From a virus (taxonomy: Duplodnaviria > Heunggongvirae > Uroviricota > Caudoviricetes), in IMG/VR virus record IMGVR_UViG_3300017722_002988, positions 3,760 through 67,759 of that record: DNA of 64,000 nucleotides; one strand, written 5' to 3'. Numbering within the stretch: the stretch's first letter is position 1; every line of letters begins with the position of its first letter. The notes beneath the pieces were generated by a model. It had not been told where the DNA came from. It saw only the letters and a list, made by a program, of their open reading frames with translations, and made no database searches. Shown one piece after another: positions 1-64,000 of the stretch. The position numbers and the translations under genes were made by a program.

Positions 1-2
1 AC

Positions 3-383
3 ATAAACTTCTATCAAGCCATCACCCAACCAACTGTCCCAATGGCCGAGTCCGTGGCGAACTACAAGTCGGCCGCCGTCTATTCGAACGCGTTCAACTC
101 TTCGAACAAGACGTGCTACATTATGGATGATGGCCTCGGCAACCTGCGTCTCGTCTCCATAAACGAGCAGGGCAAGTATGTCAAACTTAAGAACATCGGC
201 ACCATTGATTATGCAACTGGTCGTCTGCAGATTTCAAGTCTTCTCATCGCACAAATGCTTGACTCAACGTCTCTCAAAATGTATGCGAAGACAACCCTCA
301 AAGACATCACCTCTACCAAGAATGTCATCCTGACGATCAATGAAGAAGACATTGCTGTCAGCGTAGAACAGATTAGAGAATAA
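3..383 (+). CDS. gp6: Baseplate wedge subunit gp6-like, C-terminal part (gene starts before the window)
   Basis: Frame is open from nt 3. C-terminus 'MDDGLGNLRLV...IGTIDYATG...KDITSTKNVIL' is typical of T4-like gp6 C-termini; lies directly before gp7/gp8-like genes. Confidence 0.8.
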   Translation: MNFYQAITQPTVPMAESVANYKSAAVYSNAFNSSNKTCYIMDDGLGNLRLVSINEQGKYVKLKNIGTIDYATGRLQISSLLIAQMLDSTSLKMYAKTTLKDITSTKNVILTINEEDIAVSVEQIRE

Positions 384-2650
384 TGAAGCCAACAGAAACG
401 GCAATTTCCCAGTACATTGAAGGCCAGTTCCCATCGATCTTCAGGGAAGAAGGACCTGTGCTCGTACAGTTTGTGAAAGCTTACTACGAGTGGATGGAAT
501 CCACTGGTCAACCGCTGTATCACGCTCGCCGCCTTCCATCCTACAGAGATATTGACACAACTCTTGAGCAGTTTGTGACGTACTTCAAACTGAAGTACCT
601 GCCGAATATTCAGTTCACCACTTCATCTTCTAAGCGGCTGTTTATCAAGAACGCACTTGACTTTCATAGGTCAAAGGGTTCTTCGCGGTCCGTTGAGTTG
701 TTCTTCAAACTCATCTATGGTGTATCTGCTCATATCTACTACCCCGCCGACGATATGTTCAAGCTCTCTGACGGGCGCTGGGTTATTCCTACATATATTG
801 AAATCTCGCCGTCACCCCGAAGCAAAGACTTTGTAGGTAAGCTGATAACTGGTGTCGATTCTTCTGCTATTGCATTCGTTGAATCATATAACCGAGTTCG
901 CGTCAAAGGTAAATACGTCGAAGTCTTTTACCTATCCGACCTCAATGGGGTGTTCATTGATGGTGAGTCTATCAGGACTGATGTTCTTTATGGCGACTGC
1001 CCTAAAGTAGTCGGGTCAGCCTCGTCGTTTGAAATAGTGGTTGGAGGTGCCGGCTTTTTCCTTGGTGAACGGGTTGGGACTATATCCGATAACGGACAGT
1101 TTGCTACCGGAATCGTCAGACAGGTTGGCGATATTATCGGTGCTGCGAACATCGAACTTGTCAGCGGCGGCTACGGCTATAACTCTACATCGGAAATTAT
1201 CATTTCTGACAAGAGTCTTCTGGTCCGCGGACTGTCGAACGGCGTGTTTACACCACTGTCTACGGTCCAACAGCTTTATGCAAACGGTTCGGTTGCATCG
1301 AATGCAACAGTTGTCGGGTTCAGCCGCACCCACACTATTAGCGGAACCGTTCTAAGCGGAATCGTCCAGCTTGGCCAAGTTCTAAGCCAGGGAGAGACCT
1401 GGGGAGTCATCAGTGATATCAATCGCCTTGGTAGCGCAATCACCGTTGAGGTCACAGACGTAAACAGGTACTTTGCATCTGGTGTGGCAGCGAACACCTC
1501 GACTGGATCCATCAATGTAGGTACGTATGCCGCTCTAGTCGGCATTTATGATATCACTGGCCCTGGAACCTTTGCAGCAAACTCAGATATTGTCGTTGTA
1601 GGCTCTTCGCTTGAAGGAGTCATCCAGGTTAGTGCAACGACATCTAACGCAATGTCATTCAGCTTTGCCTCTAACACAAGATTCACCAACCAACGCACAG
1701 CTAATGTTGGCCTTGATTATCTCTTGCCATACGCTAACGTGGCCATCAATGCTAATGCGTATGGCCTCACTAAAAACGTGTCCGCCAACTCTGCTTCGCT
1801 GATGATCACAGGGCTACGGTTTGAAGAGCGTATGTACGGAACTATTTCCAACTCAGCAATCATTTCCCTCTTCTCAGGATCCGGGTACACGAGAGAGCCA
1901 TTCATCCTGATTAGAGAACAGCTGATTTACGATCGCCGCCTCAGAAAGTATGAACTTCTAGTTGGTACACAAATTGGTGGTTTCATCGATGGTGAAAAAT
2001 TGGTCACGGGAACTGCTAACACAGAAACTGGAGCTGTCTATCTAAGCCCGGATCCTATTGTCGGCCTGGTCATTTCCTCTGTCCCTGATGTGTCCGTACG
2101 AGTGGATCGACTTAGTGTTGATCAGCGTTTCTACGAGCATGATCCGGCCAACTACATGATCATCGGTGAGCAGTCTGGTGCCACGGCTAAGATTTTGAAA
2201 GCCAATAACTACGATGATGATTTCATCAACTACGTAGGTCTTAATGCAGATATTCGTGCAGAGGTTTTCGCTGCTGCAGGAAGAGTCGAACGTATACTTT
2301 TGGAAACCTCTGGTTACGGTTATGAAGATGGTGAAACCCTGACATTCTTCTCTTTGGATGATCCATCCAAATCTGGGTTGGCGTCTGTGTCAACTGACAC
2401 CCACGGGGTCGGCGCAGGCTACTATCTGACAAATGGCGGCCTTCCTTCTGGCCGAACCTATTTCCAAGATAATGATTACTATCAAGAGTTCTCGTACGAG
2501 ATCCAGACTACAATTCAACAAGATACATACAAACAGATGTTTGATCAGGTCCTCCACGTTGCTGGAACCAAAGGGTTCTCATCGTATCTGTCCGTCGAAA
2601 CCGTACTCTCCCCGCTCAGCGTCGCTGAGTCTACTATAGAAGTGGTATAA
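383..2650 (+). CDS. gp7: Baseplate wedge protein gp7-like (cyanophage type)
   Basis: N-terminal 'IEGQFPSIFREEGPVLVQFVKAYYEWME...FIKNALDFHRSKGS' and C-terminal 'QDNDYYQEFSYEI...LHVAGTK'; TAATG coupling to neighbours; synteny gp6-gp7-gp8. Confidence 0.75.
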   Translation: MKPTETAISQYIEGQFPSIFREEGPVLVQFVKAYYEWMESTGQPLYHARRLPSYRDIDTTLEQFVTYFKLKYLPNIQFTTSSSKRLFIKNALDFHRSKGSSRSVELFFKLIYGVSAHIYYPADDMFKLSDGRWVIPTYIEISPSPRSKDFVGKLITGVDSSAIAFVESYNRVRVKGKYVEVFYLSDLNGVFIDGESIRTDVLYGDCPKVVGSASSFEIVVGGAGFFLGERVGTISDNGQFATGIVRQVGDIIGAANIELVSGGYGYNSTSEIIISDKSLLVRGLSNGVFTPLSTVQQLYANGSVASNATVVGFSRTHTISGTVLSGIVQLGQVLSQGETWGVISDINRLGSAITVEVTDVNRYFASGVAANTSTGSINVGTYAALVGIYDITGPGTFAANSDIVVVGSSLEGVIQVSATTSNAMSFSFASNTRFTNQRTANVGLDYLLPYANVAINANAYGLTKNVSANSASLMITGLRFEERMYGTISNSAIISLFSGSGYTREPFILIREQLIYDRRLRKYELLVGTQIGGFIDGEKLVTGTANTETGAVYLSPDPIVGLVISSVPDVSVRVDRLSVDQRFYEHDPANYMIIGEQSGATAKILKANNYDDDFINYVGLNADIRAEVFAAAGRVERILLETSGYGYEDGETLTFFSLDDPSKSGLASVSTDTHGVGAGYYLTNGGLPSGRTYFQDNDYYQEFSYEIQTTIQQDTYKQMFDQVLHVAGTKGFSSYLSVETVLSPLSVAESTIEVV

Positions 2651-4710
2651 TGTCCCTCATTAAATTGACAGATGGCTTCAAAGTAAATCAGGCAGAGCAA
2701 TTCCTAGAGAGTTTCTCCGAGACGGACAAAGCGTTCTACTACATGTTCTTCGGCCGCCATATTCCTTGGACAAACGGAGCCGTGCCCGACGTGTCGATTT
2801 CTGCACAGGTAACAGATATCGACACATACAACCACATGATCTTCGCCAAGCGCATCGCTGAGACTGATGTTTGCATATCTATTCCTAGAATCGACTGGGT
2901 AACTGGTGTCGTCTATACTCAATACGATCATAGAACAGTAGATCTGCAATCTGAAAATTTCTATGTCGGCGTGCTGGAAGGCGACAACTACAATGTCTTC
3001 AAATGCCTATACAACAACAATGGCGCGGTGTCAACAGTGGCGCCTTCCTTTGCTGCATTCTCGCTAGTAGAGACTGCAGATACTGAGACGTACGACGGAT
3101 TTTATGAAACAGCTGATGGTTATCAGTGGAAATATATGTACACCGTCGGCGCTGACGATTTCACCAAGTTTGCATCGAACTCCTATGTCCCGCTGGTTGC
3201 GAACACTGAGGTAAGAGACTTTGCTGTCGGTGGTGCGATTGATGTTATCCAAGTTGAAACGGCCGGGTCAGGCTACAACAACTTCTTCGCCGGCGAGTTT
3301 GCGCTCGGATCTGACATCGGATACCTTGGTAACACGACGTACTTTGGTGTGAGAACAGCTAACAACGTATCTCCATCTGCTGCAAACGGGTTCTATACCG
3401 GGTGCATCATGAAGATCACAGCCGGTCGTGGTATGGGTCAGTTCCGTACCGTTATCGACTACATCAACAACGGTGCTGCTCGTTACGTCATCCTAGACGA
3501 CTCATTTACGATTCTACCAGATACCACATCCACCTTCGAAATCTCACCTAAGGTCACCGTCCTAGGCAGAGCCACAACTAATGCTGTCGGTCGTGCTATT
3601 TTGGGTACAGGCAACAGTGTCGTCCAGGTTGAAATGCTTGATCGAGGTGCTGGATACTTCACGGCCTCGGCTGTTATCGAACAATCCAATGTAGCCGTTG
3701 AATCCAACACCGCTGTGTTGGTCCCACTCATCCCGCCCAGGGGCGGCCACGGGTCTAATCAGACCACTGAGCTTGGAGCACATTGGGTCACGATCAGCAC
3801 AACGATCACAGGCAGCGAAAACGGCGTTATTCCAACTGGTCAACAGTTTGCTCAAGTTGGCATTATCAAAAATCCAATATTCTCAAATGTAGAATTGACG
3901 ACTGTCAAGTACTCTAACAACGCTACTGCTGGTCGCGATGGTGGGTTTGTCGAGGGCGAAACCATCATAGTCTTTGACCCAGTCCGTCAAGCCGGATCCG
4001 TGTCTGTTACCTCTGGAAACACGTTCATTGTGTCGACTAATACGACCCTTCTGTCTATGGATGTGCATGTCTTCCCTCACGACCGGGCTTTTGTCTGTGC
4101 GGCTAACGGGTCTGAATGGTTTGTGTCCACAATCGTATCATCCAACGCAACGCACCTAGTAATGCAGGAAAGCTGCCCATTTACGGATAACTCCGCCGTC
4201 TTGCACATTTCCTATTCTAACACCTCGGCTATTCACGTTGAATCTGGCCCAACATATTCGTATGTAACAAACGCAACTCCATTCTTTGCTAACAATGATT
4301 CCATCATTGGGTTAACGACATACTCCACAGCAGTAATCACTGATATGCAAATCAACAACAACGCCATTAATGACTTCAGCGTTGTGAAGCAACTCTCCTC
4401 CATTGCTATCTCTAGCCCGCTATCTACCTTTACTGCTGACGAGTATCTGTCTGATGCTGATGAAGTGAACTCTTGTTACTTCCATTCGTACGCCAATGCG
4501 TCCCACATATATGTTACCGGCGTTGTTGGTGATATGGCGGCCGGAACTATTCTTCGTAACCCAACTACGTCTGCATCCATTGTTGTGGCTAATAAATACA
4601 ACGGTGAGCTTGTCCCAGAGTCTGGTTCAGTCATTTATGTTGAGAACCATGAGCCTGTTTCACGTGAGACTAGCACTACTCAGACTAAGAAAATCACCGT
4701 GGAGTTCTAA
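2650..4710 (+). CDS. gp8: Baseplate wedge subunit gp8
   Basis: Motifs 'YYMFFGRHIPW', 'IPRIDWVTGVVYTQYD', 'YNVFKCLYNN', 'DGYQWKYMYTV' characteristic of gp8. Confidence 0.85.
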   Translation: MSLIKLTDGFKVNQAEQFLESFSETDKAFYYMFFGRHIPWTNGAVPDVSISAQVTDIDTYNHMIFAKRIAETDVCISIPRIDWVTGVVYTQYDHRTVDLQSENFYVGVLEGDNYNVFKCLYNNNGAVSTVAPSFAAFSLVETADTETYDGFYETADGYQWKYMYTVGADDFTKFASNSYVPLVANTEVRDFAVGGAIDVIQVETAGSGYNNFFAGEFALGSDIGYLGNTTYFGVRTANNVSPSAANGFYTGCIMKITAGRGMGQFRTVIDYINNGAARYVILDDSFTILPDTTSTFEISPKVTVLGRATTNAVGRAILGTGNSVVQVEMLDRGAGYFTASAVIEQSNVAVESNTAVLVPLIPPRGGHGSNQTTELGAHWVTISTTITGSENGVIPTGQQFAQVGIIKNPIFSNVELTTVKYSNNATAGRDGGFVEGETIIVFDPVRQAGSVSVTSGNTFIVSTNTTLLSMDVHVFPHDRAFVCAANGSEWFVSTIVSSNATHLVMQESCPFTDNSAVLHISYSNTSAIHVESGPTYSYVTNATPFFANNDSIIGLTTYSTAVITDMQINNNAINDFSVVKQLSSIAISSPLSTFTADEYLSDADEVNSCYFHSYANASHIYVTGVVGDMAAGTILRNPTTSASIVVANKYNGELVPESGSVIYVENHEPVSRETSTTQTKKITVEF

Positions 4711-4715
4711 CACCT

Positions 4716-7700
4716 ATGCCACTGCAAACTGATCTGTCGGCGTCTCCGTACTACGATGACTTCGATGCCACGAAGAACTTCGGCAAGATCCTCTTTAAGC
4801 CAGCTGTGGCTGTTCAGGCCCGCGAGCTTAACCAGCTCCAGACCTTGCTTCAAGCCCAAGTCGAGCGTTTCGGAGACAACATCTTCAAGCGCGGCACCAT
4901 CGTTGATGGTGCCCAATTTACGTTCTATGACAACTACCCATTTGTCAAACTGAATGATGCTGATAGTTCCGGCGAAGCGATCAACGTTGCCGACTATGTC
5001 GGGCTGTTCGTTACGGATGAGTCAAATGGGACGACTGCTAGGATTGTGAATTCCGTCTCTGGATTCGAGGCCACGACGCCGGATCTAAATACGCTGTATG
5101 TCTCCTATATTAAATCTGGATCAGCTGGCGAATTGACGTTTGAACCGGAAGCTCAACTGGTTGTCACGGATCTTGACCGCGGTATCAACGCCATCGAAGT
5201 ACTCAACAACGTTTCTGGGTTCTCGAACAATGATATCGTTGTGGTCAGTCCGGCTGTCGCTGTTCAAAACAGTTCCGGTGGTACAGCATTCGCCAACGGC
5301 GTGCCTATCACCGACATTTTCATTGCTGGATCTGTTGTTACACAGAATCTTAACGCTGGCCAGGCAAAGGGCGTTATCGTTTCGGCAAACAGCACCATTC
5401 AGGCAAATGCTGTTATTCTAACCCTCCGCCCACTGACGAACTCCCTTACTGGCGCATCATATTCAAACGGCCTGTTCCTCACACAGAATAGCTTCCAAGC
5501 GAACTCTACTGTTCCAGCAGTCTTTGGAGCAGCCGAGGTTTACATTTCGGCAGTCATCGGCTCTAACGCCTCGGCTTCGGTTGTAACAACCACTTCTGGC
5601 CGTGTTGAGAATGGCATGAACACCCTGCCGATAGCGGATTCTGGATCTGGCTATACAGTCCGCCCGTACATCACGATCGCATCTAGCACTGCAAACACGA
5701 CTCAAGTCGATTCGCTGCAGATTTCTGCCCGCAACTACTATGCAACCGTTGTGGTTGCAAACGCGACTCAGAACTCAATCGGTTCTGGCTACGCATTCGG
5801 GATCACAGAAGGTGTCATCTACCAGAAGGGCTATTTTGCCAGAGTAGAACCACAGATTGTCATTGTCGAAAAGTACCGCACTGTTGCGGACGGTTACCCA
5901 ACCAACAAAGTCATCGGGTTTGACACTGCTGAAGCAATCGTTAACTCGAACACGGATTACACCCTGCTCGACAATGCGAACACTGGTAACGCTGTAGCTC
6001 CTGGTGCTGATCGCCTCCAGCTCACACCTACGCTGACGGTTATCAGCACTGCGGACCTAGCTGCCAACACCGAGTTCTTCAGTATCGTCGAGTTCGCGAA
6101 AGGCAACCCATTCAAACAAATCCGCGATACGAAGTATAATGCTATCGAAAGCAATATCGCGCAGCGTACATTTGAACAAACAGGCAACTTCGTCCTTGAT
6201 CAGTTCTTGGTTAACTCTGTTTCGCAAGCAAACTCTCTACTCGATGCCGCAACGTTTACTGTGGCAGTCGATCCAGGTGTCGCCTATATTGGCGGCCGCC
6301 GTGTTCAAACATCCAACAACTACGTAGTTGATGTCGACAAGGGCACTTCCACTGTTGTTTCCAGCAACGTCAACATCGACATCAATCTGGGTAACTACAT
6401 TGATGTAGTTGAAATGGCTGGAACCTTCCCGGCATCTAAGCTGGTCAAGATCGACCTCTACGATACTGAAGCCAATCATTATTCTGCAGCAGTCGGCTCT
6501 GTCCCAGCTCTAGCAGGAACTAAGATTGGTGAAGCCCGCATCCGTGCGGTCACCGCCATAGACGGTGTTCTAGGAACTCCTGAGGCTCGCTTCAGGATCT
6601 ACCTCTTTGATGTGGTCATGAATGCTGGCAAAAACTTCTCCGCGGTTCGTTCGATCTTCTATAATGGAACGAACAACAAAGCCGTGGCCGATGTGTTCGG
6701 TACTGCTGTCCTGCGGGAAACTGCGAACAACTATCTCGTTTTCCCTACTCGCTTCAACGCATCGAAGACGCTGTCTTCTGCTAACGTTTCGTTCCGTAGC
6801 AGGAAGTCCACCATCAACGCTGCCGCAAACGGGCTGTCCTCTTCGGCAACCATGGTCGTCGCAGCTGGCCCCAACGCGTATTTCCCATACGTTGGCACCC
6901 TGACGGACAACGAGCTGCGTGATATCATCATCACACCAACTACGAGTGTTCGCTCTAACACGAATATCACCGGAACGATCACTGGAACTTCTGCTGCAAA
7001 CACAGCCGTGGGATCCGGAACTGCCTTTGTGACTGAACTGTATTCCGGCGCGTATCTGCGTGTCAACGGGCAAACTCGTCGCGTCTCCGCTGTCACAAAT
7101 AACACACATCTGTCTATCGCCAGCACGTGGGCAAGCTCATTCTCTGCCAACGTTGCTCAGCTTGAGCTTCCTGCTGAAGTTCCAGTGTCGCTAGCTGATT
7201 TGCCATCCGGTTCAGCTTCCGTGTCTGGTAACACGCAACTGACTGTTTCGTCTGGCTTTGTTACCAACACCGCTGCGTGGAACGCTCACATCACGTTTGA
7301 CGTGGTGAAGAACCAATCATCTGCGGCAGCAGCCAAGACCACCAAGCGCAAGGCCTATGTCAAGATCCAGGCCAACACCCACTCTGAGACCGTTCGCGGA
7401 CCGTGGTGCCTTGGTATTCCAGATGCATTCCGCCTGCGTGGCGTATACCGCTCCACTGGAACTGTCACGACTGCAGATGAGAACATCACAGATGCCTTCT
7501 ATATCGACAACAACCAAAACGAAAATTACCTGGATCTATCGTATCTGGTAATCAAGCCTGGTGCAAAGTACGACATTCTGGCTGATGATCTGCTGCTTGT
7601 TGAATTTGACGTATTCCAAAACCCAGCCGACCGTCCGTTTACCATCGATTCCTATAACATCGATGATACCGTTGAAGTAGCCGTATCCAATACGACTGTC

Positions 7701-9110
7701 CACACCGCTGAAGTTCCGCAGTTCTACTCCATCAAGGGCGAATACCGCGACCTCAGAGACTGCATCGATTTCAGACCTACGGTCGTATCTACAGCAAACG
7801 TATTGGCAGTTGTTGCCACCGCGACAGTCAACCCAGCCGAAACTAGGGTAATCGACGAGACCCTGGACAAGAACGTTCCTGCACCGCAGGGCGATCTCAC
7901 GTTCTCTATCGAGTCATACCGCGGCCGCGCTGACAGAATCGTGATGACTTCGAATGGTGACATTCGTGTTCTGACTGGTTACTCTGGTGCTGGTTACACG
8001 CCGGTTGCACAACCTGTTGACTCTATCACCCTTGACATTCTCAACATTCCTCCATACCCATCGGTTCCGAAGACTCTAAACGAAAATGTTTCGTTACAGT
8101 ATACCACTCGCATGGGATCTGAGCGTCTTCTTACAGCGCGGACGGGGCTGTATCAAATCCGCTCTTCGAGCAAATACAGCTTGACCAACTCGCAGAATAA
8201 GCGTTACTCCATGGCTGACATTGCCGGCATGGATCGCCGTCTGAACAATGTCGAGCAAGCGGTTAGCCTCACCCTCGTCGAGCAAGATCTCAACAATCTG
8301 GTTATTCCGTCATCGCTCGATGCCGATATCGCTCGCTTCAAGTTTGGCTTCGCCGTCGATAACTTCGAAGGGCTTCGCCTTGCTGACACGACAAACCCCC
8401 AGTTCAATGCGTCTATTTTCGAAGGTCGCCTGAGCCCATTGAAGCGCCGCCTAGTTGTTTCGTACGTCGAAGAAACCGGAACTCAAATCGTCACACTGCC
8501 ACGATCCGCCGACTTTGTCTTGATCGATCAAGACATCGCCACTCAGGGTCCAGTTGTTCTGCCAGAGCCGCCACTCCCACCAATGCCTGTTGATCCGGTT
8601 GTTAAGCCAGACCCAGGTCCGCCGCAACCGCCTCCACGCCCTCCTATTACTCTGGAGACGGAAGGCGACGTTGCGCACGTATGTGGACTGGTCCCTGGCA
8701 CGATAGTCAACATCACCGTTCGTCATCCATTGACGAGGGATATATACATGCAGGTTACTAGGACTGCAAGCGAAGAGGGTTGTGTTGAAGCACCTCTCAT
8801 CCTCACCCCACCGGTCGTTGTACCAGATGATCCTATCATTTGCCCAGAGCCACCAAGGATTACGAAACCTGCTCCAGTAATCGTTGTCGATACTGATCCA
8901 ACCGGACCAACCGGTCCTATCGTTGACACACCTCTGGATCCACCATACGACCCACCTTACGGTGGCGGTGGCGGTGGCGCCGGGTTTACTGATTATGCAC
9001 TTGTGCCAAATGAACGGAGCGATCTTTTCAGCTTCCTGGAAAATCGTGGTGTGATCGGTCGAGGTACAGCAACTAACTTTGAACAATCCCTCGGCATCGA
9101 CGGCTACTAA
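4716..9110 (+). CDS. Large virion structural protein, DUF4815/VrlC-like, N-terminal part; Pro-rich C-terminus
   Basis: 'PYYDDFDATKNFGKILFKPAVAVQARELNQLQTLLQAQVERFG' N-terminus; 'RFKFGFAVDNF' motif; position after gp8 as in cyanophage-type T4-likes. Confidence 0.75.
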   Translation: MPLQTDLSASPYYDDFDATKNFGKILFKPAVAVQARELNQLQTLLQAQVERFGDNIFKRGTIVDGAQFTFYDNYPFVKLNDADSSGEAINVADYVGLFVTDESNGTTARIVNSVSGFEATTPDLNTLYVSYIKSGSAGELTFEPEAQLVVTDLDRGINAIEVLNNVSGFSNNDIVVVSPAVAVQNSSGGTAFANGVPITDIFIAGSVVTQNLNAGQAKGVIVSANSTIQANAVILTLRPLTNSLTGASYSNGLFLTQNSFQANSTVPAVFGAAEVYISAVIGSNASASVVTTTSGRVENGMNTLPIADSGSGYTVRPYITIASSTANTTQVDSLQISARNYYATVVVANATQNSIGSGYAFGITEGVIYQKGYFARVEPQIVIVEKYRTVADGYPTNKVIGFDTAEAIVNSNTDYTLLDNANTGNAVAPGADRLQLTPTLTVISTADLAANTEFFSIVEFAKGNPFKQIRDTKYNAIESNIAQRTFEQTGNFVLDQFLVNSVSQANSLLDAATFTVAVDPGVAYIGGRRVQTSNNYVVDVDKGTSTVVSSNVNIDINLGNYIDVVEMAGTFPASKLVKIDLYDTEANHYSAAVGSVPALAGTKIGEARIRAVTAIDGVLGTPEARFRIYLFDVVMNAGKNFSAVRSIFYNGTNNKAVADVFGTAVLRETANNYLVFPTRFNASKTLSSANVSFRSRKSTINAAANGLSSSATMVVAAGPNAYFPYVGTLTDNELRDIIITPTTSVRSNTNITGTITGTSAANTAVGSGTAFVTELYSGAYLRVNGQTRRVSAVTNNTHLSIASTWASSFSANVAQLELPAEVPVSLADLPSGSASVSGNTQLTVSSGFVTNTAAWNAHITFDVVKNQSSAAAAKTTKRKAYVKIQANTHSETVRGPWCLGIPDAFRLRGVYRSTGTVTTADENITDAFYIDNNQNENYLDLSYLVIKPGAKYDILADDLLLVEFDVFQNPADRPFTIDSYNIDDTVEVAVSNTTVHTAEVPQFYSIKGEYRDLRDCIDFRPTVVSTANVLAVVATATVNPAETRVIDETLDKNVPAPQGDLTFSIESYRGRADRIVMTSNGDIRVLTGYSGAGYTPVAQPVDSITLDILNIPPYPSVPKTLNENVSLQYTTRMGSERLLTARTGLYQIRSSSKYSLTNSQNKRYSMADIAGMDRRLNNVEQAVSLTLVEQDLNNLVIPSSLDADIARFKFGFAVDNFEGLRLADTTNPQFNASIFEGRLSPLKRRLVVSYVEETGTQIVTLPRSADFVLIDQDIATQGPVVLPEPPLPPMPVDPVVKPDPGPPQPPPRPPITLETEGDVAHVCGLVPGTIVNITVRHPLTRDIYMQVTRTASEEGCVEAPLILTPPVVVPDDPIICPEPPRITKPAPVIVVDTDPTGPTGPIVDTPLDPPYDPPYGGGGGGAGFTDYALVPNERSDLFSFLENRGVIGRGTATNFEQSLGIDGY

Positions 9111-9128
9111 TCTTGAAGGAACTTATTC

Positions 9129-11504
9129 TTGGCATATAACCTAGTTCAGACGTTTTTCGTCAACTCAAATGCAGTAAACGGCTCTAGCCAGGTTCTCCTG
9201 ACTAGCGTCGACCTGTATGTCAAGAGTAAGCCAAATCGTACTGCGAACAAATCAGGTCTAACCAATCCCAGCATCGTAGTTAAGATCTGCCCAGCTACCA
9301 GAGATGCACCTATCCTGGAAAACATAGCTAGTGCTCCTTTTGCTAGAATGACATGGGACGACATCGTTCTAACTGAAAACGCAGACACTCCTACCACATT
9401 TACTTTCGCTGCACCACTAACTCTGCCAACAAACGCGTACTATGGAATCTACATTCAGGTCATGGATGAAGATTATGAACTATGGCAGGCGGTGCAAGGT
9501 CACGCGTTGATCAACACCAACTCTCCAACTAGCGGACCAAACGGTCGATACGATGGGTATCTCTTTGAAGGATCGTCAGACGATAACTTCAGGGCTATCT
9601 CAGATCGTGATCTGCGCTTCGGTGTTTCTGTTGCCCAGTTCTCTGCTAACACGACTGCAAACGTTGGGTTCGTGGCCGAGAACTATGAGTTCCTTACCAT
9701 CAATGATTTGCATGATACCTTCCTCACCCGTGAGCGTGTTTTCCAGGACCCTTCAGACACCGGGCTGACTATTCAGGTTAAGGCTGATTTGCCAGGAACT
9801 CTGACTATCAATGCAAACTCAACAAGAATCCTCGGAAACAATACAACGTTCTCCACGACTCTTGCAGCAAACAGCTTCATCATTCTGTCTGATTCTCAGG
9901 CTGCGAATACGTATGCGATCGCTGTTGTCAATAACATCGTCAACAACACCGTCCTCTTCCTTAAAGAGAAGTCTGTGATTACGACTAACGGCTTCTCTGG
10001 TTCCTACAGAACCGGTGTTGTGGCAGAAGTTTTTGAATCTCGCCCATACTTCAACAAGACCAATGAGATCGTTCTCTTCAAGTCTTCGGCGAATAGCACC
10101 GCTCGATTCGTCACGGGTGGCCTAGGCGGCGTTACAGTATCCAACACGGGTGCTGGATACTCCAATACAAATATCGTGCGTGTTGTCAATCCGGTAGGCG
10201 AAGACGCTACATACACGATCACTACTAACGGATCCGGTGCTATTTCTTACCTGACGGTTATCTCACCGGGCGAAGACTTCGTTCCGCCTGTTTCAAACGT
10301 CAGGATCGAGGTGTCTATATCTGATCCGACGCTGAAGGCTGGTAACCCAGGCGCCAACGCTGTTATTACAGTGGCAAACAACCAAGTTGGTTTGACTCTG
10401 AGGGGTCATGTCTCTGGAGCATATGCTAACATCGTTTCTGTTGATGATAAGTCCATCACGGAGATTTGGCCACAGTTCCAAGAAATCAACTCAGTTGATG
10501 GCACCATTACAGTAGATCACGCATATTCAAATGGAACGACCCTTGGAATTAGTGCTGGGCTATATCGACCAACAACACTAAAGGCATTCAATAAGCTATC
10601 TGATTATCCAGCAGTTCTTGGATCGACGTCGAATGAAAAGGGCGCCAACTCTGGTGTGTCTAGCCGATTCAATGTTGTCTTCGAAGTCAACAAAGACAAT
10701 GACTTCCTCTTCGAAACTCCTGTCATTGAGTCGCAGCGCGCTACCGTCATGACGTACGAGAACGACATTAATAATGACGCCACGAACGAGCATACCAACA
10801 ACGGTAATGCTATTTCCAAGTACATCGGTAAGCGAATCGGGTTTGATCAGGACTCTGCATCTGAAGATCTAATGGTCTATGTCCGCGGTCAACGCCCAGC
10901 CGGAACCGACATTGAGGTCTATGCTAAGCTGCACAACTCAATAGACGATGAGCCATTCGATGACAAGCTCTGGACCAAACTGACCAAGACGACACCTGAG
11001 GTGTTCACCAACCCGTATGACAAGTTCAGTCTGACCACAATCGGATATACACTGCCACAATACCCCGAGGTCGCATCGACCCTGGCGGGCGTCGTGACAA
11101 CGGCAAACAACTCAGCAAACGTCGATGGTTCTGGAACTAACTTCACATCGGCTCTGATCGGCGAACTAGTTCGCATCTGGAGCCCACTGAATGTAACGAA
11201 CCATCAGGTTGCTCCGGTTATTGCTGTAGCAAACACCACGCGACTTACCCTCGGATCTCCAGTGGTTAACAACTCGGTTCAGGAATCGGTCGTTGGCGCC
11301 GGTCTGAAGATGGACCTCCTATCCTACGTGGGCACCGGCTTCAACAATATCCTCAATGACAATGTGGCTAGGTATTACACCCAAACGAACCAAGCCGAGA
11401 TCGACGGTTTCGACACGTTCGCGATAAAAGTCGTCCTCCTTTCTGACAATAAATACATTGTACCTACTGTCGAAGATATTCGAATGGTCGGTGTGTCTGC
11501 CTAA
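9129..11504 (+). CDS. Virion structural protein resembling the C-terminal part of DUF4815/VrlC-like proteins (TTG start)
   Basis: Starts 'AYNLVQTFFV...LTSVDLYVKSK'; ends 'FDTFAIKVVLLSDNKYIVPTVEDIRMV'; RBS-like GAAGGA upstream. Confidence 0.65.
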   Translation: MAYNLVQTFFVNSNAVNGSSQVLLTSVDLYVKSKPNRTANKSGLTNPSIVVKICPATRDAPILENIASAPFARMTWDDIVLTENADTPTTFTFAAPLTLPTNAYYGIYIQVMDEDYELWQAVQGHALINTNSPTSGPNGRYDGYLFEGSSDDNFRAISDRDLRFGVSVAQFSANTTANVGFVAENYEFLTINDLHDTFLTRERVFQDPSDTGLTIQVKADLPGTLTINANSTRILGNNTTFSTTLAANSFIILSDSQAANTYAIAVVNNIVNNTVLFLKEKSVITTNGFSGSYRTGVVAEVFESRPYFNKTNEIVLFKSSANSTARFVTGGLGGVTVSNTGAGYSNTNIVRVVNPVGEDATYTITTNGSGAISYLTVISPGEDFVPPVSNVRIEVSISDPTLKAGNPGANAVITVANNQVGLTLRGHVSGAYANIVSVDDKSITEIWPQFQEINSVDGTITVDHAYSNGTTLGISAGLYRPTTLKAFNKLSDYPAVLGSTSNEKGANSGVSSRFNVVFEVNKDNDFLFETPVIESQRATVMTYENDINNDATNEHTNNGNAISKYIGKRIGFDQDSASEDLMVYVRGQRPAGTDIEVYAKLHNSIDDEPFDDKLWTKLTKTTPEVFTNPYDKFSLTTIGYTLPQYPEVASTLAGVVTTANNSANVDGSGTNFTSALIGELVRIWSPLNVTNHQVAPVIAVANTTRLTLGSPVVNNSVQESVVGAGLKMDLLSYVGTGFNNILNDNVARYYTQTNQAEIDGFDTFAIKVVLLSDNKYIVPTVEDIRMVGVSA

Positions 11505-11674
11505 TGAATATGAAGGTAGATGAAGACACTCGAATCGTTTCTAACCAGAACCGTAGAGAGTATCTCGAGATGAAACATAAAAGAGATACCACGAAACGTA
11601 TCGAGAAGCTCGAACGTGCGGTGGAAGATCTCACTAGAGAAGTCAATGCTCTGAAAGGGCAAAAGGAAAGCTAA
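11504..11674 (+). CDS. Small coiled-coil hypothetical protein (56 aa; not in ORF track)
   Basis: Manual translation MNMKVDEDTRIVSNQNRREYLEMKHKRDTTKRIEKLERAVEDLTREVNALKGQKES; TAATG overlap with upstream stop; fills the gap exactly. Confidence 0.7.
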   Translation: MNMKVDEDTRIVSNQNRREYLEMKHKRDTTKRIEKLERAVEDLTREVNALKGQKES

Positions 11675-11677
11675 CGG

Positions 11678-12466
11678 ATGTCCTATAGAGCAGTCGATAC
11701 CAACATCCTAAGTGTTGTCAACGTAAATGCTGATACCTTCCAGCTATTCGTTACCAAATACAACCAGGTTGTTGATCACCTTCAAAACACAGTTCTGACC
11801 GTATCGAACACGAACTCATACGATGGTAATAACACTGGTAACGGATTCGTAGTCGGCATCTTCGGCGGAACGACTCTTGTTGCCGGCTCCGCCCTGCGTG
11901 GCGGTAACGTTTCGACTTCAAACACACTAACAGTCACCTCAGTTGTTTCCGTCACAAACAATTTGTCTGTCGCCAACGTTTTCACTGTCACGTCCGGTTT
12001 GTCAAACGTCAATACGCTGAATGTTCGTGGCGCTGCAAACATCGCCAACGTCCTAACTGTCACAAGCAATGCTGTCTTGGGCTCATTCTTGTCTGTTGCT
12101 GCTAATGCTTCATTTGCCAACAACATCGCTGTTAAGACCGACTATGTGATCGAGGTATCAGCCAACTCAGATCTCGGATCCAACACTACATCGCCCCAAC
12201 AAATCTATGCTTTCCTCAAGACAGATTTTAGCTCGGCTAGAATTTTGGTGCAAAGCAAGAAGGGATCTAATACCCAGGTGTACGAAGGCATCTTGGCTCA
12301 CAATAGCGGAACGCCACAGATGGCGGTCTATGGTGTGGTTTCTGTGCCTACGAATGCCAACAACGGCATTATTTCGGCAAGCTCAAATACAACCCATATC
12401 ACCTTGAACTACCAGCAAACCGCCATAAATACTTCAACCAAGACAATCCTCCACATGGTGAAGTAA
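11678..12466 (+). CDS. Putative virion/fibre-associated protein
   Basis: Asn/Thr/Val-rich beta-type sequence; C-terminal ~90 aa resemble the next ORF; lies in the structural operon. Confidence 0.6.
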   Translation: MSYRAVDTNILSVVNVNADTFQLFVTKYNQVVDHLQNTVLTVSNTNSYDGNNTGNGFVVGIFGGTTLVAGSALRGGNVSTSNTLTVTSVVSVTNNLSVANVFTVTSGLSNVNTLNVRGAANIANVLTVTSNAVLGSFLSVAANASFANNIAVKTDYVIEVSANSDLGSNTTSPQQIYAFLKTDFSSARILVQSKKGSNTQVYEGILAHNSGTPQMAVYGVVSVPTNANNGIISASSNTTHITLNYQQTAINTSTKTILHMVK

Positions 12467-12467
12467 G

Positions 12468-12896
12468 ATGGCAGTGAATAGACTAAAGATTGAAGAGGGC
12501 ATTGAGGCGATTGGTAACTCAGTCGTCACTGGTAACCTTACAATCACCGACACGCTGTACATCGGTAACAACAACTTCGAGTTCAATACAAATGCTATTG
12601 CGGTTTCTGCTGCGGCGGTTACGAACGTGGATGCTTACAGCGCCACTGGTTATCACTTTGCCAAATACTTTGTGACTATCCGCAACGATGCTGGAACGCT
12701 TTACCATGCCCTAGAGCTGGTCGTGGTCAACCAGGGGTCTAACGTTTCCATGACCACCTACGGCGAGGTTTGGTCTAACTATTCGCTGGGTCTCCTGGAT
12801 GCATCTGTGTCAGGTGGAAATGTGGTTGTCACGGTAAACCCAACGGCCAACGCAGTCCCACTGACGGTCAGCACCTACAGAACAATCCAAGCCTAA
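12468..12896 (+). CDS. Putative virion/fibre-associated protein
   Basis: Tightly packed ORF; beta-rich domain 'FAKYFVTIRN...ELVVVNQGSNVSMTTYGEV' paralogous to the C-terminus of the previous ORF. Confidence 0.6.
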   Translation: MAVNRLKIEEGIEAIGNSVVTGNLTITDTLYIGNNNFEFNTNAIAVSAAAVTNVDAYSATGYHFAKYFVTIRNDAGTLYHALELVVVNQGSNVSMTTYGEVWSNYSLGLLDASVSGGNVVVTVNPTANAVPLTVSTYRTIQA

Positions 12897-12906
12897 AGGA
12901 CACTCC

Positions 12907-15900
12907 TTGGCTAATGCATACCAACTCATCAGCATCGAACAAGTCGATGGACTGGCCGCTGCTCTAGAAGCAGCGAGCAACACTCCTGCTGAAATTCTCG
13001 CATCACTACTCACCGTTGACGGCCCAGGATCTGGGCTGAACGCCGACCTGCTTGATGGGTATAACTCCACAGACTTCGTATTTACGTCTTCGTACACAGC
13101 AGCAGATGTCCTCGCTAAACTCATAACGGTCGACGGTAGCGGATCTGGCCTCGATGCCGATCTGTTTGACGGCTATAATAGTGATGCTTTTCCCCGTAAG
13201 GCAGAGACCGCCACTATTTCAGGGTCATGGTCGTTTAGCACTGGGTATATTCACGGCATTGGAACCACTGCTCGCCTAGATCTTGACGATAACTTCGGCG
13301 CCTCTTTGGTGTATGGGACATCAAGGCTGGCCATCGGCGGTCCGCTTATTTTCTATATAAGCTCAATAGAAAAACTCAGAATTAACACAAACGATGTGGC
13401 GTTCCATTCTGGTACTATTACTGCCAATGGGAATTCCATTTGGCATGCTGGCAATGATGGCGCAGCTTCCGGTCTTGATGCTGATCTCCTTGACGGACAA
13501 CATGGATCTTACTATTTCCCTGTGTCTGGTGGTAGCTTTACTGGCAACATTTCCATTGTCAAAGCGTCCCCTTCTATTACAATCAACGATACAACGTACG
13601 TGAACCCGTCCGCCCTGGGTTTGTTCCGCATATATTCTGCTGCGGGTAATCTGTACTTTACCCGCAACACTTCCACAGCCCGTGACTATGCTACCGAATC
13701 TTCGATTCTTAACATGAATAGCTCAACAGGCGTCGTTGCATTCACTTCTGGGCCTTTCGTCGGGGCAAACCAAATTTGGCATGCTGGTAACGACGGAACT
13801 GGATCTACTCTAGACGCTGACCTTCTTGATGGCCAGGAAGGTTCGTACTACCGAGATGCCGGCAACCTAAACGCAGGAACTATCCTAGCTGCACGTATGC
13901 CGGCCCACACGGGTGACGTGACAAGCTCAGCGGCCAGCGTTGCACTAACTCTGGCAACTGTTAATGGAAACGTCGGATCCTTTGGATCTGCTACTGCCAC
14001 CTCGACATTTACGGTCAATGCCAAAGGCCTAATAACCGCTGCTGGTTCAACCACTATCACTCCAGCGTGGGGATCAATAACCAGCGTACCGGCGGGCGTG
14101 ACCTCGTTGGCCGCTTTGACTGGTGCTGGCGTTGTGACCGCAACGAGCACTGGTGTTTTGGCTATGCGCTCTATCGGAGTCGCAGGATCTACCGAGATTC
14201 CTGATCGAGCGGCAGCAGATAGCAGGTACCTGACGCTCTCTGGTGGAACCTTAGCTGGGTATCTAGTCCTGCACGCCGATCCAGCATCGGCCATGCAAGC
14301 CGCTACAAAGCAATATGTCGATACCGTAGCATCTGGTTTATCACCAAAGGCTGCAGTCCGTGCGGCAACTACCGTAGCCGGCGGAAACATCACACTATCC
14401 GGAACCCAAACAATTGATGGTGTCGCAGTCATTGCCGGCAACAGAGTTCTGGTTAAAGACCAAACTTCCTCACTTCAAAATGGCATTTATGTTTGCGCGG
14501 CTGGTGCCTGGTCTAGAGCAACAGATGCCGACTCGTGGGCTGAACTTGTTTCCGCATTCGTCTTCGTTGAAGAAGGAACAAATAACGCTGATACCGGTTG
14601 GACCTGTACTGTAAACTCTGGTGGTACCTTGGGTACCACGGCCGTCACCTGGGTACAGTTCAGCGGATCTGCAACATTTACAGCTTCGACTGGCATCACT
14701 AAAGTCGGCTCAGATTTCCAGCTCACTGGCCAGGCTCTGGCTCTTCATAATCTGGCAACAAACGGATCCATTCACCGTACCGGATCTGGCACCTACGCGT
14801 CACGCACTCTAACGGCCCCTGCAGCTGGCATCACTGTGACAAATGGTGATGGTGTAGCTGGTAACCCAACTCTTGTTTTGGCAAATGACCTTGCTGCGGT
14901 TGAAGGCCTGGCAACCACCGGTATCGTTCGCCGTACTTCCACTGATACCTGGTCGGCCTCTGCTTTGGTAAACGCGGATCTTCCAGCGTCTGGCGTTACT
15001 GCTTCGACGTACCGCAGCGTTACTGTTAATGCCCAAGGTATCATCACCGGCGGAACCAACCCAACCACTATTTCTGGCTACGGCATCACTGATGCTGTTG
15101 CAAGAGCATCTTTTGCTGTTTCACCTAATAGCTCTATGGCCGCTATAGACTCGCGTGCCATCACCAATCCGACAACGGGTCTTGGTTATAGTGGTGGCGG
15201 CCGGTTCCGCTTCTCGGCACTCAATGATGATAACACAACCCCGTATGCCGATGTTATCGATCTATCGACTTACACGGATTCTTCCGGTGGTGGTTTCAAT
15301 GCTCTTTACTTTAGCAAGAGTTCCCACCTTCTGAAGCACAAGTTTGCAGTAGCGGGAGCGACTTCGTGGGATACCAAGACTGTAGCCTACACCGACTCTA
15401 ATATAACGGGGAACACAACTGGTTCGGCAGGGTCATTGGCCAATGGCCGCACCATATCTATCACGGGTGATCTGACTTGGACTTCACCATCTTTCAACGG
15501 CACGAGCAATATCACTGCTGCCGGTACGCTCGCCACGGTTAATGGAAACGTTGGATCCTTTGGATCCGCTACCGCTGCTACGATCTTTACTGTCAATGCC
15601 AAGGGTTTGATCACCGCTGCAAGTAGTGCTACTATCACTCCTGCATGGTCATCTATTACGTCGAAACCGACGACGCTGTCTGGCTACAGCGTAACCGCTG
15701 CTGATGTCCTCTCTACATTGTTGACAGTAGATGGTGCCTCATCCGCGCTGGATGCCGACCTCCTCGATGGTCGCCATGGCTCTCAGTTTGTCATGCTGGG
15801 CGGCACCGGAACAAATGCGGATGCGACAATGGATTCTGCGTTCTGGACGGACAACGGCCAAGTAGGAATTGCGTATATTAGCGGCGGGACAAACTTCCCT

Positions 15901-18900
15901 AATAGTCAGACTGCTGGTGGTGCATACACCTTCAAGAACTTTGTTGGTGCCTCTAACTCCGCATACTCACGAGCGTTCCAGTTCTTCAAAGGATCGGGAG
16001 ACACGTCTCTTTATATGCGTGGGTTCGATAGCGGCGGCGTGGGTAATGCTTGGGGTAAAATTTGGACGGACGTTAACGATGGTGCTGGATCGACCCTCGA
16101 TGCCGACCTCTTGGATGGACAACAGGGCTCCTACTATCAAGATGCTGGTAACCTGAACGCTGGAACAATCCTCGCTGCCAGGATGCCAGCACTCACGGGT
16201 GATATTACAACTTCTGCAGGTGCGGTTGCAACAACATTGGCAACCGTTAATGGAAACGTCGGATCTTTTGGATCCGCTACCGCTGCTACGATCTTTACTG
16301 TCAATGCTAAAGGCCTGATTACTGCTGCTTCTAGCGCCACCATCACCCCGGCGTGGTCGTCGATCACATCAAAGCCAACCACTATTTCCGGTTACGGCAT
16401 TACAGATGCTGTTCTTAAAACCGGTGATACTATGTCAGGCAAGCTAGGAATTAATAGCTCCGCTCTGGGTGGTAATGCCTTAGATGTGTATACCGCGTCT
16501 GCCGGAAGCATCGCGGTTTTCCAAAGCAACGCTCCAGCCGCTGGAAACACACTAATAGCGCTCAATCAAGGCGGCTCCACTGTTACGGGCTCGCTATACG
16601 GCCTCAAAGCAAGCCTGTCTTGTACCTCTGAAGCAATGCTAACTATGCAACAAAACGGGGCAGGCGCTGCAATACTCGAAGCGCTAGTACTTGGTGCTGG
16701 CGATGCCGCTTCAAGATATTTGATTAACGGCGGGCAAGCATGGACCGTTGGCCTTGATAACTCTGACAGCGATAAGTTTAAGATCAGCGGGTCTGGCACA
16801 CTAGGAACAACCGACCGACTGACTATTGATACTTCTGGTTTAGTAGGTATCGGAACAACTACTCCGTCATCCCTTCTTCACCTTAGGGCTGCGTCTGCTC
16901 CGACAGTTCGCCTAGAAAACGATACAGCTACTTCAACTAGCGCATACCAATTCTACAGCGGTTCAACGCTAGAGGGCGCCATCAGCCATTACGCACAGAC
17001 TGCTGCACTTACAATCTCATCTGGAAGAAGCGTTGCTTGGGGAGGGCATATTATCCTCGCGACTGACACTGTCGAAAAGATGCGTATCACGAGCACTGGT
17101 TTGGTTGGTATCGGAACTTCGGCTCCATTTTCAAGGCTTCATCTTTCGACATCATCAGCCGTAGACGGCATGACCCTTGGTTCTCCAACTGGTGTAGGAT
17201 TAACGGTTTCTAACGCTGACCCAGCGTATGGCCTCAATATGGGCACACACGGCAGTGGTCGGTCGTGGATACAGGCTAGCCGAGTTGATGGCACTGCTAC
17301 TGCATATGACTTGAGCCTTCAGGCTTCTGGGGGGTCGGTGGGTATTGGAATTGCTGCGCCATCCCATAAACTCCACGTTAGAGGCGAAGGAGATGTTCGC
17401 GTATACGTCGAAGACGATAATACCAATGGAAGAGGCGGATATCTTCGCTCGGTTACTGGCGGAGCTGTAACGTTAGGCACTTCCTCTGGAGTTCGTGATC
17501 TGGTGTTTGCTCCAGACAACACTGAGCGTATGCGAATTCTGACTACAGGTAATGTTGGTATCGGGACGGCCTCGCCTGCAACAGCACTTGATGTTGCTGG
17601 AACTATTACGTCAACAGGCGGTAATTTTGAAACAACTAATGGCGGCGACCGATCAATAACGCTGAGATCATCTACGTCATATAATTGGCAACTCAGGTCC
17701 ACTGGCGATCATTTCCAAATCCGCGAGGCGAGCGACGCTGCTAAAATTCGTTTGGCGATCACTTACCCAAATGGTTATGTCGGGATCGGCACCGCATCCC
17801 CAGGCAGCGTCCTAGAACTGTTCAACGCTGCGACCTTTAACGCCAGGACGAGCGGACTCAACGTACATAGACCTAGTTCGTACGGCCAATATGGTTCGAT
17901 GGCCTATGACGGCGACACTACGTATTTCAGCTCCACTTATACTGGTGGCGGCGCGGGTGTGTATGGAGCGTTCCGGTTCTGGGCTTACGATAGTACGTCC
18001 ACACCAGTAGACCGTTTCAGAATCGCTTCTAATGGTGACGTTTGTTTTGGATCAACGGCTCCTACTCAGAAATTTGGAGTAGACGTTTCGCGCGAACAGG
18101 TGTTTGGCGTTGACACGCTCGGCTATGTGACAATGCCTCACGCTGACGCTTCCGGCTTCAGCGCTCTGAAAGCTGCAAGCGGCCGCGGCCTTAGACTCAT
18201 GAGTGGCTCGTCTACTCTAGTTAGCATGCCCAGCAGTCTCGCATCAACCCTGGTCCTTGGCTATGCTGCTCTGCAAATTGGTGATAGCTCTGGATCGGGC
18301 ACGCCTATCAGACTCTTCTCAATCGGCGCCTCAGACCTGGTTCTGAGGGGTGGTGACGGCGACGTTTCTCGGACCGCCGACGTGATCGTTACGGTCAAAA
18401 ACAACGTAGAGGTTGCCAGATTCGCAGATACTGGAGTCGTAAGCTTTGCTAACACGAGCGTTACGGCAGCCGGCAACGCAATGTGGCATGCTGGTAACGA
18501 TGGTGCCGCTTCTGGTCTTGACGCCGATCTGCTTGACGGAGTTCAGGGTGCGAGCTATGCTTTGCTAGCTTCGCCAGCGCTCACGGGCACCCCTACGGCA
18601 CCAACAGCTGCAGCAGCTACTAACACGACTCAGATTGCCACAACGGCATTTGTGACGACCGCCGACAACCTGAAAGCCAATCTGGCATCTCCTACATTCA
18701 CTGGCACTCCGGCAGCGCCAACAGCTGCGGCGCTTACTAACACAACCCAAATTGCCACGACTGCGTTTGTAACAACCGCTGACAATCTAAAAGCTAATAT
18801 TGCTGCACCTTCCTTCACAGGCAACGGGGTGATCACCAGCTCGTCCGGTGGTACGGCTACAATTACGTTCACTATCTCAGATACCCATACAGCAACACAG

Positions 18901-20154
18901 TCTCTAACTGTGCCATGGGCCGCGTATGACTTTACGTCGGCAGACCTTAGCGGTGTTGGGGCTGGTGTTCGTTGTCGCATTGGCGCTGTGTCTGAGGCCG
19001 CGTCCGGGGCCAACACAAAGATCAGTTTCTTCACGGCGCCTACGACCGCCGGGACCATGGTTGAACAGATGACCATTGGATCTCAGGGTCCAATCACGTT
19101 TACATCATCGACTGTCACTGCGGCTGGTAACGCTGTCTGGCACGCCGGCAATGACGGCGCTGCCTCCACGCTTGATGCGGACCTGCTTGATGGTCAACAC
19201 GGATCATATTATCAAAACGCTGGTAACCTAAACGCAGGGACCATTTTGGCTGCACGTATGCCGGCGCTGACGGGCGATATTACTACTTCCGCTGGTGCTG
19301 TCGCAACAACACTTGCAACCGTTAACGGAAACGTTGGGTCCTTTGGATCTGCCACTGCCGCGGCAACGTTTACTGTCAATGCCAAGGGTTTGATCACCGC
19401 CGCCGGTAGCACCACTGTCACTCCCGCTTGGTCATCAATCACGTCTAAGCCAACCACACTATCTGGCTACGCTATCACAGATGCTATGCCACTATCAGGC
19501 GGAAACTTTACTGGCAACATTGGTATTGTCAAAGCGTCCCCTTCTATTACAATCAACGATACAACGTATGTAGATCCATCACCGCTTGGCCTGTTCCGCA
19601 TTTACTCAGCCTCCGCAAATCTTTACATTACGCGTAACACGTCTACTAATCGCAGCTATGGTACCGAGTCTTCTACTGTAGCCATCTCCAGTAGCACTGG
19701 GGTGTGGAACTTTACTTCTGCGCCTCTTGTTAGCAGTAGCACTATGTGGCACGCCGGTAATGATGGCGCTGGCTCTACATTAGATGCTGATTTGCTAGAC
19801 GGTCAGCAAGGTGCGTGGTATGCACCTATCGGATCGCCAACGTTCACTGGCACAGTGACTATGCCGGCTTTCAGTGTTACGTCCGATCAAAGGCTGAAAA
19901 CCTCCATTGAACCGCTGCAGGGATACGGCGAATTCCTAGATGCAACCAAGATTTATTCGTTCATTAAAGATGGCAAACATCAGTTCGGTGTTCTTGCTCA
20001 CGAGGCTCAAGAAGTTCGTCCTGAGCTTGTTAGCACTGTTCCGCACGATGAGTTTGGCGAAGTAATGGCCGTGAACCCAATGGATTACCTCTTTGCACTC
20101 GTCGCCGAAGTTCAAGATCTCAGGAAGCGCGTCGCACAGCTGGAGGGTAAATAA
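12907..20154 (+). CDS. Long tail fibre protein (2415 aa) with C-terminal peptidase S74-like intramolecular chaperone (TTG start)
   Basis: Nine (D/N)ADL(L/F)DG knot motifs, several preceded by WHAGNDG; (G/N)xVGIGT repeats; 'SPALTGTPTAPT..TNTTQIATTAFV' fibre repeat; C-terminal 'TSDQRLKTSIEPL...FGVLAHEAQEVRPELV'. Confidence 0.9.
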   Translation: MANAYQLISIEQVDGLAAALEAASNTPAEILASLLTVDGPGSGLNADLLDGYNSTDFVFTSSYTAADVLAKLITVDGSGSGLDADLFDGYNSDAFPRKAETATISGSWSFSTGYIHGIGTTARLDLDDNFGASLVYGTSRLAIGGPLIFYISSIEKLRINTNDVAFHSGTITANGNSIWHAGNDGAASGLDADLLDGQHGSYYFPVSGGSFTGNISIVKASPSITINDTTYVNPSALGLFRIYSAAGNLYFTRNTSTARDYATESSILNMNSSTGVVAFTSGPFVGANQIWHAGNDGTGSTLDADLLDGQEGSYYRDAGNLNAGTILAARMPAHTGDVTSSAASVALTLATVNGNVGSFGSATATSTFTVNAKGLITAAGSTTITPAWGSITSVPAGVTSLAALTGAGVVTATSTGVLAMRSIGVAGSTEIPDRAAADSRYLTLSGGTLAGYLVLHADPASAMQAATKQYVDTVASGLSPKAAVRAATTVAGGNITLSGTQTIDGVAVIAGNRVLVKDQTSSLQNGIYVCAAGAWSRATDADSWAELVSAFVFVEEGTNNADTGWTCTVNSGGTLGTTAVTWVQFSGSATFTASTGITKVGSDFQLTGQALALHNLATNGSIHRTGSGTYASRTLTAPAAGITVTNGDGVAGNPTLVLANDLAAVEGLATTGIVRRTSTDTWSASALVNADLPASGVTASTYRSVTVNAQGIITGGTNPTTISGYGITDAVARASFAVSPNSSMAAIDSRAITNPTTGLGYSGGGRFRFSALNDDNTTPYADVIDLSTYTDSSGGGFNALYFSKSSHLLKHKFAVAGATSWDTKTVAYTDSNITGNTTGSAGSLANGRTISITGDLTWTSPSFNGTSNITAAGTLATVNGNVGSFGSATAATIFTVNAKGLITAASSATITPAWSSITSKPTTLSGYSVTAADVLSTLLTVDGASSALDADLLDGRHGSQFVMLGGTGTNADATMDSAFWTDNGQVGIAYISGGTNFPNSQTAGGAYTFKNFVGASNSAYSRAFQFFKGSGDTSLYMRGFDSGGVGNAWGKIWTDVNDGAGSTLDADLLDGQQGSYYQDAGNLNAGTILAARMPALTGDITTSAGAVATTLATVNGNVGSFGSATAATIFTVNAKGLITAASSATITPAWSSITSKPTTISGYGITDAVLKTGDTMSGKLGINSSALGGNALDVYTASAGSIAVFQSNAPAAGNTLIALNQGGSTVTGSLYGLKASLSCTSEAMLTMQQNGAGAAILEALVLGAGDAASRYLINGGQAWTVGLDNSDSDKFKISGSGTLGTTDRLTIDTSGLVGIGTTTPSSLLHLRAASAPTVRLENDTATSTSAYQFYSGSTLEGAISHYAQTAALTISSGRSVAWGGHIILATDTVEKMRITSTGLVGIGTSAPFSRLHLSTSSAVDGMTLGSPTGVGLTVSNADPAYGLNMGTHGSGRSWIQASRVDGTATAYDLSLQASGGSVGIGIAAPSHKLHVRGEGDVRVYVEDDNTNGRGGYLRSVTGGAVTLGTSSGVRDLVFAPDNTERMRILTTGNVGIGTASPATALDVAGTITSTGGNFETTNGGDRSITLRSSTSYNWQLRSTGDHFQIREASDAAKIRLAITYPNGYVGIGTASPGSVLELFNAATFNARTSGLNVHRPSSYGQYGSMAYDGDTTYFSSTYTGGGAGVYGAFRFWAYDSTSTPVDRFRIASNGDVCFGSTAPTQKFGVDVSREQVFGVDTLGYVTMPHADASGFSALKAASGRGLRLMSGSSTLVSMPSSLASTLVLGYAALQIGDSSGSGTPIRLFSIGASDLVLRGGDGDVSRTADVIVTVKNNVEVARFADTGVVSFANTSVTAAGNAMWHAGNDGAASGLDADLLDGVQGASYALLASPALTGTPTAPTAAAATNTTQIATTAFVTTADNLKANLASPTFTGTPAAPTAAALTNTTQIATTAFVTTADNLKANIAAPSFTGNGVITSSSGGTATITFTISDTHTATQSLTVPWAAYDFTSADLSGVGAGVRCRIGAVSEAASGANTKISFFTAPTTAGTMVEQMTIGSQGPITFTSSTVTAAGNAVWHAGNDGAASTLDADLLDGQHGSYYQNAGNLNAGTILAARMPALTGDITTSAGAVATTLATVNGNVGSFGSATAAATFTVNAKGLITAAGSTTVTPAWSSITSKPTTLSGYAITDAMPLSGGNFTGNIGIVKASPSITINDTTYVDPSPLGLFRIYSASANLYITRNTSTNRSYGTESSTVAISSSTGVWNFTSAPLVSSSTMWHAGNDGAGSTLDADLLDGQQGAWYAPIGSPTFTGTVTMPAFSVTSDQRLKTSIEPLQGYGEFLDATKIYSFIKDGKHQFGVLAHEAQEVRPELVSTVPHDEFGEVMAVNPMDYLFALVAEVQDLRKRVAQLEGK
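13555..13598 (+). repeat. 44-nt perfect direct repeat, copy 1 (copy 2 at 19525-19568)
   Basis: attgtcaaagcgtccccttctattacaatcaacgatacaacgta is identical at both sites, 5970 nt apart (in frame). Confidence 0.9.
15559..15599 (+). repeat. 41-nt perfect direct repeat, copy 1 (copy 2 at 16267-16307)
   Basis: tttggatccgctaccgctgctacgatctttactgtcaatgc is identical at both sites, 708 nt apart; related copies near 13980 and 19340. Confidence 0.85.
19525..19568 (+). repeat. 44-nt perfect direct repeat, copy 2
   Basis: Identical to 13555-13598. Confidence 0.9.
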
Positions 20155-20768
20155 TGCCTATTCCAACCCCGGCTTTCACGTCAGGCGATGTGGCTACGGA
20201 ATGCCAACTAACACCTCCTTGGGGATCAGCTCACGCAAACATTCTAGCGACGCTATTGGACGGAGCTTTGCCTTACACATCCGCCGAGTTGGCCGGTCGG
20301 ACCTTTGCAGACTATGTTCCGTCTGCTATGGATTGGGCTAACATTACGGCGGTTGATGATGGCACAGACACGGGTAATTCAACATACGCTGAAAATGCAA
20401 ATAACACTCTGGCCGGAATTAATCAAACTCTCACTCTTGAAATTTCTGTGCCTAGCTTTGAAGTCAACTGTACTGGTGCGGGGAGCCCTAGCGTTGATGG
20501 CAACCTAGATATTATTAAGAATGGTTCTGTAGTTGCGACCTTGAATAAAACTAGGTCCTCGGCAGGTAGCACAACCTCGGCGGCCTCGACTACCATCACC
20601 GTTGTGTCAGGTGACACACTTAGGTTTGCCACCTATTGCACGGTTTCAACTATTTTTGGAGTTGCGTCCGGTGGCGGCGGAGGTACTGTGTCTGTAATCA
20701 ACCAATCGTCGAGCAACACGGTGCTAGACACCTTTGTGTTCTCAATGGCTGCCACCATTACCTTATAA
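20154..20768 (+). CDS. Putative tail-fibre tip adhesin (gp38-like N-terminal attachment region)
   Basis: Coupled (TAATG) to the fibre gene. N-terminus 'MPIPTPAFTSGDVATE...LPYTSAELAGRT' resembles gp38-type attachment domains; beta-rich C-terminal domain. Confidence 0.5.
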   Translation: MPIPTPAFTSGDVATECQLTPPWGSAHANILATLLDGALPYTSAELAGRTFADYVPSAMDWANITAVDDGTDTGNSTYAENANNTLAGINQTLTLEISVPSFEVNCTGAGSPSVDGNLDIIKNGSVVATLNKTRSSAGSTTSAASTTITVVSGDTLRFATYCTVSTIFGVASGGGGGTVSVINQSSSNTVLDTFVFSMAATITL

Positions 20769-20773
20769 CGACT

Positions 20774-20781
20774 AATAAATA
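20774..20781 (+). promoter_or_regulatory. T4-like late promoter variant AATAAATA
   Basis: Intergenic, about 20 nt upstream of ORF 20802. Confidence 0.6.
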
Positions 20782-20801
20782 CAGTGAGAAGGAGATAATG
20801 A

Positions 20802-21152
20802 ATGACCGAACCTGTACTTGACTACGAAATCCTAGAAAGAAGCGGCAACAGCCTTCAGGTCAAATTCCTGAATCCCCTTTGGGAAGCAGGCAACGTTGTC
20901 GATGAAGAATACGAAGCTGAGAACGAAGATGGTGAAACCGTCACGTTAACTCGAGAGCGAGATGACAACATTCATAAAAATTTCGTGAAGACTATCAACA
21001 TTCCTCTGCTAGAGGATGGCACAGCTGACAGGGACACTCTGAAGGAAATCATTGTGGCCCAAGCAAACGGAGTCAAGGCCCGCATGGAGGCGATTATCGT
21101 TGTCGCTCCTGATGAAACTGATCTGGACGACCTAATTGGGGCTAGCCTCTAA
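20802..21152 (+). CDS. Hypothetical acidic protein (possible fibre assembly factor)
   Basis: Strong RBS GAAGGAG; location next to fibre genes. Confidence 0.6.
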   Translation: MTEPVLDYEILERSGNSLQVKFLNPLWEAGNVVDEEYEAENEDGETVTLTRERDDNIHKNFVKTINIPLLEDGTADRDTLKEIIVAQANGVKARMEAIIVVAPDETDLDDLIGASL

Positions 21153-21535
21153 TGGGATTTCTGCTGAGCATTGGCGGATGGATCTTAAAAAATCCAGTTC
21201 CGGTCATGGTCGCTCTTGCTGTGGCCTTGTTCGCGTATACGTGGAATGAGAACAAGAACCTCAAAGACGAAAACAAAGAGATGGCTGCCGCAGTGCAAAC
21301 CCTAGAGGAAGAAGCAGCGACCACTAAAGAAAACCTAGGCCGCATCGACGACCTTCAGAATGAAATTGCCCGAGTTCGCAACAACCAAGGCAGAGTAAGG
21401 AACACCATCAATGAAATCCCAGCAAATGAAGACGATAGGCCGTTTGTCGCTAATCCTGGCCTGCTCGATCGCATTGACGTCATGCGAGACCATCAACAGT
21501 CTGTTCCGAGACAGGACGCCGCCAGCGATCAGTGA
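21152..21535 (+). CDS. Inner-membrane spanin (Rz-like)
   Basis: N-terminal hydrophobic segment 'PVPVMVALAVALFAYTW' followed by a long coiled coil; 3' end overlaps an out-of-frame lipoprotein gene. Confidence 0.7.
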   Translation: MGFLLSIGGWILKNPVPVMVALAVALFAYTWNENKNLKDENKEMAAAVQTLEEEAATTKENLGRIDDLQNEIARVRNNQGRVRNTINEIPANEDDRPFVANPGLLDRIDVMRDHQQSVPRQDAASDQ

Positions 21536-21779
21536 TTCGTTCGTAATCACCGATGAACTGTTTAACTGCGGACCACGCCCAAGTGATTGGCCTTCTAGAG
21601 AAGAGCTTCTGAATTCTGGTACTGCCGGAGTCGTTGATTTGGCCAATGAGTACTGGTTCTGGGGCATGCGCTGTGAAGACCAGCTTCGCCTGGTTCAGCT
21701 GTACGTTAACTGCAACAAGGATGACAAGGACGCCTGTAAGGCGATCGAAGCCATCAAAGAAGAGACCGCCGCCGAATAA
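21426..21779 (+). CDS. Outer-membrane spanin lipoprotein (Rz1-like); likely start at second Met (21426)
   Basis: MKTIGRLSLILACSIALTS-C signal peptide with lipobox; Pro-containing mature region; additional Cys residues; 110-nt overlap with the Rz-like gene. Confidence 0.7.
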   Translation: MKTIGRLSLILACSIALTSCETINSLFRDRTPPAISDSFVITDELFNCGPRPSDWPSREELLNSGTAGVVDLANEYWFWGMRCEDQLRLVQLYVNCNKDDKDACKAIEAIKEETAAE

Positions 21780-21782
21780 ATA
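21775..21782 (+). promoter_or_regulatory. T4-like late promoter variant AATAAATA
   Basis: Overlaps the stop of the spanin gene, about 30 nt upstream of ORF 21811. Confidence 0.55.
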
Positions 21783-21810
21783 GGCCATACGTCTATCATA
21801 GGAATAAGTA

Positions 21811-23628
21811 ATGGCCGATCAAAAAGACTTCGTAGTCAGAAGTGGTATAGTCGTTCCAAACAACTCTACGTTTGGTGCGAACGTTGCTGTTACGAATAGA
21901 GTAACAACCAACGCCCTTGTGACCACTTCGGCCGTTGCAAATACTGTTGCAGCCAACTCGACAACATCGAACACCCTAACCGTCTTGGTATCTGCTAACG
22001 TGGCCGTTGCCAACGTTGGTACGGTAAACGCCAATATTGCAAACCTAGTTGTTCTTGCTTCCAACGCAGCGACTATCAACGTTCTCACCGGTACGACTGG
22101 TTCGATTGTTGGTCTCGGCGCCAACATTCTTACCGTAAACACAGGAACGATTCAGACTTTGGTCGCCATCAGCGCCAATGCGGTCACCCTCTCTTCGAAC
22201 GCTGCAACTGTCAACGTTCTTACGGCCACGACTGGTTCGATTGTCGGTCTTGGTGCAAACGTTCTCACCGTTAACACTGCTACGGTTCAGACTCTCGTTG
22301 CCATCAGCGCCAACGCGGTTACGCTCACTTCAAACCAAGCCACGATTACTAACGGTACGGTCACAACCCTGACCTCGACGACTGGTTCCGTTGTCAACCT
22401 TGGCGCCAACGTTCTCACCGTCAACACCGCCACGGTACAAGTCCTCACTGCCATTAGCGCCAACGCCGTCACACTTACGTCTAACCAGGCCACGATCACT
22501 AACGGTACGGTCACAACCCTCACCTCGACCACCGGATCGGTTGTTAACCTCGGCGCAAACGTTCTCACGGTCAACACGGGCTCTGTCAGCACGCTTACCG
22601 TGGTCACCGGCACGGTCACAACCCTGACATCTGTCACTGGCACGATTACTAATCTTACCAGTGACACTGGTACGGTCAACACACTGACATCGGCAAACGG
22701 TACGATCACTAGGCTGACTACTAATGCTGCAACCATCAACGTTGCTACAGTCACCACGCTGAATGCGACCACAGGGTCTGTTGTTAACCTCGGCGCAAAC
22801 GTTCTCACGGTCAACACGGCTACGATTCAGAATCTGACTGCTCCCACACAAACCGTTACTACACTAACGGCGACTACAGGAACTATCACTAACCTGACGG
22901 CTACGGTTGGTGCAGCGAATACTCTTGGCGCCAACGTCTTCACTGCCAACGCTGCCACGATCCAATCGTTGGTTGCTATTACTGGAAACGTAGTTACTTT
23001 CACATCCAACCTGGCTACCGCTAACGTCTTGAACGCTACGACTAGCACAATCACAACGCTAGGTGCTACCACCCTGACTGTTGCCACGGGTACTGCAAAT
23101 ACTCTCGGCGCTAATACATTTACGTCTAACACCTCGACTGTAGCGAATCTAAACTCAAACACCATTGTAGCAAACACGGCGACTATTAAAACACTCGGCG
23201 CGAACACTGTCACGATGAACACACTGACTGTTGGCGATCTGACAGTTACAGGTAGCTCCAGCCTAACCATCGCACAAGGTCAGGTCTTCAGAGGATATAG
23301 AGAATACGTCGATGTTAGAACTGGTGTCTCCGGCGCTACTAACATGGACTTGTTGAACAGCAACATTTTCAACTTCACGCTGTCTGGAAACACTACGCTG
23401 ACTGTGTCCAACGTCCCTTCGACTGGTGTTTCTACTGCGTTTACGCTATTGGTGAAACAGCCAGCTGGCGGCAATGCCGCTATTACTTGGCCAACAGGAA
23501 CTGTTTGGTCTGAAGGCGTTGCGCCCGTACAATCGCTTGGCGCTAACCAAACCGATGTCTTTACGTTCTGGACCGTCGATGGCGGGGTCATGTGGATCGG
23601 TGCACACTCATTTGCCAATGTTTCTTAA
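21811..23628 (+). CDS. Thr/Asn/Val-rich pentad-repeat fibre-like protein with a C-terminal fibre-type domain
   Basis: About 430 aa of 5-residue periodic beta sequence (e.g. TVTTL TSTTG SVVNL GANVL TVNTA); C-terminal 'DLLNSNIFNFTLSGNTTL...FTLLVKQ...ITWP...TDVFTFWTVDGG' domain. Confidence 0.75.
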   Translation: MADQKDFVVRSGIVVPNNSTFGANVAVTNRVTTNALVTTSAVANTVAANSTTSNTLTVLVSANVAVANVGTVNANIANLVVLASNAATINVLTGTTGSIVGLGANILTVNTGTIQTLVAISANAVTLSSNAATVNVLTATTGSIVGLGANVLTVNTATVQTLVAISANAVTLTSNQATITNGTVTTLTSTTGSVVNLGANVLTVNTATVQVLTAISANAVTLTSNQATITNGTVTTLTSTTGSVVNLGANVLTVNTGSVSTLTVVTGTVTTLTSVTGTITNLTSDTGTVNTLTSANGTITRLTTNAATINVATVTTLNATTGSVVNLGANVLTVNTATIQNLTAPTQTVTTLTATTGTITNLTATVGAANTLGANVFTANAATIQSLVAITGNVVTFTSNLATANVLNATTSTITTLGATTLTVATGTANTLGANTFTSNTSTVANLNSNTIVANTATIKTLGANTVTMNTLTVGDLTVTGSSSLTIAQGQVFRGYREYVDVRTGVSGATNMDLLNSNIFNFTLSGNTTLTVSNVPSTGVSTAFTLLVKQPAGGNAAITWPTGTVWSEGVAPVQSLGANQTDVFTFWTVDGGVMWIGAHSFANVS

Positions 23629-23640
23629 GGTAGAATCGCC

Positions 23641-26600
23641 ATGCCAATAGGTGCATCACACCGATTCATCCAAAAGAAAAGTATCGTAGAAGCAGGAAGC
23701 TCGAGCTTCAATGCTTCTGGTACGTTTACCCCTAAATTTGGAGTGATCAAAGCGACTGTCGCCGGCCGAGCTGGGTCTGGATACCCAGGCACGTCCGGCG
23801 CCGCAGGAAACCCAGGCAACGCGGGTTCAGCCGGCAATCCAGGAAACCCAGGCAATAACGGTCTCGGCGGACCTGCTGGTATTGCTGGAACAGCCGGTGC
23901 TGCAGGAAACCCAGGCAACGCTGGAACATCTGGAAACCCAGGTAATACAGGAACAAACGGAGCAGCTGGCCCAGGAGGAGCTGCCGGAACTGGAGGATCT
24001 GCTGGTAACGCAGGAACTGCTGGTGGTTCCGGCAACCCTGGAAACCCAGGAACTGCTGGTAACGCAGGGCCAGGTGGAGCCGCGGGTACGGCCGGAAACG
24101 CTGGAGGCACCGGCAACCGTGGAACCGGAGGAAACCCTGGAAACCCAGGAACAAACGGCGCAGCTGGACCAGGTGGAGCTGGCGGAACTGCCGGATCTGC
24201 TGGAAACGTTGGCGGTTCTGGTAACCCAGGAAACCCTGGAAACCCAGGCAATAACGGCCTTGCTGGACCTGGCGGCGCAGGTGGAAACGCCGGTGCTGCA
24301 GGAAATGCTGGAAACGTTGGTGCTTCTGGGAACCCTGGAAACCCAGGCAATAACGGCCTTGCTGGACCTGGCGGCGCAGGTGGAAACGCTGGTGCTGCAG
24401 GAAATGCTGGAGCAGTAGGTAATGCCGGCAACCCTGGAAACCCAGGTTCTAACGGCGTCGGTGGACCAGGCGGTGTCGGCGGAAACCCAGGTGCCGCCGG
24501 TAATGCTGGAAACGTCGGTGCGTCCGGCAACCCTGGAAACCCAGGAACGAACGGATCAGCCGGAACTGGCGGAGCGGGCGGTCCAGCAGGAGCATCTGGA
24601 AACCCAGGAAACCCAGGCCAACAAGGTGGCCCTGGCGGCGGCGGAGGGGGTGGCGGCGCCTTCGATGAAACTCTAACATATAGCGGAACTCCTGGGGCCG
24701 CTGGTCAAGGTGGCTTCAAAACAGGAGCTGCTACTGGCGGATCTGGCGGCCCAGGCGGAAACGCTACACCTTCATCTGCCAACGTCGGCACTCCTGGAAG
24801 CCCTGGTTCTGCGGGCGCTTCTGGTAACCCAGGAAACCCAGGCGCGGCAGGAAATGCTGGATCGCCTGGAAACCCAGGAACGTCGGGTGTAGCCGGCAAT
24901 GCTGGATCGACAGGCGCTACCGGTAACGCTGGAACTGGCGCAACCGCCGGCGGACCAGGCGGAGCAGCACCTAACACATGGCCTGGTTCCGCCGGCGCGG
25001 CAGGAACTGCTGGTAACGCAGGAACCACTGGTAACGCGGGAACTGGAGCTACCCCGGGTGGCGCAGGCGGAAACGCTCCGGCAAACTGGACTGGTAAGAG
25101 TGGCGCTGTAGGAACAGCCGGAAACACAGGTGCTGCAGGTAATGCTGGAATCGGAGCTACTTCTGGCGGAACTGGCTCGGCGGCTCCTGCAAACTGGACC
25201 GGTAAGACTGGATCTCCCGGTAACGCTGGAACTGCTGGTAACGTTGGCACCTCTGGAACCGGAGCTACATCCGGTAACCCTGGAAGTGCTTCTCCTGCAT
25301 CATGGCCAGATTCGGCTGGTGTTGCTGGTAACCCAGGCACGGGCGGGGCTGCAGGTAACGCAGGAAATCCAGGCGGATCCGGCGGAGCCGGTGGAGCCGC
25401 ACCTAATACATGGCCCGGTTCAGCCGGAGCAGCAGGAACTGCTGGTAACGTCGGAGCCTCTGGTTCCGCTGGTACTGGCGCAACTGCAGGAAATCCTGGG
25501 GGTGCTGCTCCTGCCAACTGGCCCGGTTCTGCCGGAGCAGCTGGCAACCCGGGTAACGCAGGATCATCCGGTAATGCTGGTACCGGTGCAACGCCTGGTG
25601 GACCAGGCGGAGCAGCTCCTGCTAGTTGGTCTGGATCTGCTGGTGCTGCTGGTGCTGCTGGAAATACCGGTGCAGCAGGTAATGCAGGGACGCCAGGAGC
25701 GGCTGGAAGCGCAGGAGCACCGGGTGGAAGTACTCTATTCAGTCTAGGTGAAACTACAATCCTAGTATTCACTGGAACTGCTGGCGGTGCTGCAGGAAAT
25801 GGTGGAAGTGGCGGAACTGCTGGGCCTGGCGGTGCTGCAGGAAACGCTGGCGCTGCCGGAAACCCAGGTTCACAAGGAACATCTGGAAATGCCGGTAACC
25901 CAGGATCTAACGGTGTTGGTGGCCCCGGCGGTGTGGCAGGAACTGGCGGATCAGCAGGAAACCCAGGCTCACAAGGATTCTCCGGCAACCCAGGAAATGC
26001 TGGCACTAACGGTGCGGCAGGGCCGGGCGGTGCTGCAGGAACCGCGGGTGCTGCAGGAAACCCAGGCAACGCGGGTTCGGCCGGTAATCCAGGAAACCCA
26101 GGAACCGCTGGTGTTGGTGGACCCGCAGGAAACGTCGGAGCCGCTGGTGCCGCAGGAAACCCAGGCAACAGAGGATTCTCCGGCAACGCAGGAAACCCAG
26201 GAACTAACGGACCCGGTGGAGCCGCTGGCTCTGCCGGCGGCGCGGGTGCTGCAGGAAACCCAGGCAACGCGGGTTCATCTGGTAATCCAGGAAATCCAGG
26301 CAATAACGGACTGGCTGGTCCAGGCGGCGCAGCCGGAACGGCTGGTGCTGCAGGAAACGCTGGAACCGCTGGTGGTGCCGGTAATCCAGGAAACCCAGGA
26401 TCCAATGGCGCTGGCGGACCAGGCGGTGTAGCAGGAAACGCTGGTGGTGCTGGTAACGCAGGAAATGTCGGATCTGCAGGTAACGCAGGAAACACAGGAA
26501 CAAATGGACTTGCTGGCCCAGGTGGAGCCGCGGGAACAGCTGGATCTGCAGGAAATGCTGGTAACCCAGGATCATCTGGAAACGCCGGAACGGGTGGTAA

Positions 26601-27828
26601 CGCTGGAGCAGGTGGAACAGGCGGAGCCGGTGGAGCTGGCGGAGATGGCGGAGCCAGTGCTACTTCCAGACAAAGTGCTCCAGCCGCTGGGCCTGACGGT
26701 GGCGGGGCGGGTGGTATTGGCGGCGACCTAAACACTGAAATTGAACTAAACTATCCAGGATTTGGTGAATCAGGATTCCCAGGAGATGCGGGTGGTGCCG
26801 GAAACCCTGGAAGCGCTGGTAACCCTGGTGCCGCTGGTAACGTAGGTGCTTCCGGAAATGCCGGAACTGGTGCTACGCCGGGTAATGCTGGCGGAGCCGC
26901 ACCTAACACATGGCCTAGTTCGTCAGGTGCTTCTGGTACGGCCGGAAACACTGGAGCCTCTGGTAACGCTGGAACTGGTGCTACTCCTGGTGGCACGGGC
27001 GGAGCTGCTCCTGTATCATGGCCTGGCTCTGCTGGTGTTGCTGGTAATGCTGGAACAACTGGCAACTCAGGATCTGCCGGAACTGGTGCTACGCCGGGTA
27101 ATGCTGGTGGAGCCGCACCTAACACATGGCCTAGTTCGTCAGGTGCTGCAGGAACCGCTGGAAACACCGGTGCGGCCGGTAATGCTGGCTTCGGCGCAAC
27201 TCCGGCCAATGCTCCAACGAGCGGCGGAGCTGGATCGCCAGGCACAGCTGGAACCGATGGAAACACAGGTGCTTCTGGTAACGCTGGAACTGGTGCAGGA
27301 AATGGTGGTGATGGTGTTCTAGGTGCTGCTAACTGGACAGACAAAACAGGCGCAGCTGGAACTGCTGGAAACGCAGGTGCAGCCGGTAACGCTGGAACTG
27401 GTGCAGGATCAGGTGGGGCTGGCGGAGCTGCATCTAACACGTGGCCTGGTTCTGCGGGTGCGGCAGGCAATGCTGGAAACGTCGGAGCCTCTGGTTCTGC
27501 TGGTACTGGCGCAACTGCCGGCAATCCTGGCGGAGCCGCTCCTGCCGACTGGTCTGGAAAAACCGGAACAGCTGGTAATGCCGGAACTGCTGGTTCTGCC
27601 GGTGCTGCCGGAACTGGAGCTGGCCCAGGCGGAAGTGGCGGTGCTGCTCCTGCTAACTGGGCAGGTAAATCTGGTTCTGCCGGCAACGCTGGAGGAACTG
27701 CGACCACTGCATCGGTCATAAATACAGCTGTCAGCCTGAAGCCTCGCAACCAGTATTCTGTTGCTCTAGGATCTGGTGATACTTCCACAAACTCATCGTC
27801 ATTGACCGTTTCTTGGGTCCGCCATTAA
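23641..27828 (+). CDS. Giant glycine-rich Gly-X-Y repeat protein (collagen-like/polyglycine-II type), probably virion-associated
   Basis: 1395 aa; alternating blocks of 33-aa pure GXY repeats and 36-aa Trp-containing repeats; short non-repetitive N-, mid- and C-terminal beta segments. Confidence 0.85.
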   Translation: MPIGASHRFIQKKSIVEAGSSSFNASGTFTPKFGVIKATVAGRAGSGYPGTSGAAGNPGNAGSAGNPGNPGNNGLGGPAGIAGTAGAAGNPGNAGTSGNPGNTGTNGAAGPGGAAGTGGSAGNAGTAGGSGNPGNPGTAGNAGPGGAAGTAGNAGGTGNRGTGGNPGNPGTNGAAGPGGAGGTAGSAGNVGGSGNPGNPGNPGNNGLAGPGGAGGNAGAAGNAGNVGASGNPGNPGNNGLAGPGGAGGNAGAAGNAGAVGNAGNPGNPGSNGVGGPGGVGGNPGAAGNAGNVGASGNPGNPGTNGSAGTGGAGGPAGASGNPGNPGQQGGPGGGGGGGGAFDETLTYSGTPGAAGQGGFKTGAATGGSGGPGGNATPSSANVGTPGSPGSAGASGNPGNPGAAGNAGSPGNPGTSGVAGNAGSTGATGNAGTGATAGGPGGAAPNTWPGSAGAAGTAGNAGTTGNAGTGATPGGAGGNAPANWTGKSGAVGTAGNTGAAGNAGIGATSGGTGSAAPANWTGKTGSPGNAGTAGNVGTSGTGATSGNPGSASPASWPDSAGVAGNPGTGGAAGNAGNPGGSGGAGGAAPNTWPGSAGAAGTAGNVGASGSAGTGATAGNPGGAAPANWPGSAGAAGNPGNAGSSGNAGTGATPGGPGGAAPASWSGSAGAAGAAGNTGAAGNAGTPGAAGSAGAPGGSTLFSLGETTILVFTGTAGGAAGNGGSGGTAGPGGAAGNAGAAGNPGSQGTSGNAGNPGSNGVGGPGGVAGTGGSAGNPGSQGFSGNPGNAGTNGAAGPGGAAGTAGAAGNPGNAGSAGNPGNPGTAGVGGPAGNVGAAGAAGNPGNRGFSGNAGNPGTNGPGGAAGSAGGAGAAGNPGNAGSSGNPGNPGNNGLAGPGGAAGTAGAAGNAGTAGGAGNPGNPGSNGAGGPGGVAGNAGGAGNAGNVGSAGNAGNTGTNGLAGPGGAAGTAGSAGNAGNPGSSGNAGTGGNAGAGGTGGAGGAGGDGGASATSRQSAPAAGPDGGGAGGIGGDLNTEIELNYPGFGESGFPGDAGGAGNPGSAGNPGAAGNVGASGNAGTGATPGNAGGAAPNTWPSSSGASGTAGNTGASGNAGTGATPGGTGGAAPVSWPGSAGVAGNAGTTGNSGSAGTGATPGNAGGAAPNTWPSSSGAAGTAGNTGAAGNAGFGATPANAPTSGGAGSPGTAGTDGNTGASGNAGTGAGNGGDGVLGAANWTDKTGAAGTAGNAGAAGNAGTGAGSGGAGGAASNTWPGSAGAAGNAGNVGASGSAGTGATAGNPGGAAPADWSGKTGTAGNAGTAGSAGAAGTGAGPGGSGGAAPANWAGKSGSAGNAGGTATTASVINTAVSLKPRNQYSVALGSGDTSTNSSSLTVSWVRH
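24232..24389 (+). repeat. 99-nt-period tandem repeat within the Gly-rich gene
   Basis: aaccctggaaacccaggcaataacggccttgctggacctggcggcgcaggtggaaacgc at 24232 and 24331. Confidence 0.85.
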
Positions 27829-27840
27829 CTGGAATTTATT

Positions 27841-28449
27841 ATGTCTATATACAACTTTGCGCCTATGCCAACAACAGAGATTTCTGATGTTGATTTCGTT
27901 ACGTGGCAGAATGCCTTTACACCTGAAGAACTTGATACTTTAGACTCATACGCAACCACTATGTTGCCTGTTGACAAAGCTATCATTTCAGGGATGTCTA
28001 AGGAAGAAGAGTATGAAGCCATTCGTAAATCAAAAACAGGGTGGTTGGCTCTAACCCCTGAGACGACGTGGGTATATGATCGTCTGGCGTATGTTGCTAG
28101 GCTAGCAAATGCACAGTATTGGAGATTTGATCTCGGTGGATTCGTTGAAGATTTCCAGTACACGGTTTATGATGAACCAGATGATCACTACTCGTGGCAC
28201 ATGGACACGGTCAAACAGGCCGCCGGGAAAACTCCCCGTAAACTGAGTATGGTTCTTCAGCTTTCGGATCCGGCGGATTATTCCGGCGGAGATCTACAAA
28301 TCAAAGGCGGGCCTACTGACACAACCGTTCGGCGTGAACGCGGCCTCATCACACTCTTCCCAAGCTACATGCTTCACCGCGTAACACCACTTGAATCTGG
28401 TGTGCGGAAATCACTAGTGGTCTGGATTAGCGGACCCCCATTCAAATAG
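27841..28449 (+). CDS. 2OG-Fe(II) oxygenase (PKHD/prolyl-hydroxylase-like)
   Basis: HxD ('YSWHMD'), 'RKLSMVLQLSDPADYSGGDL', distal His 'LHRVTP' and 2OG-binding 'RKSLVVW'. Confidence 0.9.
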   Translation: MSIYNFAPMPTTEISDVDFVTWQNAFTPEELDTLDSYATTMLPVDKAIISGMSKEEEYEAIRKSKTGWLALTPETTWVYDRLAYVARLANAQYWRFDLGGFVEDFQYTVYDEPDDHYSWHMDTVKQAAGKTPRKLSMVLQLSDPADYSGGDLQIKGGPTDTTVRRERGLITLFPSYMLHRVTPLESGVRKSLVVWISGPPFK

Positions 28450-28459
28450 GAGAAATCAC

Positions 28460-28765
28460 ATGAAGGTAACTAACGTTGCACTATACGGTGGGCTTGATGA
28501 CACCGTGGCAGAAACTGCTGCTATCAAATCGTATCTAGACTCCCTCAATATCGAATACGCAAACCTCTTCTACAGTGATTCTTCACAGTTCGAGGCAGTC
28601 CTGAAACCAGTTAACACCTGGTTTGATGACAAGGAAATCACCAAGTTTCCATTTGTAATCTGGGACGTTACAGATACGACAGGCGCAACTACTCGCAAAG
28701 TTGCGATGAGCCTCAAGGAGGTCAAGGCCTCAAATTTAATGCCGACGAGCGGATCCACAAACTAA
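28460..28765 (+). CDS. Glutaredoxin/thioredoxin-fold-like protein lacking CxxC
   Basis: RBS AGGAG; beta-helix-beta pattern and 'TKFPFV' cis-Pro-like motif; contains no Cys. Fold call is by eye only. Confidence 0.45.
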   Translation: MKVTNVALYGGLDDTVAETAAIKSYLDSLNIEYANLFYSDSSQFEAVLKPVNTWFDDKEITKFPFVIWDVTDTTGATTRKVAMSLKEVKASNLMPTSGSTN

Positions 28766-28770
28766 ACGTG

Positions 28771-28938
28771 ATGGAGGCATTCGATAGCCTCCCGCCGGAT
28801 CTTAGATTGTTCATCCGCGAACTTGATTTCAACATCCTTGATGACCATATTCTCGGTGGCGAGAATGAGATGAGACGCGTGAAGAAACTTCTTGACGCTG
28901 GAGTGAAACCACAATTTTATGCAACAGGACTAAACTAA
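28771..28938 (+). CDS. Small hypothetical protein (55 aa; start uncertain; not in ORF track)
   Basis: Manual translation MEAFDSLPPDLRLFIRELDFNILDDHILGGENEMRRVKKLLDAGVKPQFYATGLN; TAATG coupling to the next gene. Confidence 0.6.
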   Translation: MEAFDSLPPDLRLFIRELDFNILDDHILGGENEMRRVKKLLDAGVKPQFYATGLN

Positions 28939-29651
28939 TGAACCTCGTATCGGCATTGAAGACGCCAGAGATTGAATTCCTATGTGACGCAGATGACTGG
29001 GACGTTATTCCTAAGCCATATCCGGCAAAGAAACTAGTTCCAGATTGGTTCAAAGCCCTGCCTATGAAACTGCACGACGGACTAGAAGCTTCCACTATCA
29101 AGAGGTGCAACCCATTCCTAGACGCCATGTCTATGGGTTACATCATCCCGCTTGCCGCTGATGTTGAGTTCACGGTTAACGAAGATTGCTCAGGTGTGGA
29201 ATACAAATGGAGTTTCTATAAGTCCATGATCGAGAATCACGGCAAGAACCAAATCACGACGGACAAAGCTCCTAATCCGCTGATGCCGAAGCCGCCGATC
29301 AAGTTCATGAACTACTGGATCATCAAGCTTCCTAAGGGCTACTCTGCGATGTTTATCCCACCGCTCAACAGGCCGGATCCACGGTTTCAATGCTTAGCTG
29401 GCGTAGTCGATTGCGACGGCTATTTCGAATACGTTAACTTTCCGTTCACATTCAATCAGCCTAACTTCCATGGGATCCTGCCGGCCGGTACTCCGCTAGT
29501 TCAAGTTATTCCCTTCAAGCGTTCGGATCTGGATCTGAAAACAGTCACAAGGCAGATGAAGAAGCCGGATTTGGATTTGCTATCTCTTACTCGTCGTAAG
29601 AGAATGTCCCACGAGAGTCACTACCGGGATAATGTCTGGACCAAGAAGTAA
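28938..29651 (+). CDS. DUF6065-like protein (beta-clip/dUTPase-like fold suspected)
   Basis: 'TIKRCNPFLDAMSMGYIIPL', 'KFMNYWIIKLPKGYS.MF..P.N', 'GVVDCDGY', 'GTPLVQVIPFKR' pattern seen in phage proteins that often neighbour 2OG oxygenases. Confidence 0.55.
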   Translation: MNLVSALKTPEIEFLCDADDWDVIPKPYPAKKLVPDWFKALPMKLHDGLEASTIKRCNPFLDAMSMGYIIPLAADVEFTVNEDCSGVEYKWSFYKSMIENHGKNQITTDKAPNPLMPKPPIKFMNYWIIKLPKGYSAMFIPPLNRPDPRFQCLAGVVDCDGYFEYVNFPFTFNQPNFHGILPAGTPLVQVIPFKRSDLDLKTVTRQMKKPDLDLLSLTRRKRMSHESHYRDNVWTKK

Positions 29652-29658
29652 ATAAATA
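29651..29658 (+). promoter_or_regulatory. T4-like late promoter variant AATAAATA
   Basis: Intergenic, 24 nt upstream of gp13. Confidence 0.65.
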
Positions 29659-29681
29659 GGGGGTAACCCCAGGAGAAGTCA

Positions 29682-30428
29682 ATGGCAGTGCCAACAACTA
29701 GAGCCGAATTCAAGGAATATTGCCTGCGTGCCCTAGGTAAGCCAGTCATCGACATCAACGTGGCTGATACTCAGGTAGAAGATCGTATCGACGAAGCCCT
29801 AAGCTATTACGCAGACTATCACTTTGATGCGTCTGCTGTTGTTTACTACAAGCACCTGATCACGACGCAGAACATTACCGACAAATACATCACGCTCCCA
29901 GAGAATATCTTGGGAGCTGTTCGCATATTCCAACTGGGCGGTTGGGGCATGACGTCTACTAATGATATTTTCAACATCAACTATCAGATTGCTCTAAACG
30001 ATCTGTACACGCTGTCTAGCTCTTCTATGATTCCGTACTACATGCTTCGCGAGAAGCTGGGTCTCATGCAGGAGATGCTAGTTGGGCAGCAACTCATCCG
30101 CTACGAGCGTCACCGCAATCGCCTACACGTCGATATGAACTGGGACAAGGTTAAGGCTGGCCAGTATCTTGTGGTCGAGGCGTACGAGGTCGTGGATCCA
30201 ACTGTGTTTGCTGATGTCTGGAAGGATCGCTGGCTCTACCGCTATACGACGGCTTTGATCAAGAAGCAATGGGGTCTTAACCTCACCAAGTTCGTTGGTG
30301 TTCAAATGCCCGGTGGTGTTCAGTTCAATGGTCAACAAATTCTCCAGGATGCTCAGGATGAGATCCGAAAGATGGAAGAAGAAATGATCACCACATATTC
30401 GCTTCCACCATCTGATATGGTTGGCTAA
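29682..30428 (+). CDS. gp13: Neck protein gp13
   Basis: 'PTTRAEFKEYCLRALGKPVIDINVA..QVEDRIDEAL', 'WLYRYTTALIKKQWG.NL.KF.G.QMPGGV'. Confidence 0.92.
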   Translation: MAVPTTRAEFKEYCLRALGKPVIDINVADTQVEDRIDEALSYYADYHFDASAVVYYKHLITTQNITDKYITLPENILGAVRIFQLGGWGMTSTNDIFNINYQIALNDLYTLSSSSMIPYYMLREKLGLMQEMLVGQQLIRYERHRNRLHVDMNWDKVKAGQYLVVEAYEVVDPTVFADVWKDRWLYRYTTALIKKQWGLNLTKFVGVQMPGGVQFNGQQILQDAQDEIRKMEEEMITTYSLPPSDMVG

Positions 30429-30437
30429 GGACACGCG

Positions 30438-31166
30438 GTGACCACAAACCAATATTTCAATAATTACGCGTCAGCAAATGAACAGCTTCTCCTCGAAGAT
30501 CTGATCATCGAGTCTATCCGTATGCACGGGCTAGACGTTTACTATCTGCCGAAAAAGACTGGTGGATTTGATGAGATTTACGGCGAGGATCCACTTGTGT
30601 CGTATGACACAGCCATCCCAATCGAAATGTATGTCAAGAACGTAGATTCATTTGGGGGCGATGGTTCCTTCATGTCCAAGTTCAACATCGAGATCCGCGA
30701 CCAGATGACGCTTACTGTTGCTAGGCGCATTTTCATGAGTACCGTTGGAACGCCAGAAGGTATCCTACGACCGAATGAAGGTGATCTTGTTTGGTTCCCA
30801 CTGAACCATAAAATGTTCAAGCTTCAATATTCTGACGAAAAGGCGATGTTCTACCAGCTAGGAGCGTTACAAACGTGGGACCTCACGATGGAGATGTTTG
30901 AATACTCCAATGAGAAGTTCACGACTGGTATCGCTGATATTGACGACATTGAGACACGCCATAGCGTAGCACTCACATCATTTGCTATTCTCACCGATGC
31001 TGGTCTTCCTATTACCGATGACAGCGGATTCTACATTATCAACTCTGAATACGAAGACACAGTCGAGGATGAGCTTGATCCATTCTTCGATAACACTGAG
31101 ATTCAAGCTGAAGCCGATGCACTGCTTGATTTCACAGAGGCTAACCCATTCGGTGAGGACTACTAA
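30438..31166 (+). CDS. gp14: Neck protein gp14 (GTG start)
   Basis: 'EQLLLEDLIIESIRMHGLDVYYLP', 'RPNEGDLVWFPL', 'FYQLG', ending 'FTEANPFGE'. Confidence 0.92.
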   Translation: MTTNQYFNNYASANEQLLLEDLIIESIRMHGLDVYYLPKKTGGFDEIYGEDPLVSYDTAIPIEMYVKNVDSFGGDGSFMSKFNIEIRDQMTLTVARRIFMSTVGTPEGILRPNEGDLVWFPLNHKMFKLQYSDEKAMFYQLGALQTWDLTMEMFEYSNEKFTTGIADIDDIETRHSVALTSFAILTDAGLPITDDSGFYIINSEYEDTVEDELDPFFDNTEIQAEADALLDFTEANPFGEDY

Positions 31167-31876
31167 TGCTAGGCAACCAAACGTTTGATCATGACATGAT
31201 CAGGAAGTATGTCGTTGCTTTCGGCACACTCTTCAACGAAATTTATGTCAATACCAAAGATGGTTCTGAGGTAACCAAGACTATCAAGGTTCCACTGACT
31301 TACGCAGCAAAAGACAAGCTGATGGCTAGGGTCCTAGGCGATCCTACTATTGACAATAAAGTGGCGACGACTCTGCCATACATGTCATTTGAAATGACAA
31401 ATCTCGCGTATGACGGATCTAGAAAATTCTCTAAGATCATGAAGGTCGGAAGATCCGGCCCAGACTCCGGCGTATCTGCTTTCAACCCAGTTCCGTATAA
31501 CTTAAACTTTTCGTTATACATAGCTGTGAAGAATACTGAAGACGGCACTAAGATCGTCGAGCAGATTCTCCCAAACTTTACTCCAGAATGGAACGTCACG
31601 GCCAATCTCGTTCCAGGTCTCGACGCAAAAGTTGATATCCCAATCATCTTGGACAATGTGTCCAAGGAAGATTCCTACGAGGGTGATTATAAAACTCGGC
31701 GTGCCATTATCTGGACACTGAACTTTACAGTCAAGGGGTATATTTTCGGTCCGCTGACCGACCGCAAGCGCATTGAGACGGCCATCATTGACATCTTCGA
31801 CGACAACAAGGTTCCGGCAGCACTAGCTGCCACGATAACCACTACAGTTGATGGTGTAGACATAGAAGAGTTCTAA
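31166..31876 (+). CDS. gp15: Tail sheath stabiliser/terminator gp15
   Basis: 'IRKYVVAFGTLFN', 'KVPLTYA', 'LPYMSFEM', 'IVEQILPNFTP'. Confidence 0.92.
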   Translation: MLGNQTFDHDMIRKYVVAFGTLFNEIYVNTKDGSEVTKTIKVPLTYAAKDKLMARVLGDPTIDNKVATTLPYMSFEMTNLAYDGSRKFSKIMKVGRSGPDSGVSAFNPVPYNLNFSLYIAVKNTEDGTKIVEQILPNFTPEWNVTANLVPGLDAKVDIPIILDNVSKEDSYEGDYKTRRAIIWTLNFTVKGYIFGPLTDRKRIETAIIDIFDDNKVPAALAATITTTVDGVDIEEF

Positions 31877-32355
31877 TGCCTGAAGACGATATTTCGAAAT
31901 TTCTCGGTATGAAATCAATCGATGAAGTCATTGCGAATAAGCAAGAGATCATCGAGTATAAAGAGCAGCTCCCTGCTAACAACTACAAAGTCGATCCCCG
32001 TAAGGATGAAGATTTTGAGAGTGCTCGGGATATGGTCAAAGACGTTCTCAACATTGGCACGACAGCCCTTGAAGAAATGGCTGCGATTGCACAGCAATCC
32101 CAAAGCCCAGCCGCTTATGAGAGGCTAGGTGCACTCATGAACTCCATGACAGCAGCGTCCAAAGTCCTTCTAGAAATCCACAAAAAGAAGAAGGAGATCG
32201 ACAAAGCCGAGATCGATACTCCTGCTATTGCTGACGGAGCTGGAGAACAAACCGTTGTCCACAACAACCTCTTCGTTGGATCTACTCGTGACCTTCAAAA
32301 CCTAATCGAAGACATGAGGAAGAAGAACGAAGAGAAGGAAGATGGCGATGAGTAA
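31876..32355 (+). CDS. gp16: Terminase small subunit gp16
   Basis: 'DFESAR', 'AQQSQSPAAYE', 'HNNLFVGSTRDLQ'; lies before the large terminase. Confidence 0.9.
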   Translation: MPEDDISKFLGMKSIDEVIANKQEIIEYKEQLPANNYKVDPRKDEDFESARDMVKDVLNIGTTALEEMAAIAQQSQSPAAYERLGALMNSMTAASKVLLEIHKKKKEIDKAEIDTPAIADGAGEQTVVHNNLFVGSTRDLQNLIEDMRKKNEEKEDGDE

Positions 32356-33973
32356 TCTCGACACGGTCGGGATTGACAACATGAAGTCCTATAACGGCAA
32401 CCCGCTGCTGAAGCGAGCTGGCGTTAAGGTCAACTGGACGCCTGAACTTATGGGCGAGTGGCTCCGGTGTGCTGAAGATCCCCATTATTTCATCGAAACC
32501 TACATGAAGATCATCAACGTCGATGATGGTCTGGTCAAATTCAAGCTGCATGACTATCAGGTCGACATGCTTGACGCCATGGTTAACAGCCGATTCACGT
32601 GTCTGGCCACGGCCCGCCAGGTTGGTAAGTCTACGGTTACCGCTGGATTCATCACGTGGTTCATCCTCTTCAACAAGGAAAAGACCGTTGGTCTCCTGGC
32701 TAACAAAGAAGCCACCGCTGTTGAAATCTTGGGTAAGGTTCAGCTCGCTTACCAACACCTTCCGGCCTGGCTTCAACAGGGAGTCAAGGAGTGGAACAAG
32801 GGCTCCTTCGTTCTTGAAAACGATTCCCGCGTCATCGCTGCTGCTACATCCTCCGACGCTATTCGTGGTTATTCGTTGTCCATGCTCTTTATCGATGAAG
32901 CAGCGTTCATCGATAACTGGGATACGTTCTTCGCGTCTGTTTTCCCTACCATCTCCTCCGGTAAGAAAACAAAGATCGTTCTCGTTTCAACACCAAATGG
33001 TTTGAACCACTTTTACAACATTGTCGACGGGGCCAGGAAAAAGAAAAACGAATATTCGCTCGTCGAGGTGAAATGGAATCAGGTACCTGGTCGAGACGAG
33101 GACTGGAAGGCCGCTGTTCTCCAAGGCATGGGTCACGACTTAGTAAAGTTTGCTCAGGAATACGAAGTAGAATTTGCTGGTTCATCCGGTACACTTATTT
33201 CTGGATCTAAGCTTAAGGAACTGGTTGCCCAAACTCCTTTGATGGAAGCAGACAACGTCACACAGTACAAGAAGCCACGGCCTGAGCATGCGTATTGTCT
33301 GATTGCTGACGTTTCGCGTGGTAAAGGCCTTGACTATTCTGCATTTCATATCATCGACATCACTGAGATGCCGTATCAGCAGGTTTTGACTTTCAGGTCC
33401 AACCAGATTGTTCCATACGACTATTCCGAAGTGATTCACCGCCTGGCCAAGATGTATAACGAAGCCGTAATCTTGGTAGAGATCAATGATATCGGTGGCC
33501 AGATTGTTGACGCACTTTACCATGACTTTGAATACGGTGGAGTCCTAGGCACTGAGAATGCTGGTCGATCAGGTAAGAGGATCTCGTCGGGGTTTGGTGG
33601 TAAGACCGAACTAGGAATTAGAACTACAAAGTCCGTTAAAAACGCCGGGTGTTCTCTGATCAAGCTCCTGATCGAACAGAACCAACTTATCGTTCATGAC
33701 AAGGAGACCATCTCCGAGCTAAACACTTTCTCCAAGAAAGGTGTCTCGTATGAGGCTGAACCTGGCAAGAACGATGACCTGGTTATGGGTCTGGTTCTGT
33801 TTGGTTGGCTATCAGGTCAGGACTATTTCAAAGAGTTAACCGATATCAATACGATGATCAATCTTCGCGAGAAATCAGAAGAAGATATCGAGTCTGCTAT
33901 GCTTCCATTTGGCTTCTACAGTAATGGTATCGACGATGAAGAGGAGGATGGGTCATCCATCCACAGTTTCTAG
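32342..33973 (+). CDS. gp17: Terminase large subunit gp17
   Basis: 'YNGNPLLK', Walker A 'ARQVGKST', Walker B 'LFIDEAAF', 'STPNG', nuclease 'ADVSRG', 'NDDLVM'. Confidence 0.97.
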   Translation: MAMSNLDTVGIDNMKSYNGNPLLKRAGVKVNWTPELMGEWLRCAEDPHYFIETYMKIINVDDGLVKFKLHDYQVDMLDAMVNSRFTCLATARQVGKSTVTAGFITWFILFNKEKTVGLLANKEATAVEILGKVQLAYQHLPAWLQQGVKEWNKGSFVLENDSRVIAAATSSDAIRGYSLSMLFIDEAAFIDNWDTFFASVFPTISSGKKTKIVLVSTPNGLNHFYNIVDGARKKKNEYSLVEVKWNQVPGRDEDWKAAVLQGMGHDLVKFAQEYEVEFAGSSGTLISGSKLKELVAQTPLMEADNVTQYKKPRPEHAYCLIADVSRGKGLDYSAFHIIDITEMPYQQVLTFRSNQIVPYDYSEVIHRLAKMYNEAVILVEINDIGGQIVDALYHDFEYGGVLGTENAGRSGKRISSGFGGKTELGIRTTKSVKNAGCSLIKLLIEQNQLIVHDKETISELNTFSKKGVSYEAEPGKNDDLVMGLVLFGWLSGQDYFKELTDINTMINLREKSEEDIESAMLPFGFYSNGIDDEEEDGSSIHSF

Positions 33974-33976
33974 TTT

Positions 33977-33984
33977 TATAAATA
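33977..33984 (+). promoter_or_regulatory. T4 late promoter TATAAATA
   Basis: Exact consensus, upstream of gp18. Confidence 0.85.
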
Positions 33985-34020
33985 CACTAGGACAATTTAG
34001 ACCTCTAGAGGAGATACAAC

Positions 34021-36105
34021 ATGGCATTCAGCGTTTCAGCGGGTGTGAACATTTCTGAGATAGACCTCACTACGATCGTGCCTGGTACCTCTACCACTGA
34101 GGGCGCAATCGCAGGCGTCTTTGGATGGGGACCCGTCGGCGAAGCCACTCTGATCAGCAACGAAAGTGCTCTTGCTGCTCGTTTTGGTAAGCCAACCAAC
34201 AATAACGCAGAGACCTGGTTTGTCGCTGCTGACTTCCTGTCCTATGGCAACTCGCTTCTCGTCACGCGTGCAGCAAACACCACTGATGCCGCTGGCACGG
34301 TCGGCGTTCTGTCTGCTATCGCAAACACCGGTTCGGCTAACCTGGTTAACCACGTTGTTAAGAGCGCTGCTGACTGGGAAGTTAAAGAAGACACCGTCGA
34401 CTCCGACGTTCACTTCATTGCTCGTTACCCAGGCACTATGGGTAACTCCCTGCGTGTTGCAGTCTGCGAAACCGCAAATCAGTTCAGCTCTACAGTCGCT
34501 AACACGACTATCTTCCCAGCCAACGCATCGATCAACGTTGCTTCTGCTGCTATCTCGTTCGTTTCAGGTGACCGCTTCGGTACTGTTACGATTGCTGCGG
34601 CGAACGCAACTATTCTTGACACGGTCGTAGACGGCTATGCTACCACGACCAAGGCGTCCCTGGCTGCCGCTGTCATTGAGGGCGACCTCCTGCTGGTCAA
34701 TGGGCAGTATGTAAAGGTTGCCAACATTGCGACTCCAACTGTTGCATCTACAGCAAACGGCTATGTTGCCTCGATCAAAATCAATCTTGCTGACGAGTAT
34801 ACGCAGCTGGGAACGACCACGACCCGTGACCTTAGCCGCTTCTGGGAGTTCTCGACTGTTGTTGATGGTGCCCCTGGTCAGTCCGAATATGTCGCGGCTC
34901 AAGGTAACACTGCAGCAAGCGACGAAGTTCATGCTGTCATCGTCGATGCTGGCGGTGTCTTCACGGGCGTCCCTGGCCAAGTTCTGGAAGTCTATCAGAA
35001 CCTGTCGCGTGCAACTAACGCACGTTCCCCAGACGGTCAAAACATTTACTACAAGAACGTCATCAATGATGGTTCCAACTATGTTTGGGCTGGTGCTGAT
35101 CGTGCTAACGCTGCATCCGCTACGGCAACTGCTATTGCCAGCGCAACTAACGCTACACCTCTGAACATCCGCATGGCCGGCGGTTCTGATGGTGCTGCTG
35201 AGGACGCTGTAACACTGGCGGTTCTTGCTGCTGCATACGACACCTTCACCAATGCCGAGCAGGTCGATGTTTCGATCATCATGGCTGGTAAGGCGGTCGG
35301 TGGTTCCGTGGGCGAAGGCCTGGCTAAGTACATCAAGGATAACGTCGTTGACACCCGTCTCGACTGCGTTCTGACGGTATCCCCTCCACGCGCTTCCGTT
35401 GTCAACAATGTCGGTTCCGAGGCATCTAGCATCGTTGCATTCCGCAATGCGCTGGGCAGCTCTTCGTACCTCATCATGGACTCCGGTTACAAGTACCGCT
35501 ATGACAAGTACAACGACGTATACCGCTACGTTCCACTGAATGGCGACATTGCTGGTCTCATGGTTCGCACCGACTCTACTCGTGACCCTTGGTTCTCCCC
35601 AGCTGGTTTCAACCGTGGTCAAATCAAGAACATCGTTAAGCTTGCATGGAACCCAGACAAGGCAAACCGTGACACCCTCTACAAGAACGGTGTTAACCCT
35701 GTCGTAACATTCCCAGGCCAAGGAACAATCCTGTACGGTGACAAGACTCTGCTGGCTAAGCCATCGGCGTTCGACCGCATTAACGTGCGCCGTCTGTTCA
35801 TCGTTCTGGAGAAGGCTATCGCTACGGCCTCCAAGTTCACTCTGTTCGAGTACAACGATGAGTTCACCCGTGCTCAGTTCCGTTCGCTAGTCGAGCCATT
35901 CCTGCGTGATGTTCAGGGCCGTCGTGGTATCTACGATTTCCGCGTCGTCTGTGATGAGTCCAACAACACCGGCGAGGTCATTGACCGCAACGAGTTCGTT
36001 GGTGACATTTACATCAAGCCAGCCCGTTCTATCAACTTCATTCAGCTGAACTTTGTGGCCGTTCGTTCGGGCGTCGAGTTCTCTGAGGTTGTAGGCAAGT
36101 TCTAA
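34021..36105 (+). CDS. gp18: Tail sheath protein gp18
   Basis: 'SAGVNISEIDLT', 'FGWGPV', 'PWFSPAGFNRG', 'SAFDRINVRRLF'. Confidence 0.97.
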   Translation: MAFSVSAGVNISEIDLTTIVPGTSTTEGAIAGVFGWGPVGEATLISNESALAARFGKPTNNNAETWFVAADFLSYGNSLLVTRAANTTDAAGTVGVLSAIANTGSANLVNHVVKSAADWEVKEDTVDSDVHFIARYPGTMGNSLRVAVCETANQFSSTVANTTIFPANASINVASAAISFVSGDRFGTVTIAAANATILDTVVDGYATTTKASLAAAVIEGDLLLVNGQYVKVANIATPTVASTANGYVASIKINLADEYTQLGTTTTRDLSRFWEFSTVVDGAPGQSEYVAAQGNTAASDEVHAVIVDAGGVFTGVPGQVLEVYQNLSRATNARSPDGQNIYYKNVINDGSNYVWAGADRANAASATATAIASATNATPLNIRMAGGSDGAAEDAVTLAVLAAAYDTFTNAEQVDVSIIMAGKAVGGSVGEGLAKYIKDNVVDTRLDCVLTVSPPRASVVNNVGSEASSIVAFRNALGSSSYLIMDSGYKYRYDKYNDVYRYVPLNGDIAGLMVRTDSTRDPWFSPAGFNRGQIKNIVKLAWNPDKANRDTLYKNGVNPVVTFPGQGTILYGDKTLLAKPSAFDRINVRRLFIVLEKAIATASKFTLFEYNDEFTRAQFRSLVEPFLRDVQGRRGIYDFRVVCDESNNTGEVIDRNEFVGDIYIKPARSINFIQLNFVAVRSGVEFSEVVGKF

Positions 36106-36141
36106 TAAAAGATCCTAGGTTCAACTAGGACGGGAACCTTA

Positions 36142-36168
36142 GGGGAGGCCGTCAGGTCTCCCCTTTTT
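36142..36168 (+). terminator. Rho-independent terminator after gp18
   Basis: ggggaggcc-gtca-ggtctcccc stem-loop followed by TTTTT. Confidence 0.85.
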
Positions 36169-36193
36169 CCTACCGGAACGGGGTCTCAAACAA

Positions 36194-36201
36194 TATAAAT
36201 A
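36194..36201 (+). promoter_or_regulatory. T4 late promoter TATAAATA
   Basis: Exact consensus, upstream of gp19. Confidence 0.85.
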
Positions 36202-36242
36202 GGTGGTATAACATATGCCACTCATTCAGGAGAAAACAGTCG

Positions 36243-36794
36243 ATGGCTTTCAATATCAACGAGATCCGTTCTCAGCTGACCTACGGTGGCGCTAGACCGA
36301 ACCTCTTCCAGGTTCAGTTCAGCAACCCAGCGAACGGCGCTGGTGACCTGAAGGTCCCATTCCTCGTTCAAGCCGCTGAGATTCCAGCCGCAACCCTTAG
36401 CGAGATCCAAGTTCCATACTTTGGTCGTACGATTAAGGTAGCAGGAAACCGCACTTACGGAAACTGGACAGTCACCGTCATGAACGACGAAGACTATCTC
36501 ATCCGTAACGCCCTTGAGCAGTGGTCTAACCGCATCAACTCCTTCGAAGGCAACGTTCGTACCTTCGGTGGCCCAGAGTCCAGCCGCTACAAGTCGACTG
36601 GCCGTGTTACTCAGATGTCCAAGGACGGTCGTGCGCTCCGCACCTACCGTTTCAATGGCATCTTCCCTGTTGACGTTTCTGGTATCGGCCTCAACTGGGC
36701 TGACAACGACCAGATTGAAACGTTCCAGTGCACGTTCGCTTACGACTGGTGGGATATCGACACCAGCATCACCGGCAATGCCGGCGGCGTCTAA
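36243..36794 (+). CDS. gp19: Tail tube protein gp19
   Basis: 'GGARPNLFQV', 'VPYFGRTIKVAGNRTY..WTVTVMNDED', 'IETFQCTFAYDWW'. Confidence 0.95.
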   Translation: MAFNINEIRSQLTYGGARPNLFQVQFSNPANGAGDLKVPFLVQAAEIPAATLSEIQVPYFGRTIKVAGNRTYGNWTVTVMNDEDYLIRNALEQWSNRINSFEGNVRTFGGPESSRYKSTGRVTQMSKDGRALRTYRFNGIFPVDVSGIGLNWADNDQIETFQCTFAYDWWDIDTSITGNAGGV

Positions 36795-36808
36795 AGATAG
36801 ACTGTGAA

Positions 36809-36840
36809 GGGGGAGGCATAGCTTCCCCCACCATCCTTTT
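36809..36840 (+). terminator. Probable terminator hairpin after gp19
   Basis: gggggaggc-ata-gcttccccc stem; the U-tract is displaced by several nt. Confidence 0.5.
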
Positions 36841-36857
36841 ATGGAAGTAATCTACGC

Positions 36858-38444
36858 ATGCAGCTATTTGGCTTTGAGTTCCGTCGAAAAGTAGACACGG
36901 ATCCATCAGTACAACCTGACTCATTCGCACCTGAGGTGAACGAAGACGGAGCTGTAAATATTTCTACGGGAGGTGTTTATGGCACTTCCATTGACCTCGA
37001 TGGATCTATTCGCTCTGAAGCAGAGCTAATCACCAAATACCGTGAAGCTGTTCAGAACCAAGAACTGGACACTGCAGTCACGAAGATCATTAACGAAGCT
37101 ATCGTGCAAGATGAAGACAACGAGGTTGTCAAAATCGTGTTGGATAGGCTTGAGTTTGGTGATAACGTCAAGAAGATGATCTCGGATGAGTTCGCGTACG
37201 TCACGGATCTACTTGATTTCAACATTTCCCCTTACAAGATATTTGAAAACTGGTACGTAGACGGCCGTCTGTACTACCACGTGATCATTGACCCGAAAGA
37301 TCCAAAGGCTGGCATCAAAGAGATGCGATACCTGGATCCGCGTAAGATTCGCAAAGTCAAAGAGACCAAGTCTAAGCGCATGGCTCAAGGCGTTGTGGTC
37401 AAAGAGGTTGCTAAGGAATATTACATCTACTCTGACCGTATTCTGAATACGAAGCAGGTTTCAGGTCAGTCTACAAACGATGGTGCCCTGAAGATTGCTA
37501 AAGACTCGATCATCCATGTCACCTCTGGGCTAACTAGCCCTAACGGGGACATGATCCTGTCATATCTGCAGAAAGCATTGCGGCCTCTGAATCAACTGCG
37601 GGCTCTGGAAGATAGCCTGGTCATTTACCGCATCTCCCGTGCGCCTGAACGCCGGATCTTCTATATCGACGTTGGTAACCTGCCAAAGGCCAAGGCTGAG
37701 CAGCACCTTCGCGACATCATGAACAAGTTCAAAAACAAGCTCGTATACGATGCATCCACCGGTGCTATTAAGGATGACCGCAAGTTCATGACCATGCTGG
37801 AAGATTTCTGGCTCCCACGCCGTGAAGGTGGTAAGGGAACCGAGATCACTACTCTTCCAGGTGGGCAGAACCTTGGTCAGATCGATGACATCACATACTT
37901 CCAGAAGAACCTCTACAAGTCCTTGAACGTGCCCATCAGCCGTCTAGATTCTGAACAGGCCTTCAATCTTGGTCGTTCTAGCGAGATTTCACGAGACGAG
38001 CTGGAGTTCTCGAAGTTCATCACCCGCCTGCGTTCTTCATTTGCACAGCTATTTGTCAAGACACTTGGCACCCAGCTAATGTTGAAGAATATCGTCACGC
38101 CTGAAGATTGGGAACAGATTAAAGGTAAAATCCGTTTCAACTTCAACAAAGACAACTTCTATGAAGAACTGAAGGAAACTGAGATTCTCCGTGAGCGTAT
38201 TACTATGCTTCAACAGATTGACGATTATGCTGGCAAGTATTACTCGCACAAGTGGGTTCGTACTAAGGTTCTTCGTCAGACTGAAGAAGAAATGAAGGAA
38301 GAAGACAAGCAAATCAACAAAGAAGTTGATATGCCGCAATATCAAGCAGTAGAAGATGCAGCGCCTGGCACTGATGCTGGAGGCGGTGATGGTCAAATGG
38401 ATCAGCCACCAGCACCTGGCACGCCTGTCGGACCAGATCGCTAA
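36858..38444 (+). CDS. gp20: Portal protein gp20
   Basis: 'WYVDGRLYYH', 'YRISRAPERRIFYIDVGNLPKAKAEQHL', 'EDFWLPRREGGKGTEITTLPGGQNLG'. Confidence 0.97.
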   Translation: MQLFGFEFRRKVDTDPSVQPDSFAPEVNEDGAVNISTGGVYGTSIDLDGSIRSEAELITKYREAVQNQELDTAVTKIINEAIVQDEDNEVVKIVLDRLEFGDNVKKMISDEFAYVTDLLDFNISPYKIFENWYVDGRLYYHVIIDPKDPKAGIKEMRYLDPRKIRKVKETKSKRMAQGVVVKEVAKEYYIYSDRILNTKQVSGQSTNDGALKIAKDSIIHVTSGLTSPNGDMILSYLQKALRPLNQLRALEDSLVIYRISRAPERRIFYIDVGNLPKAKAEQHLRDIMNKFKNKLVYDASTGAIKDDRKFMTMLEDFWLPRREGGKGTEITTLPGGQNLGQIDDITYFQKNLYKSLNVPISRLDSEQAFNLGRSSEISRDELEFSKFITRLRSSFAQLFVKTLGTQLMLKNIVTPEDWEQIKGKIRFNFNKDNFYEELKETEILRERITMLQQIDDYAGKYYSHKWVRTKVLRQTEEEMKEEDKQINKEVDMPQYQAVEDAAPGTDAGGGDGQMDQPPAPGTPVGPDR

Positions 38445-38448
38445 ATCT

Positions 38449-38456
38449 TATAAATA
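38449..38456 (+). promoter_or_regulatory. T4 late promoter TATAAATA
   Basis: Exact consensus, upstream of the prohead-core region. Confidence 0.85.
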
Positions 38457-38476
38457 AGGTAATTGGAGATTATACT

Positions 38477-38647
38477 ATGCCTCAAGATCAACGTATTCTA
38501 GACATCATCGCTGCCTCTTCTGAACAGAGACCAGCTGATGTTGGAGCTATTGTTAATGAGCTAATCGGAGAGCGCATTCATGCTCTGATCGATCAGCGCC
38601 GTGATGACACGCGTGCGAATTTCTTCCCAGAAATCGACTCCGAATAA
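38477..38647 (+). CDS. Small prohead core protein (gp67-like; 56 aa; not in ORF track)
   Basis: Manual translation MPQDQRILDIIAASSEQRPADVGAIVNELIGERIHALIDQRRDDTRANFFPEIDSE; RBS GGAG; position right after the portal gene. Confidence 0.65.
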   Translation: MPQDQRILDIIAASSEQRPADVGAIVNELIGERIHALIDQRRDDTRANFFPEIDSE

Positions 38648-38675
38648 TATCAACACACCACGAGGAAGCAAAAAA

Positions 38676-39335
38676 ATGGCGAAAACGCTAAAAACAATTC
38701 TAGAAACATACGCTCCTCGATCGGTAGACGAGAAGAGATTCATCGACAAGCACGTCGTGGTCAAGCATGCTGACCGCAACGGTAACGGTGATGAGGTTTT
38801 CAAAGCCTCTAACATCAAGACCGTCAAGCGCGCTTCTGAGCATGGCTACGACGTTGGCAAGGATGCAACGGTTTATGAAGATGTCGAACAAATCGACGAA
38901 ATTCTAGGTGTACGCTTCGGCAAGAAGCAATCGCAGCTATACCCACACATGAGTGATGTGTTGCAGCGTCACGCAGAAAATAATGGGGCAGTTCATAAGG
39001 GTCTTGGAATCGGTCTCCCTAGCCACGGCTATAACATCGAACATCATAGGCCTGACATTGAAAGGCACCCAAGATTTAGGGAAGCTGTGGACGTGTGTGA
39101 CGAAGATAACCCACACTACAGCCATGAACTCAAGCATGAAATTGAACACCCTGCTGTTCAAGCAATTGCTAGAGACCACGGCCTCAGCAGCTTCCAGGCT
39201 CATGACTATTGCAGCCGCGGACCGTTCCACCGCCGTTGGGGCCACCTGGACTTCGATAAGTATTCGCCAACCGATGGACCAACGAGCCCGTATTTCGATC
39301 GTCACCACGATCATGTGCCACACGAACACGACTAA
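38676..39335 (+). CDS. Prohead core/internal-protein-like protein (start at MAKTLKTILE)
   Basis: RBS GAGG before ATG 38676; N-terminal 'KTILE' and internal 'YEDVEQIDE' protease-like sites; His-rich C-terminal module. Confidence 0.6.
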   Translation: MAKTLKTILETYAPRSVDEKRFIDKHVVVKHADRNGNGDEVFKASNIKTVKRASEHGYDVGKDATVYEDVEQIDEILGVRFGKKQSQLYPHMSDVLQRHAENNGAVHKGLGIGLPSHGYNIEHHRPDIERHPRFREAVDVCDEDNPHYSHELKHEIEHPAVQAIARDHGLSSFQAHDYCSRGPFHRRWGHLDFDKYSPTDGPTSPYFDRHHDHVPHEHD

Positions 39336-39350
39336 GATCGGATCATTCAT

Positions 39351-41975
39351 TTGACACAGAATCTCGAAGAGAGCGTAAAGATCGTCAAGAACGCCCTTGA
39401 GGCCGGCGGCGTTTATCCTGATGCTGTTAGCAAAAACAATGATGGTCACATCATTGTTCGCGACGGTTTTTTCTACAAGTCTGGCCGCACGGCCGAGGGT
39501 CACACTCACAAGATCAAAAAGGCTTTGGACGCTGCTGGTATCAAGCACTCTATCGTCGATGATGGTGAGCATAATGCTCCGTTCCGTGGCGGAGCCTCTG
39601 TAGCTAGAAATTCGCATTTCTACACACACATCAAACTGCATGAAGACACTCTTACTGAGTCAGCTGCGAACCGCCCAGACCACTTTGCCTTTACACACAC
39701 TCCAGGCGACTCTGAGTCAGAGCGCAAACTGGCAAAGCTTAAGAGCGTAGTTAGTGACCACAATAAAACCTCTGATTTCAAGCTAAGGGTGCTTGCAAAA
39801 GGTCGTATGGGTAAAGACAACCCTAACGCTGAAAAGTATAAGCGCGATCACACTGGCCGCACAGCTAGACCGAACTCGCATGGCTATCAGACGATCACCT
39901 TGGCTGACGCCAAGCACCACGATCTATACGTCGCACCTCGAAACGAGTCAGACGCAAGTGGCCGTAGCCATGAAGATCAAAGAACACACCACGCTATCGC
40001 GCGGAATGTGACTGGTTACTTCAAACATGCTACTGGGCTAAATATGCAAGAAGAAGTTATCAACGAAGTTTCTAAGGATCTACTGAAGCGCTATGTCGCT
40101 AAAGGCGATAGGTCCTACGACCAACTGAATGACAAGGCGTACAACGCCTGGAAGTCTTCAGACGATCTTCGCGATAATCCAGCAGCGTACAAGAAAACGA
40201 CCGACGCCGCAGTTAAGTTCGGCCGCAAAGCTGACCGTCGGGCCCTCAGCCTCAACAAGGCAGATGCACGTCTAGCGGAAGAAATGACAACATCACAGCG
40301 TCATGACAAACACTATGATGAGCAACCAGAGCACGTCAAGAATAATTTGAACACCCATCTGCGAAATGGTATGACCTACCCAGATGCAGTTGCTAGGGAA
40401 GTTGGAAAACATCAGGGCGCGACTCCTTTGAATGAAGCATATCCATCCGCTGCTGCAATGGCTAGAAAGGCTAAGGCTGTAAAGCAGGCTCGTGCAGTTG
40501 CTACCGGTTATGCTAATCAGAAATCTGGCAAGTGGTCCTCACAATCCTACAAGACTGAAGATGGTCGCTGGGCCTCGAAGGACGTTAAGGAAGAAACTCT
40601 GGTCGAAAGATACAAGAGGGCAACGAGTCGCGTTTCTTTATGGGAAGCATCTTCCCAGACTTTAGTTGCAACTAAAGGCAGCGATAAGGCTAGCCGCTAT
40701 GAAATGCATACTCGTATGCCAGGCGAAGCCAGCGAATATTCTTCCATTATCAAAACTCACCAGGATGGTAAGCCGCTTCAAAATCAATGGGGCGGATACA
40801 ACACACTGCGCACTGGCAAAACTGCTTATGTGAAGAAGCACTTTGATAAGCTTGATGAAGAACTAGATCTGAACGAAGGCACTATCGGTTCTTGGTCTAA
40901 TGCTGGCCCGTTCATTCGTGTCACTAAGGGCACGGATCGTGTTACCAAAAAGCCTGCGCGCCACGTTGAAATTCACGATATGGGAAACAAGACGCGCTTG
41001 ATTACGTCGGTGCACCCAGACTGGAAAAACGAAGATATCAAAAACCACCTGATCAAAACTCACGGCAAGAAGCTCGATAATGTCCACTGGAATCTAGATG
41101 AAGAAGTCATCACTGAGCTTTCTAAAGGAACCCTTGGATCCTATATCAAAAAAGCATCAAACGACGTGGCAAGCAAGGCTGTAGAATACGGCACGAAGAA
41201 GGCCGAGCGTGACGAGGTTGATCGGATCACCAACCGTCACATGAAATATGCTGACAAAGACACGGTTCACCAGGCTCTCAAAACCACTTCGGATGACGTC
41301 GAAGGCCCAAGGGTGAAAGCTGCTAAGCGTATCGGTGGTATCTCTAAGGCAGTCAACAAGCTGACTAACGAAGACGTTCAGCTCGACGAAGCTCCTTACT
41401 ACTCGCTAGAAGCTTCCAAAGCCCGTATGGCCAAGGAAAAGGCACGCGCTGCAGCCAAGGCCGCAATCGCTGCAGCTAAGGCGGATTCTTCTATTGCTAG
41501 AAAAGAAGCCAGGGAAAATAGATCCCTCCACATTGCTCGTCATATCGAAGCCGAAGTAGGCAACCACTATCCTGACTCTGATGGCTTCGAAGCGATCAGC
41601 AACAAAGTTAGGAAAATGGGCATCCCACACCATGAAGTAATTGATCACCTGGATAAAGCTGCTCGCAAGCACCTCGGAGCCAAGAGCTTTGACCACTACG
41701 TGGATAATTTCCACAAAGATTATCAGGGTTCAATGAACGAATCTAAAACCGATCAATCTAGGGTGATTGCCGACCACATCAAAAACGAAATCAGCCCAAA
41801 CCGTAAGGCAAACAAAAGCTTTATGTCTCTCAGTCAGAAACTTAGGGGTATGGGTATTCCAGCCCATGAAGTAGGTGATCGTTTAAGCCATGCAGCCCGT
41901 AAACACTTAGGTGCTAGAGACTTCCACGCTTACGCAGACAAGGTTCATAAGCACACTAAAGGAATATCTAACTAA
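39351..41975 (+). CDS. 874-aa basic modular protein, putative internal head polyprotein (TTG start)
   Basis: Located between portal and gp21; basic His/Lys-rich modules separated by acidic E(E/D)-x(1-2)-[LIM]-x-E linkers. Confidence 0.7.
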   Translation: MTQNLEESVKIVKNALEAGGVYPDAVSKNNDGHIIVRDGFFYKSGRTAEGHTHKIKKALDAAGIKHSIVDDGEHNAPFRGGASVARNSHFYTHIKLHEDTLTESAANRPDHFAFTHTPGDSESERKLAKLKSVVSDHNKTSDFKLRVLAKGRMGKDNPNAEKYKRDHTGRTARPNSHGYQTITLADAKHHDLYVAPRNESDASGRSHEDQRTHHAIARNVTGYFKHATGLNMQEEVINEVSKDLLKRYVAKGDRSYDQLNDKAYNAWKSSDDLRDNPAAYKKTTDAAVKFGRKADRRALSLNKADARLAEEMTTSQRHDKHYDEQPEHVKNNLNTHLRNGMTYPDAVAREVGKHQGATPLNEAYPSAAAMARKAKAVKQARAVATGYANQKSGKWSSQSYKTEDGRWASKDVKEETLVERYKRATSRVSLWEASSQTLVATKGSDKASRYEMHTRMPGEASEYSSIIKTHQDGKPLQNQWGGYNTLRTGKTAYVKKHFDKLDEELDLNEGTIGSWSNAGPFIRVTKGTDRVTKKPARHVEIHDMGNKTRLITSVHPDWKNEDIKNHLIKTHGKKLDNVHWNLDEEVITELSKGTLGSYIKKASNDVASKAVEYGTKKAERDEVDRITNRHMKYADKDTVHQALKTTSDDVEGPRVKAAKRIGGISKAVNKLTNEDVQLDEAPYYSLEASKARMAKEKARAAAKAAIAAAKADSSIARKEARENRSLHIARHIEAEVGNHYPDSDGFEAISNKVRKMGIPHHEVIDHLDKAARKHLGAKSFDHYVDNFHKDYQGSMNESKTDQSRVIADHIKNEISPNRKANKSFMSLSQKLRGMGIPAHEVGDRLSHAARKHLGARDFHAYADKVHKHTKGISN

Positions 41976-42373
41976 TGCCAGTATCACCTAACATTGTTAT
42001 CAACCGCGAGAATTCATCTGCAGTATTTCACTTCAACGCCAATACAAGTGGCATTGTTGTTGCAGGAAATAACTCGGTTAGCAACGTTGCTATCGAAGAA
42101 GAAGTAATCACTGGGGTCACTATTACCCAGGCAGCGTACGGTTCCACGCCTGGTGCGTATTGGCACGTCCAAAGAGGTTCTAATACTGCTGTAGTCCTAG
42201 ACTCTACTGGATTCATCGACTTCGCTGGCATTGGAATGCCCATAAATAAAGACATCGCTGCTGATATTTCGGTAACGTTGATTCCGCCAGAGGGCAGCGC
42301 TGTTCCTTCCAAGGGCTTCCTTGTCCTTGAGGTACAGAAGCAAAACGCTCGCCTAGAATATCTAGCCGACTAA
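41975..42373 (+). CDS. Conserved hypothetical beta-rich protein upstream of gp21
   Basis: TAATG coupled; fills the gap in the head operon. Confidence 0.65.
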   Translation: MPVSPNIVINRENSSAVFHFNANTSGIVVAGNNSVSNVAIEEEVITGVTITQAAYGSTPGAYWHVQRGSNTAVVLDSTGFIDFAGIGMPINKDIAADISVTLIPPEGSAVPSKGFLVLEVQKQNARLEYLAD

Positions 42374-42386
42374 GGAGACTACCATA

Positions 42387-43052
42387 ATGAAGCTGTTCCT
42401 AGACATCGCTGAGGACGTTCAGTACATCGAAGAAGCCGCAGGCGAGGATGGAAAGAAATCCCTGTTTATTGAGGGTGTTTTCCTTCAGGGCGGCATCAAG
42501 AACCGTAACGGTCGCATGTACCCGTCTCAAATTCTTGAGAACGAGGTCGCACGTTATACTAAGGAGTCGATCGCAGCTAACCGTGCTTACGGCGAGCTTG
42601 GCCACCCATCTGGCCCAGCTATCAACCTAGACCGTGTGTCACACATGATCAAGGAGCTCCGTAAGGATGGCAACAACTATATCGGTAAAGCTAAGATCAT
42701 GGAAACGCCGATGGGTAACATCGTCAGGAACCTGATCAAAGAAGGTGCTGGTCTTGGTGTTTCCTCCCGTGGTATGGGTACGCTGAAAGCCCAGAACGGA
42801 CTTATGGAAGTTCAGAATGACTTCCGACTTGCAACCGCCGCTGACGTTGTTGCAGACCCATCCGCACCTGACGCCTTCGTTCAAGGCATCATGGAAGGTG
42901 TTGAGTGGATCTGGGAGAATGGTATCTTTAAGCAGGCAACTCTTGAGACGGCCGTTCAGGTCATCGAAAATCACGCTGCTGCACGTACACTGGACAATGA
43001 GCGTAAGATGAAGATCTTCGAAGCGCTACTGTCTGGTCATACAAATCAGTAA
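42387..43052 (+). CDS. gp21: Prohead protease gp21
   Basis: 'NRNGRMYP', 'AYGELGHP', 'INLDRVSH', 'GVSSRGMG', 'DVVADPSAPDAFV'. Confidence 0.97.
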   Translation: MKLFLDIAEDVQYIEEAAGEDGKKSLFIEGVFLQGGIKNRNGRMYPSQILENEVARYTKESIAANRAYGELGHPSGPAINLDRVSHMIKELRKDGNNYIGKAKIMETPMGNIVRNLIKEGAGLGVSSRGMGTLKAQNGLMEVQNDFRLATAADVVADPSAPDAFVQGIMEGVEWIWENGIFKQATLETAVQVIENHAAARTLDNERKMKIFEALLSGHTNQ

Positions 43053-43054
43053 TT

Positions 43055-43062
43055 TATAAATA
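43055..43062 (+). promoter_or_regulatory. T4 late promoter TATAAATA
   Basis: Exact consensus, upstream of gp22. Confidence 0.85.
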
Positions 43063-43090
43063 CAACAGAACATTCCTAAAGGAGCTGTCG

Positions 43091-44191
43091 ATGCCTAAAG
43101 ACAACAACCCAGAACTCGAAATTGATGACAACGACCTGGATCTAGATCTAGACCTCGAAGACATCGGTCTCGACGAACTTGATATGGACGGTGATGACGA
43201 AACGGTTGTTGCTGAGCAAACCGCTGCTGCCGCAACGATCGCTGCCAAGCCATCTCGTACTGCAACCCTCGCTAACCTGGTTAGCGCTGCTGCAAACATG
43301 TCCGATGAGGACCTGAACAACTTCGCTGCTTCTATCGCACAGCCTACCAACCCAATCGATGGTGGTGCAGCTGCAAAGAACAAAGCGTCTATCGCTACGA
43401 AGACTGTTACCAAGGAAGAGCTTGACTCTCTCTTCGGTGATGAGCTTTCCGAAGACTTCCGCGACCAAGCAACGACTCTGTTCGAGTCTGCTGTAAATGC
43501 ACGTGTCGGTCTTGAAGCTGCTGCCCTGGCTGAAGAGCTTGAGGCTAAGTATGCTGAAACTACCGCTGCTCTGGAAGAGGCTTATGCCGCAACTCTGGAA
43601 GAAGAAGTTTCTGCCCTGACCGACGGCCTGTATGAGCAGATTGACTCTTACCTCAACTATGCTGCTGGAACCTGGGTCGCCGACAATGAAGTTGCTATCG
43701 ACGTCAGCCTTCGTGCTGAAATCGCCGAAGACTTCATGGGCAAAATGAAGGACCTGTTCCTTGAACACAACCTAAACATCCCCGATGAGGCAGAAGACGT
43801 CCTCGCTGAGATGCTTGAAGTCAACGAAGGCCTTGAGACTGAACTGAATGCAGCCCTAGAGCAGATTATCGCCCTAAAGGAAGATAAGCTCGTTGCAGGC
43901 ATTGAGTCTACCTTCGCTGAAGAGACTGTTGGTCTCGCCGCAACCCAGATCGATCGCATTCGTACCCTCGCCGAGGGTATTGAGTCTGATGACCTGAATA
44001 CCTATACCAAGAAGCTTCGTCAGATCAAAGAATCCGTCACGAAGAAGGCTACGCCTTCCACTGGCATTCTGATCGAAGAGGCTCCTGCTATCTCCGAAGA
44101 TCAACTGATCGAAGAGGCTGCTCCAGCTAACGTTGACCCACAAGTCGCTCGTTACATGGATGCAATCTCTCGTACGTCTCGCCCAAAGTAA
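43091..44191 (+). CDS. gp22: Prohead core scaffold gp22
   Basis: Very acidic coiled coil; 'TTLFESAV', 'IDSYLNYAA..WV.DNEVAI'; lies between gp21 and gp23. Confidence 0.9.
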   Translation: MPKDNNPELEIDDNDLDLDLDLEDIGLDELDMDGDDETVVAEQTAAAATIAAKPSRTATLANLVSAAANMSDEDLNNFAASIAQPTNPIDGGAAAKNKASIATKTVTKEELDSLFGDELSEDFRDQATTLFESAVNARVGLEAAALAEELEAKYAETTAALEEAYAATLEEEVSALTDGLYEQIDSYLNYAAGTWVADNEVAIDVSLRAEIAEDFMGKMKDLFLEHNLNIPDEAEDVLAEMLEVNEGLETELNAALEQIIALKEDKLVAGIESTFAEETVGLAATQIDRIRTLAEGIESDDLNTYTKKLRQIKESVTKKATPSTGILIEEAPAISEDQLIEEAAPANVDPQVARYMDAISRTSRPK

Positions 44192-44224
44192 CGCGACAAA
44201 GAAGCGCGTTAGAAACCAAGCTTT

Positions 44225-44232
44225 TATAAATA
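44225..44232 (+). promoter_or_regulatory. T4 late promoter TATAAATA
   Basis: Exact consensus, upstream of gp23. Confidence 0.88.
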
Positions 44233-44266
44233 AACTAGAATATACCTCTAAAGGGAGTCTACCAAA

Positions 44267-45616
44267 ATGCTACAAGAAGACCTGAACAACAAGTGGGGAC
44301 CCCTGCTGGACCACGCTGATCTAGGTGTCATCAAGGATGATCACCGTCGTCGCGTAACGGCTGTTCTGCTTGAGAACACCGAGCGTGAACTTTCCGCTGT
44401 TGGTTCCATGGCGATGACCGCTAATGGCGGCCAGAGCCTGCTGGGCGAAGCTGCTCCAACGAACGCAACCGGTTCTTCGGTCGATAACTTCGACCCAGTC
44501 CTGATCGGTCTGGTTCGTCGTGCAATGCCTAACCTGATGGCTTATGACGTTTGCGGCGTTCAGCCAATGACCGGTCCAACCGGCCTGATCTTCGCAATGC
44601 GTTCCAAGTACGCAAACCAAGCTGGTGCTGAAGCCTTCTACAACGAAGCAAACACCGGTTTCTCTACGGACGCCAACTCTTCCAACCAAGCTAACACCAT
44701 CGGCAACAAGCATGTCGGCGGCGTTCCAGGTAACTCGACTTCGGTCGCTAACCTTGCTGAGCTGGGTCTCTATAACTTCCGTGGTGGTTCTTCCACTGCT
44801 GCTCTTGAAGGCGGCTTCGGTGCTACCGGAACCTTCCCTGAAATGGCGTTCTCGATCGAGAAGATTGCGGTCACTGCAAAGGGCCGTGCTCTGAAGGCTG
44901 AGTACTCGCTGGAACTGGCACAAGACCTGAAGGCAATCCATGGCCTGGACGCCGAGACTGAACTCTCGAACATCCTCTCCACGGAAATCCTTGCGGAAAT
45001 CAACCGTGAAGTTATCCGTACCATCAACCTGACCGGTAAGCCTGGTTCCCAGGAAGGTACGACCACGGCTGGCGTCTTTGACCTCGACGTTGACTCCAAC
45101 GGTCGTTGGTTGGCTGAGAAGTTCAAGGGCCTGATGTTCCAAGTTGAGCGTGAAGCCAACAAGATTGCCAAAGACACTCGTCGCGGCAAGGGTAACATCG
45201 TCATCTGCTCTTCGGACGTTGCGTCCGCTCTTCAGATGGCCGGTGTTCTGGACTATGCGCCTGCGCTGAACTCCAACGCTCTGAACGTTGACGACACGGG
45301 CAACACCTTCGCAGGTGTCCTGAACGGTCGTTACCGCGTCTATATCGATCCATACGCAACGGGCAACTACATGACCGTCGGTTACAAGGGTTCCAACACC
45401 TTTGACGCTGGCCTCTTCTACTGCCCTTACGTTCCACTGCAAATGGTTCGTGCTGTTGACCCTGACACCTTCCAGCCAAAAATCGGCTTCAAGACGCGTT
45501 ACGGCATGGCTCCTAACCCATTCGCTAAGGGTGCTGCTGAAGCTGACGCTAACGCTGCTCTGGAAGTTGACTCCAACGTCTACTACCGCAAGACCGCTGT
45601 CACCAACATTATGTAA
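44267..45616 (+). CDS. gp23: Major capsid protein gp23
   Basis: 'FDPVLIGLVRRAMPNLMAYDVCGVQPMTGPTGLIFAMR', 'ELAQDLKAIHGLDAETEL', 'FQPKIGFKTRYG'; likely maturation site LLGE/A. Confidence 0.98.
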   Translation: MLQEDLNNKWGPLLDHADLGVIKDDHRRRVTAVLLENTERELSAVGSMAMTANGGQSLLGEAAPTNATGSSVDNFDPVLIGLVRRAMPNLMAYDVCGVQPMTGPTGLIFAMRSKYANQAGAEAFYNEANTGFSTDANSSNQANTIGNKHVGGVPGNSTSVANLAELGLYNFRGGSSTAALEGGFGATGTFPEMAFSIEKIAVTAKGRALKAEYSLELAQDLKAIHGLDAETELSNILSTEILAEINREVIRTINLTGKPGSQEGTTTAGVFDLDVDSNGRWLAEKFKGLMFQVEREANKIAKDTRRGKGNIVICSSDVASALQMAGVLDYAPALNSNALNVDDTGNTFAGVLNGRYRVYIDPYATGNYMTVGYKGSNTFDAGLFYCPYVPLQMVRAVDPDTFQPKIGFKTRYGMAPNPFAKGAAEADANAALEVDSNVYYRKTAVTNIM

Positions 45617-45647
45617 GACCGGCTTCGGCCCCTCCTACAGAGAAATC

Positions 45648-45675
45648 AGGGACCCTTCGGGGTCCCTTTTCTTTT
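45648..45675 (+). terminator. Rho-independent terminator after gp23
   Basis: agggaccc-ttcg-gggtccct (C(UUCG)G loop) followed by tttctttt; a second small GGC-TTCG-GCC hairpin lies at 45621-45630. Confidence 0.92.
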
Positions 45676-45678
45676 GTG

Positions 45679-45708
45679 GTATACATATTTCATGGGTCAC
45701 TGTATGAT
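45679..45708 (+). promoter_or_regulatory. Possible sigma70-like promoter GTATAC-N18-TATGAT
   Basis: Degenerate member of the NTGTAC-N17-TANNAT class; directly upstream of the acb1-like gene. Confidence 0.45.
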
Positions 45709-45726
45709 GGCAGTGAAGGAGATACA

Positions 45727-46179
45727 ATGAAAACCTTTCTAGAATACGTGACTGAAGGTGCAGCCGGAGTTTACGCTGCCTATCATATTGCGCCTGAGAC
45801 CAAGGCGGCCATGGCCAAGTTCGTTAAGGATCTTGGAATCAAGAATCCGAGCGATCCTAGTACTCTCCACATCACCACAGTTTACAGCACGAAGCCGATT
45901 CAGTACGAGCCATCAAAGAAAGCTTTGACAGTCAAACCAGTTGGATACGCCTTGTTCGGTCACCCAGATAAGGTCCTAGTTCTGAAGGTCGAGCATCCAA
46001 CACTTCATGAGCGGTTCAAAGTGGCCAGGGACGCTGGAGCTACGTGGGATTACCCGAACTATCAGCCACATATCACACTTGCTACGAGTGTGGATCCGGA
46101 TCTGGACATTTCGAAACTGCCACTTCCAGACTTTGTTCTTGACACAGGCCCTGAGTACACGGAAGCATTAGCCGGCTGA
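45727..46179 (+). CDS. acb1: Anti-CBASS nuclease Acb1-like (T4 gp57B-like) 2H phosphodiesterase; start at MKTFLEY
   Basis: Two HxT motifs ('LHITTVYS', 'QPHITLAT'); 'GVYAA', 'VLVL', 'ARDAGATWDYPNYQPH' match the recalled T4 gp57B layout; RBS GAAGGAG before ATG 45727. Confidence 0.82.
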   Translation: MKTFLEYVTEGAAGVYAAYHIAPETKAAMAKFVKDLGIKNPSDPSTLHITTVYSTKPIQYEPSKKALTVKPVGYALFGHPDKVLVLKVEHPTLHERFKVARDAGATWDYPNYQPHITLATSVDPDLDISKLPLPDFVLDTGPEYTEALAG

Positions 46180-46187
46180 TCTTTTCA

Positions 46188-46216
46188 TTGTACAATAATA
46201 CCAGACTTTGTATTAT
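46188..46216 (+). promoter_or_regulatory. sigma70-like early/middle promoter TTGTAC-N17-TATTAT
   Basis: Exact 17-nt spacer; near-duplicated at 47673. Confidence 0.75.
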
Positions 46217-46241
46217 AGGATTGTAAGCAGGGTTAATACTA

Positions 46242-46811
46242 ATGTGCGATAAAAAGCGCCGGTCCGTCGTCAAGACCTTTCGTGAAGGACATGGTCCCAC
46301 GAAAGAAGAGTTTCACTCAGCGCAGAATGGAATCTGCCCGCTCTGCGGCAAGATGATCATTGACCTCGGCAGTGCAAACTACGATCACGTTCATGCTCAC
46401 TCAGAGGGCGGCCGGGTTTTCGGTAACGTCCTGTTGACTCATGTTCGGTGCAACAGCAAACGCCAATCGACTTGCATGGGTCCTGTCTATTACGAAATCC
46501 TGGACGTTGTCAACGCTCGGCTCGGCTGGAACGGAAAGTATTACCGGCAAACTGTTGGATACTCGTTCAGAATGCGCGAGATGGCGATCATCGACATTTA
46601 CGATGGACTTGGCATCGACATCAAGAAGCTCAACAAGTACTGGTATGTCAGATACCCAGGAATGCAGGACAGCCATATCCCTGCCCTGATCGAACACTTT
46701 TCGATTTTCCTGAAAAACGTAGAGTTCCGTGGTCGGAATGAGGTTGGGATTCATCGGGCTAGACCGGCGCCTCTGGGCTCATTTAGAGTTCGGCACGACG
46801 GCCTGAAATAA
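46242..46811 (+). CDS. HNH endonuclease
   Basis: 'CPLCGK...DHVHAHSEGG...NVLLTHVRCNSKR' CxxC/HNH signature. Confidence 0.85.
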   Translation: MCDKKRRSVVKTFREGHGPTKEEFHSAQNGICPLCGKMIIDLGSANYDHVHAHSEGGRVFGNVLLTHVRCNSKRQSTCMGPVYYEILDVVNARLGWNGKYYRQTVGYSFRMREMAIIDIYDGLGIDIKKLNKYWYVRYPGMQDSHIPALIEHFSIFLKNVEFRGRNEVGIHRARPAPLGSFRVRHDGLK

Positions 46812-46814
46812 GCT

Positions 46815-46843
46815 GTGTACATATTTTCGTGATGGAATAGGAT
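46815..46843 (+). promoter_or_regulatory. sigma70-like promoter GTGTAC-N17-TAGGAT
   Basis: Same class, intergenic, upstream of ORF 46851. Confidence 0.6.
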
Positions 46844-46850
46844 AGAGAGT

Positions 46851-47234
46851 ATGAAAGATATTTTACCTATCCACGAAGGTTTCAAAAGAGGCGAACTTAT
46901 CTGCCTCGTTCGAGGCGGAAACAGTGATCGCTCTGATGAGCTTCTTGATGTGACGATCGATGAAATCGGTCGACCTTACGAGGACCTGCAGGGGTTTGAG
47001 AGCCGACTCTGGGCCACGCGTGAGAATGCTCTCATCGATGGCTATGCCGGGCTTCGAATGAACCTCGACCTCGAAGATGACACCAATGTTACTTCCGGTG
47101 TTCTGGAAGATTGCACAGTCTTCGACGTCAAATACACGATGAAGATCATCCATCTTTGTGACCAAGTGGTCGTCCGCAAGAAGGGCTCAACCGCTTTCAA
47201 TATGCTAAAGGATCGTTATGGCTCTCTACACTAG
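46851..47234 (+). CDS. Hypothetical protein
   Basis: Promoter and GA-rich RBS upstream; 127 aa. Confidence 0.6.
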   Translation: MKDILPIHEGFKRGELICLVRGGNSDRSDELLDVTIDEIGRPYEDLQGFESRLWATRENALIDGYAGLRMNLDLEDDTNVTSGVLEDCTVFDVKYTMKIIHLCDQVVVRKKGSTAFNMLKDRYGSLH

Positions 47235-47478
47235 GGAATTCCTCGAGAAGGTGGCTAAGGCCCATCGACAGTTTGGAATCAGTTTCCGATTTCAGACCCG
47301 TAAGGGGAAGCAGTATGTTTCGATGAATAATCGGGATGTAAACTATCTAAATGTCACGTACTGGAAATCTCACGAGGCTGTAAACGACCACGTGCAGAGC
47401 CTGTTCCCCGACGCATATGTCACTTCAGGCATGTGGGGTGGTGGTACCTTTGACGTAACGTATCGGGTGAATCCATGA
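47218..47478 (+). CDS. Hypothetical protein
   Basis: Short overlap with the previous gene; ATGA coupling to the next. Confidence 0.6.
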   Translation: MALYTREFLEKVAKAHRQFGISFRFQTRKGKQYVSMNNRDVNYLNVTYWKSHEAVNDHVQSLFPDAYVTSGMWGGGTFDVTYRVNP

Positions 47479-47660
47479 CAGAATTTGTTGAGATTTGGGA
47501 GCGAACCGACTATTCGCATCCGTTTCGTGAACCGGACACCAACTTCATTGGCATCTACTCCACAGAGAGGGCCCAAGAGTTCTTGATGGGTAAACACCTA
47601 GTGGACCCGGATGCGTACGACAATGGCTACTTCACTCGGAAAGCACGTATCGTGCAGTGA
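47475..47660 (+). CDS. Hypothetical protein
   Basis: ATGA-coupled small ORF. Confidence 0.55.
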   Translation: MTEFVEIWERTDYSHPFREPDTNFIGIYSTERAQEFLMGKHLVDPDAYDNGYFTRKARIVQ

Positions 47661-47672
47661 CCGCATTTTTTA

Positions 47673-47701
47673 TTGTACAATAATGTCAGATAGCTTATTA
47701 T
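47673..47701 (+). promoter_or_regulatory. sigma70-like early/middle promoter TTGTAC-N17-TATTAT
   Basis: Near-duplicate of 46188-46216, including downstream TGTAAGCA. Confidence 0.75.
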
Positions 47702-47725
47702 GGGAATGTAAGCAAGGACACTGAC

Positions 47726-48088
47726 ATGACCAAGTTCGTTCGCGACCAGTTTCAATACCACGGTGGGTATCTGACCTACGGTCCTGAAGAGACTTTCGTC
47801 GCCCGGTTCAAATACTGCGGTCGTGACAAAGCTGGATTCGTCAGCTTCCTGATCAAACATTTCGAGGTTGAAGAATATTTCAACCTCTATGCCGACGGCC
47901 GCGGGGCCGCCCCGGCGACCATTCTCAAGTCGAAAGGCTACGTCAGTGCCACGGTCAAAGCCATCCTGAAAGAGGCTGGATATGAACCGACCCAGACTGC
48001 CTACGACCAATACATTCAGGACGGCATTGCTCGCCGTGCTGCTCAACAGGCCAAAGAGGCCGTGATCCGCACCATCGTGCTGGTCTAA
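47726..48088 (+). CDS. Hypothetical protein
   Basis: RBS AAGGA; downstream of a promoter. Confidence 0.7.
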   Translation: MTKFVRDQFQYHGGYLTYGPEETFVARFKYCGRDKAGFVSFLIKHFEVEEYFNLYADGRGAAPATILKSKGYVSATVKAILKEAGYEPTQTAYDQYIQDGIARRAAQQAKEAVIRTIVLV

Positions 48089-48101
48089 TCAAGGAAATAC
48101 A

Positions 48102-48305
48102 ATGTCTGCTGAATATCGCGATCAAATGGAAGGCCCGATGGAAAATCTGGCCGTCACTCTGATTACTGGCGATACCGTTTTTGAAACGGACGCTGAGATC
48201 GTTGAACTGGCTGCTCGCCAGTTTTCGGTAGTCTACAAACTTCTGCTTGCCACCGGCAAATATACCGAAGCAGAGCTCGACATCATCCTCAACCCAGGCG
48301 CATAA
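48102..48305 (+). CDS. Hypothetical protein
   Basis: RBS AAGGA. Confidence 0.65.
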   Translation: MSAEYRDQMEGPMENLAVTLITGDTVFETDAEIVELAARQFSVVYKLLLATGKYTEAELDIILNPGA

Positions 48306-48312
48306 GAATACC

Positions 48313-48480
48313 ATGTCTAAAGACCGCGATAACTTCGTTTACGAAGATCCTGACCTTCCCAAGTTCGAACGATTCCATCGGGAAAAATCCTACGGATACA
48401 GCTTCGATGCACGTGGCAAGAAGCCGCGCGAGAAGAACAAGCGCGAAGGCAAGAAAGACAAGCGGGACATCGAGGAGTAG
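48313..48480 (+). CDS. Small basic hypothetical protein (start MSKDRD)
   Basis: Fills the gap; Lys/Arg-rich C-terminus. Confidence 0.55.
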   Translation: MSKDRDNFVYEDPDLPKFERFHREKSYGYSFDARGKKPREKNKREGKKDKRDIEE

Positions 48481-48482
48481 CC

Positions 48483-48833
48483 ATGCAATACGGAATTGAA
48501 TCGCTTCTGGGTAAGACTCTCGTCAGTGTCGTGGATAACGACAGCGAGATTCGGTTCTCAGCTGAAGGCGGAGAAGTATTCCGGATGTGGCACGAACAGG
48601 ATTGTTGCGAGAACGTTTATGTCGAAGACATCTGCGGCGATCTTGATGACCTCGTCGGCACTCCGATTCTGCGGGCTGAAGAGCGCTCGGAAGATGATCC
48701 TGCCGAAGAATATGGAATCGGCTGCTGGACGTTTTACGAGCTGGCAACTATCAAGGGCTCGGTTACCATCCGTTGGTACGGCTCTTCAAACGGCTATTAT
48801 GGCGTCGGAGTGTCCGTAGGACAGATTTCATGA
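48483..48833 (+). CDS. Conserved phage hypothetical protein (DUF7448-like)
   Basis: 'HEQDCCENVYVEDICGDLDDLVG', 'WTFY.LATIKGSVTIRWYG.SNGYY' is a recurring phage motif set. Confidence 0.7.
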   Translation: MQYGIESLLGKTLVSVVDNDSEIRFSAEGGEVFRMWHEQDCCENVYVEDICGDLDDLVGTPILRAEERSEDDPAEEYGIGCWTFYELATIKGSVTIRWYGSSNGYYGVGVSVGQIS

Positions 48834-49084
48834 ATTTCATCCACTGCGAACTGCCTGAAACAGACAAAGATCTTTTCTTTGGTCCGCTTGAAGATGGTGA
48901 TGATTTCACTACCTTTGGGGGTGATCTAACTATGGCTGACCTCGTCGTGGAGATGGGGGTCTTCCCGTCAGTCAAACAGGCCCGTAAGAACGGGTGGGCC
49001 AAGCCCATTCCGGCCGGGTTTTCCGCCCACAAGATCGGTAAGCGCCGGTTTCATGTTCTGAATAGGTTCGATCATGTTTCGTAA
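48830..49084 (+). CDS. Small protein with an S4-like RNA-binding motif (start MNFIH)
   Basis: 'MADLVVEMGVFPSVKQARKNG' resembles the S4/TyrRS C-terminal helix-turn-helix; ATGA coupling. Confidence 0.55.
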   Translation: MNFIHCELPETDKDLFFGPLEDGDDFTTFGGDLTMADLVVEMGVFPSVKQARKNGWAKPIPAGFSAHKIGKRRFHVLNRFDHVS

Positions 49085-49376
49085 GATTCTCATCTACGGT
49101 GCTGCCCTCTTCGTCACGGGCTGTTATGACCCTGAGCAGAAGGAATACGACATCCAACAGGCTCAGCACGAGAGGTCCCTTGACCAAATTATGAGCGTCT
49201 ATGATACGCAGTGTTCTGCTGAACCCGACCCCGCGTATCTGATCCGCAATGATTCCTTCTGTGATGGGCTTCGTGAGGCGTATTGGTCCATTCAAATGGA
49301 CCGCAATATGCAGGGGTTTCCCGAATACGAAAAGATGCGAGAAGCTAAAAACAATTCGGAACCTTCTGCCCGCTGA
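49074..49376 (+). CDS. Predicted lipoprotein
   Basis: MFRKILIYGAALFVTG-C signal peptide with lipobox. Confidence 0.7.
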   Translation: MFRKILIYGAALFVTGCYDPEQKEYDIQQAQHERSLDQIMSVYDTQCSAEPDPAYLIRNDSFCDGLREAYWSIQMDRNMQGFPEYEKMREAKNNSEPSAR

Positions 49377-49400
49377 AGCATTCTATATACGTTGACTCCC

Positions 49401-49436
49401 AGGGTCCGGTCGCTGTGAAGCGCCGGACCCTTTTTT
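49401..49436 (+). terminator. Rho-independent terminator closing the early-gene island
   Basis: agggtccgg(t)cgct-gtga-agcgccggaccct stem with GNRA loop, followed by a T-tract. Confidence 0.88.
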
Positions 49437-49444
49437 CTACGCGT

Positions 49445-49452
49445 CATAAATA
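49445..49452 (+). promoter_or_regulatory. T4-like late promoter variant CATAAATA
   Basis: Intergenic, upstream of gp3. Confidence 0.7.
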
Positions 49453-49477
49453 GGATAGGAAATCAGGGAATACAACT

Positions 49478-49981
49478 ATGATCGAAGGCGTTCCAAATAT
49501 GCTCTCCCAGCTCGGCTTTGGGTTGAGCATCAAGAAAGCACCTATGACCTCTGCTATGGCATTTGAGGTCACCACACCTGACATTATGACGGGTGTAGCA
49601 ATGGTTCCAACTCCATTTATGGATCAGGCATTCAGTCCTGACAAGCTAGTTTACGGTGATGTGTCAGTTAGCTTTAAGATCGATGAAAACCTCGTAAACT
49701 ACATGGAAATGCTAAACTGGATCAAAGGCATAACTTTCCCTAATTCGTTCCAGCAGTATGGTACCGCATTGAATGCAGTAGATGGCGACGGAATCTATTC
49801 TGACGCGCAACTAATCATCTTGAATAACAGCGGTAGACCTACGATGGAGTATACCTTCATTGATATGTTCCCTATTGCGTTGTCAGGAATCAGGATGAAT
49901 TCTCAAGATAACGAAGTTGAATACCTAGCGGCTTCAGTAACCTTCAAAATTCGTGACTTCGAGATTAGGGCACTCAACTAA
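49478..49981 (+). CDS. gp3: Tail completion protein gp3 (tail-tube-like)
   Basis: 'DKLVYGDVSVSFKIDENLVNYMEMLNWIKG', 'SDAQLIILNN', 'FIDMFPIALSG'. Confidence 0.82.
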   Translation: MIEGVPNMLSQLGFGLSIKKAPMTSAMAFEVTTPDIMTGVAMVPTPFMDQAFSPDKLVYGDVSVSFKIDENLVNYMEMLNWIKGITFPNSFQQYGTALNAVDGDGIYSDAQLIILNNSGRPTMEYTFIDMFPIALSGIRMNSQDNEVEYLAASVTFKIRDFEIRALN

Positions 49982-49998
49982 AGATTACGAAACGTTAA

Positions 49999-50027
49999 AT
50001 GTACAAATGCACCGGTTCGTGTATAAT
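49999..50027 (+). promoter_or_regulatory. sigma70-like promoter ATGTAC-N17-TATAAT
   Basis: Same class with a perfect -10 and extended TG; upstream of uvsY. Confidence 0.75.
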
Positions 50028-50083
50028 GGTGCTGTACTTAACTAATACGCTAGTGGAATTCAGTAGATGATTGGGCACTGTGA

Positions 50084-50515
50084 ATGAAATTCGAAGACAT
50101 AAGTAGAATGTGGGAGGAAGATGCTAAGCTGGACATCTCCGAACTCTCAAGAGTTACCCAAGACATTCCAATTCTCCACAACAAATATTTCAAGATCTTC
50201 TCCCAGGAAAGGTATCGATACCGGACCATGGAGCTGGAGATGAAATCACTCAGGCTGGCAAAGTTTGAGTTTTATTCTCAGGGCCCTAGCCCTGAGACAC
50301 CAGCACACTGGAAGTTGCCTCCCATTGGCAAGGTTCTCAAATCAGATGTTCCCCAGTACATCGACACGGATGAGGACATTATCAAGCTGAATCTCAAAAT
50401 GTATGCCCAGTCCGAGAAGGTTGATTACCTGGAGGCGATCATCAAACAGATCGTCAACCGTGGTTACCAAGTCAAATCTATAATCGACTGGGAAAAGTTC
50501 AAAGTCGGAGCGTAA
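50084..50515 (+). CDS. uvsY: Recombination mediator UvsY
   Basis: 'IPILHNKYFK', 'YIDTDEDI', 'YLEAIIKQIVNRGYQVKSIIDW.KF..G'. Confidence 0.9.
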   Translation: MKFEDISRMWEEDAKLDISELSRVTQDIPILHNKYFKIFSQERYRYRTMELEMKSLRLAKFEFYSQGPSPETPAHWKLPPIGKVLKSDVPQYIDTDEDIIKLNLKMYAQSEKVDYLEAIIKQIVNRGYQVKSIIDWEKFKVGA

Positions 50516-51963
50516 TGTCTGAAACGATTACCATCACCAAGCTAAACGAGGTTCACTGTAGAGTCCAATGTGATGCTGGCATTGCCGCAGAACTGCAGGA
50601 TTATTTCTCGTTCTACGTTCCTGGTTACAAGTTCATGCCGAAGTTTAGATCCGGTGCCTGGGACGGGAAGATCCGACTCTTCAATCCGTTCGGCAAGGTT
50701 ATCTACGGCGGCCTTATCAACAAGATCCAAGAGTTTGCTCAGGTACGCGAATACGAGGTAGAGATCGAGAACCAACTTCTGCCGAGGCCATTCTCGTTTA
50801 AGGAAGCTGAAGACTTTGCGAATTCATTGGGGCTTCCAGAACACATCGAGAGCCGTGAGCACCAGCTCGAAGGATTTGCCCATTGCGTCCGTGAGGGCCG
50901 GGCTCTTCTGCTCAGTCCTACGTCGTCAGGCAAATCCCTGATCATCTATCTGCTGACAAAATATTACAACTGTAAGGTTTTGGTCATCACCCCGTCGATC
51001 GGCCTGGTCGGCCAGATGAAGGGAGACTTCGAAGAATACGGAGCGGATCCTGAGGACATTCACGCCGTATCGGCTGGGGTGTCCAAGATATCTGAGAAGG
51101 GAATCTGGGTCTCGACATGGCAATCCCTGACCAAGATGCCTAAGAGCTTCTTTGACCAGTTCGGCATGATCATGGTGGACGAAGCTCACCTTGCTGATGC
51201 CAAGTCGATCACGACGATTCTTGAGAAAGCCGAGAACACGCCCCACCGCTTCGGCTGTACGGGTACGCTGGATGGGAGCTTGACACACGAACTGGTTCTA
51301 CGAGGCCTGTTCGGTCCGATGAAGAAGGTCATCACCACTAAGGAGATGATCGACAAAGGATACGCTGCCAAGCTGAAGATCAAGTGCGTTGTCTTGAAAT
51401 GGGGCGATGATGATCGGAAGGTTCTCTCGAAGGCTGCATATAAGGACGAGATCGATTGGGTCGTCACTAATGAGAAGCGGAACAAGTTCATCCGGAACTT
51501 GGCCCTGTCTCTGGACGGCAACGTTCTGATCCTCTACCGCTTCGTCGAGAAACAAGGTATGGTTCTTCGAGATATGATCGAAGCGGCTACTGATCGGCCA
51601 GTCCACTATATCGATGGTGGTGTCGATGGTGATGCCAGAAACGTGATTCGTAAAGAGGTCGACGAGGTCGAGGACTCTATCACAGTGGCCTCGTACGGTA
51701 CCTCGGCCACGGGCATGAGCGTGAAGAATTTCAACTATCTCATCTTTGCTAGCCCGTCGAAGGGCCGGATCCGGAACCTACAGTCGATCGGAAGGATGCT
51801 AAGAGTATCTAAGAAGAAGAACTCAGCAGAGCTTATCGATATTGCAGATGATTTAAGTTGGAAGAACAAGAAGAACCACACCCTGGGGCATTTCAAAGAA
51901 CGTCTCAAGCAATACGATTCCGAAGAACATAACTATCGCATCTATCCAGTGGACATGTCATGA
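50515..51963 (+). CDS. uvsW: SF2 helicase UvsW
   Basis: 'WDGKIRLF', 'SPTSSGKS', 'VDEAH', 'GCTGT', 'LQSIGRMLR'. Confidence 0.95.
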   Translation: MSETITITKLNEVHCRVQCDAGIAAELQDYFSFYVPGYKFMPKFRSGAWDGKIRLFNPFGKVIYGGLINKIQEFAQVREYEVEIENQLLPRPFSFKEAEDFANSLGLPEHIESREHQLEGFAHCVREGRALLLSPTSSGKSLIIYLLTKYYNCKVLVITPSIGLVGQMKGDFEEYGADPEDIHAVSAGVSKISEKGIWVSTWQSLTKMPKSFFDQFGMIMVDEAHLADAKSITTILEKAENTPHRFGCTGTLDGSLTHELVLRGLFGPMKKVITTKEMIDKGYAAKLKIKCVVLKWGDDDRKVLSKAAYKDEIDWVVTNEKRNKFIRNLALSLDGNVLILYRFVEKQGMVLRDMIEAATDRPVHYIDGGVDGDARNVIRKEVDEVEDSITVASYGTSATGMSVKNFNYLIFASPSKGRIRNLQSIGRMLRVSKKKNSAELIDIADDLSWKNKKNHTLGHFKERLKQYDSEEHNYRIYPVDMS

Positions 51964-52397
51964 AGCCAAGACCAGTAATTCTCAAGTTAGTAACCGGCGA
52001 AGAGATAATTGCTGTGTACATTAAATGGAAACTGTTTACATTGGATATTAAGAATCCGATCGAACTGGTTTCTGACGGCGACATCATGAACCCCAAGTCC
52101 AAGCTGATGAAGTTCAGTTTGTACGGTAACTGGGATCGCATGTCAATCCGAAAGAGCGCGATCGCCGCCATGATCGAACCAACTCCAGAGATGCTTGAGT
52201 ACTATAAACTCATCTCACTGTGGGTTTCTAACAATATGAATCCTGACCTGTCTGCTGACCTCCTGCGAGACATCAACATGCTGAACGGGTTCATGGATAT
52301 CAATACCGGCGAGATCGCTGCATCTCCTGAATCCAAGCAGGAAATCTATAAACACATCTTGGAGACATGTCACTTCCCAGAAGGACCGATACATTAA
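51960..52397 (+). CDS. Conserved hypothetical protein upstream of gp55
   Basis: 'ILKLVTGEEIIA' N-terminus; ATGA/TAATG coupling. Confidence 0.7.
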   Translation: MKPRPVILKLVTGEEIIAVYIKWKLFTLDIKNPIELVSDGDIMNPKSKLMKFSLYGNWDRMSIRKSAIAAMIEPTPEMLEYYKLISLWVSNNMNPDLSADLLRDINMLNGFMDINTGEIAASPESKQEIYKHILETCHFPEGPIH

Positions 52398-52960
52398 TGG
52401 CCAAAGCAAAAAACCACTACGTAAACAACAAGCAGATGCATGCGAAACTTCTTGAATGGAAGAACGCAGTTCGTGCCGCTGAAGCTGCTGGAACTCAGAG
52501 ACCACGAGTGCCTGAATATATCGGCGAATGCATCAAGCTGATTGCAACCAACTTGGCCCGTAAACCAAACTTCATGAACTACTCGTTCAAGGAGGAGATG
52601 ATTGGCGACGGCATTGAAAACTGCCTCATGTACATCGACAACTTCAACCCTGAGAAATACAAAAACCCGTTCGCTTACTTCACACAGATCATCTACTACG
52701 CATTCCTGCGCAGGATCCAAAAAGAGAAGAAGCAAACCTACATCAAGCACAAAGTGATGAACCATGACATGGTCTTCAATAACCTGGTTGAGAACGGTGA
52801 GGGAAGCGATGGTCAGTTCGACGCAGTTAAGCTGACTTATGATCCAGAAAAGATGGCGGCTCTTGAGGAACTCTTTGAAAAGAAGAAGCCATCAGCCACT
52901 AAGAAAAAGGTCGGGCTGGACGCCCTTCTCGACCTAGAAGAGGAAAAGGTGCCCGAATGA
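52397..52960 (+). CDS. gp55: Late-transcription sigma factor gp55 (start MAKAKNHY)
   Basis: 'HYVNNK', 'YIGECIKLIA.NLA.KPNF.NYS', 'EMIGDGIENC', 'NPFAYFTQIIYYAFLRRI.KEKKQ'. Confidence 0.95.
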   Translation: MAKAKNHYVNNKQMHAKLLEWKNAVRAAEAAGTQRPRVPEYIGECIKLIATNLARKPNFMNYSFKEEMIGDGIENCLMYIDNFNPEKYKNPFAYFTQIIYYAFLRRIQKEKKQTYIKHKVMNHDMVFNNLVENGEGSDGQFDAVKLTYDPEKMAALEELFEKKKPSATKKKVGLDALLDLEEEKVPE

Positions 52961-53106
52961 TTCCGGCAATCGTAGAACAATACATCACCAAGCTTTTGGA
53001 TCCATCGGTTCCAAAGAACGAACGCGAAAACACCCGCTATGTTCTGACGCAGATCCGTGACTTGTCAGACAAAGCCATTCGCCAATATGACGGCAAGAGG
53101 GCCTAA
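52957..53106 (+). CDS. Small hypothetical protein (49 aa; not in ORF track)
   Basis: Manual translation MIPAIVEQYITKLLDPSVPKNERENTRYVLTQIRDLSDKAIRQYDGKRA; ATGA overlap with gp55. Confidence 0.65.
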   Translation: MIPAIVEQYITKLLDPSVPKNERENTRYVLTQIRDLSDKAIRQYDGKRA

Positions 53107-53109
53107 CGC

Positions 53110-54177
53110 TTGAAGATCGCACTTGTAACCGATACCCACGCTGGTGTGCGTGGGGACAACCAGAACTTCGCTGCATTCCAACGCAAGTTCTGGCGGGATG
53201 AGTTTTATCCCTACATCGATAAACACGGCATCAGCACTGTCATCCATCTGGGTGATATTGCAGATCGTCGTAAGTACATCAACTTCCTGACGGCTAAGAA
53301 TCTCAGGGAGGACGTGATCGACCCTGCTATGAAGAGGAACCTGAACTTCCACGTCATCCTTGGCAACCACGATGTGATGTTCAAAAACACAAACGCCGTG
53401 AACGTGATGGATCAGCTCTTTCATGATTACAAGCATCCTAACCTGCATTGGTATGCTGACCCAACTGAACTAGAGTTTGACGGCCTCAAGATCTTGATGA
53501 TGCCATGGATTAACTCCGGCAACCAGACATTGTGTATGGACGCTATGCGCGATGCCAAGGCCGAAGTGATGATGGGCCACCTGGAAATCACTGGCTTTGA
53601 AATGCATAAAGGTGCCGTCTCCGATCATGGTTTCGACATGAACATTTTCTCTAAGTTTGATCTTGTCATGTCCGGCCATTTCCACCACAGAAGCCGGAAC
53701 CGCAATATCAACTACCTCGGTGCTCCGTACGAGATGACTTGGTCAGATTATAACGATCCGAAGGGTTTCCATGTGTTCGACACAGCTACCCGTGAGCTGA
53801 CATTCATTGAGAACCCACACCGTATGTTCCGCAAGATCTATTATGATGATATCGGCAAAACGATGGAACAGGCCACGACAGTTCCATCGGATCTAGACGG
53901 GTCTTATGTGAAAGTCATTGTCAAGAACAAGACCAACCCGTATTGGTTTGACATGTTCATCGACAAGCTTGAGAAGACCGGTGTGCTAGACGTCAAGACG
54001 GTCGAGGATAACCTGAACTTGTCGCTGGAGTCTGATGATGAGCTTATTGATGAAGCCGAAGACACCCTGACCATCATGAAGTCGTATATCTCGGCCATGG
54101 AAGTCCCTGAGGGAGAAGCATTCCAGCTGGAGTCTCTTATCTCGAACCTCTACGTTGAAGCCCTGAGTCTGGAGTAG
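53110..54177 (+). CDS. gp47: Recombination endonuclease gp47 (Mre11-like; TTG start)
   Basis: 'VTDTHAG', 'HLGD', 'GNHD', 'GHLE', 'SGHFH' phosphoesterase motifs. Confidence 0.95.
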   Translation: MKIALVTDTHAGVRGDNQNFAAFQRKFWRDEFYPYIDKHGISTVIHLGDIADRRKYINFLTAKNLREDVIDPAMKRNLNFHVILGNHDVMFKNTNAVNVMDQLFHDYKHPNLHWYADPTELEFDGLKILMMPWINSGNQTLCMDAMRDAKAEVMMGHLEITGFEMHKGAVSDHGFDMNIFSKFDLVMSGHFHHRSRNRNINYLGAPYEMTWSDYNDPKGFHVFDTATRELTFIENPHRMFRKIYYDDIGKTMEQATTVPSDLDGSYVKVIVKNKTNPYWFDMFIDKLEKTGVLDVKTVEDNLNLSLESDDELIDEAEDTLTIMKSYISAMEVPEGEAFQLESLISNLYVEALSLE

Positions 54178-54180
54178 AAC

Positions 54181-55896
54181 TTGCTTATCAATTTTCATAC
54201 CGTTCGTTGGAAGAACTTGTTAAGTACGGGGAACGCGTGGACGGAAATCCAACTCGACCGCTCTAAATCCACACTCATCTTGGGTGAAAACGGGTCTGGC
54301 AAATCAACGTTCATCGAGGCAATCGTTTTTGCACTCTACGGGAAGCCGTATCGTAACATCAACAAGCCGCAACTGGTTAACTCAATCACCGGTAAGGGTC
54401 TGTTGGTTGAAGTCGAGTTCTCTATCGGAACCAAACGGTATCTGATCCGCCGTGGTGTAAAGCCTGCCATCTTTGAAATCTTCGCTGACGGTAAGCTCCT
54501 AAACCAAACCTCAGACGTTCGTGAGTATCAGGAGATCTTGGAAAAGAACATCCTGAAGTTGAACCACAAGTCTTTCTGTCAGGTCGTGGTTCTTGGCACT
54601 GCCAACTTCACTCCGTTCATGCAACTTCCGGCACACCATCGCCGTGAAATCATCGAAGATCTTTTGGATATCCAGATCTTCTCGAAGATGTCAATCCTTT
54701 TGAAGGAACGCATCTCACAAAACAAAACAGACATCACCGCAAACTCGTATGACATCAAGTTGATCGATGAAAAGATCAAGATGTATAAAGAAAACCTGGC
54801 CAACATTCGTCAAAACAATGACGATATCATTAGGTCACGACTGGAACAGGTCAATCTTCTGATTGATGAGACCCAAGAACTAGAGACACAGATACAGGAT
54901 ATATCATCCTCGATCGCTGCTCAAGAGATCTTGGTCACCGACTACCTCACTATCAAGGCCAAGAGAGATAAGTTCGCTGCTACCAGGACTGACCTGGAGC
55001 AGAAGAGGAACAATCATCAGCAACACATATCATTCTTCCATGACAACGATACTTGCCCGACGTGCACGCAAGAGATTGACGTTGACTTCAAAGAAGGCTA
55101 TGTCGCAAAGCGAACAGAAAAAATCGACGCTCTTGAGACAGCTCTTGCAGAGATGGGAACGATCATTGGAGATCTCGACACAAAAATCGCAGAAGCCGAT
55201 GTAATCAGGAACCAGATTACTAAGACTCGTAGAGAGTGCGACACTTTGGAGATCAAACTCCAAGCTGTTAACCGTTCGATCGCTTCGTACCGCAGTGAAA
55301 TCGAAGAGCTAAAAACTAAAGTGAAGGGCACAGATGCAGATGCCGCAGGCCTGATTAAGTTGCATGATGAGTCTGCCGAACTCAATGTCAGGCGTGAGTC
55401 TTTGCTAAAGCAGCGTTCGACCTACGAGTTGGCTTACGCAATGCTTCGTGATGGCGGCATTAAAACCAAAATCGTCAAGCAGTACATTCCTGTGATCAAT
55501 AAGTTGGTCAACAAGTATCTTGCTGCGATGGACTTCTTCGTGAACTTTGAACTGGATGAGAAATTCAATGAGGTTATCAAGAGCCGCTTCCGTGATGAGT
55601 TCAGCTATAACTCATTCTCTGAAGGAGAAAAGAGCCGACTGGACCTGGCTCTTCTATTCACATGGCGCTCTATCGCACGTCTACGTAACTCAGCGGCAAC
55701 CAACCTCCTGGTGCTGGACGAAGTCTTCGACTCCTCAATGGACACTAATGGTTCAGAAGAGCTGATCAAGATCCTGCACAACTTCGATCACGACACTAAC
55801 GTGTTCGTTATTTCCCACAAATCTGAGAACCTCTACGATAAGTTCCACTCGGCTATCAGGTTCCAGAAGACTAAAAACTTCAGCACAATGGTGTGA
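54181..55896 (+). CDS. gp46: Recombination ATPase gp46 (Rad50-like; TTG start)
   Basis: Walker A 'GENGSGKS', zinc hook 'CPTC', signature 'FSEGE', Walker B 'VLDEVFDS'. Confidence 0.96.
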   Translation: MLINFHTVRWKNLLSTGNAWTEIQLDRSKSTLILGENGSGKSTFIEAIVFALYGKPYRNINKPQLVNSITGKGLLVEVEFSIGTKRYLIRRGVKPAIFEIFADGKLLNQTSDVREYQEILEKNILKLNHKSFCQVVVLGTANFTPFMQLPAHHRREIIEDLLDIQIFSKMSILLKERISQNKTDITANSYDIKLIDEKIKMYKENLANIRQNNDDIIRSRLEQVNLLIDETQELETQIQDISSSIAAQEILVTDYLTIKAKRDKFAATRTDLEQKRNNHQQHISFFHDNDTCPTCTQEIDVDFKEGYVAKRTEKIDALETALAEMGTIIGDLDTKIAEADVIRNQITKTRRECDTLEIKLQAVNRSIASYRSEIEELKTKVKGTDADAAGLIKLHDESAELNVRRESLLKQRSTYELAYAMLRDGGIKTKIVKQYIPVINKLVNKYLAAMDFFVNFELDEKFNEVIKSRFRDEFSYNSFSEGEKSRLDLALLFTWRSIARLRNSAATNLLVLDEVFDSSMDTNGSEELIKILHNFDHDTNVFVISHKSENLYDKFHSAIRFQKTKNFSTMV

Positions 55897-56477
55897 TTAT
55901 GAAACCGCTTATCTTCCTAGACATGGATGGAGTCCTCAATAACACGAGCATGGACTGGGAATCCCATAAAGCTCGTGCTGAGGCACCGTACATTGTTGAT
56001 GACGAAAATCTGGACAAGCTAGAGAGACTCGTTCTCGTGTTGGATGCACAGATCGTTATCAGTTCCACGTGGAGGATTACGTGCTCTAAGGATTTCATGT
56101 CTAAGAGACTTGGAGACGTGGTTGGTCCACGAATCCATGACGATTGGAAAACCAAGCGGCTCAACGGGATTCGTGGACTAGAGGTTCAAGAATGGCTCGA
56201 GCGTAACCTTGGTCCAGAATACTGGTCTTTCAAGGATTTTCTGATTCTTGATGACGATTCGGATTTCCTATGGCACCAACCATTGGTCCGGATCGACCAC
56301 GGAACCGGGCTGACGGATCGTGATGTTGAAAGGGCTCTTGCTATTTTCAAGACCAAGACGGCTGAGATCCCAGAGAAACTTCCGGCTTTTCAGCTTCTTG
56401 AAATAGCACAGAGCCTCAATATTCCGCCGGCCATGGCCCTTCAGATTCATGAAAAGATCTTCGATTTGTATCGATAA
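55893..56477 (+). CDS. HAD-superfamily phosphatase (RNA-repair-associated HAD type)
   Basis: 'IFLDMDGVLN', 'VISSTWR', 'RGLEVQEWL', 'LILDDD', 'GLT'. Confidence 0.85.
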   Translation: MIMKPLIFLDMDGVLNNTSMDWESHKARAEAPYIVDDENLDKLERLVLVLDAQIVISSTWRITCSKDFMSKRLGDVVGPRIHDDWKTKRLNGIRGLEVQEWLERNLGPEYWSFKDFLILDDDSDFLWHQPLVRIDHGTGLTDRDVERALAIFKTKTAEIPEKLPAFQLLEIAQSLNIPPAMALQIHEKIFDLYR

Positions 56478-56480
56478 ACG

Positions 56481-56509
56481 GTGTACACATTATCCCAATA
56501 GTGTATATT
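56481..56509 (+). promoter_or_regulatory. sigma70-like promoter GTGTAC-N17-TATATT
   Basis: Same class, intergenic, extended TG. Confidence 0.65.
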
Positions 56510-56515
56510 TGAATT

Positions 56516-57337
56516 ATGAAACTAGCCCTCATCAGCGATACCCACCACGAGTTCAACTCGCAGGTCCCCGTTCTTCTCACGCAGGACGTGGACCTGCTTG
56601 TGCTTGCAGGTGACATCGATAAAGCCAGTCGTGTTGTCGCCCGGGCCGTCGAGATCGCCAATGGACACGCAAAGAACATTGTCCTCATCCACGGGAACCA
56701 TGAATATTACGGGACCCGACTGGATAAGGGCAAGCGCCAGACTAATATGGCTTTGCTGAGCTACTACGGCGATCATGAGGTAGAGTTCGGAACCTATGAA
56801 AACCCAGAGATCTATTTTCTGGACGGATCGTCGGTTGAAATCGAAGATTTCCTGATCGTTGGTGGAACCTGCTGGACAGATTACAATCTCGACGGCAATC
56901 CAGCGCTTGCGGCTTTTCACGCTCAACAGGGTCTGAACGACTTCAGGCGGATTAAGGTGCACGATGCTAAGAATGGCACGTATCGCCGACTTCTGTCTTT
57001 GGATATCCTGCGCGAACACAACATCACTGCCCAATATATCTGGGACACACTGTGGCTGCAGGAACAAACCAAGTCGTTGGATAAAACCATCGTCGTGACT
57101 CATCACGCTCCGGCTGCTGAGTCCATCGATGAGGACTTCCTCGGCTCTCCCCTGAATGCGGCTTACGCCAACAACTGGGGAAATCGTCTGGCGTACGAGC
57201 GTGGGCCACGTCTGTGGATTCACGGCCACATGCATTGCCCGAAGGATTACACCATTGGGGAAACGCAAATTGTCTGTAATCCCTATGGCTACCCGGGCCA
57301 ACTGCCCGGTGCTGCGATCAAATACATGGAGGTCTAG
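56516..57337 (+). CDS. Calcineurin-like metallophosphoesterase
   Basis: 'ISDTHHE', 'LAGDI', 'GNHEYY', 'THHAP', 'WIHGHMH', 'NPYGY'. Confidence 0.92.
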   Translation: MKLALISDTHHEFNSQVPVLLTQDVDLLVLAGDIDKASRVVARAVEIANGHAKNIVLIHGNHEYYGTRLDKGKRQTNMALLSYYGDHEVEFGTYENPEIYFLDGSSVEIEDFLIVGGTCWTDYNLDGNPALAAFHAQQGLNDFRRIKVHDAKNGTYRRLLSLDILREHNITAQYIWDTLWLQEQTKSLDKTIVVTHHAPAAESIDEDFLGSPLNAAYANNWGNRLAYERGPRLWIHGHMHCPKDYTIGETQIVCNPYGYPGQLPGAAIKYMEV

Positions 57338-57660
57338 TGTCTGTAACTGTTACCATAATCGAAGGTCCCCGCGGAAGCGGTAAGACCTTCGTCCTCCATG
57401 CGCTCGGCAATGCTGCGGTTGAAGGCCGGACTCTAATGCTGGACGAAGCTGATATTGCTTTGTTCTTGGAAAATCCCAAGCTTCAGTTCCCTAAATATTG
57501 GGGCCAGCAATACGCTAACATTTTCATGGTTGGACCTGATGTTGTCAGGATGATGACCCAGCTAGTTGCCGCTGGCATTATTCCTCTTCCATTTAATGTC
57601 AGATTCGTTAACCTGGCCACCACGGAGATCACAGCTGATGACTACCCAAACACTAAGTGA
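57337..57660 (+). CDS. Small P-loop-containing protein (GTG start)
   Basis: 'IIEGPRGSGKT' Walker A and 'LMLDEA' Walker B-like motif in 107 aa. Confidence 0.55.
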   Translation: MSVTVTIIEGPRGSGKTFVLHALGNAAVEGRTLMLDEADIALFLENPKLQFPKYWGQQYANIFMVGPDVVRMMTQLVAAGIIPLPFNVRFVNLATTEITADDYPNTK

Positions 57661-57826
57661 TGTTGACGATGCTCTGGAAGAGATTTCTAACGGCGCACCT
57701 TACAAAATAATGCATCTTAGCGGGAATCAATATCAGATTCTCGTTGAGAATGATAAGTTTCATCAACGCCCTGACCAGGGCCACGACCCATACTACAGTA
57801 TTGAATTCACCGCAAGGGCTCTATGA
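57638..57826 (+). CDS. Hypothetical protein (start MTTQTL)
   Basis: GGAG RBS upstream; ATGA coupling to the helicase. Confidence 0.5.
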   Translation: MTTQTLSDVDDALEEISNGAPYKIMHLSGNQYQILVENDKFHQRPDQGHDPYYSIEFTARAL

Positions 57827-59493
57827 AATACCAAACCGAAGTCGACAGAGCATTTACCGAACTGAAGATCATCCCACGCGCCGGCCAACGAGAGGCCGTG
57901 AGTATGGTCTTGGAACAGTTCTTCGATCATAAGAAGAGACACGTCGTCCTCTCTGCCGATACCGGAACCGGTAAGTCCATCATTGCTGCCGCAATCAGCA
58001 AATGCTTCCAACGCCGGGTCACAGATCCGCTGACCGCATTCACGCTGATGCAAAACAACGCTCTCGTCCGTCAGTACGCCGATACGTTCGGCCACTTTGA
58101 CAATCGAGAGTTTTATCAGATCAAGGGTGCAGGCAACTATCCATGTTCCGCCCTTGCTGAACTCACAAACGACCAGAATGCCAATGGCGAGTCGTGTTCG
58201 TTTGATGAGCTTCCAGATCCTATGAAGCTCCGCTATTGCTCGCAGTGCGAGTTCAAGAAAGCGAAGGGTCTGAGGAATGAGACGCAGAATCTCATCACCA
58301 ACTACTCATACTATTTCATCTCTAAGATGTGGTCCAATCATTTGGATGACCGACCACTAACTGTATTCGACGAGGCTCACACTCTTAATGAAGTCTTCTG
58401 CGACCACAATGCGATCTACTTCTCGGTGGAACGCTTGACGGAATGCGCCAATGAGTGCAACCAAGCTCTGAGCGTGATTGTCGAAGATGAAGTCAAGAAG
58501 ATGAACCTCATCAAACGTCTTCTGAGAGATAAAGGTATCACCGAGCAGAATTATTTGAAGGTCTTGCGAGAACTCTTGGACGTTTACAAGAATCTGTCTG
58601 CCAAGTTTGAAGAACATGCTGAGAATCAATCCTTGGTCAGCGCCTTGAAGACCAAGCAACTCGGCAAGAAATACTTTAACCTCGGTTGCAAGATTGGCGA
58701 TCTTCTGGCCTATAACTACGATCACGTCTTTGAATACATTGTGGAAGACGAAGCTATCTCTGTAAAGCCTGTCTTCATCGGTAAGATGGCCGACAAAATC
58801 CTGGGAGAGCGGAACCTCTTCATGTCAGCAACCATCTCCGACAAGTACATCATCGACACCCTCGAGCTGGACCCAAGCACAGTCGGCTTCGTGAAGCTAC
58901 CTCCAGTCTTCGATCGTGCCAACAAGGAAATTGTCTTCGTTGGCCGTCGTAGTCTGAACTACGGTCTCATGAACGATGATCAGGTCATTAAGGAACTGGC
59001 TCAACAGTGTAGCTCTATCGTGGGCTCTCACGCTAAGATGGGCGAAAAGGGTTTGATCCTCGTGCCGTCATTCAAGGTAGCCGAACAGATGGCCAACGGT
59101 ATTACGGACAGATCCTCCCGAGTGTTCGTCCACACCCGTAGGGACAAGATCGGCGAACTGATTGACCAGTTCAAGGCGTATTCAAAACCTGCCGTTCTCA
59201 TCAGCCCTTCCATCTTCGAAGGCTTGGATTTCGCAGATGACGCGTCCAGGTTCCAAATCATTCTGAAGGCTCCGTTCCCAAGCCTCGGCGAGAAGCGGAT
59301 GAAACATATCGCTGACAAATACCCAGACATTTACAAACTCATGACCCTGAAGAAGATCATCCAGGGTATCGGCCGGTCTGTGCGTTCTCCGGAGGACTAC
59401 GCCACGACCTATGTTCTGGATTACAACGTCAAGAAACTCTTCGACTCGGGCCTCAACGTCTGGGATGATCAATTCACGGTGACAAGCATATGA
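57823..59493 (+). CDS. DinG/XPD-like SF2 helicase
   Basis: Q motif 'PRAGQ', 'ADTGTGKS', 'DEAH', 'MSAT', 'FEGLDF', 'KAPFP', 'QGIGRSVR'; Cys residues of a possible Fe-S domain. Confidence 0.88.
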   Translation: MKYQTEVDRAFTELKIIPRAGQREAVSMVLEQFFDHKKRHVVLSADTGTGKSIIAAAISKCFQRRVTDPLTAFTLMQNNALVRQYADTFGHFDNREFYQIKGAGNYPCSALAELTNDQNANGESCSFDELPDPMKLRYCSQCEFKKAKGLRNETQNLITNYSYYFISKMWSNHLDDRPLTVFDEAHTLNEVFCDHNAIYFSVERLTECANECNQALSVIVEDEVKKMNLIKRLLRDKGITEQNYLKVLRELLDVYKNLSAKFEEHAENQSLVSALKTKQLGKKYFNLGCKIGDLLAYNYDHVFEYIVEDEAISVKPVFIGKMADKILGERNLFMSATISDKYIIDTLELDPSTVGFVKLPPVFDRANKEIVFVGRRSLNYGLMNDDQVIKELAQQCSSIVGSHAKMGEKGLILVPSFKVAEQMANGITDRSSRVFVHTRRDKIGELIDQFKAYSKPAVLISPSIFEGLDFADDASRFQIILKAPFPSLGEKRMKHIADKYPDIYKLMTLKKIIQGIGRSVRSPEDYATTYVLDYNVKKLFDSGLNVWDDQFTVTSI

Positions 59494-60371
59494 AGCTCCG
59501 ACCCCTCTTTATGTGGGCCGGAGGCAAGACAAAGATGATTCCAAAGTACGAGGAACGTCTTGGCATCCCACATGAGTTTGATTATTATGTGGAGCCCTTC
59601 TTCGGAGGAGGAGCTATGTTCTGTGCCCTTCACAATCAAGGTCTACTTGATGGCAAGATGGTCCGGATCAACGACCTCAACCCGGAGGTCATCAAACTAT
59701 ATCGGACCATCCGTGACGACTGTGAGGGTCTGATCTACATCCTAAAACAAATCGAAGATCGCTACCTCAATATGAATTACGCGAAGCGGAAAGAGCACTA
59801 CTACCTCGTCCGCAATGCTTATGCCTTCCAGGGTTTCGAGACCCTATTAGATTCGGCCACATTTCTATTTCTTGTCAAGACTGGCTTCAACGGGATCTTC
59901 CAGACGATGGAGGGATCTGACCGATTCGCTAGCCCCTGCGGTTTGCTAAATCATACTGATTCGCTGTTCGACTATGACTTGGTCCGTGCCTGGTCTAAAG
60001 CCCTGAAACCAGTCTACATCGAGAATCGTGATGTCAAGGACGTAGCAAGAACTATGGGTTGGAAATCGAACACCTTCTTCTTCCTGGATCCACCGTACCG
60101 CGATTGCTTCAAGCACTATGGGGTTGATGATTTTAACCATGACGATTTGATTCGATGGGCTCGAGAATTATCGAAGGGTGATTACAATATCGTCTTTCTG
60201 TGTAACCGCTGGACTGACGATACATACTACATGGATCAAGCCCAGGGTGACCTGGACATTGATACCTTCGGCGTGACCTACACGGCCGGACGACGCAAGA
60301 AGAACGAGGATGGGACCCACTCAGCCGTCAAGGCGCAAGAGGTTCTGCTAAATAACACTAGGAGATTATGA
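59490..60371 (+). CDS. dam: DNA N6-adenine methyltransferase (Dam/D12 class)
   Basis: 'WAGGK', 'YVEPFFGGGA', 'INDLN', catalytic 'DPPY'. Confidence 0.88.
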   Translation: MKLRPLFMWAGGKTKMIPKYEERLGIPHEFDYYVEPFFGGGAMFCALHNQGLLDGKMVRINDLNPEVIKLYRTIRDDCEGLIYILKQIEDRYLNMNYAKRKEHYYLVRNAYAFQGFETLLDSATFLFLVKTGFNGIFQTMEGSDRFASPCGLLNHTDSLFDYDLVRAWSKALKPVYIENRDVKDVARTMGWKSNTFFFLDPPYRDCFKHYGVDDFNHDDLIRWARELSKGDYNIVFLCNRWTDDTYYMDQAQGDLDIDTFGVTYTAGRRKKNEDGTHSAVKAQEVLLNNTRRL

Positions 60372-60583
60372 TGGGCTGGTCCAGTGGAACTTCGCTTTTT
60401 GAGCATGTGATTGAGACGGTGAAATTCCACGTACCGGATTTCGACACTAGATACAGCATGTATGTGGAACTCGTCAGCGCTTTTGAAGCCCACGACTGGG
60501 ACAATCTGGATGAAGTGGTTGGCATCGACCCGGCCTATGACCAATTTTACAATGAGTCCGTGAAAGAAAACGATGAAGATTGA
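60368..60583 (+). CDS. Hypothetical protein
   Basis: Coupled ORF beginning 'MMGWSSG'. Confidence 0.65.
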   Translation: MMGWSSGTSLFEHVIETVKFHVPDFDTRYSMYVELVSAFEAHDWDNLDEVVGIDPAYDQFYNESVKENDED

Positions 60584-61046
60584 GTACGTCAAAGGCTCTG
60601 TAGTCGATGCCGCCGAATCTATTATCGCCCAGGGGTGTAATGCTCAAGGCGTGATGGGGTCTGGAGTGGCCAAAGCCATTCGCGACAGGTGGCCTGAAGT
60701 GTTTCCACGCTATAGGGTGTTCATTGACGAAATTCGAGCTGCCGGCCGAAATCCTCTTGGCTGCACCAACTTCGCTAATGTGGATCCATACGGCGATGAT
60801 AAAATGATCGTCAATATGATCACCCAGGAGTTTTACGGCCGTGACGGTAAACAATACGTTGACTATGATGCCGTGAGAAAATGCATGAATCTCTTAAATA
60901 GAAGAGTAGGAATGTTCTCAACTTCTCCACACCGTGTTGCCATGCCTAAAATCGGAGCAGGTCTTGGTGGAGGTGATTGGGAAGTCATTTCTCAAATCAT
61001 TGAAGAAGAGAGCACTAACTTCCAACCTGTGGTCTATGAACAATGA
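60573..61046 (+). CDS. Macro domain protein (ADP-ribose binding/hydrolase)
   Basis: 'AQGCNAQGVMGSGVAKAIR', 'IVNMITQ', 'MPKIGAGLGGGDW'. Confidence 0.92.
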   Translation: MKIEYVKGSVVDAAESIIAQGCNAQGVMGSGVAKAIRDRWPEVFPRYRVFIDEIRAAGRNPLGCTNFANVDPYGDDKMIVNMITQEFYGRDGKQYVDYDAVRKCMNLLNRRVGMFSTSPHRVAMPKIGAGLGGGDWEVISQIIEEESTNFQPVVYEQ

Positions 61047-61480
61047 GAGTTTTAGTCTGCGGTGGCCGTGATTACACAGACAAAGAACATGTGTACTCTA
61101 TTCTTGACCAGTGTTATAGTCAGAATACCAAGCTAGAGATCATTTCCGGTATGGCTCGAGGCGCCGATAGGTTCGCCTACGAGTGGGCCAAGGAACGAGG
61201 CGTAAAGTGCTTCGAGTTCCCGGCGGACTGGGATAGATACAAGAAGGCTGCTGGGCCTATACGGAATCAACAAATGATCGACGAGGGTTTCCCAGATGCT
61301 GGAATCGCCTTCAAAGGAACAACCGGAACCGCTGATATGGTTAGACGCCTGAAGGCGAACTGCATTCCGGTTCTTGATCTTCGTAGCCATTCACCTAAAC
61401 CACTGCCTGAGCGCGTCGTACGCCATGGCATCATGAAAGTAAGCCGAGAATATGATCCTCAATCTGGTCCCCGAGACTGA
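61043..61480 (+). CDS. SLOG-superfamily protein (DUF2493/YspA-like)
   Basis: 'VLVCGGRDY', 'ISGMARGAD', 'ADWDRY.KAAGPIRNQQM', 'GTADM'. Confidence 0.88.
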   Translation: MRVLVCGGRDYTDKEHVYSILDQCYSQNTKLEIISGMARGADRFAYEWAKERGVKCFEFPADWDRYKKAAGPIRNQQMIDEGFPDAGIAFKGTTGTADMVRRLKANCIPVLDLRSHSPKPLPERVVRHGIMKVSREYDPQSGPRD

Positions 61481-61937
61481 TCCTATCCTGAAGACCGAAC
61501 TCGAGCGGTTCGACTTCTCCAATCCGCCTACCGATCCAGTTCAGCTGGCCAAAGATTTGGCTGAGACTATGATCCAAAACAAGGGCCTGGGTCTCGCAGC
61601 CAACCAGTGTGGTTTGCCGCATCGTGTCTTCGTTATGAACGGCGAACAAATCCGGTGTTTCTTCAACCCAAGAATCGTTGACGTATCCGATGAACAGGTT
61701 GTCATGCCTGAGGGTTGCCTGAGCTTCCCGGGGCTCTCAGTAAAAGTTAAGCGCCCGGCCACTTGCCGTATCCGCTACACTCAGCCGAATGGCGAGACCG
61801 TCACCGAAGAATATGGCGGCCTATCGGCCCGAGTTATCCAACACGAAATCGACCACCTGAACGGGTACACCTTCAAGGATAGAGCTTCAAAGTTCCATCT
61901 TGAGTCTGCCCTCCGCAAGAGAAAGAAGAACAAATGA
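61452..61937 (+). CDS. def: Peptide deformylase
   Basis: 'GLGLAANQCG', 'EGCLSFPG', 'QHEIDHLNG'. Confidence 0.95.
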   Translation: MILNLVPETDPILKTELERFDFSNPPTDPVQLAKDLAETMIQNKGLGLAANQCGLPHRVFVMNGEQIRCFFNPRIVDVSDEQVVMPEGCLSFPGLSVKVKRPATCRIRYTQPNGETVTEEYGGLSARVIQHEIDHLNGYTFKDRASKFHLESALRKRKKNK

Positions 61938-62347
61938 AGTCATGGCCACAAGACATCCACGAGATGCATACTAAGTTCGGGCATCTAGATGCTGTCAGGA
62001 ACATGGAACCAGAAACCCTGAGGGCAATGCTGAAGTTCCGTATTGATTTCCTCCAAGAGGAGTTGGATGAAACCCGCAAAGCTCTCGACGAAGATTTTGA
62101 CCCAGAAGAAATCGTAGATGGCTGCATCGATCTCTGTGTCGTTGCAATCGGAACGCTGGATCTCTGCGATGTTGATGTGCAGGAAGCTTGGGATCGGGTT
62201 CATGCAGCCAACATGTCCAAGAAGGCCGGCATCAAGCCAGGCCGCCCAAATCCACTCGGTCTTCCGGATCTGATGAAGCCGGAGGGCTGGGTTGCTCCTA
62301 ATCACCTTGACAATCACGGCTTCATGGCTAAGGCCTTCGAGGAATAA
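61934..62347 (+). CDS. MazG-like all-alpha NTP pyrophosphohydrolase
   Basis: 'FLQEELDE', 'EEIVDGCID', 'VHAANMSK', 'DLMKPEGW..P'. Confidence 0.85.
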   Translation: MKSWPQDIHEMHTKFGHLDAVRNMEPETLRAMLKFRIDFLQEELDETRKALDEDFDPEEIVDGCIDLCVVAIGTLDLCDVDVQEAWDRVHAANMSKKAGIKPGRPNPLGLPDLMKPEGWVAPNHLDNHGFMAKAFEE

Positions 62348-62348
62348 T

Positions 62349-62825
62349 ATGAACACGCTTGAAGTTCTTTGCAATGAGCATCTGCAAAACATCCTGATCA
62401 CTCAGGAGTTTATAGACTATCGCAATGAGCTTTCTCAAAAGTTTTACACAGGCGGCCGAGATGGGAAGGAAATGCTTGTCTCGGCCGATTGTCTAATTGC
62501 TGAATACGAACTCCTGCGATTAGGTGTCGTTCAAGAGCCTCTTAGTTTCGCACACGACATCATAGTCGACGGCAAGCTGATTGACATCAAGGTAGTTAAG
62601 AGTACTTGGTTCACAGTCAAACAGAGAAGACTTGAGTGGTATAGAGAGTGCGTTGCTAGACGTTCTGTAGATGACTTCGCCTTCTTAGCCTATAAGCGCA
62701 GTGTAACCAAGCCATTCGTTGTAGGTGATATCATATCATTACGATTTATTAAACAGGTCCCAGCTAAAGAAGTGTTGTACAAATTGAAAAAATCGATGTA
62801 TAATGGCTTCTACTATCCAATGTAA
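62349..62825 (+). CDS. DenB (endonuclease IV)-like PD-(D/E)XK nuclease (start MNTLEV)
   Basis: 'IAEY', 'FAHDII...IDIK' core and C-terminus 'LKKSMYNGFYYPM' recall T4 DenB ('AEF', 'YAWDVL..VEVK', 'VRKSNYNGWY'); similarity judged by eye. Confidence 0.55.
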   Translation: MNTLEVLCNEHLQNILITQEFIDYRNELSQKFYTGGRDGKEMLVSADCLIAEYELLRLGVVQEPLSFAHDIIVDGKLIDIKVVKSTWFTVKQRRLEWYRECVARRSVDDFAFLAYKRSVTKPFVVGDIISLRFIKQVPAKEVLYKLKKSMYNGFYYPM

Positions 62826-62834
62826 GGAATACAC

Positions 62835-63257
62835 ATGAGCATGATTATAGACAGGCCTTCCAAGGAGTCTATCAAAGTCCTTGAGGAATGCGCAGCAGTC
62901 CAGAAGAAAAAGGGCGCTGACTACCAAAACCCCAACAGCAATGTCAAGCAGGCGATGCACTACCGCCGCGGCATTGATTCCATCCATGACATCATGCAAG
63001 GTAAAATGTACCGAGCGCAGAGTCTTTTGGAGTCTGCTGAAGGCGCGACCAACCCCAACTATGAGTCGATCGAGGATACCTATATGGACCTGATCAACTA
63101 CGCCTCATTCGCCGTCGAGTATCTCCGTGGCAAGATGGATGGTCAAGATCCAACGCGTGATATGTTTAACAAGCCAAATGCTGTCACCCGTATCCCACGC
63201 ATCACAACCTCAACTATTTCTAGCATTTCTCATGAAGACAACGGAAAACACACGTAA
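62835..63257 (+). CDS. Nucleotide modification-associated domain 1 (Nmad1/DUF1599-like) protein
   Basis: 'QKKKGADY', 'K..RAQSL', 'ESIEDTYMDLINYASFAV' motifs. Confidence 0.75.
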   Translation: MSMIIDRPSKESIKVLEECAAVQKKKGADYQNPNSNVKQAMHYRRGIDSIHDIMQGKMYRAQSLLESAEGATNPNYESIEDTYMDLINYASFAVEYLRGKMDGQDPTRDMFNKPNAVTRIPRITTSTISSISHEDNGKHT

Positions 63258-63922
63258 TGGCTGAGTTTATTGAAACCCTAGACGTCAACGACATCCGCAA
63301 CATTCTGAAAGAGCGTCTCCGCCGCGAGCAGTATGTCATCGATAAAACCGGCGTGAAGATGATTGAGATCGTCGGCGCCAGCTTCATCGCTGATGAAGAA
63401 GCTATCTTCGGTGAGGTCAACTGGGATTATGTCCAGCGTGAGATCGACTGGTACGAGTCCGAGTCTCTCAATGTTAACGACATTCCAGGTAAGACGCCGG
63501 CCATCTGGACCCAGGTCGCCGATCCAGATGGCATGATCAACTCGAACTACGGTTGGTGCATCTACTCCGAAGACAATTGGCACCAATACGATCACGTTCT
63601 AGCCGAGTTGGCTGATAAGCCAAACTCCCGCCGTGCTGTGATGATCTACACTCGACCCGCTATGTGGGGCGACTATGACATGAACGGCCGGTCTGATTTC
63701 ATGTGCACCAACGCAGTTCAATATCTTGTCCGTGACGGCGCTCTACATTGCGTAGTGCAGATGCGGAGTAACGACGTAATCTTCGGCTACAAAAACGACA
63801 GGGCGTGGCAGAATCATGTGTTGTATCATCTCGCTGAAGATCTTGATTTGCCGGTTGGGAATATTCACTGGCAAGTCGGTTCACTGCACGTTTACGAACG
63901 TCACTTCGATCTAGTTAAGTAG
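63257..63922 (+). CDS. gp42: dCMP hydroxymethylase/hydroxylase (T4 gp42 family, thymidylate-synthase fold)
   Basis: 'DKTGVKMIEIVGASFIADE', 'INSNYGW', 'SRRAVMIYTRP', 'SDFMCTN', 'MRSNDVIFGYKND'; the Asp in KND is the dCMP-specificity position. Confidence 0.92.
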   Translation: MAEFIETLDVNDIRNILKERLRREQYVIDKTGVKMIEIVGASFIADEEAIFGEVNWDYVQREIDWYESESLNVNDIPGKTPAIWTQVADPDGMINSNYGWCIYSEDNWHQYDHVLAELADKPNSRRAVMIYTRPAMWGDYDMNGRSDFMCTNAVQYLVRDGALHCVVQMRSNDVIFGYKNDRAWQNHVLYHLAEDLDLPVGNIHWQVGSLHVYERHFDLVK

Positions 63923-63931
63923 GAGATTACC

Positions 63932-64000
63932 ATGAGTGATAGAATCAATATTTTAGACCGCATTGACGGCGAGCGTGAGTATCAGATCCAGCGATGGGGA
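63932..64000 (+). CDS. N-terminus of a gene truncated by the window end
   Basis: RBS AGGAG; MSDRINILDRIDGEREYQIQRWG, open to the end; 'ERE.Q..RWG' recalls all-alpha NTP-PPase-like proteins. Confidence 0.6.
   Translation, partial: MSDRINILDRIDGEREYQIQRWG

What the first reader, a model, noticed from the sequence alone, without database searches (positions are those of the whole stretch)
39351..41975. Putative protease-processed polyprotein of about 9-10 injected internal head proteins
Seen: basic His/Lys-rich modules of roughly 50-130 aa separated by acidic linkers ending in [LIM]-x-E: NLEES, HEDTLTES (~39650), QEEVINEV (~40050), PLNEA (~40430), EETLVER (~40595), EELDLNEG (~40865), EEVITEL (~41105), EDVQLDEA (~41380), SMNES (~41735). 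The last two modules are paralogues (…KVRKMGIPHHEV…AARKHLGAKSF vs …KLRGMGIPAHEV…AARKHLGARDF). The gene lies between portal and gp21. Established: T4 gp21 cleaves after Glu in (I/L)-X-E, and T4 internal proteins are injected, with IPI* blocking GmrSD. Inference: one gene delivers a cassette array of DNA-binding or anti-defence effectors, and modules can be swapped.
Basis: partly seen in the sequence, partly recalled or inferred. Interest (0 to 1): 0.8.

Follow-up and report, generated by a model that had tools for sequence, protein, structure and literature searches.

The report
Shuffled head-cargo polyprotein, T4-like phage
An uncultivated T4-like phage encodes, in its head-assembly operon, one 874-residue chain of about ten small basic protein modules; the joints carry the cutting motif of the phage's own head protease, so one gene probably loads an exchangeable set of small proteins into the capsid, although cutting and packaging have not been measured.

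Summary
ORF 39351-41975 (TTG start, 874 aa) lies in a late operon between the T4-type portal and the gp21 protease. It is a string of 10 modules (5.6-14.7 kDa, mostly pI 9-10) plus a 13-residue basic peptide, joined by acidic linkers ending in [LIVM]-x-E.

- **Motif placement:** all 16 motif copies sit at module borders and none inside modules (about 5 expected). In 166 module copies from distant relatives the motif is depleted 3.5-fold inside. It precedes 80% of 127 internal module starts exactly (background 2.2% per position).
- **Turnover:** near-identical phages (flanking head genes 93-100% identical) carry different module sets, and the polyprotein is only 45-50% identical.
- **Links to the head core:** one relative fuses a module to the C-terminus of gp21. 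The genome also has at least seven genes starting with a T4-like capsid-targeting peptide.
- **Module function:** no module matches Pfam, and the two I folded have no PDB relative.

Best reading (about 0.68): a prohead-core polyprotein cut by gp21 into internal head proteins. Cleavage, retention, injection and any anti-defence role are inferred only.

This scan has already noted similar polyproteins in other uncultured T4-like phages. I found no published description.

The parts
38449..38456 (+). T4-type late promoter box TATAAATA heading the unit orf56-orf219-ORF874-orf132-gp21
   Evidence: Five copies in the window against 0.7 expected, all on + just upstream of sheath, tube, orf56, gp22 and gp23.
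38477..38647 (+). orf56, small acidic protein at the position T4 gp67 holds; function unknown
   Evidence: Conserved 89-98% in L002 and L003. No Pfam or PHROG match.
38676..39335 (+). orf219: a CTS-like leader (MAKTLKTILE|) plus a ~68-aa leader module, then the linker DVEQIDE| and a His-rich domain. This is the companion gene of the polyprotein.
   Evidence: Sites at aa 10, 19, 68 and 75. The same leader module starts the polyproteins P0013, P0018 and P0019 and the small proteins P0127, P0137 and P0149. In L007 it is fused to the polyprotein at this locus.
39351..41975 (+). ORF874, the mosaic polyprotein (P0001); TTG start, no Shine-Dalgarno sequence, 15 nt after the orf219 stop
   Evidence: 21 word-search homologues and 722 cluster representatives, all matched module by module.
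39351..39371 (+). N-terminal heptapeptide MTQNLEE| (candidate removed leader)
   Evidence: Conserved in the close family. Where the following module is internal in other proteins, the same junction reads QLEE|S or ELDE|S.
39372..39644 (+). Module M1 (aa 8-98), the constant N-terminal module; alpha/beta sandwich with an FRGGAS motif
   Evidence: 59 representatives. AF2 pLDDT 92.7, with the following linker at pLDDT about 51. No clear PDB relative. One stand-alone 86-aa viral homologue.
39645..39659 (+). Acidic spacer DTLTE| between sites E98 and E103
39660..40052 (+). Module M2 (aa 104-234), 14.7 kDa, pI 9.7, His-rich
   Evidence: 26 proteins carry it; invariant FTH.PGD and AHHD motifs.
40053..40067 (+). 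Acidic spacer EVINE|
40068..40280 (+). Module M3a (aa 240-310), a helical VSK..L..Y module distantly related to M7
   Evidence: hhalign of A6 against A7: probability 82%, E 1e-5 over 69 columns.
40281..40436 (+). Module M3b (aa 311-362), the only non-basic module (pI 6.2)
   Evidence: Present or absent independently of M3a in relatives.
40437..40592 (+). Module M4 (aa 363-414), pI 10.1, begins AYPSAA
   Evidence: 21 proteins. Preceded by ..[LMI]xE| in 13 of the 15 starts listed, the close family included; among distant representatives 3 of 4 exactly and 4 of 4 within three residues.
40593..40646 (+). Spacer ETLVE| plus the 13-residue basic mini-cassette RYKRATSRVSLWE|
   Evidence: The mini-cassette recurs between different modules in P0011 and P0014, always ending in LxE.
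40647..40859 (+). Module M5 (aa 433-503)
   Evidence: 14 proteins.
40860..40877 (+). Acidic spacer ELDLNE|
40878..41102 (+). Module M6 (aa 510-584)
   Evidence: 6 proteins; absent from most close relatives.
41103..41117 (+). Acidic spacer EVITE|
41118..41390 (+). Module M7 (aa 590-680), the most widespread module (LSKxTLGSYIKKA...)
   Evidence: 100 domain hits in 84 proteins. 85 of 86 distant internal starts are preceded exactly by [LIVM]xE. Weak match to phrog_5709, unknown function.
41391..41741 (+). Module M8 (aa 681-797), the constant C-terminal module of the close family: a long helix plus a small helical bundle
   Evidence: AF2 pLDDT 80, preceding linker below 50. No PDB relative. Fused to the C-terminus of a gp21 protease in P0026.
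41742..41972 (+). Module M9 (aa 798-874), a diverged extra copy of the M8 bundle. Most close relatives end where M8 ends.
   Evidence: 44% identity to M8; DNA repeat D1; alignments of close relatives stop at aa 794.
41975..42373 (+). orf132, unknown protein co-transcribed at the position T4 gp68 holds
   Evidence: Conserved 88-96%. No Pfam, PHROG or cultured-phage match.
42387..43052 (+). gp21-type prohead serine protease, the presumed processing enzyme
   Evidence: Peptidase_S77 6.8e-39; phrog_207 1e-79; T4 gp21 structure 5JBL 3.7e-23.
44441..44449 (+). LGE|A, the predicted maturation site of the major capsid protein gp23 (Glu61)
   Evidence: It lies just before the start of the Pfam Gp23 domain (aa 72).

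Best explanation
ORF874 is a precursor polyprotein of the prohead core. It is made late, from the same transcription unit as the gp21 protease, and is probably translated by coupling to orf219.

Proposed mechanism (all steps inferred):
1. The precursor is built into the prohead interior.
2. When gp21 is activated, it cuts after Glu in the exposed acidic [LIVM]-x-E joints.
3. This releases about ten folded basic proteins of 6-15 kDa, a 13-residue basic peptide and short acidic spacers.
4. The spacers leave the head. The folded basic pieces are too large to leave, stay with the DNA and are probably ejected with it, as T4 IPI-III are.

M1 and M8 are constant ends; the modules between them are exchangeable cargo that turns over quickly between near-identical phages.

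What is shown here: the architecture, the motif statistics, the mosaicism, the genomic context and the fusion to gp21. What is inferred: incorporation, cleavage, retention, ejection and the roles of the modules.
For: 1. Context. A T4-type late box lies at 38449, and the order portal-orf56-orf219-ORF874-orf132-gp21-gp22-gp23 is kept in L002, L003, L004 and L007.
2. Motif enrichment. [LIM]xE occurs 15 times against 5.97 expected (P=0.0004), while [LIM]xD is not enriched. 28% of all Glu sit in the motif against 11% expected. The known gp21 substrates of the same phage look alike (gp22 38%, gp21 50%); sheath and portal are at expectation.
3. Motif placement. All 16 [LIVM]xE lie at module borders and none inside modules (4.98 expected, P=0.003). 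In 166 module copies from distant representatives there are 25 interior motifs against 87.3 +/- 8.5 expected.
4. Borders in relatives. Of 127 internal module starts in distant representatives, 102 are preceded exactly by [LIVM]xE and 120 have one within three residues. Background is 2.2% per position.
5. Breakpoints. 64% of the breakpoints of high-identity blocks against 18 homologues fall within six residues of a site, against 19% at random.
6. Turnover. Flanking head genes are 93-100% identical to L002 and L003, but the polyprotein is only 45-50% identical because modules are gained and lost.
7. Links to the prohead core. P0026 joins the C-terminus of a gp21 protease (phrog_207, 5e-8) to M8 through LNE|G. 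Small relatives and orf219 begin with CTS-like leaders such as MKTLKQILE| and MAKTLKTILE|.
8. The phage uses T4 logic. Its gp23 has LGE|A at Glu61, its gp21 matches T4 gp21 (5JBL, 3.7e-23), and at least seven ORFs start MKTF..[FY][IV].E.
9. Folding. M1 and M8 fold confidently (pLDDT 92.7 and 80) while the linker residues score about 50 or less, so the joints look exposed.
10. Established knowledge. T4 gp21 cuts after Glu in L/I-X-E, Asp at P1 blocks processing, and the IPs are basic proteins of about 8-20 kDa (PMC9026906).
Against: - There is no experimental datum of any kind: the phage is uncultivated and no proteome exists.
- ORF874 lacks the canonical 10-residue CTS that other genes of the same genome carry, so how it would enter the prohead is unknown.
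- For M7, which dominates the border statistics, the acidic EEVEQIDE stretch could be part of the domain rather than a free linker.
- Module copies are homologous, so the depletion test does not rest on independent samples.
- Some members of the wider family (P0020, P0022, the S-SKS1 682-aa protein) lie outside T4-type head clusters.
- The weak start (TTG, no Shine-Dalgarno sequence) suggests modest expression.
Confidence: 0.68

Rival explanations
1. It is a sacrificial core or scaffold component. Like T4 gp22, gp67 and gp68, the chain helps to build or size the prohead, is then cut up, and the pieces are expelled before DNA packaging. Nothing is delivered to the host.
For: It lies in the core-protein slot between portal and gp21 and is rich in gp21-type sites, like the gp22 of the same phage. 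In T4, core proteins are cut into several fragments that mostly leave the head (PMC9026906).
Against: Sites are spaced 52-131 residues apart around folded, conserved, basic domains, and are avoided inside them. In gp22 there are 18 sites in 366 residues. Module content differs between phages whose capsid, scaffold and portal are 93-100% identical, which is hard to reconcile with a structural sizing role. The product sizes equal those of the retained T4 IPs.
Confidence: 0.12
2. It is an uncleaved beads-on-a-string protein. The acidic stretches are only flexible spacers, and the protein acts full-length, inside the head or as an ejected protein.
For: Polyvalent phage proteins can be packaged unprocessed, for example the N4 virion RNA polymerase (PMC5512222). 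No cleavage has been observed here.
Against: A flexible spacer needs neither a hydrophobic P3 nor a strict Glu P1. [LIM]xD is not enriched, and the motif is counter-selected inside modules. The same motif ends the CTS-like leaders and marks the gp23 maturation site in this phage.
Confidence: 0.12
3. It is a late non-virion protein, a cytoplasmic multi-domain factor that merely happens to sit in the head operon.
For: Distant family members sit outside head clusters. No virion data exist.
Against: The synteny inside the head-assembly unit is conserved, a module is fused to gp21, leader peptides are shared with CTS-like genes, and the motif signature is protease-like.
Confidence: 0.04

Closest known systems
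Phage T4 internal proteins IPI, IPII, IPIII (and Alt), with the capsid-targeting sequence removed by gp21
   Same: The products are small basic proteins of 6-15 kDa (T4: about 8, 10 and 20 kDa). They are bounded by [LI]-x-E| sites, are encoded by a T4-type phage with a gp21 homologue, and come from a hypervariable locus. The genome also has canonical CTS-like genes.
   Different: In T4 each IP is one gene with its own 10-residue CTS. Here about ten modules sit in one reading frame with internal joints, and the chain starts with a 7-residue MTQNLEE| peptide rather than MKT..[FY][IV].E. There is no sequence or fold similarity to any IP that I could test. Packaging and injection are unproven.
T4 prohead core proteins gp22, gp67 and gp68
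   Same: The position between portal and protease, late expression, and several gp21-type sites in one chain.
   Different: Those proteins are cut into small fragments that mostly leave the head. Here the sites spare folded basic domains, and the module set is not conserved.
Inner-body and ejection proteins of phiKZ-like jumbo phages (phiKZ, 201phi2-1, SPN3US), processed at S/A-X-E
   Same: Many internal head proteins are cut after Glu by a related prohead protease, with several cuts per chain.
   Different: There, each gene gives one mature protein after removal of an N-terminal propeptide. No array of independent mature modules is described. The P3 preference also differs (small residue rather than Leu/Ile).
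Polyvalent proteins of phages and conjugative elements (Iyer, Burroughs, Anand, de Souza, Aravind 2017, PMC5512222)
   Same: One polypeptide of many shuffled domains, encoded with virion genes and predicted to travel with the DNA.
   Different: Those proteins are built from recognisable enzymatic or anti-restriction domains and often carry their own MPTase peptidase. Here no module hits Pfam, and the joints match the phage's separate head protease.

Membership tests
T4-type internal proteins (CTS-targeted, gp21-processed) | N-terminal capsid-targeting sequence of about 10 residues of the MKTYQEFIAE type | tested here: not met
   ORF874 begins MTQNLEE|S. Canonical MKTF..[FY][IV].E leaders exist on at least seven other ORFs of the genome, and a variant (MAKTLKTILE|) is on the upstream orf219.
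T4-type internal proteins (CTS-targeted, gp21-processed) | L/I-X-E cleavage site directly before the mature protein | tested here: met
   Every module is preceded by [LIVM]xE. The same holds for 102 of 127 module starts in distant relatives. This is sequence evidence only.
T4-type internal proteins (CTS-targeted, gp21-processed) | Small basic mature product | tested here: met
   Predicted products are 5.6-14.7 kDa. Nine of ten modules have pI 9.1-10.3.
T4-type internal proteins (CTS-targeted, gp21-processed) | Present in mature heads and ejected with the DNA | not testable with these tools
   The phage is uncultivated (an IMG/VR record) and has no proteome.
Substrates of the gp21 prohead protease (prohead core) | A gp21-family protease is encoded with it and has the catalytic residues | tested here: met
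   Peptidase_S77 6.8e-39; 5JBL 3.7e-23. His (GELGHP) and Ser (GVSSRG) align to the two positions where the crystallised T4 protein has Ala. That these are the catalytic pair is from my own knowledge.
Substrates of the gp21 prohead protease (prohead core) | Actual cleavage at the motif | not testable with these tools
   Only indirect evidence: enrichment at borders and avoidance inside modules.
Polyvalent proteins (Iyer et al. 2017) | 2-15 shuffled domains in one polypeptide in a virion-gene context | tested here: met
   Ten modules with a mosaic order among relatives, inside the head operon.
Polyvalent proteins (Iyer et al. 2017) | Made of known conflict domains (MPTase, ART, nucleases, ArdA, DarA and others) | tested here: not met
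   No Pfam hit at E<=0.01 for the whole protein, and none above noise for single modules. No PDB sequence match.
Any curated protein family (Pfam, PHROGs) | A significant profile match | tested here: not met
   Only phrog_5709 (unknown function) at 3e-4 for M7 and phrog_26626 (unknown) at 2e-4 for the orf219 leader.

The most novel reading that the evidence does not exclude
The locus is a protein-level cassette array. One late gene lets a T4-like phage load, through its own head protease, an exchangeable arsenal of small basic proteins that enter the next host together with the DNA and act there before any phage gene is expressed, for example as inhibitors of restriction aimed at modified DNA, as T4 Ip1-3 do. 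The near-invariant acidic joints would serve both as cut sites and as in-frame recombination joints that let modules move between phages.
Probability: 0.3. Interest if true: 0.85.

Novelty: new variant of a known kind. Interest (0 to 1): 0.7.

Why it matters
T4 internal proteins are the classic case of proteins injected with phage DNA, and all three T4 Ips are now known to block distinct GmrSD-type restriction enzymes (PMC12373910). Each known Ip is a separate gene with its own address tag.

A polyprotein form would show that tailed phages also use the polyprotein strategy typical of RNA viruses to load cargo. It would give a simple sequence rule for finding hundreds of candidate injected proteins in metagenomes: [LIVM]-x-E joints placed at borders and avoided inside modules. 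It would also point to a natural design for packing several foreign proteins into T4-type capsids.

The family is large: 722 cluster representatives at 50% identity. It is almost absent from cultured phages, so a whole layer of phage-host interaction may be unstudied.

Tried and rejected
- **Composite alignments for one whole-chain fold.** MAFFT misplaced most module fragments (A1; A2), so these alignments were not used. Only M1 and M8 were folded.
- **M1/M2 homology.** The overlay of M2 on M1 in A2 suggested homology, but hhalign of A3 against A5 gave probability 0.1%. Rejected as an artefact.
- **Fold searches.** M1 against PDB with Foldseek: best E 0.039. With VIA-align: best Z 6.4 (tail-terminator-like alpha/beta sandwiches), within the range of common arrangements. 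M8 against PDB: nothing below E 4. In BFVD, M1 finds only one uncharacterised 86-aa homologue. A weak row for the T-even 'Ip7 protein' (E 0.098, TM 0.48/0.58) is not significant. ESM Atlas gave nothing usable for M2.
- **Cultured phages.** tblastn found no match for the whole protein, M1, orf132 or orf219. For M7 there was only a 2e-3 hit, in a 682-aa hypothetical protein of Synechococcus phage S-SKS1.
- **Stop-codon read-through.** orf219 and ORF874 share a frame in the window, L003 and L004, but not in L002. Rejected.
- **orf56 as a gp67 homologue and orf132 as a gp68 homologue.** The positions fit, but no profile supports either.
- **Literature.** Four full-text searches found no description of such polyproteins.
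- **Not run.** Complex prediction, read mapping and further database scans would not have settled cleavage or packaging.
Full report
**What the window is.** The window is part of a 198,633-bp IMG/VR virus record with direct terminal repeats. The region around the finding is a T4-type morphogenesis block:
- sheath 34021-36105
- tube 36243-36794
- portal 36858-38444 (Portal_T4, 4e-176)
- gp21-type protease 42387-43052 (Peptidase_S77, 6.8e-39; T4 gp21 structure 5JBL, 3.7e-23)
- scaffold gp22 43091-44191
- major capsid protein gp23 44267-45616

Four genes without any family lie between portal and protease: orf56 (38477-38647), orf219 (38676-39335), the 874-residue ORF of the finding (39351-41975) and orf132 (41975-42373). 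The T4 late-promoter box TATAAATA occurs five times in the window (0.7 expected). All five are on the + strand, directly before sheath, tube, orf56, gp22 and gp23, so orf56 to gp21 looks like one late transcription unit.

ORF874 starts with TTG 15 nt after the orf219 stop and has no Shine-Dalgarno sequence. Relatives have TTG or ATG at the same codon. This suggests translational coupling.

**Check of the observation.** There are two further sites, RLAE|E at residue 310 and LWE|A at residue 432. Cutting at all 16 [LIVM]-x-E sites would give:
- ten modules of 52-131 residues (5.6-14.7 kDa; nine with pI 9.1-10.3, one with pI 6.2);
- a 13-residue basic peptide;
- an N-terminal heptapeptide;
- five acidic spacers of 5-6 residues with pI about 4.2.

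[LIM]xE occurs 15 times against 5.97 in shuffles (P=0.0004). [LIM]xD and the reversed pattern are not enriched. This fits the T4 rule that Glu, not Asp, is needed at P1 (PMC9026906). 28% of all Glu are in the motif against 11% expected. In the same phage the known gp21 substrates gp22 and gp21 show 38% and 50%, while sheath and portal are at expectation. The last two modules are paralogues (44% identity; 51-nt DNA repeat). Most close relatives end where M8 ends, so M9 is a lineage-specific extra copy.

**Evidence from relatives.** A word-based search found 21 homologues. An exhaustive phmmer search found 722 cluster representatives, 191 of them at E<=1e-10. The matched stretches coincide with the modules: 1-100, 105-200, 231-311, 304-363, 356-416, 424-514, 506-590, 583-680 and 675-796.

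Close relatives keep M1 first and M8 last, but differ in which modules lie between and in what order. The loci L002, L003 and L004 have the same gene order. Their sheath, tube, portal, protease, scaffold and capsid proteins are 93-100% identical to the window's, while the polyprotein is only 45-50% identical overall. The gene is therefore a hot spot of cassette exchange inside a nearly frozen structural block. Breakpoints of high-identity blocks against 18 homologues fall within six residues of a motif in 64% of cases (19% at random, never above 38% in 2000 trials).

**The joints behave like protease sites.**
- In distant representatives (close family excluded), 102 of 127 internal module starts are preceded exactly by [LIVM]xE and 120 have one within three residues. 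The per-position background is 2.2%. The consensus is E-E-V-E-Q-[LI]-D-E|, whichever module follows.
- The motif is avoided inside modules. ORF874 has none in 798 interior residues (4.98 expected, P=0.003). The 166 module copies from distant representatives have 25 against 87.3 +/- 8.5 expected. Selection for the motif at borders and against it inside is what a protease that cuts any accessible copy would impose. The copies are related, so this is not a set of independent trials.
- In the two AlphaFold models, the module cores are confident (M1 pLDDT 92.7; M8 pLDDT 80) while the linker residues score about 50 or less.

**Links to the prohead core.**
- P0026 joins the C-terminal part of a gp21-type protease (phrog_207, 5e-8) through LNE|G to module M8.
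- orf219 starts MAKTLKTILE|. It carries a 68-residue leader module followed by DVEQIDE| and a His-rich domain. The same leader module starts the polyproteins P0013, P0018 and P0019 and several small proteins. In L007 it is fused to the polyprotein at the same locus between portal and protease. orf219 and ORF874 are thus two parts of one system.
- Small relatives that carry a single module begin with leaders such as MKTLQE|, MKTMQQQLQE| and MKTLKQILE|.
- The genome itself has at least seven ORFs that begin MKTF..[FY][IV].E, very like the T4 capsid-targeting sequence. One is the Acb1-like gene at 45727-46179.
- Its gp23 has LGE|A at Glu61, just before the Gp23 domain.

The phage therefore appears to use the T4 rules for addressing and processing head cargo.

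**What the modules are.** No module matches Pfam, and PHROGs gives only families of unknown function. There is no PDB sequence match.
- M1 is a compact alpha/beta sandwich with a conserved FRGGAS motif and no convincing structural relative. It also exists as a stand-alone protein of about 90 residues.
- M8 is a long helix followed by a small helical bundle, with no relative.
- M3a and M7 are distantly related helical modules (hhalign 82%, E 1e-5).

The basic charge fits DNA association, as for the T4 IPs, but I have no direct evidence for DNA binding or anti-defence activity. It is made plausible by the recent finding that T4 Ip1, Ip2 and Ip3 each inhibit a different GmrSD enzyme (PMC12373910), and by a cytosine-modification cluster that another note of this scan reports in this genome and that I did not check.

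**Mechanism proposed.** Late transcription from the box at 38449 is followed by coupled translation after orf219. The precursor enters the prohead core by a route that is open, because ORF874 lacks the canonical CTS. Candidates are the constant end modules M1 and M8, or the acidic joints. gp21 then cuts at the joints, the short acidic spacers are lost, and the folded basic modules stay with the DNA and are probably ejected with it.

Rivals:
- a sacrificial core protein whose pieces are expelled (0.12);
- an uncleaved multi-domain protein with acidic spacers (0.12);
- a non-virion late protein (0.04).

The spacing of sites around conserved folded domains, the motif avoidance, the specificity for Glu and the free turnover of modules beside invariant shell genes argue against these rivals. 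Only proteomics can settle it.

**Comparison with what is known.** The nearest systems are:
- the T4 internal proteins with their CTS;
- the T4 core proteins gp22, gp67 and gp68;
- the processed inner-body and ejection proteins of phiKZ-like phages (PMC9026906, PMC10052503);
- the polyvalent proteins of Iyer et al. (PMC5512222).

The present protein works like an array of T4 IPs but fails two membership features: it has no canonical CTS and it is not one gene per protein. It resembles polyvalent proteins in mosaicism but has none of their known domains and no peptidase of its own. Four full-text searches found no description of a protease-jointed polyprotein of internal head proteins.

Notes of this same scan report similar polyproteins in several other uncultured T4-like phages. 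These are unchecked AI notes, not independent evidence, but they agree with my own count of 722 related clusters. I rate the finding a new variant of a known kind, interest 0.7.

Noticed in passing
G000:C1 genome positions 49486 (= window 45727), 93079, 128590, 129600, 130532, 138813 (+ strand) and 78856 (- strand): At least seven ORFs of 56-525 aa begin with MKTF..[FY][IV].E, very like the T4 capsid-targeting sequence. Three of them (336, 311 and 525 aa) are clustered at 128.6-132 kb. They are candidate singly encoded internal head proteins.
   Followed up: partly
window 45727-46179: The Acb1-like 2H phosphoesterase (PF23474, 5e-28) starts MKTFLEYVTE|G. An anti-CBASS enzyme may therefore be addressed to the capsid.
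   Followed up: partly
window 38676-39335: orf219 has a CTS-like start, a 68-aa leader module shared with other polyproteins, the linker DVEQIDE|, and then a very His-rich domain (HxxH-type runs, ending ..RHHDHVPHEHD) of unknown function. It is 91% identical in L002 but only 69% in L003.
   Followed up: partly
window 41975-42373: orf132 is a conserved beta-rich protein with no family. It overlaps the polyprotein stop by one base and contains IEE|EVIT, whose DNA (42091-42110) repeats the linker DNA at 40043 and 41093.
   Followed up: no
window 40608-40646: A 13-residue basic mini-cassette RYKRATxRxxLxE| is bounded by two sites. It recurs between different modules in P0011 and P0014, like a mobile peptide unit.
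   Followed up: partly
P0026 (a protein from the database search, no locus fetched): The C-terminus of a gp21-type protease is fused through LNE|G to module M8. The ORF may be cut at a contig end.
   Followed up: partly
L006:4474-6522 (Synechococcus phage S-SKS1, HQ633071.1): A 682-aa hypothetical protein of a cultured 208-kb cyanophage carries an M7-type module after EEFEQLDE|, and other acidic ..[LI]DE| joints. It lies next to nrdA/nrdB, not in a head cluster.
   Followed up: partly
window 33977, 36194, 38449, 43055, 44225: Five exact TATAAATA boxes (0.7 expected), each just upstream of a late structural gene. This phage seems to keep the T4 late-promoter consensus.
   Followed up: yes
L008 and L009: Distant family members (P0022 with about nine LSK-type modules; P0020) lie in phages of another type, beside DUF7207 and DUF7201 genes and replication genes. 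The module and linker vocabulary is therefore not confined to T4-type head operons.
   Followed up: no
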